From assembly GCA_016930515.1 (NCBI GenBank), contig JAFGGO010000149.1, positions 1-38,239 on the forward strand: 38,239 nt of DNA, given 5' to 3'. Positions within the stretch are counted from its first letter, which is position 1, and each line of letters starts with the position of its first letter. Under the pieces are notes generated by a model. It did not search any database. It had not been told where the DNA came from and was given only the letters and a program-made list of their open reading frames with translations. This stretch comes from Promethearchaeota archaeon (lineage in GTDB: Archaea; Asgardarchaeota; Lokiarchaeia; Sigyniarchaeales; SOKP01). Below are positions 1 to 38,239 of this stretch, in pieces. The position numbers were made by a program, and so were the translations under genes.

Positions 1-43
1 AATAAAAAAGTAATTTTTATAAAAAAAGTAAATATTTTTAGTT

Positions 44-786
44 TCACTCCTTGGAATGGATTAATGGAGCTATCCTTGATAATGAATATATATTCTTCTT
101 TAGCTTGTTGAAATCTTCAATTCTTCTAATCCCATGCGATTTTGTTTTCTTGGAATGCGGCAATATCTCGATGAGAAATATTAACTGAGAGAGAAATGTC
201 ATCCACTCTAAGAATGTTATCGTCACTCCAACAGATTTTCCAGAAGGTAATTTATACAATAGTGGAACGAAATAAAATGTTGCGTGCATGATAGAAGTAC
301 TGAGAGACATAATTGCCCGTTTATTACTAATTGCTTGGGTCGTCAAAATTACAATACCATATATAGTAGCAAAGATAAAGAAGCTAAAAAAGTAAAATCC
401 TGCAGCCATGTTATGTAACTCGATATGATTCATTGGCCATAATCCAATCATTAAAAAACTACTACATAAGACTATCGATGCTAATCTTAGTAAGACTAAA
501 AAACAAGCATGTGTCCCTAACGACTTCAAAAAGAGAAAAAAAGTCCACACACTGCAACGAAACCGTTATTAAACACTAAACTAGAGCCATTTGGTCCTAT
601 GCCTAAATTACTTATCCAATGAGTAAAAATACTATAACTTTGATCAGAAATATAATATAAATAAAGCGCTAAAAATACCGAAATTCCAAGAATTCCCAAT
701 CCTAAATATCCAAAATAAATTCCAGGAATTTTTTCATATAATCGGTTTAGAATTTTATTATACTTCACATAAATACTCCCAAACAT
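44..786 (-). pseudogene. DUF998-like multi-pass membrane protein, frameshifted into two ORFs (526-786 and 44-550)
   Basis: The first ORF has a TM helix followed by WISNLG..FNNG (DUF998-like); the second ORF carries the remaining hydrophobic helices and overlaps it in another frame at 526-550. Could also be a sequencing error. Confidence 0.55.
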
Positions 787-1111
787 CCTCTGTTTTTTTA
801 TTATTGTTTTTATTGAATTTGTCCCTTGAAATTTGTTTAATTCGTCTTGAAATTCTTCCTAACTTAAGATCTCAAAGAATTTCTTCAAATATAAAATCAT
901 AAGGACCGTTTTTATACAAGATATGTTAATATATCTAGTTTGAGTCGTGAGAAATAGAGTATAAGACCCATCTATAAATATTCAGAGACATGCTAACATA
1001 TTATCCTCAAGTAGCTTTTTAAAAAATTATATTTATAAAATTAAATTATAATTATTCAATAAACGAATAATATAATTTGAAATATTCAATAAATCAAAAA
1101 AATGAACAAGG

Positions 1112-2131
1112 ATGGAAAAAAAAAGAGAATATCGACTAACCCAACAAGTTAAGATTCACGGTTGATCGTGTAAGCTCGGACAGGAAGGCTTACTCGAGCT
1201 TTTAGCCAAGACAGGACTTAAGGGAACCATAGAAGATGCTGCAGTACTCCCTGTACCAAATAGTGACCTTGTTTTGGTCAAGAATCTCGATGTTTTTACG
1301 CCTATAGTTGATGAACCAGAGATTATGGGTGAAATTGCTGCGTGTAACGTTACCAGCGATATTTTTGCCTTGAATGTCCCTGAAATTTCGGGAATGTTAG
1401 TATTTTTAGCAATCAAAACAGACATGCCAAATGATATCGTAGAAGGTTTATTAAAGGGAATCAAGCATTTTATGGAAAACAAAGTAGACTCAAAAGTAGT
1501 CGGTGGGCACACGATATATTGCGAGTGGCCTTTAATAGGCGGTGAAGCGTCGGGTTTTGTCCAAAAAGAAAAAATAATAAGTAAACAAGGAGTTAAAAAT
1601 GGTGATAAACTGGTGTTGACCAAGCCAATAGGTATACAACCCATAATGGCGGCATATCGAATCCAAAAAGAGATGCCAGAACTATTGGATACTTTTTCAA
1701 CCGACGAAATTAATAAGTCAATTGACTTCGCTATAAAACTCATGACAACGCCTAACCAAGAAGTTATAAGAACCATTCATTCGTACAAAGACTTTTCGTT
1801 TATCCACGCAATGTCAGATGTTACGGGATTTGGACTCGCAGGACACGCATTAGAAATGCTTCAAAAATCTGATTTATCCGTAGAAATTGAGAAGATACCT
1901 TCAATTCATCTCTCAGAGGATTTATCCAAGGAACTTGGATATGCTTTTGACGAATGTAAAACGCACGAAACAGCTGGAGGAATGTTGATAGCGGTAGACA
2001 GAGCTAATGTAGAAGATTTCACCAATTCGCTTGATAGCAATAATGTCCAAAATTGGATTGTTGGTACTGTCGATAATAAATCACCCGGTAAAATTAGAAT
2101 TTCCAAAAACATTGAAAACATTGAAATTTAA
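1112..2131 (+). CDS. selD: Selenide, water dikinase (selenophosphate synthetase), selenocysteine-containing
   Basis: ATG at 1112 gives MEKKREYRLTQQVKIHG-(TGA 1163-1165)-SCKLG, in frame with the 1274 ORF. The TGA falls at the catalytic Cys/Sec of the G-U/C-x-x-K motif. SelD motifs EDAAV, DVFTPIVD, GGHT, LTKPIG, DVTGFGLAGH and ETAGG are present. Confidence 0.95.
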
Positions 2132-2214
2132 AGATAGTATTGAATTAGTAAAGAATGAATCTTGCGAAAAAATGCTGGTCGCAAGAAGACATCCTCTGCA
2201 AGGGGTTCTATCTT
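2131..2214 (+). promoter_or_regulatory. Eukaryote-like SECIS element in the selD 3' UTR
   Basis: ATGA(A) at 2155-2159; perfect 8-bp helix TCTTGCGA (2160-2167)/TCGCAAGA (2179-2186); apical loop starting AAAAA; AGAC at 2187-2190 completes tandem G.A pairs; outer helix AAGATAG (2131-2137)/CTATCTT (2208-2214). Confidence 0.8.
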
Positions 2215-2250
2215 CATAGTAAAAAGTATCTTAAATAAGAAATCAATCAT

Positions 2251-2736
2251 TTGAAAGTAATGAAATATATTGAAATTCCTGGATTTGGTAAAATCACGAT
2301 AAAGAATGTGGTTTTTGATCTCAATGGCACCGTTCAATCTAAAGGAAAAATACAGAAGAATTTAAAAAAAAGAATAAAGAAATTGAAAGATACTTGTGAG
2401 ATATATTTAATATCTGCCGATACTAGAGGAAATTTAAAAACTCATGCTCGCAAGTTAGGCATTAATTACATTAAAATACACCCCAATGGAATTTCAGAGG
2501 CAGAAGCAAAGAACGCCGAATTGGAACGCTTGGGAAAACAGGTTACGGTTGCCATTGGTAACGGAAATAACGACGCACTCATGCTTAAAAACGCTATAAT
2601 AGGAATATGTGTCCTAGGTTCAGAAGGAGCTTCCCTTAACTGTATAATGAATTCCAACATAATAGTACCTAATACATTGTACGCTATTGATTTATTGTTG
2701 GACGAAAAAATTATTATCGCAACTTTACGATCATAA
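2251..2736 (+). CDS. HAD-superfamily phosphatase, soluble P-type ATPase-like
   Basis: VVFDLNGT (motif I), ISADT (motif II), K, and GNGNNDALML (motif IV). The start may be ATG 2260. Confidence 0.85.
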   Translation: MKVMKYIEIPGFGKITIKNVVFDLNGTVQSKGKIQKNLKKRIKKLKDTCEIYLISADTRGNLKTHARKLGINYIKIHPNGISEAEAKNAELERLGKQVTVAIGNGNNDALMLKNAIIGICVLGSEGASLNCIMNSNIIVPNTLYAIDLLLDEKIIIATLRS

Positions 2737-2780
2737 AAACGAAAAACTCATCGTGTGCTTTATAATATCTTAAAAATGTC

Positions 2781-3569
2781 TTAATCTAATATTTTTCCGT
2801 TGAGTATTATTATGATCTTCTTTAATTCTTCAATAATATCTTCTGCAATTTGTTCTCCGTTATTGACATTAAAACCTGTAATGGACACTTCTAATTCAAC
2901 GGAAAGTCCAATAGAAGGGTGAGTTTTAATCCACAAATTGGGATGTTTCTTTTCTAAATCGGATACATAGGGAGCGATGTTCGATTCCCCAATACCACTA
3001 AACTTGAAGCTTTTTTCAAAGAATGATCCCCTTTTTTCCTTGAGCAATGGTAAGACAACTGATTTAAACATCGCTTTCATTTCCATAGGAACGCCTGGGA
3101 AGCAGTAAATCATGGTATCTTCTTGCTGTATTTTTACCCCGGGGGCGGTTCCGCGCGTGTTCTTCAATGGAACGGAGCCTTGCGGAAGGAGGGCCATTTT
3201 CACTCTTTCAGGAGTCATGCCTTCAAGTTTTAGTATTCCTTGTCTGACAGCATTATCATAGGCTTTCTTGATCGATTCGTAAGCCTCGTTGTTTAAAACC
3301 AACTCGAGACCTAAAGCGACTCCGATTCCTTTCAAGGTCATATCGTCAAAAGTAGGTCCCAGACCACCAGAAATGATAACCATATCCGGAGACCTGGAAA
3401 GAATTTCTCTAACAGCTCTTGAAATCACCTCGATCTCATCTGGAATTGCAGTAATCCTTGCAACTTTGTGACCATACTTCGTAATTCTTTTTGCCAACCA
3501 GTTGGAATTTGTATCTTTAAATTTTCCAATAAGAATTTCATTACCTACGATTAAAATTTCTAAGTTCAT
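2781..3569 (-). CDS. CinA N-terminal-like / molybdopterin-binding domain protein
   Basis: GNEILIG..DTNSNWL, SGGLGPTFDD, GTAPG and PGVPMEM motifs. Confidence 0.88.
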   Translation of the reverse strand: MNLEILIVGNEILIGKFKDTNSNWLAKRITKYGHKVARITAIPDEIEVISRAVREILSRSPDMVIISGGLGPTFDDMTLKGIGVALGLELVLNNEAYESIKKAYDNAVRQGILKLEGMTPERVKMALLPQGSVPLKNTRGTAPGVKIQQEDTMIYCFPGVPMEMKAMFKSVVLPLLKEKRGSFFEKSFKFSGIGESNIAPYVSDLEKKHPNLWIKTHPSIGLSVELEVSITGFNVNNGEQIAEDIIEELKKIIIILNGKILD

Positions 3570-3810
3570 TAAAACCCAAAATTTTTAGCTCTATTTTAGC
3601 TTTTTTAACAAAATTTTACACTTTGAAATCCTTTATTAATAAATTAACATTGAGAAAAGATTTGGAAGACCTCGATCGCAAGATTATAATATACCCCAAT
3701 ATTTTTTAAAATAGCAGTAGATTAGAATATTTAATTTTCTTGCTTAGAAAAAAGAGAGATATTTCAATAAACATCCCCATTATATAATAACCACTACGAT
3801 TGGTGTTTCA

Positions 3811-4392
3811 ATGACAGTAGAAATAGACGACGCAGGTACGGGAGATCTCGTTGGAGATGCGTTTATTGCGCTTCATAGGATCGAGACGGGAAAAATCATT
3901 TACCGAACCATTCCCGTTGAGATGTTCAACGAAGAAAATTGGAAGAACAAGATGCCTTATAAAATGGTCGTGGACCTTGTAAAAGACGGATTAGCCGAGT
4001 TGGATTTTCAAAAGGACAAGGAAAAAATATTACTCTGTCGAGGTAACATATTTGATAAAGTAAGAGAATATTTTAACGAAGAAGGCATCACCTACGAACC
4101 TGCTATCATCGAGGGCAAATTACAGGACGCCGTGGAAGGAAAGCTCGTTTCTCATCTCAGGGAAGATCTTGGAGTTAAATCGAAGAAACTCACCAAAAAA
4201 AGCGGGGCAAAGCGTTATTATGTGCTATTTAATTGGTTGTGTCAAGATTTCTTTCGAAGAGAAAAATTCGTGAAATCTGGATTTAAAAAATGGAACACGG
4301 TCTGGAGAGAAAAAGCGATAGAAAAGTACAAGAGAAAGCAATATTATATGAAAAAAAACGCCACTAAAAACCAACCACATGAGTTAAGTTAA
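3811..4392 (+). CDS. Conserved hypothetical protein, possible RNase H-like fold
   Basis: Long ORF whose N-terminus EIDDAGTGDLVG resembles the RNase HII first-strand motif (GxDEAGRG). Confidence 0.6.
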   Translation: MTVEIDDAGTGDLVGDAFIALHRIETGKIIYRTIPVEMFNEENWKNKMPYKMVVDLVKDGLAELDFQKDKEKILLCRGNIFDKVREYFNEEGITYEPAIIEGKLQDAVEGKLVSHLREDLGVKSKKLTKKSGAKRYYVLFNWLCQDFFRREKFVKSGFKKWNTVWREKAIEKYKRKQYYMKKNATKNQPHELS

Positions 4393-5004
4393 CTTGGTGT
4401 TACAACTCTTACAAGTTTTTGAGAATGGGGGATTTTCAGCGCCACAAGCAAAGCATATGAGAACGCGCCCGTCTTTAGGTTGTTCGATGATAATATCATG
4501 AGAAGAAGCGCCTGAATTGCTGGACTCCCTATCATCATCTAAGAGAACTGCTTTTTTGGCTTCGTTTGCCAGGGAAGCGTCAATTTCCCTGTGAGGCGTG
4601 ATTATTTTAAAGTCTTTTGTTGGTGCTATTTCCGAGAAACCGTCAGGGAGGGCATTTAATTCATTATCGTTAACTAAATCGTTAGTATCCATATACTCAT
4701 CTTCTTTAACGCTATCGTGAGCCATATCAATTGTTTGAGGCATCGAAGTGATCTCAGGCTCTTCAACGCGGGGAAGGGCTAGCTTAACCTTTAATTGTTT
4801 TATATGAGTAACGATTTGTTCGATTTTTTTGATCAACATGTTTCTGTAATCGTTTTCTATTTTGGGAGATTTCGATGCAGCCAAAACCATATCAGTTACA
4901 GCAAGCCATGAGCTGATGGCAGCCTCGATTTCGTTGCTTTTTTCGTGTCTATTTGCAATTGCTATCTTTTTTGCGAGTTCCTTGTTAAAAGCTTGGATGT
5001 CCAT
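4384..5004 (-). CDS. Hypothetical protein: N-terminal three-helix (MIT-like) domain, acidic linker, C-terminal zinc ribbon
   Basis: Helical N-terminus with A-x-x-x-E...AI..W pattern; C-terminal CFAC...CKSC. Confidence 0.6.
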   Translation of the reverse strand: MDIQAFNKELAKKIAIANRHEKSNEIEAAISSWLAVTDMVLAASKSPKIENDYRNMLIKKIEQIVTHIKQLKVKLALPRVEEPEITSMPQTIDMAHDSVKEDEYMDTNDLVNDNELNALPDGFSEIAPTKDFKIITPHREIDASLANEAKKAVLLDDDRESSNSGASSHDIIIEQPKDGRVLICFACGAENPPFSKTCKSCNTKLT

Positions 5005-5226
5005 CCTATCATTCGTCCCATTTGAGTTTTTCAGGCTAATATACTAAATTAAAAATCTGCTTATGTATAGATATATCGTGTTTTCCTTATAAATGTCATG
5101 GAGACCAAATTCGCGACTTGATAAGAATACGAATTAAATTAATAAAAATTGAGTAATATATTCTATACATTAGATAATTTTCAATTGTTAAGGCGGTTTT
5201 TAAAAAAACAGGAGTTCTTGATACTA

Positions 5227-7158
5227 ATGTCCATGATACCGTTTTCGGCTAACGAGATTCGCAATTTAAGAGAAATATTCGAAAAAAACGGGTGGAGGAT
5301 AGGGGGAGGCGTTGAGGATTTATTCCGTTATGGAATTAAAAATAATAATTTAGTCCTATTTACTTTAAAGATGCCGTTAACCCTTACAAATATACAATTA
5401 AATGTACCCTATGAGGTAGTCTCTTTTAAGATATCGGTTGCTTTCAAATTATGGCATTTAAACGATAAGACTTATAGGATCATTGCATATATGATGAAAG
5501 CCCTTGAAGAATTGTCGAAACAAGTATCACTAAAACCAGAATTTTCAATGGAAGGTAAGCTTCAATCTTTCCTCAAGATACTCAATGTAATACTTCCCGA
5601 TAGGATTAAAAGCGAAAATGAGCGGAGTTGGTTAAACCGCTTGAGAATTTCCATCATGAATAAGAGAGAACATTTTATTGAAGACTTCAAGGATTTTGAT
5701 ACCAATAAAGTAAACGACATTGTAAAGATATTACTCGAGTCAGGACTGAGTCCAACTTTTAAAATACCTTGGGAATTAAAGATGGGCGTTCCGAAACTAA
5801 GAACCTCAGAAACCTTGCTTTTTGCAAACGAGGTGGAAGTGCAAGACGAGTTTTTCGTGCTCGAAAAAGGATACATGACTTACTTCAAAGATATCATATA
5901 CAATAAAATTTTCATCAGGAGCTTTTTCGAATGTTATAATCCTTATATATTGCATTCCGTGTTGGAAAGAAACGATTCTTCCAAATATCAATTTGAATTA
6001 TCAGTGAAAAACTGGATAAAATTATCCAGGCTATTATTAAACACCATAATTGAAATTATTAACGAAGGATTGCTGGATCATAACGATTTCATGGATTTCC
6101 GACCTGAAAACGAGTTTATTGACAAGGAGTTCGAAGAGGAAACGAGCAATTTCGCCTTATCAGCATTAAACTACGAAAGTTCTATTTCGAAAGAATTATT
6201 CGACTTTCACATCGACTTGCTCGATTCACCACCCACGCATTTTGAGGTAATCGAAACTAGCTTGTTTTATTACACAAAAGCAGAAGCAAATATCAGGGAA
6301 TATAAGTTCGATCCTGCCATAAAACTGCTCAACGAATCGTTAAAAGTATTTAATAAATATCGGCAGGGTAAAGCGGTCGTATCGGTCTTGCTCTTGCTTA
6401 GAAAGATTGCTTCAAGGTTAAACCAAGTAGATGTCGAACAAAATTACTTGGAAAGCGCTCTTAATTTGGCTGAAAAGGGAACTATTTCAAAAGAGGTAAT
6501 ATTAGATATACGATACAAGTTGGCTAAGGCTTATTTTCGAACAAATCAGCTTGAAAAAGCTCGTTCACAGTTTTTCTTGGTTTCTAAGCTTTTATCCTCT
6601 AATGAGATTTTGATTGAACACGAAAAAAAAGATTATTTTATAGGGATGGTAAATCTATATCTAGGGCTCGTATTTCTCAAGCAAGAAAGAATTGCAGATT
6701 CTAAAAAGCATCTCAAACAAGCTTTTCTCATTAGCAACACAATTCTAAAAGTTAAACTCAATTTCTGCCTTTTCCGAGCAATTGAGTTTAAAAAAGGCGG
6801 AAAAGCGGCTCAAGCGCTCAAATTGTTAACGAGCGGACTTAATGCTTTAGATGAAAAAACAGAATCAGAAAATCGCCACCAAATCGTGGCAATCTTGATA
6901 GAATTGGCAGAAATCTATATCTACGACAGGAAAAGTCGAACTAAAGCAGCAGCATATCTGGAGGAGATTGAAAAACGCATTACTTTAACCACCATCAAAG
7001 AAATACAATTTTCCGCCCGATGGAATATATTAATGAGCGATTATTATAGGCTCTTGCTAAATAATAAGGAAAATACCGTTTACTATTCAAAGCAAGCTGA
7101 GAACCTTAAAGATCGATTAAAAGAAATAGGCGTAAAGGAAAATAATAAGGATAAATAA
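5227..7158 (+). CDS. Large hypothetical protein with C-terminal TPR-like helical repeats
   Basis: Long ORF (from TTG 5149; ATG 5227 is the likelier start). The C-terminal half has TPR-like patterns such as YKLAKAYFRTNQLEKAR and LYLGLVFLKQERIADSKKHLKQA. Confidence 0.7.
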   Translation: MSMIPFSANEIRNLREIFEKNGWRIGGGVEDLFRYGIKNNNLVLFTLKMPLTLTNIQLNVPYEVVSFKISVAFKLWHLNDKTYRIIAYMMKALEELSKQVSLKPEFSMEGKLQSFLKILNVILPDRIKSENERSWLNRLRISIMNKREHFIEDFKDFDTNKVNDIVKILLESGLSPTFKIPWELKMGVPKLRTSETLLFANEVEVQDEFFVLEKGYMTYFKDIIYNKIFIRSFFECYNPYILHSVLERNDSSKYQFELSVKNWIKLSRLLLNTIIEIINEGLLDHNDFMDFRPENEFIDKEFEEETSNFALSALNYESSISKELFDFHIDLLDSPPTHFEVIETSLFYYTKAEANIREYKFDPAIKLLNESLKVFNKYRQGKAVVSVLLLLRKIASRLNQVDVEQNYLESALNLAEKGTISKEVILDIRYKLAKAYFRTNQLEKARSQFFLVSKLLSSNEILIEHEKKDYFIGMVNLYLGLVFLKQERIADSKKHLKQAFLISNTILKVKLNFCLFRAIEFKKGGKAAQALKLLTSGLNALDEKTESENRHQIVAILIELAEIYIYDRKSRTKAAAYLEEIEKRITLTTIKEIQFSARWNILMSDYYRLLLNNKENTVYYSKQAENLKDRLKEIGVKENNKDK

Positions 7159-7173
7159 AAAATTTTTTAATAA

Positions 7174-7377
7174 TTATCTTTGGTAAGATGCTCTTTTTGC
7201 ACCAAGACTGTCGTTTTGACCGCCATACGTGCCTTTTACAATTCGCTTGTGATAAAGCTCTCTAAACCTAATTCTGGGAGCTTTTTTCTTGGTCGAATTC
7301 ACGCCCGTTTTAGGAATTTTAGGCGTTTGTTGTCTTACTTTTCCTGCTTTTGTTAAACTACCGTGACTACCAGGTAT
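7174..7377 (-). CDS. rps30e: 30S ribosomal protein eS30, apparent ATA start
   Basis: Manual translation (ATA)[48 protein letters not shown]...[21 protein letters not shown] is the eS30 signature. Not in the ORF track because no ATG/GTG/TTG lies between the in-frame TGA (7390-7392) and the conserved N-terminus. Confidence 0.93.
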
Positions 7378-7762
7378 TTTTTTCTCAACTCATTCTATGA
7401 TTTTAATATTAATATGTAGTCTTTAAAACAACTTAAATTTTATTGATTTAGAGATTTTTAAAATGAATATAAGAAAACTTTAAAACTTCCTTGAGAAAAA
7501 GCGCACCATTTTTATATAAAAGCACAATAAATATCAAAAGATTTAACAATAAAATCCAAAAATTCTAATAATATTAACTCCACTCAGTATTTTAGATGGT
7601 ATTTCATCTTCAGGGATATTGATTTCCTCCGCGATTGTAATTGAAGAAAGCCATAAATAATATTTACTCCTAATAAGATAGAATTAACCAATAGGATTAT
7701 TAAATCTTGAAGATTAAGTAAAATAGTATTATATCTAGAAATTACATTATAACATTAAAATC

Positions 7763-8251
7763 ATGTCGAACATAAATCAAAAAACCAAGATATGGATGTG
7801 GGCTTTGATCTTGGCCGTATCCATTATCGTGGTCGTTGTAGACGCCATTTTTTTGCGGGAAATATGGTGGGCGTGGCTGGTCGTGCTCGTGCTCGTGATG
7901 ATTGGATGCGTTTTTTCGTTTTCTAACTATTTTTTCGTTCCTAAAAAGCATTGTCCTCGATGCAACGCCGAAGTCCCCTCACAGTACACCCAAAACTGCC
8001 CGAAATGTGGTTTGAGACTCGTGACGAGGTGCGTGGATTGCGGTAAGTACATCTCCGTCTACCAGTACGGAAAACTTTCGAAGTATTGCAATCAATGTGG
8101 GCTCGAATTGGACTTGAGGGAGGTTCAGGTGGAAGTCATCGAAAATCCTTATGTGAGCGAAAAGAAAGTCCGCTTTTGCCCGAATTGCGGCGTGAATATC
8201 GAAGAAGACAACTTGAGGTTTTGTGCGCTCTGTGGAACTAAAATAATTTGA
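7763..8251 (+). CDS. Membrane-anchored multi zinc-ribbon (double zinc ribbon-type) protein
   Basis: Two N-terminal TM helices followed by six CxxC motifs. Confidence 0.8.
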   Translation: MSNINQKTKIWMWALILAVSIIVVVVDAIFLREIWWAWLVVLVLVMIGCVFSFSNYFFVPKKHCPRCNAEVPSQYTQNCPKCGLRLVTRCVDCGKYISVYQYGKLSKYCNQCGLELDLREVQVEVIENPYVSEKKVRFCPNCGVNIEEDNLRFCALCGTKII

Positions 8252-8510
8252 ATATGTAGCGGAAGGGAAAAAATCTCTTCTTATAATTACTAGATTATTA
8301 AATGCATTGAAATTTTAGTAAGAAATTAAAATAAAATAAAAATTAATTGATTAAGCTTTCTTAGATTTTGGAAAATGCCTTTTAAGTTGTGATTTAACCG
8401 CTTTTTTGTAATTTAGACAACATTAAATGTTGTAGCTTGACTTTAACATTGTAAATTAGAGCGTTAAATAAATCAAAATGATTTTAAAGTGAAATAAAAG
8501 GAGAAAATAA

Positions 8511-8576
8511 TGGGAACTGAGGGATTTGAACCCCCGACCAACAAGTCTCTATACCTCATATGACTTATTTGAGTCA
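8511..8576 (-). repeat. Diverged copy of the tRNA-Trp 3' exon plus an intron-like remnant (att-like direct repeat)
   Basis: 8511-8546 matches 12876-12911 at 30/36 positions, with T-arm GGGGG-TTCAAAT-CCCTC. The adjacent tcat..ttattt..gagtc resembles tRNA intron 2. No 5' half is present. Confidence 0.8.
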
Positions 8577-8657
8577 ATTTTTTAAAAAAATATGATTATT
8601 GCCATTTAAATAAATATTACTAAATATTTTTATAATTATTAGATTATAAATGATAAC

Positions 8658-8984
8658 ATGACAACAGAAAATTCAAAGAAATCAAAAATTACTGTATTTA
8701 TGTGGCATATTGGAAGAATCCTTACTGATATGATGATAATTTCTGATACTACGGGTTCGCCTATTATTTCACAGACATTTCAGGCGGGATCAAAATTATT
8801 TGATGTTCTTGGTAATTGTGTTTACAACAATCAATCATTCAAAAAGATATTCCTTGCTTTAAATGACTTGATCACATCTCTAGATTATGATTTTGATGAT
8901 AATTTTAACGATACAATAAAATATGCTCAAGATTTTTGTCAAGATTTTATTGTATTTTTAGAAGAAAATAAATTAAAGAATTAA
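8658..8984 (+). CDS. Hypothetical protein (108 aa, helical)
   Basis: ATG-started AT-rich ORF followed by a T-tract; no recognised motif. Confidence 0.55.
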   Translation: MTTENSKKSKITVFMWHIGRILTDMMIISDTTGSPIISQTFQAGSKLFDVLGNCVYNNQSFKKIFLALNDLITSLDYDFDDNFNDTIKYAQDFCQDFIVFLEENKLKN

Positions 8985-9009
8985 GTTTAAGAATATTTTT
9001 TTTTATTAT

Positions 9010-10542
9010 CAGTATCAAAGGAAGTAAATCTCTAAATTTGATTTAATTGAATCTTTTTTTATTAAAATTTCATTCCAATTTTTATTGATCGTGAATAAAT
9101 TATTAACGATTACTTCCAATAGACATTTACCTTAAAACTTATAAGAGAAAAGTGGTTATATTTATGTATGCGCATAAAATATTTATCTCCACTTTCAGAT
9201 TTGGAAGTTGAGTTAAAACCACTTTTCTCAAATGAATATATGCTAGCATTTTTTAAATATTTTTGTGATCAAGTTGAATCTCAATCGTGGTGGTGGAGAA
9301 AGGTTAAAAACGCAAGATACGACGCCGAGGACTTTCTAAGGGTTTTTTTTTATTCCGAAATTACTGGAAGATCGTTGGATAGTGCCAGTGAAAGGTTGAA
9401 CAAGTATTTGCTGAATAAGAAAAGAGGAAAGCAAAAAAAATACGCTGATGGGCGGAAAAAGCGGGAAGTCCCACATCAAACCGAAGTAAACAAGCTTTTA
9501 CGCCGCATTGGTCTCGAAAAAGCGAGGAAAATCCTGCGAGCGTGTTTAGACAATCAATTACTGGAAGCCTTGAGATTGAACCTCATTTCAAGAAAGGTCA
9601 ATGTTTTAATTGACTTCACGGAACATTCTTACTACGGCAAGCGGAGAGATGAGATGATCAAGGGGACAAATCGGGGGAAAGGAACGAGCAGAATGAGGCA
9701 TTACTTGGGATTCTCGATTTTGTCGAGTGGACTTCATCTTTTTGCGGGGTTAGAGCACGTGGCAAAGGGACAATCTAAAATACCCGTGATCGTGAAATTT
9801 CTCGAGCATTTAATTGGGTTAGGATTTGAGATAAATTACGTGATGATAGATCGAGAGTTCTATCAGGCCGAGCTTTTAAAAGAGATCAAGAGACTATATG
9901 GGGAGGTGTTAGTTCCTTCCAAGTCGTACAAGAAAATCAACGCAATGATTGAAGAATATTTGAACGGAACGGGAAAAAGAATTAGAAAATATACGATATC
10001 AACCGCTCCTGGCGGAACCAAACAATTTTCCCAAGACTTGTACTTGATATTAAGGACAAAAAAGGGTCATTCCCTTTCTACCGTCAAGCAAGACTTTAAA
10101 AAAGGGAGGCTGACTTTAGACGACGCCAAGAAGCTCATGCACGCCGTGATGACCACCCAGAAACCAAGGGGAGACACGAGCTCGTGGGCGTCCCGCACGT
10201 CTCAGTTTTATAAAAAACGATGGAACATTGAAACGGGATTTTCCGACTTAAATCGGATGGGTTGTCGTTGGAAATCAAGATACGATACCACGAGATATTT
10301 GGACCTGTTGGTTCGCATGCTCCTTTACAATTCGTGGAAAATGAACGGCGCATGGCTTCAAAAATGCAGTAACACGGGGTATAATCCGCAAAAGTGGACC
10401 TTGCAATCCAACCAGGACGCTTTAGAAGAACTGTTTCTCGAAGCCTAGGGAAAATTACCCGTGGTCTCTCAAAAAGGTGATGATAATGTCGGATGTGAAA
10501 AAGAATAAACATTAATAGAAAAAATTACTTCCTTAGATACTG
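9010..10542 (+). mobile_element. ISH3-family (IS4-like) insertion sequence
   Basis: TIRs CAGTATCAAAGGAAGTAA (9010-9027) and the reverse complement of 10525-10542, CAGTATCTAAGGAAGTAA (17/18 match); 5-bp TSD ATTAT at 9005-9009 and 10543-10547. Confidence 0.92.
9168..10448 (+). CDS. DDE transposase, ISH3/IS4-like
   Basis: LIDFTEHSYYG (D1), MIDREFY (D2) and YKKRWNIETGF (Y-x2-R-x3-E signature). Confidence 0.92.
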   Translation: MRIKYLSPLSDLEVELKPLFSNEYMLAFFKYFCDQVESQSWWWRKVKNARYDAEDFLRVFFYSEITGRSLDSASERLNKYLLNKKRGKQKKYADGRKKREVPHQTEVNKLLRRIGLEKARKILRACLDNQLLEALRLNLISRKVNVLIDFTEHSYYGKRRDEMIKGTNRGKGTSRMRHYLGFSILSSGLHLFAGLEHVAKGQSKIPVIVKFLEHLIGLGFEINYVMIDREFYQAELLKEIKRLYGEVLVPSKSYKKINAMIEEYLNGTGKRIRKYTISTAPGGTKQFSQDLYLILRTKKGHSLSTVKQDFKKGRLTLDDAKKLMHAVMTTQKPRGDTSSWASRTSQFYKKRWNIETGFSDLNRMGCRWKSRYDTTRYLDLLVRMLLYNSWKMNGAWLQKCSNTGYNPQKWTLQSNQDALEELFLEA

Positions 10543-10577
10543 ATTATAAAGAGAAAACTCGGAATATTCTGAAAATA

Positions 10578-11363
10578 TCAATTAAATTTCTTGATTTGCT
10601 TATTGTATTCCTTAATAATATAATCTTGCATTTTATCAATTTTTACGGTATAAGGAACAATAATTAATATAATCCCCTGATCTTCGCATAATTGTTTCTT
10701 AATTCGGTCGCGGTCTTGTTGATCTAAGAATTCTTTGAAGTCTTTATGAAAATAAGTGTAATAAAGATAGTGCTGTTTGCCATTGTATTCAAATGCAATT
10801 TTTAAGTCTTCATTGTAACCATCTAAATGCATCTTGTGCTCAGTTTTTGGATTAATTAACCATTCGGGTCTTACAGTAGGAAACTTTGCATTAAAGATTT
10901 TTTCAAAGGCTTTTCGACATCCATTTTCCATATTGCTTTTAGAACAATTAGGACACCATGAATTCCTCTTAATACATGTTGGTATTGTTTTCCATCGATG
11001 ATTACATTTTCCACATTGCCATTCTAAAGGTGTTCTATTATTTATGTATTGTTTTGATAAACATTTACCTGATACACCAGTTCTTTTTATACCAACATTT
11101 TTTGCAAGTTCATACATATCTTCAATAGTCAATTTAATGTTTTGAGCACATTTTCCACACCAAGTTCCTCTTTTAACTTTGTTTGGTTTTGCCTTCCAAG
11201 TATATCCACATTTACCACATTGCCATTCAAGTTCTGTCTTATCATTGATATATTGTTCTGACAAACATTTTCCAGCTACTCCTGTTTTTTCTAAACCAAT
11301 TTTTATTGCTAGGTTTTTCATTTGTATAATGCTTATCATTTTTTCACCTTTGATTTTTTTCAA
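10578..11363 (-). CDS. Zinc-ribbon repeat protein with C-terminal PD-(D/E)XK/Vsr-like endonuclease domain
   Basis: Two repeats of KCLS.QYIN..T.LEWQCGKC...W......RxxWCxxC, then RPEWL..P......LDGYNEDLKIAFEYNGKQHY...D..K...C...GI.LI.VPY, typical of standalone/homing-type endonucleases in phages and large DNA viruses. Confidence 0.8.
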   Translation of the reverse strand: MKKIKGEKMISIIQMKNLAIKIGLEKTGVAGKCLSEQYINDKTELEWQCGKCGYTWKAKPNKVKRGTWCGKCAQNIKLTIEDMYELAKNVGIKRTGVSGKCLSKQYINNRTPLEWQCGKCNHRWKTIPTCIKRNSWCPNCSKSNMENGCRKAFEKIFNAKFPTVRPEWLINPKTEHKMHLDGYNEDLKIAFEYNGKQHYLYYTYFHKDFKEFLDQQDRDRIKKQLCEDQGIILIIVPYTVKIDKMQDYIIKEYNKQIKKFN

Positions 11364-11373
11364 AACATTCTTG

Positions 11374-12702
11374 TTAAGTCAGTTGCAATATCTTATTTAA
11401 CTGACTGAACCAACCACATCTTGATGTTCTTGATGATGTTGGTGCAGTCAGTTGAATTGATGGAGTATGAGATACTGATTGTTTTAACAACTGATTGAGT
11501 TGATTTTTCAGAAAACTTCTTTTCATATTACATTGTTTAGGCCTAAAATAATTTAACCAACCACTAACAAAATGAAATAATGAATTTTGACACTCAAGGT
11601 CTTTTAATTGTATATTCAAGGTAATTTCTCTCACATGTTCAAAAAATTTTTCAATAGATCTTTTTGAAGGAATACATTGGATGAATGCTTGATTATTGTT
11701 TTTTATTTGTTTAAATGTAAAACCTAAAAATTCAAAACCCATATTAGATCTAACGATTTTTGTCTTTTTCATATTCAAATTTAAACCTCTTTTTTTTAAA
11801 AAGAGGTTTAATTTAGGAACTACAAGGTTTTTCAGTATTTTATAAGAAGGAGCAATAACAATAAAATCATCTGCATATTTAATTAAACTAATTCCTCCAT
11901 TATTAGTTGTTCTTGTTAGAAAAGGAATATATTTTCTATTATCAATTCCGAATAATTGTTCGATTCCATCTAAAGCAATATTAGCTAGTAATGGACTTAT
12001 AACAGCGCCTTGGGATAATCCCTTAGCTGATTTATAATAATTTCCTTTATAAAAATAACCTACTTTAAGCCACTTATTTATTAGAGTCTTGAAATTTTTT
12101 ATTTTTTTTAGTAGTTCAATATGACTAATATTTTCAAAAAATTTTGAAATATCTGCAGTTAAAATCCAACAGAACTGAATTGAATTGTTTGCTTTATCCT
12201 TAATTCTTCCTATGGTTTGAAGATCAGTTTTAACTTGATTTATTGCATTATGAATACTATGATTTTTTCGATACCCGTATGTATTAGAGTCTAATTTTAC
12301 TTCCCACTCTGCTTCTAATGCCATCAATATTATCTTCTGCATTATTCTATCTTTAATAGTAGGAATTCCTATGGGCCGTTTTTCATTATTATTTTTATGA
12401 ATATAAACACGTTTAACGGGGAGTGGTTGGTAATTCTTAAAATTCAGTTCTTTTAAAAGCTCCCTTAGCTGTTTGGGGGATTCATAAAGTTTTCCATCAA
12501 CACCTGCCGTTATTTTTCTTTTATAATTCCTATTAGAAAAAAAAAAACTATACATTGCAAATAATTTTACATTTAATGAATGTATAAACAAATTTTGTAA
12601 AGATCTAACGGTTTTCCAACGCTTTTCGGTACAAGCTCTAAAAATACGTTTTTGAAGTTTATCTACATTATGTTTAACCTTAGACCAATTATAATCCTTC
12701 AA
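11374..12702 (-). CDS. Group II intron-type reverse transcriptase/maturase-like protein with truncated domain X and no En domain
   Basis: RVT_N-like start (W..V...V.KLQKRIFRA), TAGVDG, KRPIGIPTIKDRIMQ, ADISKFFENISH, GLSQGAVISPLLANIAL, YADD, GFEFLGF, GWLNYFR. Confidence 0.92.
   Translation of the reverse strand: MKDYNWSKVKHNVDKLQKRIFRACTEKRWKTVRSLQNLFIHSLNVKLFAMYSFFFSNRNYKRKITAGVDGKLYESPKQLRELLKELNFKNYQPLPVKRVYIHKNNNEKRPIGIPTIKDRIMQKIILMALEAEWEVKLDSNTYGYRKNHSIHNAINQVKTDLQTIGRIKDKANNSIQFCWILTADISKFFENISHIELLKKIKNFKTLINKWLKVGYFYKGNYYKSAKGLSQGAVISPLLANIALDGIEQLFGIDNRKYIPFLTRTTNNGGISLIKYADDFIVIAPSYKILKNLVVPKLNLFLKKRGLNLNMKKTKIVRSNMGFEFLGFTFKQIKNNNQAFIQCIPSKRSIEKFFEHVREITLNIQLKDLECQNSLFHFVSGWLNYFRPKQCNMKRSFLKNQLNQLLKQSVSHTPSIQLTAPTSSRTSRCGWFSQLNKILQLT
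11377..11498. repeat. Four alternating-orientation AGTCAGTTG-type repeats forming a long hairpin inside the RT 3' end
   Basis: AGTCAGTTG 11377-11385, AACTGACTG 11399-11407, CAGTCAGTTG 11445-11454, CAACTGATTG 11488-11497; inner stem ACCAAC 11409-11414/GTTGGT 11438-11443. Confidence 0.75.
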
Positions 12703-12875
12703 AAAAATTGAAATAGAATTGGAATGTTCAATATCCAGCAGTAATATTGTCTAACATCTCCAATTTATCTTTATACCGACCATTTTTAAATGTAAAATGC
12801 AATTAAATTCTTTTTTCAATAAAAGTTTAAAAAGTACAATATTCAAAGCAAAATAATAATTTAAAAGAAAGTAAA

Positions 12876-13010
12876 TGGGAGCGGCCGGATTTGAACCGAC
12901 GACCAACAAGTTTCTTCATCGAAATTATTTTTCGAGTCGGGATCTGGAGCCTTACGGTCGGAATCATTAAAAATTCCGAATGCCGCGATACCGAGCTTCG
13001 CCACGCCCCC
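12876..13010 (-). tRNA. tRNA-Trp(CCA) with two introns (29/30: 12952-12980; 37/38: 12912-12943)
   Basis: Acceptor GGGGGCG/CGCTCCC-A, D-stem GCGA/TCGC, anticodon stem GCAGG/CTTGT, loop CT-CCA-GA, T-arm GTCGG-TTCAAAT-CCGGC. Removing the 29-nt and 32-nt introns gives a 74-nt cloverleaf. Confidence 0.88.
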
Positions 13011-13159
13011 GAAATATTCAAGCGAACCGAAGTTTTCTTGGTTAAGTTACCTAACAAAAAAAATTATTTAAATTTTATATAGTTTTTTGTTTAATGATGG
13101 TGATATTTCATTATTATAGATTTTAAAAGCCTTACAATTTTTCTTTAAATCCCGTTCAA

Positions 13160-14902
13160 TTAATTTTTCTGTTTATTATACAACTCTTTAACCAAGTCTT
13201 CCAATTTGAGTTTATTTTCACAACCCTCACAAAATATACTTTCCTCGTTCAATATCGCTCCACACAATTGATAATATAGTTTATTTTGTTCCATCTTACC
13301 TGTAGAATTTAAGAATTGTTCTGAAACAGGTATTTTATTTTCAATCGTTTCAAGCTTGCTTTCGATTTCACTATTTCGTTTTTCCTTCGAAAGATCCATT
13401 CCTATTTTTCTTAAAATGATCTTGTTTTTTTCTGCTATTTCTGCATCAGAAGGCCAAGTGCGCTTTATGAGTGATGATTGGAGGGCAAACGGTTTTTCTA
13501 TAGAGTTAATGCGCACAATGCATTGTCCTTTCTTGAGTTCTGATAAGTATTTTACCTGCCACTCTCTCAAGTTAAGAAGTTCTTTCATAAGGTCCTTCTG
13601 CATATGAGCCTGAAAAGCTACCAGAACACCGCAATTAGCGAGGATTTCCTTGCTTAAGTTTGGCCTTGTTGCAAGTGTGATGAGACATTCACCTGTTCCC
13701 CGCAGCAAGAGGGCAATATCTTCAAGATAACTTGTAAGTTTCGTTCGAGAGCTGAGTTCCTGCGGTGCGAAATACTGGGCGTCTTCGATAACGGTCACAT
13801 GTCGAATGCCCTTGTAATCCTTGCTCCCTTGTTCCAAATTCCAATCCCATAAGTATTTGAGGATCATATTGAGAAAAAAGAGCGCATCCTCTTTTTCACC
13901 CCCTAATTTGATGATAGAACTGAGATCAAGCAATACTTTATGCTTAAACAGTTCTCGAACATCTAACGATTTCTTATCGAAAATGTGCTTCAAGGTGCCC
14001 ACGCTGTACCTTCGTATTCTGTTTTCTATGGCAACCACGCTTTTTTTGAAGGTAATGTCATCATTGTGCTCATTTTTAGTATATCTCTGAGCAATTTCCT
14101 GAAATTTATTCCAACTCCTAAAATTCTTATTCGTAACCACCTTTCTAAGAATATCAATGAACACGCGTTCCATTTGCGGGCTATAATCCACATTCTCAAG
14201 CAAACCGCCACTTTCAAATATTTGATAAACCCGTTCTGCGTGTATGTTTGGATTACTCCTTTCCGGATTAAATATATTGATCGAAAAATTTACCCCTGGC
14301 TTGAGTATGAGTAGATCCTCGATAGTTTTTTGAAGATGCTGATATTCTCCCTTGAATTCTACGAGTAAGAAAGGAATTTGCTTATGATTTTTCGAGAATT
14401 GAAGGAGTAAGTTTTGCATAAAGTTACTTTTACCCGCGCCTGTGATGCCGCATACAAATATATGTTGCGCCATATCATCCAGATTTAGCGAAAATTGGTG
14501 CTTGGTTTTGTTTTTATTGCATACCCGTCCTAAGCAAATCGATCCTTTCGACTTCCATCTTGATGGATATTCCATAGATATTTGATGCTTTGATATGAAA
14601 GGACGCGTGTTTTTTAAGATAGGAACGATGAGCACCCACGAAAAGCAGGTCCCACAAAGATACAACAAATTTCCAAGAGTAATTTTTGATATTTGAAATT
14701 TCAATATTGCCAAAATTATTAATGATATTAAGATCATCAAACAGATTCCGTAAAATATCGTGAAAATCCTTATGAACCAAATATTTTCTGATTTATTGTT
14801 TTTGATGTGAAAATAACGCACGATTGTGCGTATAAGTCCCGTGATTATTACAAAAACAGCAAATATTAGTGCAGTGAAAAAGATAACATCAGGCATAAAC
14901 AA
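13160..14902 (-). CDS. Membrane-anchored HerA/FtsK/VirB4-like ATPase (DUF87-type)
   Basis: Three N-terminal TM segments; HIFVCGITGAGKS Walker A; LLVEFKGEY; Walker B-like VTVIEDAQ; LRGTG arginine-finger-like motif; degenerate C-terminal zinc ribbon. Confidence 0.85.
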   Translation of the reverse strand: MFMPDVIFFTALIFAVFVIITGLIRTIVRYFHIKNNKSENIWFIRIFTIFYGICLMILISLIILAILKFQISKITLGNLLYLCGTCFSWVLIVPILKNTRPFISKHQISMEYPSRWKSKGSICLGRVCNKNKTKHQFSLNLDDMAQHIFVCGITGAGKSNFMQNLLLQFSKNHKQIPFLLVEFKGEYQHLQKTIEDLLILKPGVNFSINIFNPERSNPNIHAERVYQIFESGGLLENVDYSPQMERVFIDILRKVVTNKNFRSWNKFQEIAQRYTKNEHNDDITFKKSVVAIENRIRRYSVGTLKHIFDKKSLDVRELFKHKVLLDLSSIIKLGGEKEDALFFLNMILKYLWDWNLEQGSKDYKGIRHVTVIEDAQYFAPQELSSRTKLTSYLEDIALLLRGTGECLITLATRPNLSKEILANCGVLVAFQAHMQKDLMKELLNLREWQVKYLSELKKGQCIVRINSIEKPFALQSSLIKRTWPSDAEIAEKNKIILRKIGMDLSKEKRNSEIESKLETIENKIPVSEQFLNSTGKMEQNKLYYQLCGAILNEESIFCEGCENKLKLEDLVKELYNKQKN

Positions 14903-14992
14903 CCGTATTTTTGATTTAATGATATTAAACTACAATGTTTTGATCCAATTTTATGAACAATAATATATCAAATAACCTGCAGATACAAGAAA

Positions 14993-15748
14993 GGTTCAGC
15001 AAGCGTCACAATCCATAAAGACGCACTTGGTCCGGACATTACCATCCACGCCCCTACTTCGGGTGATTTGTTCGGGATCAAACCCTTGCGATTTAACCTA
15101 ACTTTCACGGGAGGAGACCTGGATTCTGCGTGGTATTGCTAGCACGACGGGGCTGCGTGGACCGCGAATTATTCGATTTCAGGAATCACTTTGGAAACTG
15201 CGGTTGGTACTGTTAACGAGGAGGTTTGGAGCGCCTTTTCGAACGGCTCTATCTCGATTACATTTTATGCCAACGACACCAGGGGAAACGTGAACGTAAA
15301 GGAACTTGCAGTAAAAAAGGACGGATACGCGCCCGTTGTCACTGTCCTATCTCCTGTGAATTTAACAAACATTGGGAGTGAACCACCTATTTTAGAAGTG
15401 AGTATCATTGACCACAACCTCGAAAGCGCCTGGTACACATTAGACGATGGTTTAATGAATTATACGCTTGAGACGAATGATACCGTTGATATTAATGCTT
15501 GGATTGAGCTCTGGGGCGTTTTGAACGATGGAGGTGCCATAACAATCCATATTTACGCTCGAGATGTGGCAGGGAATCTGGGATCGGCAACGATCGTGCT
15601 CTATAAGCAAGCAAAATCAACTCAAGCGAATTCCGTTCCAGGATACATAATGTTTTTCTTTCTTTATGTATTGCTTTTCTCGTTAATTGGTGCGGTCTTG
15701 TTCGCACGACGGAGATCTTCTCTTGATTTCCATTACTTTTTTCTCTGA
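14993..15748 (+). pseudogene. 5'-truncated Ig-like repeat cell-surface protein with C-terminal TM anchor and an in-frame TAG
   Basis: The frame upstream of 15191 reads ..VTIHKDALGPDITIHAP..DLDSAWYC-TAG(15140-15142)-HDG, homologous to the downstream repeat NLESAWYTLDDG. It ends in VPGY + TM + RRR; no signal peptide is visible. Confidence 0.7.
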
Positions 15749-15787
15749 AGCGATTTTTCCAAGATTTTGAAGATCGCCTTTACTTCT

Positions 15788-15967
15788 TTATAATTTTTGA
15801 TATAATATACCTGTATTTTCATCATATTCTTGAGTATTATCCATGGAAATATTAAAAGCAAGGTATTTACACTGCCGGAATCATATGTCCTTCACATACA
15901 TATTTGTCTTTTCATTCTCAAGCTTGAGCGTGATATATTCGTTAATTTTAAACTCCTTTTCTCTCAT
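15788..15967 (-). pseudogene. Fragment of the Lokiarchaeia-type N-terminal domain often found on LRR proteins
   Basis: MREKEFKINEYITLKLENEKTNMYVKDI-TGA(15881-15883)-FRQCKYLAFNI, ending shortly after at TAA 15788-15790. Confidence 0.6.
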
Positions 15968-16066
15968 TATTTATATTTGCTTGGATTCTTATAGTAAATT
16001 AACTTAAGTGGTTATAAATTATAAAATATTTAAGTAGTGGTATAAAAAAAAGCTTTATTACTACAA

Positions 16067-16315
16067 CTAAAATTTTAAAGGTATATCCTCCTTTGGAGTG
16101 AGACATAAATCGTTCACTATAGTAATTCGCTTGACAATTTTTCGAATTTTAGTTTTTACATCAATCTCATGGATTTCAACTATTCCTTCGTCTCCTTCGT
16201 TCACGTAATCAAGTATTTCTCTCAAGACTTCGTCCATTGAGTATCTCATGATCTTCCATTTTCTGGCGTTCTTGCCGAAAAAAACGGCCTTATACGATTT
16301 CTTGTATAGTTCCAT
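16067..16315 (-). CDS. Small hypothetical protein
   Basis: 82-aa ATG ORF with protein-like composition; no motif recognised. Confidence 0.5.
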   Translation of the reverse strand: MELYKKSYKAVFFGKNARKWKIMRYSMDEVLREILDYVNEGDEGIVEIHEIDVKTKIRKIVKRITIVNDLCLTPKEDIPLKF

Positions 16316-16594
16316 GCTTTTTCTTTTATTAAATGTGGTTGTCTATGTAAGTAACTCATGTGAGGCTATTTAAAGGCATCTGGTATAAAAGTGCAATTAT
16401 ATTCTCCGTTTTTTTTTCTTTAATCGAGATTTTCCGCTATTAAAATCATTGCAGATTAAAGAGAAAATTTTATTGCAAATCAACAAATCTTTTTTATAAA
16501 TCATTGATTTTTATCAAGGAACTGTATTTAAGAGAGAAAATAAAAGAATTTCATGAAATATTTACTTAATACCAATAAAATTTTGTTTAAAGGA

Positions 16595-17155
16595 TTAATT
16601 CTGATTGTTTAATACGATTTCTTCCGAAAATTTCTTTGGATTCACGAGCGAACCTCTTACGGGACAATTTCTTTCCACTCTTTCAAGTACTTGTTTTATT
16701 TTTCTTATATTTTCGTCTGATTCAATGAACCACGTGATTTTGTAATCGTAAAATCCAGGTAAAGGCGCATCCTTAAGGATCAGAACGGCTCTCTTGTCGT
16801 AAGTAGCCTCAAGTTTTACTTTCAGCGATTTAATTTTAACATCAGCGAAGGTAAAATAGATCAATGCAGTGATTTGCATGCAATTGCCTAACGAGGCAAG
16901 TAATTGGTTCATTGCGGTGGAGATCGTTCCCGATCCATTCAATTCCTTTGGTGCATCGCATTCAATCGAGATATTACCGATTTTCGTCCGAACGTGAAGA
17001 TTTTCAACCTGTTCCGATTCAGCAACCATCGTAGATATGTAAAGCCTGTCTCCTTCTTCGGTAAACTTGTACTTGTTCATATTATCCAGCCGATTTTTAT
17101 AAGCGGAAACGGTTTCGTCACTTATCAACTTCTTGCTCATGGTTAGCATAATCAT
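16595..17155 (-). CDS. OsmC/Ohr family protein
   Basis: DAPKELNGSG, LLASLGNC and ERNCPV (two conserved Cys). Confidence 0.85.
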   Translation of the reverse strand: MIMLTMSKKLISDETVSAYKNRLDNMNKYKFTEEGDRLYISTMVAESEQVENLHVRTKIGNISIECDAPKELNGSGTISTAMNQLLASLGNCMQITALIYFTFADVKIKSLKVKLEATYDKRAVLILKDAPLPGFYDYKITWFIESDENIRKIKQVLERVERNCPVRGSLVNPKKFSEEIVLNNQN

Positions 17156-17199
17156 GCGTTAAATATTTAATTTTTGGTTAATTCACAATAATGATTACA

Positions 17200-18675
17200 A
17201 TGGCTAAAAAGAAGAAAGACGCGCCAATTACGGGAATTACGGTTTCGAAAGAAGAAGACTTTTCTGCTTGGTACACGGAAGTGTTAACCAAATGTGAATT
17301 GGCCGATATCAGGTATAACATCAAGGGGTTCGTTTGTTACCTACCATGGGCTACGATAACGATTAAAAAAATGTATCAGAAATACGAGGAATTACTCGAG
17401 AAAAACGGGCACCTTCCATTAATCATGCCTTCCTTGATTCCCGAGCGAAATTTTCACTTGGAAGCCGATCACGTGGAAGGTTTTGCTCCCGAGGTTTTTT
17501 GGGTTACCGAAGCAGGCAGTTCTGGACTCTTGAGCGAACGACTTGCTTTACGACCCACGAGCGAAACCGCTCTTTACATGATGTATTCTTATTGGATACG
17601 GAGTTACAACGACCTTCCGTTCAAGCGATATCAATCGTGTCAAGTGTGGCGTTACGAGGGAAAAATGACTAGACCATTTTTTCGAGGAAGGGAATTTCAT
17701 TGGATAGAGGCACACAACGTTTTTGCTTCCGAAGAAGAAGCCATGCAACAAGTATACCAAGACATGGAAATGACCTATCAGATGATTCAAGAAGAATTTT
17801 GCATTCCCATCATCTTCTTCCAAAGACCAAAATGGGACAAGTTTGCGGGGAGCGTAAATTCTTACGCGGCTGACGCATTAATGGGATCAGGTAAGGTTTT
17901 ACAACTTCCATCAACTCATTATCTCGGCCAAAATTTTTCGAAACCCTTTAACGTGAAATTCGTTGATAAGGACGGCGAAGAAAAATACGGTTATATCACA
18001 TGTTATGGCCCAGCTATTAGTAGGATCTACGGTGCGATGATCGCCTACTTAGGAGACGACAAGGGCCTTGTGCTTCCTTTCGATTTAGCTCCAATTCAAG
18101 TAGTTATCGTGCCAATTCTCGTGAAAGGAAAAGAAAATTTTGTAATTGAAAAATGCCAAGAAATCTACGATCTATTCAAGGACGAATATAGAACGAAATT
18201 GGACGATTCCGAAAATTCACCTGGAAGTAAATTTTATCAATGGGAAATGAAGGGAGTTCCAATCAGGATTGAAGTAGGTCCAAAAGATGTAGAAAAGGAT
18301 CAAGCAGTTGTAGTCAAAAGACACGATGGAACGAAATCGTTCCTTCCCCTGAAAAATCTTAAAAATTCTGTTAAAAAAATTGCTAATAATTTCACAATAG
18401 AGCTGAAAAAAAGCAAGCTCCTCGATTTTGAAGAACAAATAGAACCTTGCCATGAACTCGATTCCGCAAGAGAAGCATTAGAAGCAGGGAAAATAGTGTG
18501 TTGCGGTTTTTGCTCAATCGAAGAAGAAGGTGAACGATGTGCCGAGACAATCGAAAAAGATCTCGGAGGTTTTGTACGAGGTAAGCGCGTTGATGACGAT
18601 AAGCACAAATTTGCTTCCTGCATAAATTGCGGGAAACCAGCGAGCTGCACGGTCTACATCGCAAAAAGCTATTAA
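17200..18675 (+). CDS. proS: Proline--tRNA ligase, archaeal/eukaryotic type
   Basis: FSAWYTEV, HVEGFAPEVFWVT, LRPTSET, QVWRYE..TRPFFRGREF.W.E.H, EMKGVPIRIEVGPKD, C-terminal zinc site ending AKSY. Confidence 0.97.
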   Translation: MAKKKKDAPITGITVSKEEDFSAWYTEVLTKCELADIRYNIKGFVCYLPWATITIKKMYQKYEELLEKNGHLPLIMPSLIPERNFHLEADHVEGFAPEVFWVTEAGSSGLLSERLALRPTSETALYMMYSYWIRSYNDLPFKRYQSCQVWRYEGKMTRPFFRGREFHWIEAHNVFASEEEAMQQVYQDMEMTYQMIQEEFCIPIIFFQRPKWDKFAGSVNSYAADALMGSGKVLQLPSTHYLGQNFSKPFNVKFVDKDGEEKYGYITCYGPAISRIYGAMIAYLGDDKGLVLPFDLAPIQVVIVPILVKGKENFVIEKCQEIYDLFKDEYRTKLDDSENSPGSKFYQWEMKGVPIRIEVGPKDVEKDQAVVVKRHDGTKSFLPLKNLKNSVKKIANNFTIELKKSKLLDFEEQIEPCHELDSAREALEAGKIVCCGFCSIEEEGERCAETIEKDLGGFVRGKRVDDDKHKFASCINCGKPASCTVYIAKSY

Positions 18676-18722
18676 TTCATTTTGTTATCTTCATTAATTT
18701 AAAAAATATTTATTTGAACAAT

Positions 18723-19628
18723 ATGAAAGATATCGCACGAGTTATTTCTGAGGATTATAATTCAGTTTTATACATTGAGGGAAAAAAAAATGGTAGTTAT
18801 CCCTATTCAAATTCCCTCCTCATAGGAGAATATCTTTTTGATACAGGAATTTCTGAACAATTCATTCTAAAACTAAAAAAAAATCATTCTATCAAACACG
18901 TGGTTCTTAGTCATTGGCACGAAGATCATATTTCTGGAAACAAATTTTTTAATAACAGCTTTTTTTATTGCCATTGCAAGGACAAACATATTATCGAAGA
19001 CATAACGAAAATGGATATATTTTATGAAGTTGAAGGTTTACCTACTATTGGCGTCTACGAGGGTATAATGAACATGCTAGATCTCAAAAATACCAAAATT
19101 AATTCTGTTTTTGACAAGGACGAAATAATTGTAATTGATAACGATGTTCGATTAAGGATAATTCACGCACCAGGACACTCTGCTGGACATTGCTGTTTTT
19201 ACGATGAGATCTCAAAAATATTATTTTTAGCAGATATCGATCTCACGAGTTTTGGTCCATGGTATGGTGCAATGGATTCAAGCGTAATTGATTACGAACA
19301 AAGTCTTGATAAATTAATGAAATTGAACGCAGAAGTAGCGTTTACGAGTCATTCGGGAATGATAATGAGTTCAAAGTTAATTAGAGAAAAATTAATGGGA
19401 GCTCTTTCAATAATTCAGGAGAGAGATATGGTTATAATTTCGATGCTTAAGGAAAAAACTTCTAAATCTTTAGACGATTTTACAAATAAAAATATTACAT
19501 ATAATACCTATGGGATCATGAAAAACTACGAGCTCTTGGCAGAAAAAATAATGATCCAATATCATCTCAACAAGTTGGTTAATAATGGAGAGGTCGAACT
19601 AAAGGAAAATGGATATATCTTATCTTAA
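18723..19628 (+). CDS. Metallo-beta-lactamase-fold hydrolase (paralog 1)
   Basis: DTG, SHWHEDH, HAPGHSAGH, ADID, SH. ATG 18723 chosen by alignment with paralog 2. Confidence 0.9.
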   Translation: MKDIARVISEDYNSVLYIEGKKNGSYPYSNSLLIGEYLFDTGISEQFILKLKKNHSIKHVVLSHWHEDHISGNKFFNNSFFYCHCKDKHIIEDITKMDIFYEVEGLPTIGVYEGIMNMLDLKNTKINSVFDKDEIIVIDNDVRLRIIHAPGHSAGHCCFYDEISKILFLADIDLTSFGPWYGAMDSSVIDYEQSLDKLMKLNAEVAFTSHSGMIMSSKLIREKLMGALSIIQERDMVIISMLKEKTSKSLDDFTNKNITYNTYGIMKNYELLAEKIMIQYHLNKLVNNGEVELKENGYILS

Positions 19629-19671
19629 TAGATCCCAAATTCCTTATTATTAATAAAATAGAGATTTAGAA

Positions 19672-20577
19672 ATGAAAAACATCGCAGTTAAAATTTCAGA
19701 GGATTTTCAGAATATTTACTACATTGAAGGGAAGAAGAACGGCCGATATCCCTATTCAAATTCGTTTCTCGTGGGAGATTACATCGTAGATACGGGCATT
19801 TCCCCCGAAAGAATAAATGAGCTTAAAAAACGAGTTAAAATAACCAATGTGCTTTTAAGCCATTGGCACGAAGATCACATCTCGGGAAATCAATTCTTTA
19901 AAAACGCGAGATTTTCGTGTCATCCTGCCGACAAGTCCGTCGTAGAAGACATCTCAAAGATGACCAATCACTTTGAAATGCACAATCCGACTTCGGAAGA
20001 TTTTTATGGCGAAGTAATGAGAATGTTAAATTGTCAAAATACTAAAGTTAATTCCACTTTTAGCGATAACGATATTTTTTACATCAACGATGAGCTCCAC
20101 CTTCAGGTCATACACACTCCTGGCCATACTGCCGGTCATTGTTGTTTTCTCGAGCAAAACTCAAGAATTGTGTTTCTCGCGGACATAGACCTCACGAAAT
20201 TTGGACCATGGTACGGAGCATTAGACTCGAGCGTCGTGGACTTTGAAAATTCAATACTTAAACTCATCAACATGCCTTTCGATTACGCATTTACGAGTCA
20301 CGGAAGCTTAATAGAAGGCAATGATCACATTAAAACAATGTTGGAGGCATACTTATCAATAATCTACGAAAGGGACGATACAATACTTTCTAACCTTTCC
20401 GAACGAATACCGACTAATCCAAAGCAAATGAGCGGTAAGAACATCATATATAAAACTTATAGTATATCAAAAATTTACGAAATTTTTGCCGAAGAAATAA
20501 TGCTTCAATATCACTTAGATAAATTTTTGGGAGAGAATAAGGTCATACAAGAAGGAGATGGATACATTCTTAGATAA
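19672..20577 (+). CDS. Metallo-beta-lactamase-fold hydrolase (paralog 2)
   Basis: SHWHEDH, HTPGHTAGH, ADIDLTKFGPWYG; colinear with the upstream gene. Confidence 0.9.
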   Translation: MKNIAVKISEDFQNIYYIEGKKNGRYPYSNSFLVGDYIVDTGISPERINELKKRVKITNVLLSHWHEDHISGNQFFKNARFSCHPADKSVVEDISKMTNHFEMHNPTSEDFYGEVMRMLNCQNTKVNSTFSDNDIFYINDELHLQVIHTPGHTAGHCCFLEQNSRIVFLADIDLTKFGPWYGALDSSVVDFENSILKLINMPFDYAFTSHGSLIEGNDHIKTMLEAYLSIIYERDDTILSNLSERIPTNPKQMSGKNIIYKTYSISKIYEIFAEEIMLQYHLDKFLGENKVIQEGDGYILR

Positions 20578-20622
20578 TCAAATTCAACTAACCAAAATTA
20601 ATGCATATGTATAATCATTTGA

Positions 20623-20805
20623 ATGCACATAAGCAATAAAGATAAAGTAATTGAAGCGTTTAAGAAAGCTAAAAAGCCCCTATGTCCTGGAGTCATCGCA
20701 AAAGAGACTGGAATCGACTCGAAAAAAGTATCAAAAATCATTAAGGAATTGCATGAAGAAGGAAAGGCTCATTCTCTAAAGAAATGCTCTTACGCTTTGA
20801 AATAA
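20623..20805 (+). CDS. Small winged-HTH protein
   Basis: KVIEAFKKAKKPL..G.IAKETGIDSKKVSKIIKELHEEG HTH pattern. Confidence 0.7.
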   Translation: MHISNKDKVIEAFKKAKKPLCPGVIAKETGIDSKKVSKIIKELHEEGKAHSLKKCSYALK

Positions 20806-20945
20806 AAGGATTTTAAGTCGTTGAATCTGACTTTAACGCAATCAATAATTTAAAAAAAGCCAAGCTTAGATACAAGCAAATTTGAAAAAAGACTTATAAT
20901 TTTTAATAGGTGTTTTTATCTTATTTTGTATTATATTTTCATTAT

Positions 20946-22232
20946 ATGAGCCCGTTCATTGTGGACAACAAGATAACGAACAAATTCGTGGAAGCTTACA
21001 CGAAAACTACATATCGAATCGTAGGGAAAAACAAGCATTCTGCGGTGAAACCATGTCATTGGTTTGAACAACGATTAATGACCGGGCGCGATAATAGAAA
21101 TTGCTATAAGGGAGTGTTTGGAGTGAAAAGTCATTTATGCCTTCAAAATACCCCCTCTATTCCATTTTGTAACCATCAGTGCGTCTTTTGCTGGCGAGAT
21201 GTCGAATCGGGAGCTTTAGGAAACGAATTCATCGTTGAACCCGACGATCCAGGACTTATCGTCGAAGAATTGATTAAACAGCAACAAGACATAGTCAAAA
21301 ATCACCTCCCCCTAAAAAGATACCTTGAAAACTACGAGGTTATGATAGACATCATCCATTTCATGTTAAAAAGCAAGGAAAGGCAAAATGTTAACTCGAT
21401 GTACGAATATATTGGTGCAAGCAAGACGAAAATAGAGCGAGGATTTACTTTGCTCAAAAATCGAGAGTTTATTAGACCAACTGATGCAACGCTTCAAAAT
21501 TTCGAGCTCGATGGCGATATCTCTTGTTGTTTGGAATCCCGAGAAGAAATACAGGAATTGGTTGATAGGGAGCTAACTACTCCAGAAGACATCATGAACG
21601 CACATTACGAAGCCTTAACACCAATGCACGCGGCGATATCGCTCGATGGCGAACCTTTCTTATATCCTAGAATGAGCGAATACGTGGAAGAGTTTAAGAA
21701 GCGCCACATGACAACATTTATCGTTACCAACGGTACTCTCCCAGAGAAGATAGAGCAACTCGAAGTTCTTCCTTCTCAATTATACGTGACCCTTCCAGCG
21801 TACGACGAACAATCTTATAAGAAAATTTGTCGTCCAACAATCAGAGGAGGATGGGAAAGATTAAACAAAACACTAAACCTGCTCCAATCCTTAACTTGTA
21901 GGACTTTAATACGCCTCACAGCCGTAAAAGATAATAATATCAACGAGCAACTCATCAAGAAGTATGCGGAGATCGTGAAAAAAGCTCAACCAAACTTTTT
22001 CGAGATTAAAGGTTTCACACTGCAAGCGAAAGCTCTTTTAATAAAGGAACGACTGAAGTCCGATAAGGAAGTGCAAGATTTCTTTCCAAGTTACGAATAT
22101 TTGGAAAATATTGCACTTGAATTTGAAAGAATAAGCGGCTTCCCCTTAATATATTCAAACAAAGTCAGTAGAGATTTTTTATTTGCAGTAGATTGGGACA
22201 AGGAAAAGGATCTAACTATTAAAAATCCTTAG
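20946..22232 (+). CDS. taw1: 4-demethylwyosine synthase (Taw1/TYW1 radical SAM) with an internal insertion
   Basis: HSAVKPCHW, CYK..FG..SH.C.Q.TP, CNHQCVFCWR, HAAISLDGEP, VTNGT, FFEIKG. The ORF track starts at GTG 20910; ATG 20946 is more likely. Confidence 0.92.
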   Translation: MSPFIVDNKITNKFVEAYTKTTYRIVGKNKHSAVKPCHWFEQRLMTGRDNRNCYKGVFGVKSHLCLQNTPSIPFCNHQCVFCWRDVESGALGNEFIVEPDDPGLIVEELIKQQQDIVKNHLPLKRYLENYEVMIDIIHFMLKSKERQNVNSMYEYIGASKTKIERGFTLLKNREFIRPTDATLQNFELDGDISCCLESREEIQELVDRELTTPEDIMNAHYEALTPMHAAISLDGEPFLYPRMSEYVEEFKKRHMTTFIVTNGTLPEKIEQLEVLPSQLYVTLPAYDEQSYKKICRPTIRGGWERLNKTLNLLQSLTCRTLIRLTAVKDNNINEQLIKKYAEIVKKAQPNFFEIKGFTLQAKALLIKERLKSDKEVQDFFPSYEYLENIALEFERISGFPLIYSNKVSRDFLFAVDWDKEKDLTIKNP

Positions 22233-22271
22233 AAAACAAATGAATGGGAAAATCAAAGCCATTTTTATTGA

Positions 22272-23498
22272 CTATTTGAGAAATATCTCCATAAAATCTT
22301 CTCCATTTTCGATCAAACCAAGTTCTCCCAACTTCCCCGATTCTTCTGTATATTTTCGAGATATTTTACTTTCATCACTCGATCGGGGATCGTAAATAGC
22401 GAACGGAACAGGTTCTCCCGAGTGAGTGCGAATTTTAATGGGTGTGGGGTGATCTGGCAGGATAGCGATGACGAGTTCGTTATTAAACAGTTCTTCGGAT
22501 TCGAGAATAGGTTTCACGACTCGCAAGTCAAATAATTCTAAGGCTTCAATCTTCTTCTTAACATCGCCTGCGTGACCCATCTCGTCGCAGGCTTCGATAT
22601 GCAAGTAAATAAAGTCCTTTTCTTTAAGCTCAGTTAGAGCTGCAGATACTTTTCCTTCGAAGTTCGTATCAAGCAAGCCAGTTGCACCTTCGACTCGTAC
22701 AGGTGTGAGTCCTGCGGCAATGCCTATTCCAAATATCAAATCAACAGCAGATATTACCGAACCATCCAATCCGTATTTTTCCTTAAAAGGTTTTATGTCT
22801 GGTTTCTTACCTCCGCTCCATGGCCACACATGAGTTGCTTTGAGCTTGCCTTGTTCGAAACGCTTTTTGTTCACCGGATGATCCAAGAGAACATTGACGC
22901 TCTTTTCGATTAATTCGTTTAACTTCTTGGCAGTCTTGACAGCAGAGGGGTCGTTAGGATCGATAGGGCGAACGAGATGATCCTTGTATTCTTGGTCGAG
23001 TTGATCGTGTGGTGGAGTTGTCTCGACATGTTCAGAATATACCTTACCATCAAGCTTCAGGATATGGCGGTATTGAACACCTGAATGAAAATTAACACCA
23101 TTACCGCCAAATTTTTCTTCTAGTTCTTGAATTAGCAGAGCCGATTCCTCCGAGGAAATATGTCCAGAAGAATAGTCCTTTATGATCCCGTCCGTGATAT
23201 TGATGAGATTACATCTAAAGGCAATATCGGTCTTATCGAGATGCAGGCCAGCGCTCAAGGCTTCTAAAGGCCCTCTTCCCGTGAGATCATTTTCGGGTCT
23301 GTATCCCATAATGCACATATTAGCAACATCACTTCCAGGAGGCATGTTTGAAGGCACTGTCCTGAGCGTACCCATCTTGCCGTTCGTTGCAATCCAATCC
23401 ATGTGCTTTGTATCAGCAACTTCAAAGATAGTCTTGTTTCCAAGACTTTCGATCGGCCAATCCGCAGCTCCATCGCAAACTAGTATGATGTATTTCAT
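22272..23498 (-). CDS. apgM: 2,3-bisphosphoglycerate-independent phosphoglycerate mutase, archaeal type
   Basis: DGAAD, PGSDVAN, GRGPLEA, AFRCN, DEMGHAGD, PDHPTP..RTH. Confidence 0.93.
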   Translation of the reverse strand: MKYIILVCDGAADWPIESLGNKTIFEVADTKHMDWIATNGKMGTLRTVPSNMPPGSDVANMCIMGYRPENDLTGRGPLEALSAGLHLDKTDIAFRCNLINITDGIIKDYSSGHISSEESALLIQELEEKFGGNGVNFHSGVQYRHILKLDGKVYSEHVETTPPHDQLDQEYKDHLVRPIDPNDPSAVKTAKKLNELIEKSVNVLLDHPVNKKRFEQGKLKATHVWPWSGGKKPDIKPFKEKYGLDGSVISAVDLIFGIGIAAGLTPVRVEGATGLLDTNFEGKVSAALTELKEKDFIYLHIEACDEMGHAGDVKKKIEALELFDLRVVKPILESEELFNNELVIAILPDHPTPIKIRTHSGEPVPFAIYDPRSSDESKISRKYTEESGKLGELGLIENGEDFMEIFLK

Positions 23499-23659
23499 AT
23501 AATAAAAATTAAAGTTCAATTTATAGAGTTACTATTAGAAATCCTTAATTCGTAATAAATGGGATATATATGTGTAAGGGGATAAAAGAAAAGTTACGAT
23601 GTGAAAATATTTGGACAAAAATCCTTTTTTCTTGAAAAATGGATGTAATGGAATATTAA

Positions 23660-24313
23660 TTAATCGAAAGTGGTATTAAGATCCTTCATAAATTCCGCTC
23701 TCGATTCTTGTGCACCTTTTTGAAGCACTTTAAAAATTCTCTTCCTTCCTGCAGGAAATTTGAGAATTGAAGTGTCTTTTTTGATAATATTCAAGCATTC
23801 GTCGTATAAATCTAATTGTTCCGTTAACACATTATGGGCCTCTTTTTTTGTATTGAACGCATTTTTAACCAAACCCTTATAATCCTCTACTTCCTGTTCA
23901 ACTCGGAGAAGAATGGTCGTGGATTTAATTTGAGATATAAACGCTTTTTTGAGAAAGTTTTCTAATTCGGGATAGTTTCCGTGTTTATGGTTAGACATTT
24001 TAGCAAATTGATCACCCTTTAAGTAGCGATTAAATTCGGATTCATATCTTGATATAAAGTCATAAACACGCATATCTTCGTTTGTTAGGTTTTTTGCGAT
24101 ATCTAAAACAATTTCAACCTGTTCAATGCATTCCCTTCTCGAATCCTTGCTCCAAGAGTTATAAAAGGCTTGTACGATAGGTTTAGCAAAAATATCAAAT
24201 ATTCCAGTGCTTAATTCTTCGTCTATGAGCAAGGATCCGTGAGCGATCCTGCTGTCTATGGTTTTAATAAATTGTTCTTTTATTAAGTCTTGATAGAGAC
24301 TCGTACGATTCAT
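23660..24313 (-). CDS. Hypothetical helical protein
   Basis: 217-aa ORF in operon-like arrangement with engB; no motif recognised. Confidence 0.65.
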   Translation of the reverse strand: MNRTSLYQDLIKEQFIKTIDSRIAHGSLLIDEELSTGIFDIFAKPIVQAFYNSWSKDSRRECIEQVEIVLDIAKNLTNEDMRVYDFISRYESEFNRYLKGDQFAKMSNHKHGNYPELENFLKKAFISQIKSTTILLRVEQEVEDYKGLVKNAFNTKKEAHNVLTEQLDLYDECLNIIKKDTSILKFPAGRKRIFKVLQKGAQESRAEFMKDLNTTFD

Positions 24314-24322
24314 AGTTACATT

Positions 24323-24961
24323 TTACTTTTTATTCAATAAGTTATTTATGCTTCTTTTTAATTGTGGGAGGTTTGTTTTTTTTAATGCTGAAAATTCTAT
24401 ATAACTGATTTCCTCTTTTGATTTTTTCTCGTTAATTGGGGCGAAACGCAGACCATATTCTGCAGCGGACTTTAAAAACAATGAAAGTAATTTATTTTTA
24501 TCAAATTGAGATATTTTATCGATCTTATTAAAGATAACAATTAGCTGCATGTCAAATTCTCTCAAGAAATTTATCAGTTCGAAGCTCAAGGGAATTGTAT
24601 TATCTTCAATAATGAAATATTTTGTAATCTCGTCCTCTATTCGAAGGATGTTGATCACTACTAGACCCAAGAAATATTCTTTTGCGTGCTTTTCTACATG
24701 GAGTACGATTTGTTTTTTCACGTGATCTTCCCGCCTGCGGCTTGAATGTTTCATATATCCAAATCCAGGCAAATCAACGATTTTATAAGGCATATTTGGT
24801 TGCTCGATTGGTTTAATCAGTAATGTACTCCCGGGATTTTTTCCAGTTTTTCCCTTAAACGATTTTGGGTTTGGTAACAAGAGCCGTGTTATAGAACTCT
24901 TGCCTACATTAGAATTTCCAATTATGAGCAAAGACGGTTTTTCTTTCATTTTGATAATCAT
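24323..24961 (-). CDS. engB: EngB/YihA-family GTPase
   Basis: G1 GNSNVGKSS, PGST, G3 DLPGFG, G4 NKID, G5 SAL. Confidence 0.88.
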   Translation of the reverse strand: MIIKMKEKPSLLIIGNSNVGKSSITRLLLPNPKSFKGKTGKNPGSTLLIKPIEQPNMPYKIVDLPGFGYMKHSSRRREDHVKKQIVLHVEKHAKEYFLGLVVINILRIEDEITKYFIIEDNTIPLSFELINFLREFDMQLIVIFNKIDKISQFDKNKLLSLFLKSAAEYGLRFAPINEKKSKEEISYIEFSALKKTNLPQLKRSINNLLNKK

Positions 24962-24971
24962 ATTTTTATTG

Positions 24972-25919
24972 TTAAATATCTGAAAAATCGTCCTTTAAAA
25001 AATCAGAAAACATTTTTTGTTTCGTTTCTTCGGGTATTTGTGGTCTCGTACTAACGGGCTCTCCAGCTTCCTCTAATAATTCTTTTAATTTCTTCACATT
25101 TATATTAATTTTAAATTTTCCACCACTCATATATCGAATGATTTGTTTTTCGTTTAATGTGAGTCTGAGAATGTATCCTAATCCAAAATAGAATTGATGC
25201 TCGGGGATTGGATCGATTGGGCTCTTGCTTGTCGCTTCCTTGAGCAAGTCGTAGAGTAGTGTTTTTGAAGCAATGTGATCTTCGGACTCAAAGGTCAAAT
25301 ACCATATTGCGTGATACCATATTTTATCTCGTTTGTCTTGCACATATTCGAGGAATTTATCGTAAGTCATCACCGAATCCTTTTTCTTTTCTTTTTTTGC
25401 CATCAGCTCCTGTTTAATCTTAGCTTCAATTTCGTCAATCGCAACAGCTGGTTTAACGGGCTTAGCTTTATCTGTCTCTAAACCCTCTTTTTTCACTTCT
25501 TCGATGGCTAATTTCATTTCTCTAAGCTCTTCGAGCGACATTTTTCCGATATCAGAAAAGTCTTCAATGATGGAAGCTTTTTCTGTTTCTATTTCCAGGG
25601 TTTCTTCTAAATCTAATTCCTCTGGTAATTGAATTTCTTGTTGAAATTCTTCGCTTACGGATTCTCCTTGGTCTAGTTCCAAAGATTCTTGTTCAGGGAC
25701 TTCAAGGTCTTTATCGTCAACTATTGAAAGCTCACTCTGCCTTACTTCATTAATTGCTTCACGCATTTCTTGAAGCTCAAGCTCGTCTAAATCCTCTAAG
25801 TCTGAGAAATCTTCTTCTAACTGTCCTATTTCTCTTAGATATAATTTAAGATCGTCTTCTTCGTTAAAATCCTCTTCTTCTTCCACGCTTAGCTCGTCGT
25901 CATCGCTATTTTCTGTCAT
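24972..25919 (-). CDS. Hypothetical protein: acidic repeat-containing N-terminus plus globular (wHTH-like) C-terminal domain
   Basis: D/E-rich first ~150 aa, followed by an aromatic-rich folded-looking C-terminus. Confidence 0.65.
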   Translation of the reverse strand: MTENSDDDELSVEEEEDFNEEDDLKLYLREIGQLEEDFSDLEDLDELELQEMREAINEVRQSELSIVDDKDLEVPEQESLELDQGESVSEEFQQEIQLPEELDLEETLEIETEKASIIEDFSDIGKMSLEELREMKLAIEEVKKEGLETDKAKPVKPAVAIDEIEAKIKQELMAKKEKKKDSVMTYDKFLEYVQDKRDKIWYHAIWYLTFESEDHIASKTLLYDLLKEATSKSPIDPIPEHQFYFGLGYILRLTLNEKQIIRYMSGGKFKININVKKLKELLEEAGEPVSTRPQIPEETKQKMFSDFLKDDFSDI

Positions 25920-26203
25920 ATTTCCACAATTTTTATTTAATCTATATTATGACGATATTAGAAATAAAAACACCTTTTTATTAATTTATTATTCTAAGAT
26001 CTTCCCATACTAAATTAAAGAACTCGTCAACAAAAAGCTATGCCTTCTATTGTATCGATCAAAAAGTCAGTTGAGCAAATAAAGGAAAATTTTTTTTAGG
26101 GTGTTTCACATATTTACTTATATCTATTATTTGAGATATGAAATTATCTTTAAATCACATTTAAAATAATAATAGTACCATAATACAAGGAGGAGATCTT
26201 ACA

Positions 26204-26404
26204 ATAATAATTCCCATTCGTTGCTTTAGTTGTGGAAAATTAATTGCTCACATATATCAACCTTATAAAGACATGTTAGAGAAAGGAGAACCATCAGATA
26301 AAGCTTTCAACGAGTTAGGCATCAAAAGATTCTGTTGTCGTAGAATGATTGTTGCTCATGTCGATCTAATTGACGATCTTCTCAAATTTCCTCGCTTGCA
26401 ATAA
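26204..26404 (+). CDS. rpoN: DNA-directed RNA polymerase subunit N (Rpo10), apparent ATA start
   Basis: Manual translation (ATA)IIPIRCFSCGKLIAH...LGIKRFCCRRMIVAHVDLID..-TAA. GGAGG at 26189-26193; no in-frame ATG/GTG/TTG between the upstream TAA (26162-26164) and the conserved N-terminus. Confidence 0.95.
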   Translation: MIIPIRCFSCGKLIAHIYQPYKDMLEKGEPSDKAFNELGIKRFCCRRMIVAHVDLIDDLLKFPRLQ

Positions 26405-26568
26405 GGTACTTCTTATTCTAAATGCCCTAATTTTTTAATCAATCAACTTATAAAGATAGGTAAAGCTTTAAAAGATTTTAATTTAATCTTAAAATAAGAA
26501 TTAATATTATTGTATTAATTTAGTTTGAATAATCTAACTGAATGTTTTTAAAAAATGGAAGAAAAAGA

Positions 26569-26751
26569 TTATTCCTTTCCGTAGACGCCCGTCCATCGCG
26601 TTTTTCTTGGGTTTTTCTTGTAATTTAAGAGCGCCTTCTTGCATTTTTTAGTGCAGAAATTGTAAATCGTTCCATCTTTCTTTACATAGGTTATTCCTCT
26701 ACCAATAGGGACATCGTAGGAACAAAACGAGCATTTTTTGACTTTTACCAT
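26569..26751 (-). CDS. rpl24e: 50S ribosomal protein eL24
   Basis: CSFC...G.G..YVKKDG....FCTKKC......NPRK.RWT. Confidence 0.96.
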   Translation of the reverse strand: MVKVKKCSFCSYDVPIGRGITYVKKDGTIYNFCTKKCKKALLNYKKNPRKTRWTGVYGKE

Positions 26752-26772
26752 TTAAATCAACCATTATATTAA

Positions 26773-27183
26773 TTAATCTGAAGCTTCTTCCTTTTTTGAG
26801 AATAATTCCGTTTCTCCGTATTTCACGATTTTTAAATTGATTAATGTCATATCGTAGGTGATTTCGTTTCCCCTGACAGTTCTGCGCTTTTTTTCTCCCT
26901 TTCTTATAGGTTTATAACCTATACCACGCTTAGCCACTAAGATTTTCTTCTTAACCGGTCCATGAACGTCTTTTCTCATGGGAAATCCGCTTCTATCGCT
27001 TCCACCCGTGATTTGAAACTCGTAATTGGGAAATCCAATAAGTCCGCCCTTGATAACTTCGCCAATTTTCATTCCTTCAAATCTGAACTTTTTTTCGTCT
27101 ATTTCGATGAGTTTCGACATGCCCTTCCCTGGGCCTTCGTTTCCACCGCTGATGTTTAGCTTGTATACTATTTTTTCCGACAT
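26773..27183 (-). CDS. rps6e: 30S ribosomal protein eS6
   Basis: GMKIGE, ITGGSDRSGFPMR.DV.G, GEKKRRTVRGN. Confidence 0.97.
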   Translation of the reverse strand: MSEKIVYKLNISGGNEGPGKGMSKLIEIDEKKFRFEGMKIGEVIKGGLIGFPNYEFQITGGSDRSGFPMRKDVHGPVKKKILVAKRGIGYKPIRKGEKKRRTVRGNEITYDMTLINLKIVKYGETELFSKKEEASD

Positions 27184-27349
27184 GCTATCTTTTTCTCTTG
27201 TTTAAAAAAGGAAAATTGAGTATGAAAGTGAATAATTTCATAAATATTTTTGGGTTTTTAGAAAATCAGTTCCACGGAAATCATAAGATTTATTTTTTAG
27301 AATATAACCTATTACATTATAGAAACAATAGCACTTTAAAGGAAGTAAA

Positions 27350-28141
27350 ATGCAGATTTTCGAAGTAGTGGAGCTTGCCGAATCCCCTTATTTTAAAACC
27401 ATTGAAGTCACAAAAGGAGAGAAAGTAAAAGATATACTTCTCGACAGTAAAAAAGTTTTTCTTTTAGTAGATCACGACTCCAAGAAAATTTGGATTTACA
27501 ACGGTATAAAAAGCGAATTAAAACATCAAGTTTACGGTAGTGTACTTGCTGATTTTCTAAAAAAACAGTTAAAAATGTTTTATCGAGTTTTTCTCCTTAA
27601 CGAAATTAATCCCGAATCTCAGGAATTTAAGCAATTAGCGGAGAAAAACCTTGGAGGCGGAAGAGCAATTGAAATAACTGAATCAGATATCGCAAAAAAG
27701 TCGTTTTCAAGCACATTCATCAAAATTGACACGAATATTCGAATAAATAAGGTATTAGCTTCTTTATCAGAGAGACCTCAACCCGATCCTGCAATTTATA
27801 AAAAAAGACTCGTGGTATGTGGTGGTAGCGTCTATTCAGAAGAGGAGGAATACAAAACCTTCTTAAAAGATGATCACTTAATAGTAAAACCAATAAAATT
27901 AGGACAATTAAATAATGGATTTACATTTTTTGATGATCATAATTACTCGACTCGTTTAACCATAAAAGATAGAAAGGTACAAGCCATTGAATTATTTGTT
28001 AAAAAAGCCGAGAAAATTCCATCTTTAGAATTAGAAGTTCCCACAATTCCTGATGATAAATTGAGCACGATTAACAAGATCGAACAATTAAAAGATGCAT
28101 TTCGAATTCCTGAAGAGATTGTTGATCATAACGAAAAATAA
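27350..28141 (+). CDS. Protein with N-terminal gelsolin-like domain
   Basis: LDSKKVFLLVDHDSKKIWIYNG..S...A..L...ESQEF matches the gelsolin repeat pattern L.S.D.F.LD....I..W.G...E..EF. Confidence 0.6.
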   Translation: MQIFEVVELAESPYFKTIEVTKGEKVKDILLDSKKVFLLVDHDSKKIWIYNGIKSELKHQVYGSVLADFLKKQLKMFYRVFLLNEINPESQEFKQLAEKNLGGGRAIEITESDIAKKSFSSTFIKIDTNIRINKVLASLSERPQPDPAIYKKRLVVCGGSVYSEEEEYKTFLKDDHLIVKPIKLGQLNNGFTFFDDHNYSTRLTIKDRKVQAIELFVKKAEKIPSLELEVPTIPDDKLSTINKIEQLKDAFRIPEEIVDHNEK

Positions 28142-28320
28142 TTTCTTGATTTTGCATTCTCGAATGTATTTCTGGATTTAAAGGAAGATTATCTCCACAA
28201 AATAATCGTTTTAATTAAAAAGTTTAATAACCAATATCATTTTTTAATTACATGCAGATAATGAGATTTTTATATTATCCTAAAATAAGATAATAAAATA
28301 GATATAATAAAACTAAGAAG

Positions 28321-29646
28321 ATGACTAAAATGGATTTTTTTGTCGGAGAAGCTTTAATTGGAGAAGCTCCAAATCTTGCCCACATAGACCTTTTAATTGG
28401 ATCAAAAGAAGCCTTAGGGACTTCATTTGCGAACGCAGTTAGCAATCCAAGTATAGGACACGGGGGACTACTTGCATGCATCCGACCTAACTTGGTACCT
28501 AAGCCGTATACGCTTATTATTCCTAAAGTAACGGTAGCTAAGATGGAAGACGCAAACAAGATATTTGGACCGGCTCAGGCTGCCGTGGCAAAGGGCGTCG
28601 CCGATTGCGTTGAGGAAGGCATCATCCCCATGAAAAAATTGGACGATTGGCTCATTATCGCAAGCGTTTTTATTCATCCCGCCGCAACCGATTATAGGAA
28701 GATTTATCAATATAACTATGGCGCAACGAAATTAGCGTTAAGAAGGGCTTTAGAAGGTTATCCTCCAATTGAAAAGATCTTTTACGATAAAGATAGGGCC
28801 AAGCACCCCGTCGCCGGCATGAGGGTTCCAAGGTTATGGAGACCCCCATACATCCAAGTTGCCCTCGATCATCCCTCAGTTGAACACCAGAAAAAGGTAA
28901 TAAAGCAGTTACCAAAGAGTGACAGGATCATCTTAGAAGTTGGTACTCCGTTTCTAAAAAAATACGGAGTAGAATCAATTAAAGAAGTTAGAGCAATGGC
29001 ACCCGACATGTTCATTGTTGCCGACTTAAAAACGCTTGATGTAGGCAAGCTCGAGGTCGATTTCGCCTTCGATGCAACTGCCGACGCTGTTGTAGCAAGC
29101 GGATTGGCATCGTCTTCTTCGATTGATAAGTTTGTTTTAGAAGCACAGAGGATGGGAATATATGCGTTTGTAGATACAATGGAAGTCGAGGATCCAATCG
29201 CAAAGTTAAGCTCGTTAAAACAGATTCCTGATGTGGTGATACTACATCGCGCCATCGACGCAGAATCTGCAGCTTCGGGAACTGATGCGGCTCAAAGAGA
29301 AAGATGGAGATATGTACCGAAGATAAAGGAATTATACAAGAGTAAAAAATTAGCTTCTGGGCGAGATCGCGTTTTAATAGCAGTTGCGGGAGGAATAGAG
29401 CCTCCATCGGCTCGATATGCACTTGAGATGGGTGCAGATATCCTCATTGTAGGGAGGTTCATTACTTCGAGTAACGATGTTAAAAACGCTGCAAGGTTGA
29501 TTCTTAACGCACTACCGGGCGAATCTGATATCGATTTGAAAAGGATACATACCGACGACGACGATACAAATAACATATCAGATTTACAACCAATACCAGG
29601 CATTAAAAAGAAATCATCAACTTCGTCCTATAAGGATATTGAATAA
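28321..29646 (+). CDS. fae-hps: Bifunctional formaldehyde-activating enzyme / 3-hexulose-6-phosphate synthase
   Basis: Fae: GEALIG..AHIDLLIG, FGPAQAAVAKGVAD, VFIHP, NYGATK. HPS: QVALD, EVGTP, ADLKTLDVG, HRAID, AVAGGI, VGRFIT. Confidence 0.93.
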   Translation: MTKMDFFVGEALIGEAPNLAHIDLLIGSKEALGTSFANAVSNPSIGHGGLLACIRPNLVPKPYTLIIPKVTVAKMEDANKIFGPAQAAVAKGVADCVEEGIIPMKKLDDWLIIASVFIHPAATDYRKIYQYNYGATKLALRRALEGYPPIEKIFYDKDRAKHPVAGMRVPRLWRPPYIQVALDHPSVEHQKKVIKQLPKSDRIILEVGTPFLKKYGVESIKEVRAMAPDMFIVADLKTLDVGKLEVDFAFDATADAVVASGLASSSSIDKFVLEAQRMGIYAFVDTMEVEDPIAKLSSLKQIPDVVILHRAIDAESAASGTDAAQRERWRYVPKIKELYKSKKLASGRDRVLIAVAGGIEPPSARYALEMGADILIVGRFITSSNDVKNAARLILNALPGESDIDLKRIHTDDDDTNNISDLQPIPGIKKKSSTSSYKDIE

Positions 29647-29849
29647 ACTTTCACCATTTTTTTTCCTTTTTCTGTATTTAAAAATTTATCTCATTTAATT
29701 AAAAGCTTAAAATACTTTATTTAATTGGAAATTATTCGAGTTTTAATCATTCAGAAAAACAATAACGAAGATTACAACACATGAATAAAGCTATAATAAA
29801 TTTATACAATAAGTAATTGATAAAAAATAAACAAAAATAATAATTTTAA

Positions 29850-32342
29850 TTATTTTAAAGGCCTACTATTAGCCAAGAAAATAGGTCCAATAAATTGAGA
29901 GTAAAGCTTGCTATAGCCTTCCTGATTGCTAATGATTGCAACCAAGTCGCTTTCTTTTTCCGTATAAGGAGCGAGTATGACTTCTTCTGCGTCTCTGGTG
30001 ACTGCGTAAAATTCTCCCGGCGCTGTTAGTTGTCTGAATTGGATGTTTCCAAGGACTTTCATCTTATTTATGATATCGCCGTATGCTTGTATGTCCCAAT
30101 GGGAGGTTACAAGAAATCTTACTGCTTTCTTTTGATAAGCGTACTGGGAAATCACCTGCAAGATATCTGGTTCAACGATGGGCATGACAATTATGATAGA
30201 TGATTTAACCCTGTATATGGCGTCTTTAATGCAATTTAGTAATGCGTCTCGACCGACAACGGGCCAAGTCGTGACTTGGGAGAACTCGGGAATATTCGCC
30301 GAAGCTTGATGGATGTCCGTAAGTTTATTCTCGTTTTCTTCAGCATGCTCATTAGCATCGTCAATAGAGTTCATGAATTGTAACGTAAAATCGGCAATGG
30401 CGTCCTTCACATTTTGAATCGTATCTTTTGTTGTATTTGCCAAGCTTTCTTGGAGAGTTAAAGCGTTAGTTTCGTATTTCGACTTGTGGTCGTTAAGCAT
30501 GTTGGACAAATTCGTGTTCATATCGGCAGATTCACCGTTCCAGAGGGATATTTCTGCGTCTATTTTTTGCGAAGTATTTTTCTTGGAATTATCGAAGTCA
30601 CCTCGAATCTTTGTTTGTCGATCAGTAATGAGTTTTTCGTGTTTGGCTTTATATTCGTTAAGTTTGTTGATTTGACCTTCAATTTCTGCGGATATGTTTC
30701 TTTTGGCTTCCGTGAAGTTTTGATCGACATTCCTTACCCAATCAGCGTTTTTATTTTTTATGTCATTATCGAACTCAGAATAATGCCTTAAAGAATCCTC
30801 TTTATGGCCATTGATGGCGCTTTGGTATTGTGAATGATGCGTCTTCAACGATTTTTCAAGTGAATCTTTAAGTTTTATCGAAGTATCAGAACAATCTTTC
30901 ACACCACTTTGTAGCGTCGTGTCAACTTCAGATGCCAAGTCAGTTGCTAGGCTCGAAAGTTGAGCGTCAATTGTTTCTTGAGCTTTTTTATCGAGCTCGT
31001 TTGTTTCTTTAGCAAGCGAATCGTTTTCTTTTGTCATGATCCCAGAGATATCAGATTTTATCTGTTGGGTTGTAGCGTTCGTATTTTCAACATAGTCATC
31101 AGTAATATTGGTAAAATTTGGACGTAGCGATTCAACAATCTGTATGATATCTCTGATTGTTATTTCGTGCCTGGCCTTGTATTTTTTCTTTTTTCCAAGC
31201 CAGAAAAATCCTTTTTTTGCCATGTCTTCTGAAAAATCAGAAAAACGATTGGCTTGTTCTATGAGGTTATTAACAAGAGTTTTTGAATTGTTCTTAAAAG
31301 AAACGCATTGTTCCTTGAGCGTTTGATGTCTTTCATCAACAGTTGATTTTAAACTCGTTTGCAGCGAATCACTAGTGCTTTTTACATGAACTTTTTGCTC
31401 GGTTAATAATCGAGAAAACCTATCTTTTAAGTCTTCGGTTACTTTATTCATTCGTTCTAAGTATTTTTCAAGGATTTGTTCCATCCTCGGTTTGAGATCG
31501 TTAGCCGTGTCCTTGTGCCTCTCAACATGTTCATCTAAGTCCTTTTTGAGTTCAGCATCGAGTTCGCTCACGCGTTTGCCAAAATCGGATAATAAATCGG
31601 CAATTAATTGGTTCAAGTTAGCTTTTATTCCGTTTATTGCCCCCTCGTTGTCTTTAACGAACGCTTGCGATATGTTTTTAAGTTCAGTATTAAGCGAATC
31701 GTGAATTTTATGAGTATTAGCTTCTAATGTCTTAGATTGAGAGTTTTGTGCGTCTTTTATTACCGTGAGAGCCGTATCTAATTCGTCGATGTCGTTTTTT
31801 AATTCCTCAAAATCTTTTTCAACATTTGCGTGTAAATCAGATTCCAATGTTTTTAAGGTCGTGGAAAGCCTCTTAGTTGCTTTATCGATCCTATCCTTTT
31901 TACTGGCGCTTTTTGCGTCAGAATCTTGAAAGAATTCGTTTACTTGTTGTTTAACTGCCGTGTCAACTTCCGTCAAGCTCTTGTCTTGAATGGACTCCAA
32001 TTTTTCAAATCGATTTGATTGATCCGCAAGAATTGCGTCTTTAATCTTGCTAATTTCTGTTCTAAAAAGCTCCGATTCCTTGGTGAACAATTCAAAATAA
32101 GGTTCAAGTGGAACGAATCGCGGTTCTATTCCCTCTATTCTCTTCAGAAAGCCTTTTTCTACGAGCATGTTTGTAGTTTCTTCGATCTTAGTGTATTCAT
32201 ATTCGTATTTCTCTTCCAAGGTCATATACACTTCGCTCATCGTGGCTCTTGGCACTCTAAGATATACTATATAAATATTGATATCGTCTTCGGTAAATCC
32301 ATAGCGAGTAAATACATTCTTAGTAATTTCTTTGAGACTCAA
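29850..32342 (-). CDS. TrmB-like regulator split by a ~600-aa coiled coil
   Basis: N-terminal TrmB-type wHTH (YGFTEDDINIYIVYL...LVEKGFL...PRFVPLEP), long heptad region, and C-terminal TrmB effector-like domain (WPVVGRDALLNCIKDAI..VKSSIIIVMP...RDAEEVILAP). Confidence 0.75.
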   Translation of the reverse strand: MSLKEITKNVFTRYGFTEDDINIYIVYLRVPRATMSEVYMTLEEKYEYEYTKIEETTNMLVEKGFLKRIEGIEPRFVPLEPYFELFTKESELFRTEISKIKDAILADQSNRFEKLESIQDKSLTEVDTAVKQQVNEFFQDSDAKSASKKDRIDKATKRLSTTLKTLESDLHANVEKDFEELKNDIDELDTALTVIKDAQNSQSKTLEANTHKIHDSLNTELKNISQAFVKDNEGAINGIKANLNQLIADLLSDFGKRVSELDAELKKDLDEHVERHKDTANDLKPRMEQILEKYLERMNKVTEDLKDRFSRLLTEQKVHVKSTSDSLQTSLKSTVDERHQTLKEQCVSFKNNSKTLVNNLIEQANRFSDFSEDMAKKGFFWLGKKKKYKARHEITIRDIIQIVESLRPNFTNITDDYVENTNATTQQIKSDISGIMTKENDSLAKETNELDKKAQETIDAQLSSLATDLASEVDTTLQSGVKDCSDTSIKLKDSLEKSLKTHHSQYQSAINGHKEDSLRHYSEFDNDIKNKNADWVRNVDQNFTEAKRNISAEIEGQINKLNEYKAKHEKLITDRQTKIRGDFDNSKKNTSQKIDAEISLWNGESADMNTNLSNMLNDHKSKYETNALTLQESLANTTKDTIQNVKDAIADFTLQFMNSIDDANEHAEENENKLTDIHQASANIPEFSQVTTWPVVGRDALLNCIKDAIYRVKSSIIIVMPIVEPDILQVISQYAYQKKAVRFLVTSHWDIQAYGDIINKMKVLGNIQFRQLTAPGEFYAVTRDAEEVILAPYTEKESDLVAIISNQEGYSKLYSQFIGPIFLANSRPLK

Positions 32343-32524
32343 TTCCTATCACATTTTTAGTTGTTTATACTAAACGTATTTGTATTTCGAACGTTAAATA
32401 AAAATAATATGGTGATCATATTTAATAATATTTTCTAATCGTCAAGAACTAATAAATAATGCGAAAAGATTTGATTATTATAGAGATTCCCTTTCTTAAA
32501 GGACGATCAAATTTGTTCTTTTTT

Positions 32525-32557
32525 ATTGGGGAACATTATTCCTCAATCGTTTTTATA
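32525..32557 (+). promoter_or_regulatory. Imperfect inverted repeat directly upstream of a TATA-like box
   Basis: ATTGGGGAA-CATTA-TTCCTCAAT (32525-32547, 8/9 symmetric), followed by TTTTTATA at 32550-32557. Confidence 0.4.
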
Positions 32558-32614
32558 GCGCATTGATTTCTTCTTCCTAAAGGAATTTAATGATAAATAA
32601 AACATAATAATAAC

Positions 32615-33316
32615 GTGAAAAAAATGAATAAAAAACGATCTATATTATTAGGTTTCTTAGCGGGATTGGTTCTTCTTTCATTAGTGAATTTGAACTTTGT
32701 TGCTGCCGCACCAGAATCGACTCCAGTACCAGTTGCAGGAAATTCTTACCAAACACAATTACAAGCACACGAAAGAGTGACTTATCGATTCCAGCAAAGG
32801 ACGCAATTAACCATTAATTGTTCAGAAGATTGTCAATTAAACATGTTTTGCAACGCACTCCAAATAGGAACCAAGTCTTTCGAACTTGACATTGAAACCG
32901 ACGAAAAACTCGAAATCAACATGACTTGTAACGAAGAGGAAGCAATGTTGGGATTGATCAATGGACACGCGTATACGGCGAGAAATCGCAATAGATACCA
33001 ATATCAGGAAGGATTTTGCGTCTCCTTGGAATGTAACGGAACATTTACTCAGGCGAGGCTTAGAATCGAAGTGACTGCTCAGAATCGAGAAGGAAAATGG
33101 GCGTATTACAACGGAAGCACGCAAGAATGGGTTACCGTTCCAACAACCGTCGAGAATGGATATTTGGTAGCGTCCACGGATCACTTCTCGACTTGGACGG
33201 TTTTAATCCCTGAAACGACTAATCCTGATTACACGCTTTTCATTGTTTTAGGAGTCATAATAGTGATAGGCGTCGTTGCCGCTATAGGAATTCTCATGTA
33301 TGTGAAAAAGAGATAA
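32615..33316 (+). CDS. Secreted, C-terminally membrane-anchored beta-rich surface protein with an HFS motif
   Basis: Signal peptide, beta-rich ectodomain ending TDHFSTWTV, TM helix, KKR tail. Confidence 0.8.
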   Translation: MKKMNKKRSILLGFLAGLVLLSLVNLNFVAAAPESTPVPVAGNSYQTQLQAHERVTYRFQQRTQLTINCSEDCQLNMFCNALQIGTKSFELDIETDEKLEINMTCNEEEAMLGLINGHAYTARNRNRYQYQEGFCVSLECNGTFTQARLRIEVTAQNREGKWAYYNGSTQEWVTVPTTVENGYLVASTDHFSTWTVLIPETTNPDYTLFIVLGVIIVIGVVAAIGILMYVKKR

Positions 33317-33372
33317 TCATATAAAAAAATAAAAACCTTTTTTTTTATTTTATTATTGTTGGTAAGCGCAAA

Positions 33373-34617
33373 ATGAAATCAAAAAAATTAATGTTAATAG
33401 CCTTGTTTTCCATCGTATTTGTATTCATTCAATTTAATTATTTATCTAATTTCTCTTCTGCTAGAATGGAACGGATTAATGGATTTGAAGCGCATGATTG
33501 GCTGAACGCCAACGATAACGCCACTTATGTTTTTAATAATAATATTTCAATGGGAATTTCAACGAATGCTCCTTTAGAAATTGATATAAAATACGATCAA
33601 TACATTATAAATCGCCAAATTAACCTTTCGATCGATGCAAACGATAGTTTATATTTAGAGATATCCACTAAAACGAATTTAGTTGACTTTGGATTTTCTC
33701 ACGCGCCCGAGAACCCCAGACAAGAAAGAAATGTAGTTAAATATAATTATAATTGTATTTATAGCATTATTTCGAACCAATCTATTAGCAATTTGTCGAT
33801 TAGTTTTCTTAAAACAAGTCAAAACGGTTTAATTTCCCAGAATCGCTACCAATTAGCGTTATACGAACCGGCGCAAAATGCTTGGGTACTCGTGAATACG
33901 ACTGAAAAGGAAATAGAACCAAGCTCCGAAACTTATTTAGAAAGCGAATTATCGAATCTTGAAGCAGGAGAAACATATTATTTTACGCTATATGAAATAA
34001 GCGAAACACCTCCACCAGATTGGACGGGAACCATTATTATCGTTGGTATTACGATTTTAATAGGAATTCTTGCGATTGTGTTAATTATTTCAAAAACGGA
34101 TTACATAAAATACTTGAAAACTAGAACAGTAGCAATATCAACTGGACCACATCGCTTATCCCTAGAAGACGTGTTGGAAAACGAGAACCGGAGCACGATA
34201 ATCGATATAATTTTAAAAGAGCCAGGAATCCATTTCAACGAGCTCTTGAGAAAAACAGAATTAGCAGCAGGCAACCTCGTGTGGCATTTAGAAATCTTGG
34301 ATAAATACAAGATCATTGGAAAAAAAGACGTGGGAAGATACGTCGTGTATTTTCCATATTACCAAAAAAATCCCATTTCAAACATCGATCTCAAGCTCCA
34401 AAAAAGCAGGCTCACGCTTGAAATCCTCGAAATGATCGAAGAGGACCCAGGACTGTGGAATAGCGCTATTTCAAAGCGCTTAGAAATTGACCACAAGACC
34501 GTATTATATCACCTCAATAAGCTCATGGATTTGGGACTCATAATCTTTAAAAAAGACGGTAGAAAAAAGAAATACTTTCCCAACTTTGAATCTGATTATT
34601 TTAACGGTAAATCATGA
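33373..34617 (+). CDS. Membrane-spanning one-component regulator: ectodomain + TM + tandem wHTH
   Basis: Signal/TM, ectodomain, TM, then LENENRSTIIDIILKEPGIHFNELLR..GNLVWHL and a second HTH (ILEMIEEDPG...ISKRL...TVLYHLNKL). Confidence 0.85.
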   Translation: MKSKKLMLIALFSIVFVFIQFNYLSNFSSARMERINGFEAHDWLNANDNATYVFNNNISMGISTNAPLEIDIKYDQYIINRQINLSIDANDSLYLEISTKTNLVDFGFSHAPENPRQERNVVKYNYNCIYSIISNQSISNLSISFLKTSQNGLISQNRYQLALYEPAQNAWVLVNTTEKEIEPSSETYLESELSNLEAGETYYFTLYEISETPPPDWTGTIIIVGITILIGILAIVLIISKTDYIKYLKTRTVAISTGPHRLSLEDVLENENRSTIIDIILKEPGIHFNELLRKTELAAGNLVWHLEILDKYKIIGKKDVGRYVVYFPYYQKNPISNIDLKLQKSRLTLEILEMIEEDPGLWNSAISKRLEIDHKTVLYHLNKLMDLGLIIFKKDGRKKKYFPNFESDYFNGKS

Positions 34618-34626
34618 ATAATATTT

Positions 34627-36027
34627 TTAGAAGCTTGAAATTAAGGTATTAATATCGTTAGCGAAAATTAGGATAAACACAAAAATTACGATTATTAAAA
34701 GGCAAAAAACATTACTTCTTCTTATACTCGCGCGTTCGTAAATGTGTCTTGCTCTCGAGGTAAATTCCTTAGCTTTAGCCTTGTATAAGTATTTAAGTCC
34801 CTTTTGGGTAAGCGAGAGTTGAGCGTTCGTTTCTTTTATGTTTCCCCCTTCAATCAATTTATTCAGGTGTTTTTCGGCAACGAGCTCGCCTAAATTTTCG
34901 TAAAAGAAATCTGCAAATCCCTCGTAATACAGCTTTCCAAGCTCGAGACCTTGTTTAAAATTATTTAATAATTGATTTCGGTCAAGGCTTTCTCGTCTAA
35001 TGTTGGCGAATAAATAACCCGATAAGCGGTTATGATAGACGTGATCCGCAATTACTTTTATTTCGGTAATGTCAAACTCCTTTTCTTTTTTTATCAATTC
35101 TCTTAAAAGTTCGACTCCTTCTTTGAATATAACGATTGAAATGACAATTCCAACGATTGCATCGACGAAATAATATTTGAAAATGGAAAAAGTAAGACCG
35201 ATTAACACGCCCAGAGATATATAGATATTAATTTGCGAATCTTTTGAATCGCTCAGTAAGGAAAGATTCCCTGAAATCCTTCCAACCATGCTTTTCAGGA
35301 ACATCAAACCTGCGTTCATTACAATCGAAAAAATACTAATCAGATAGGCTTGAATGGTGGGAATTATTTGAGAAATATTGAGCAAGGATTCGATTGCAGA
35401 CCATAAAAGACTTATTCCCGTAATTAACATCAATATGGTTATGATCATGCTCGCTAATTTGTCCTTTTTCAATTTAAAACAAAAAACTATGATCAATCCA
35501 ATCTTGATGAGGTCGGTTAGGTTTTCCATTCCTTCGTTTAACATGGCACTTGAGCCTAATTGTAATCCGGTTATTATTTTTAGAAGAGAAAGGATTATCA
35601 AAACGATGGCAGTTCCCAGCATTGCGGTCTTTTCCGAAAAAAAGAGTCGCATCCAATGCGAGGCGTGTAAATTATTTAAATAACATAACTCTACCAGATC
35701 TTTTCCTCGTTTGGTGAGCTTGATTAATCCGTTTTGATCAATTGAAACGAGATCTTGATTTTTAGCAGTTTGAAGGAACTCCTCGACATCTTGAGATTCC
35801 ACAACCAGTTGGTTTGTCGAGGATATGAAAATGTGTTTCATGTTGGCTTTCAGAGAATCAATCGTGTTAATTCCATCGTAAATGAATGCGAGAAACCCAT
35901 AGAAATACCCGGTGTGAGGCTCGCTGTGGTGCTTGAAGAATTCTTTATAAAGAGCCATTTTCTCCCTATTAGGGCCCTTTTTTAAGTCTTTTAACGAATA
36001 TCTTGCTTTAAGATCCGATAAAACCAT
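34627..36027 (-). CDS. Cation diffusion facilitator (CDF)-like transporter flanked by wHTH-like domains
   Basis: Six-TM core with LKIITG...SSAMLNEGMENLTD, SLLSDSKDS and VDAIVGIVIS; flanking soluble regions end in IKLTKRG and LSLTQKG wing motifs. Confidence 0.75.
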   Translation of the reverse strand: MVLSDLKARYSLKDLKKGPNREKMALYKEFFKHHSEPHTGYFYGFLAFIYDGINTIDSLKANMKHIFISSTNQLVVESQDVEEFLQTAKNQDLVSIDQNGLIKLTKRGKDLVELCYLNNLHASHWMRLFFSEKTAMLGTAIVLIILSLLKIITGLQLGSSAMLNEGMENLTDLIKIGLIIVFCFKLKKDKLASMIITILMLITGISLLWSAIESLLNISQIIPTIQAYLISIFSIVMNAGLMFLKSMVGRISGNLSLLSDSKDSQINIYISLGVLIGLTFSIFKYYFVDAIVGIVISIVIFKEGVELLRELIKKEKEFDITEIKVIADHVYHNRLSGYLFANIRRESLDRNQLLNNFKQGLELGKLYYEGFADFFYENLGELVAEKHLNKLIEGGNIKETNAQLSLTQKGLKYLYKAKAKEFTSRARHIYERASIRRSNVFCLLIIVIFVFILIFANDINTLISSF

Positions 36028-36120
36028 GATAGTCTTTAGTATGCTAGTTCAGTGGATTATTGAATAATAATTCGTTAATCGTTAAAAAATTTATATATGT
36101 ATCAAACCTACAAATTATTC

Positions 36121-36621
36121 ATGATCAATCCCAAAAAATTGCTTGACCTCATGAAACAACGGAGAAGCATCAGGAGTTTTCGTGAAGAGATGCCCTCGGA
36201 CGATGAGATAAATATGATTATCAAAGCGGGAAGATGGACGCCCAGCGCTTCAAATAGACAACCCTGGGAGTTTATCGTTATAAAAAACAAGCAGGTCATA
36301 CAAAAGATCGCGGCAACTCAAAGTCAGGGCTTTTCGATTCAAGCGCCTTTTCACGTGGCAATCGTTGGAAAAAAACAGGAAAGTCCTAACTGACACTTGA
36401 TCGATACTTCTTTAGCCTCGATGAACATGATCTTGATGGCGTGGTGTTTAGGCATAGGTACTTGCTGGATTGGAGCAATGGATAATGATAAGGTAAAACC
36501 AGTATTAGGTTTGCCTGAAAGCGAATTTTTACTCACCATTTTACCTTTTGGATACACCAAGGGAAACATCTCAAAGGGATACAGGAAATCACTTGAAAAA
36601 CTAAGAAAGGACATTCAATAA
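36121..36621 (+). pseudogene. Nitroreductase family gene interrupted by an in-frame TGA
   Basis: RRSIRSF, TPSASNRQPWEF, then ESPN-TGA(36391-36393)-HLIDTSLA...LGIGTCWIG...PFGY, all in one frame. Confidence 0.8.
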
Positions 36622-36777
36622 GTGAAATTCATCGAATCCTAATTTGATGTGTTTTAGTCTAAGTACGATAATTCCTGTAATATTCTCGTGAAATACGGAA
36701 TCTACTTCGTGATTTCCCGTAGACTCTATAATTCCTTTCAAAATAAAGGGAATGTTTTCGTCAAGTTTAAATTTCAC
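36601..36777 (-). pseudogene. DUF5615/VapC45-like PIN toxin with an internal deletion
   Basis: (GTG)KFKLDENIP...GNHEVDSVFHENITG is joined directly to IIVLRL; the central D...ILIT.D.DF catalytic segment is missing. Overlaps the antitoxin stop. Confidence 0.7.
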
Positions 36778-37015
36778 TGTCTTGAAATCTCAAGGGAAGC
36801 ACTTGCTCTTGGGCTAAAATTGCTCCATATTGAAGAGCACTTTTAATATGCTTCTCTTGAAGAGTTGAATAATTTTTTAATATTTCTCGACTCATACTTT
36901 CTGCCAAACAATCCAAAATGACAGACACTAGAACCCAAATATTTTTTACGCAAGCTTTTCCGTGACAAATATTAGGATCGATTGATATATCCTCTTTCCA
37001 ATTCCTTTCATTCAT
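36767..37015 (-). CDS. DUF433 family antitoxin
   Basis: ISIDPNICHGKACVK...V..ILD.LA...EIL..Y..L....I..AL.Y; possibly degenerate. Confidence 0.85.
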   Translation of the reverse strand: MNERNWKEDISIDPNICHGKACVKNIWVLVSVILDCLAESMSREILKNYSTLQEKHIKSALQYGAILAQEQVLPLRFQDSEI

Positions 37016-37240
37016 TATATTATTTATCTAAATTTTATCCTATTAATTTTACAGTTTTATATAAGATTTAGATTTTAAGTATAATTTAAACAATGATTGC
37101 TCTTAAAAAAAAGGAAAAAATCCGAATGTTGTTATTTTAAGGTAATTAACGCATTAATTTTCGGTAGTTAGTTTAATTCCTAACGAAATTTCAAACGATT
37201 ATTCCTTATTGTTTTAGACCTGTCTAACCTTAGCTACGAA

Positions 37241-38239
37241 TTATTGATTTGTGGATTCTTTTGGTTTTATCGGTTTTTTTGGCTTCGGAGGATTTTTATT
37301 CAGCGTACCTGATAGATTTACGAGCCTCGAATCCAAGGTTTTTTTATAACGAATCAACTTGGCGTTCTTGCGTTTTTTATTGGTTATAAAACCAGTAACC
37401 ACGGCGGCACCTACAATTGCGGCAATTATGGCGATAATTCCTACCGTCCCTAATATTCCACTCAAATCGTCCGTTCTCTTGGCAATCGAAAACGCTTCCG
37501 AAACGTCTTCGTTGCTCAACCCGATCGTAGTATTCGCAATGACCTTGATCACGTAATTATTTCCCGCTGGTTCGGATACAACATTCCACTTGTAATGAGT
37601 GTCTTGCACGTCTTCCATTAACACGGCCCACGTGGCGCCTCCGTCGGAAGAAACGTGGAGATCGTACGAAACGGAATATCCTTCAGAATCAACGCATTCG
37701 GTCCAAGTAATATCAACGGAATCAACGATTTTTTCGCCTCCAGTTGGATGTGTCAATTCAACTTGGGAAAGGTAGTGTTCTCTGATCGAAAACACACCGG
37801 AAACGTCCTCGGTGCTTAAACCACCCGTGCTATTCGCAACGACCTTGACCCTGTAATTATTTCCCCCAGCTTCGTATAAGATACTCCACTTGTAATGAGT
37901 ATCCTGCACATTTGTCATTATATCGACCCACGTGGCACCTCCGTCGGAAGATTTGTAGAGATCGTAAAATACAGAATAGTTCCAATTATCCACACATTCT
38001 GACCAGGTAATAGTAACAGAATCCACATATTCTTCACCTCCAATTGGATATGCCAATACCACTTGGGAAAGCACATGTTCAATTATCGAAAACACCCCTG
38101 AAACGTCCTCGTTGCTCAAGCCACCAGTGCTATTCGCAATGACCTTGATCCTGTAATTATCTCCTGGAGTCTCGGAAAAGAGATCCCATTCGTAATGAGT
38201 ATCATCTAAATCAGTTACCAATTCATCCCAGGTGGCACC
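37241..38239 (-). CDS. Repeat-containing cell-surface protein (Ig-like ~100-aa repeats, C-terminal TM), 5' part outside the window
   Basis: Frame is open to the window end; repeats P.GGE...SV.ITW...Y.L..SSDGGATW...Y.W...NY..KV.A; TM followed by a basic tail. Confidence 0.85.
   Translation of the reverse strand, partial: GATWDELVTDLDDTHYEWDLFSETPGDNYRIKVIANSTGGLSNEDVSGVFSIIEHVLSQVVLAYPIGGEEYVDSVTITWSECVDNWNYSVFYDLYKSSDGGATWVDIMTNVQDTHYKWSILYEAGGNNYRVKVVANSTGGLSTEDVSGVFSIREHYLSQVELTHPTGGEKIVDSVDITWTECVDSEGYSVSYDLHVSSDGGATWAVLMEDVQDTHYKWNVVSEPAGNNYVIKVIANTTIGLSNEDVSEAFSIAKRTDDLSGILGTVGIIAIIAAIVGAAVVTGFITNKKRKNAKLIRYKKTLDSRLVNLSGTLNKNPPKPKKPIKPKESTNQ
37487..38239. repeat. Tandem 300-bp coding repeats (about 2.5 copies in the window)
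   Basis: CGAAAAC...GAAACGTC recurs at 37487, 37787 and 38087, an exact 300-bp period. Confidence 0.9.

Follow-up and report, generated by a model that had tools for sequence, protein, structure and literature searches.

The stretch of DNA analysed here in its entirety (hereafter, the window) is 38,239 nt of a Promethearchaeota archaeon genome. Read along the minus strand it carries a tRNA-Trp gene, a reverse transcriptase (RT), a nuclease, an IS, a convergent ORF and a second tRNA 3' half, in the order proposed by a first-pass annotation made from the sequence alone. The features of the locus are:

12876–13010, minus strand: intact host tRNA-Trp(CCA) gene (Rfam tRNA, 37.3 bits), the allele of its own genus
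12748–12875, minus strand: AT-rich leader of 128 nt, too short for intron domains I-III
11374–12747, minus strand: group II intron-derived RT, 457 aa from ATA 12747 or 442 aa from TTG 12702
11340–11460, minus strand: RT-nuclease linker, in frame in fused relatives and here carrying a TAA (11376–11374) and a frameshift
10578–11339, minus strand: homing-endonuclease-type protein of 253 aa, with two DUF4379/CapR-like C4 zinc repeats and a Vsr/EDxHD-like nuclease domain
10543–10577, minus strand: first segment of the 3' tail that the fused relatives also have; the IS interrupts it
9010–10542, plus strand: ISH3-like IS (transposase 9168–10448) with terminal inverted repeats and a 5-bp target duplication, ATTAT
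8996–9004, minus strand: A9 tract with which the shared 3' tail ends
8658–8984, plus strand: convergent ORF for a 108-aa protein of unassigned family
8511–8548, minus strand: orphan tRNA-Trp 3' half, identical to the intact gene at 30 of 36 positions

The absence of a recombinase also held: none occurs among the scanned ORFs of the window, and the single tyrosine recombinase of the genome is on another contig. Two spacings required correction. The start homologous to that of related RTs is ATA 12747, placing the RT 128 nt from the tRNA, and the roughly 170 bp given earlier corresponds to TTG 12702 (173 nt). We rejected the ATA as a sign of decay because ATA, ATT or ATC occupies the start position of rps30e in this family. 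Similarly, the 10-bp gap described between RT and nuclease depends on a nuclease start at TTG 11363, the likelier start being ATG 11339 behind GGTGA; the gap is a broken in-frame linker. Contigs from the probable source run, which are not independent of the assembly, match positions 10510–13125 with zero differences, and this makes an assembly error at the linker less likely. RNA contigs gave no coverage of the stretch, a result that bears neither for nor against expression.

The RT has the intact YADD reported for it, matches RVT_N and RVT_1, and keeps 59 of the 74 conserved core columns of group II RT0-7. Its thumb/domain X has diverged (GIIM 15.1 bits against a cut-off of 23; TIGR04416 266 bits against a cut-off of 300) and is better preserved in the fused relatives, and domain D has been lost. 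Group II introns have been reported from Asgard archaea (bioRxiv 10.1101/2024.12.10.627823), and in a tree built without any G2L4/G2L5 reference the RT-linked clade (99) is sister to the RT of an intact intron and nests among Promethearchaeota group II intron RTs, with which the window RT shares 38–45% identity. The RT therefore appears, from its sequence, to descend from these introns, whose RT/maturase of about 500 aa comes without an endonuclease. The same sequence precedes the start codon in both: the last 25–30 nt of the leader, and these alone, are clearly common to the fused relatives and to the pre-ORF sequence of an intact group II intron. In contrast to those introns, the element is without domains I-III, V and VI, its thumb has diverged, and the D domain is replaced by a zinc-repeat/Vsr-like endonuclease, not HNH. 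Neither Rfam nor a custom model made from related introns found domain V/VI in the window, as the first reading had indicated, or around the fused copies, with intact introns scoring 40–90 bits. Upstream of the RT, in the 128 nt that separate it from the tRNA, there is no D1-D4 match, whereas relatives have one. The RT is ribozyme-less as proposed, and this extends to the fused relatives, which also have no intron RNA. We considered a maturase acting in trans on an ORF-less intron and rejected it, finding no DV/DVI among the matches listed for two genomes (G000 and G029), which may be incomplete.

The closest relatives of the RT (50%) and of the nuclease (59%) are one and the same fused ORF, present in two genomes of another genus (892 aa in G029, 823 aa in G035) and the best match of both window proteins. 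The coupling of RT and nuclease originally suggested is thus borne out and is not due to chance: the closest RTs are not found in complete introns away from this nuclease but fused to it. The fused copies sit in an 18.7-kb island at a site unrelated to that of the window, and the flanks of the two sites differ. The linker DNA is homologous to that of the fused relatives (score 159, against a shuffle maximum of 78), and its conservation in the RT frame shows as a dN/dS of 0.27, measured over only 22 codons. What had been described as a two-gene element is therefore a derived state, and the window copy has been split secondarily by a stop plus a frameshift. Because the ATA and ATG starts both have ribosome-binding motifs, it could still make both proteins separately; it is probably attenuated or decaying. 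A long hairpin (11395–11457) lies within the linker, and we rejected it as a conserved ncRNA, since its z-score is -5.5 in the window and -1.6 in G029 and only an 8-bp stem is common to both. A structure model of the full fusion was too low in confidence for use (pLDDT 52).

Substitution patterns show that purifying selection on the RT continued after ribozyme loss, at a dN/dS of about 0.2–0.3. Between the window RT and that of G029 the ratio is 0.31, at dS of about 1.4, with 0.19–0.24 in the core and 0.53 in the thumb, and between G029 and G035 it is 0.22. Under neutral drift at 0.1 substitutions per site, 0 of 1000 simulations left a stop-free frame. Constraint is nonetheless relaxed: 67–68 of the 90 conserved columns are retained, and the intron-type reference RTs retain 87 on average. 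The unit is broken in some strains, one allele having a stop at codon 233 on two Logan strain contigs.

The nuclease keeps the residues conserved in its family and matches PHROG endonuclease families. It had been called PD-(D/E)XK-like, and its fold is instead Vsr/EDxHD-like: the nuclease domain model (pLDDT 94.6) finds Vsr and I-Bth0305I as best folds (Z 9.6, rmsd 2.6 over 105 residues for Vsr 1cw0; Z 9.2, rmsd 3.5 over 96 for 3r3p), with R2 chains at E 0.29–0.93 only. On this model it is best read as a CapR/DUF4379 plus Vsr-like homing endonuclease, distinct from the R2 enzyme. Homing endonucleases of this type carry 3–5 zinc repeats (PMC12350094); the relatives have three or four and the window protein two. 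RT-linked nucleases and the closest RT-free ones fall in one clade with moderate support (81/86), and the RT-linked nucleases alone gave a p-AU of 0.39 as a monophyletic group. Between loci that are 97% identical, the zinc array and first half of the nuclease have been swapped for a 70%-identical version. DGR-type adenine-biased mutation was rejected as the cause, the differences by eye not being A-biased and dN/dS being 0.35. We also rejected the RT-free nuclease of L155 as an RT-deleted derivative: it has a 10-nt upstream leader motif, but the alignments were no better than shuffles.

Downstream, a 3' tail of 45 nt ending in an A9-10 tract is common to the window and the fused relatives (reached in 1–3 of 2000 shuffles) and is absent from all seven RT-free nucleases compared. 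A9 follows 1.9% of stops in the window genome. On the other strand the tract is a T9 run, 11 nt beyond the point where the 108-aa ORF stops, and possibly serves as a terminator for that neighbour. The nested IS of the first-pass annotation proved to be ISH3-like, and is a later passenger. The RT-nuclease unit itself has no recognisable target duplication in the window, and the G029/G035 copy is flanked by a 9-nt candidate (p about 0.02, post hoc).

The intact tRNA-Trp gene has two introns (about 12980–12952 and 12943–12912), and its spliced form is 1 nt apart from the intron-less allele of genus-mate G003. ARAGORN called no tRNA in the window or miscalled Ser; Trp was settled by Rfam and the relatives. 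Compared with relatives, the gene is inverted relative to the upstream TPR-rps30e-DZR block. In T-stem and acceptor, the orphan half is closer to the allele of other genera (35/36 identical) than to that of this genus (30/36), and it was rejected as part of a split tRNA, the genome having no matching 5' half. Relatives have empty tRNA-Trp sites: G002, G003 and G005 are without the window cargo, with the contigs of G002 and G003 ending within 0.3–0.8 kb. The locus resembles tRNA-integrating islands with att duplication in having cargo flanked by a complete tRNA on one side and a repeated 3' half on the other, with empty sites in genus-mates. It differs in that no integrase of its own occurs at the locus, the repeat comes from a foreign allele, the block is inverted, and related loci contain stacked one-gene cassettes. 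The 108-aa protein is not an ORFan as first labelled, since homologues 47–60% identical exist, including some behind tRNA-Trp in two other lineages, in one case beside an RT-free nuclease. tRNA-Trp immediately precedes each of the three closest RT-free nuclease loci; one of these also has the 108-aa ORF, and one sits among three tRNA 3' halves. The tRNA-Trp association belongs to the nuclease rather than the RT, because these closest RT-free relatives sit behind tRNA-Trp and the fused copies do not. Targeting of tRNA-Trp through the RT, as previously suggested, is not supported by this distribution, in which the 18.7-kb island of the fused copies has no tRNA and RT-free nucleases occupy the tRNA-Trp site. 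The site is a cargo hot-spot with repeated 3' halves, and the tRNA half repeat and 108-aa ORF would be scars of its cargo, not made by the RT.

The unit, split or fused, was found in 3 of the 161 genomes searched, one copy in each, and the close identical copies at several sites expected of an active retroelement occur in none of them. Searches of metagenome, genome and viral collections, a 50%-cluster library and the Atlas, all of limited reach, gave no further fused copies, and no description of the fused form was found in the literature searched.

We tentatively read the locus, at somewhat less than even probability, as a secondarily split copy of a rare ribozyme-free selfish element that moves by nuclease-primed retrotransposition. 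The ancestral element would have been one ORF, without ribozyme, comprising a group II intron-type RT, a thumb, a zinc-repeat array and a Vsr-like homing endonuclease. A group II intron may have inserted upstream of a homing endonuclease living behind tRNA-Trp, after which deletions would have taken the D domain together with domains I-III and V-VI, bringing the RT into frame with the nuclease. In the proposed mechanism the zinc array would select a DNA site, the Vsr-like domain would cut it, and the RT would prime from the free 3' end and copy the element's transcript from its A-rich 3' end, target-primed and without splicing. Sequence comparison shows that this copy and the fused ones have a common ancestor, that the intron RNA was lost, that the RT has remained under purifying selection, that the unit occupies two unrelated sites and that its 3' tail is shared. 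Retrotransposition is favoured by the tail running to A9-10, the differing flanks, the selection on the RT and the 9-nt candidate duplication. Against it, both sites fall in regions of DNA-level cargo, where the unit may have been a passive passenger, and it is single-copy and present in 3 of the 161 genomes searched. The relaxed constraint, the thumb dN/dS, the stop at codon 233, the lack of a recognisable target duplication in the window and the possible terminator role of the A tract also speak against it.

A DNA-level homing endonuclease, cutting a site that is then repaired from the carrier allele, could instead drag the RT along as a selected accessory that helps, for instance, in break repair or binds RNA, with no movement through RNA. 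We regard this as unlikely, but several observations are consistent with it: PMC12350094 describes the family as one of homing endonucleases, the three closest RT-free nucleases, in one clade with the RT-linked ones, are directly behind tRNA-Trp, and the swap of zinc array and half-nuclease is a signature of DNA recombination. It leaves unexplained, however, why a 3' boundary at the A tract is shared despite differing flanks. Further, carriage of the RT would purge stops but alone would not keep YADD and a core dN/dS near 0.2, and the nuclease has its own start codon, so that the RT frame is not needed. Domestication of intron and endonuclease into an RT plus nuclease defence or abortive-infection module kept by the host seems improbable. 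The support for it is contextual: defence systems often recruit RTs that have no ribozyme (PMC8632793), exchange of DNA-binding repeats is compatible with an arms race, the G029 island contains SMC/AAA (weak LmuB/GajA matches), Schlafen/AlbA and HerA-like genes, and in a Logan strain the gene beyond an HTH matches PADLOC PDC-S54 at 7e-100. The nuclease, however, is without any PADLOC match, the only DRT/retron profiles that the RT matches are generic or weak, with scores far under the NCBIfam cut-offs, the searches gave no conserved ncRNA, and the window neighbours are non-defence genes. More improbable still is a dead group II intron remnant that came by chance into frame with an endonuclease gene and never functioned jointly with it. 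Rarity, relaxed constraint, long branches, the broken linker and the codon 233 stop would fit such a remnant, but an open frame of 457 codons, its catalytic motifs intact, persists in two lineages at dS of about 1.4 after a shared junction and ribozyme loss, and even G029 and G035, whose alleles are close, give a dN/dS of 0.22.

Known systems resemble the element in part. CapR/DUF4379 plus EDxHD/Vsr-like homing endonucleases (PMC12350094; I-Bth0305I, PMC3239194) likewise have a Vsr-like domain after tandem C4 zinc repeats, but these replace the RT inside an intact intron or stand alone, whereas here the endonuclease is linked to an RT in an element that has lost the ribozyme. Like G2L RTs (PMC8632793), which are seen as an intermediate of domestication, the RT is group II-like without intron RNA; its ribozyme loss appears independent and recent within the group II intron tree, and a fused Vsr-like endonuclease is not described for G2L in the literature searched. 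Among DRT/retron systems there was no match to a described RT clade, partner or ncRNA. The parallel to R2 drawn earlier stands for architecture but not for a common enzyme or ancestry. As in R2/NeSL/Utopia non-LTR elements (PMC4640811), the fused relatives have a single ribozyme-free ORF with the RT followed by zinc motif(s) and nuclease; an A-rich 3' end is possible, and some eukaryotic families of that kind target tRNA genes. Unlike R2-type elements, RT and endonuclease share one ORF only in G029/G035 and are split in the window, the protein begins with an intron-type N-terminal extension and no N-terminal zinc finger, the zinc repeats follow the RT, the endonuclease family appears to differ (R2 structure match E 0.29 at best), and the RT arose recently from a group II intron. 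The likeness to R2 is convergent, not ancestral.

Group II introns are the presumed source of non-LTR retrotransposons, which would have arisen from them by loss of the ribozyme and gain of a priming endonuclease (PMC8632793, Box 1). The literature searched describes no ribozyme-free prokaryotic element with an RT plus priming endonuclease layout. That such a retrotransposon, using target-primed reverse transcription, was born in Asgard archaea from an RT and a Vsr-like homing endonuclease as an independent replay of the step from group II intron to non-LTR element is an idea that we hold to be doubtful; by analogy, the layout resembles that of eukaryotic retrotransposons. If the unit is instead DNA-mobile or defensive, it would still be an undescribed RT-nuclease pairing, of narrower interest. 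The window copy represents a second, deeply diverged lineage at a different site, and it shows that the fusion arose long ago, that selection acted on it after the ribozyme was lost and that its location has changed. A family with a non-LTR-like layout occurs in the archaea most closely related to eukaryotes, and its natural variants (fused with three or four zinc repeats, split, RT-truncated and RT-free) make the step from intron to retrotransposon testable in vitro.

The minus-strand gene order described in the first-pass annotation for positions 8511-13010 was recovered in full. In that order, the features are as follows:

tRNA-Trp(CCA) with two introns, minus strand, first in order (Rfam)
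Reverse transcriptase (RT), minus strand, after the tRNA-Trp; RVT_N and RVT_1 matches, YADD intact, maturase match below threshold
Zinc-repeat nuclease, minus strand, after the RT
9010-10542, ISH3-like insertion sequence (IS) with a 5-bp target duplication
108-aa ORF, convergent to the RT-nuclease strand, after the IS in minus-strand order
Second tRNA-Trp 3' half, minus strand, last in order; 30/36 identical to the first tRNA

A single base separates the spliced tRNA-Trp from the allele of genus-mate G003, which has no introns. The island is indeed integrase-free: no recombinase was found at the locus among the window ORFs, and the one tyrosine recombinase of the window genome (G000) lies elsewhere. 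Where RT and nuclease homologues have a named source, the label is Lokiarchaeia or Promethearchaeota, which points to an Asgard host.

Two genomes of a different genus have RT and nuclease in a single open frame, G029 (892 aa, four zinc repeats) and G035 (823 aa, with three), and among the related genomes searched this frame holds the best matches to both the window RT (50%) and the window nuclease (59-60%). No other RT-nuclease fusion turned up among the long homologues of the two proteins. The RT-nuclease linker DNA of the window is homologous to that of G029 (score 159, against a shuffle maximum of 78) and is kept as protein in the RT frame between the window and its relatives, so that, judged from these alignments, the fusion is the ancestral state and the window copy a broken fusion. 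The window linker is interrupted by a stop (TAA, 11376-11374) and, within a few more codons, by a frameshift, and the nuclease retains its own ATG at 11339, preceded by a GGTGA motif. The proposed coupling of RT and nuclease is thus strengthened by the single ORF of the closest relatives, and the proposed "two-gene" design gives way, since the split is derived. The codon matching the relatives' RT start is ATA (12747), which we rejected as a sign of decay because the rps30e start position can be ATA, ATT or ATC in the window's family. It has one of these codons in several genomes of the family and ATG in others, and window rpoN likewise has no ATG at the homologous start (positions for these observations: window 7174-7377, minus strand, and ~26204-26404, plus strand; loci L135, L137, L138, L142 and L153).

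The RTs of the window, G029, G035 and the Logan strain (an allele of the fused ORF from Logan contigs) form one clade (SH-aLRT 99) in a tree of 102 RTs, and the sister of the fused-type RT clade is an RT within an intact group II intron (support 96). Ribozyme domains V and VI (DV/DVI) are present at 14/14 other genome RT loci tested. Rfam and a model built from related introns found no ribozyme parts near any RT of the clade, and no DV/DVI was found elsewhere in G000 or G029; both searches thereby confirm the noted lack of a domain V after the window RT, and an RT without intron RNA holds for its fused relatives too. The only intron-derived noncoding remnant is a short stretch preceding the RT start codon. 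Between window and G029, RT dS is ~1.4 and dN/dS 0.31 overall, the RT core being lower (0.19-0.24) and the thumb, the diverged maturase domain X region, higher (0.53); dN/dS is 0.22 between G029 and G035. Simulated neutral drift (0.1 substitution/site) left stop-free frames in 0/1000 trials. The clade RTs keep 67-68 of 90 conserved columns (reference RT mean, 87), and two Logan contigs have an RT stop at codon 233. By these estimates, constraint on the RT is relaxed, though purifying selection persisted after ribozyme loss. Contig C79 of the window genome (L023:12854-15871) encodes another group II-like RT, which is shorter and lacks DV; the two ORFs after it are, by eye, putatively Cas1- and Cas4-like.

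RT-dependent targeting of tRNA-Trp, as first suggested, found no support: the fused G029 and G035 copies have no tRNA nearby, and RT-free nucleases occupy the tRNA-Trp site. The fused copies occupy one edge of an 18.7-kb island flanked by phosphatase and hydrolase genes, which are direct neighbours in G012 and G022. Every nuclease with a score of at least 283 bits to the window protein is either linked to an RT or, without one, placed directly behind tRNA-Trp (L060, L153, L155), and all others score at most 240 bits; the seven at or above 283 bits form one clade with moderate support (81/86). The association with tRNA-Trp is a property of the nuclease and of the site. L060 has the order tRNA-Trp, HerA-like ATPase, nuclease, 108-aa ORF, and L155:1-3230 (ENA ERZ23498673) has three tRNA-Trp 3' parts of differing lengths with a cargo gene between each. 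A decayed fourth part directly follows the L155 nuclease stop, which makes the stack integron-like but integrase-free. The orphan half in the window is 35/36 identical to the allele of other genera. In relatives, tRNA-Trp follows a TPR-rps30e-DZR block on the same strand; the tRNA-Trp block of the window (8252-13165) is inverted relative to them, and the leader of its tRNA is homologous to that of G003. RT-free nucleases, stacked 3' parts, a foreign half and an inverted block together argue that tRNA-Trp is a cargo hot-spot in the window's family. Recombination at the site may be due to the one tyrosine recombinase, acting in trans, to an integrase since lost, or to the repair of cuts made by the nuclease.

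Several further observations concern this site. The usual downstream neighbours, methyltransferase and GPN GTPase genes, lie on contig C71 of the window genome, with no tRNA trace beside them. Across L135-L149 and L153, tRNA-Trp introns vary widely in number and position (none, D-arm, anticodon stem, 37/38, variable region, T-loop); the acceptor and T-stem alleles are distinguished by compensatory changes. A membrane-anchored HerA/CedD-like ATPase (window 13160-14902, minus strand) has a 75%-identical paralogue at G000:C66:5162-6898; further copies, among them L150:799-2415 and L060:203-1960, are found both close to tRNA-Trp cargo and within the G029 island.

Once the IS is taken out of the window sequence, the 45 nt following the nuclease stop can be aligned with the G029 and G035 sequences as far as an A9-10 tract; the alignment score was reached by 1-3/2000 shuffles and by 1/2402 genomic post-stop controls, probably the locus itself. 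Seven RT-free nucleases lack this tail. The A tract of G029 and G035 overlaps a 9-nt sequence of which a second copy lies ~100 nt before the start codon (p ~0.02, chosen post hoc); the window has no equivalent repeat, and its own A tract could serve the convergent 108-aa ORF as a terminator. Shared tail and repeat hint at insertion as a unit through RNA. The G029 island (L021) also has a 90-bp non-coding repeat, promoter-like or a cassette site and found only in G029 and G035, in three same-strand copies (8077-8167, 13194-13284, 16801-16900), two of them preceding cargo genes and the third lying immediately past the 3' tail of the RT-nuclease unit.

CapR/DUF4379-like repeats with a Vsr/EDxHD-like domain define a homing-endonuclease family (PMC12350094), whose layout the window nuclease shares. 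Its structure model (pLDDT 94.6) is closest to Vsr (Z 9.6, rmsd 2.6, 105 residues), followed by homing endonuclease I-Bth0305I (Z 9.2, rmsd 3.5, 96 residues); the best E value of an R2 chain is 0.29. The family is common in the window's group (40/101 genomes), and zinc-repeat number across RT-nuclease copies ranges from 2 to 4. Identity of the Logan allele to G035 is ~97% in the RT, the linker and the nuclease end but drops to ~70% across the zinc array and the initial half of the nuclease domain (L152:4700-5700 vs L022). Recombination most likely swapped the specificity module of this allele; since two sequencing runs agree, a contig chimera is the less likely cause. Beyond a winged-HTH gene, the Logan locus has a strong PADLOC PDC-S54 match (L152:1161-2378), where G029 has other cargo.

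The element differs from a group II intron in its absent ribozyme, and matches no described DRT or retron. It is not an R2-type element either, given the Vsr-type fold, the group II intron origin of the RT and the lack of the N-terminal zinc fingers that R2-type elements have; the suggested parallel with them extends to architecture alone. The literature searched, with incomplete coverage, contained no such fusion and treats Asgard group II introns, G2L RTs and the CapR/DUF4379-Vsr endonuclease family separately.

Our leading reading, held with less than even confidence, is a selfish ribozyme-free element: the zinc array and Vsr-like domain would cut target DNA, and the cut end would prime the RT, which would copy the element's own transcript, the element thus moving through RNA. 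Its status as a true prokaryotic non-LTR-like retrotransposon is doubtful; it occurs in 3/161 genomes searched, one copy each, and this rarity, with the broken alleles, disfavours active retrotransposition. DNA-level homing with an accessory RT, to which the RT-free nuclease copies and the Logan module swap point, is somewhat unlikely. A defence role for RT and nuclease, suggested by the genes neighbouring the fused copy in its island, seems improbable, and a dead remnant, contradicted by selection on the RT, more improbable still. A selfish element of the kind we favour would work like a non-LTR element at most by convergence. Sequence comparison documents descent, ribozyme loss, selection and relocation of this putative RT-nuclease element.
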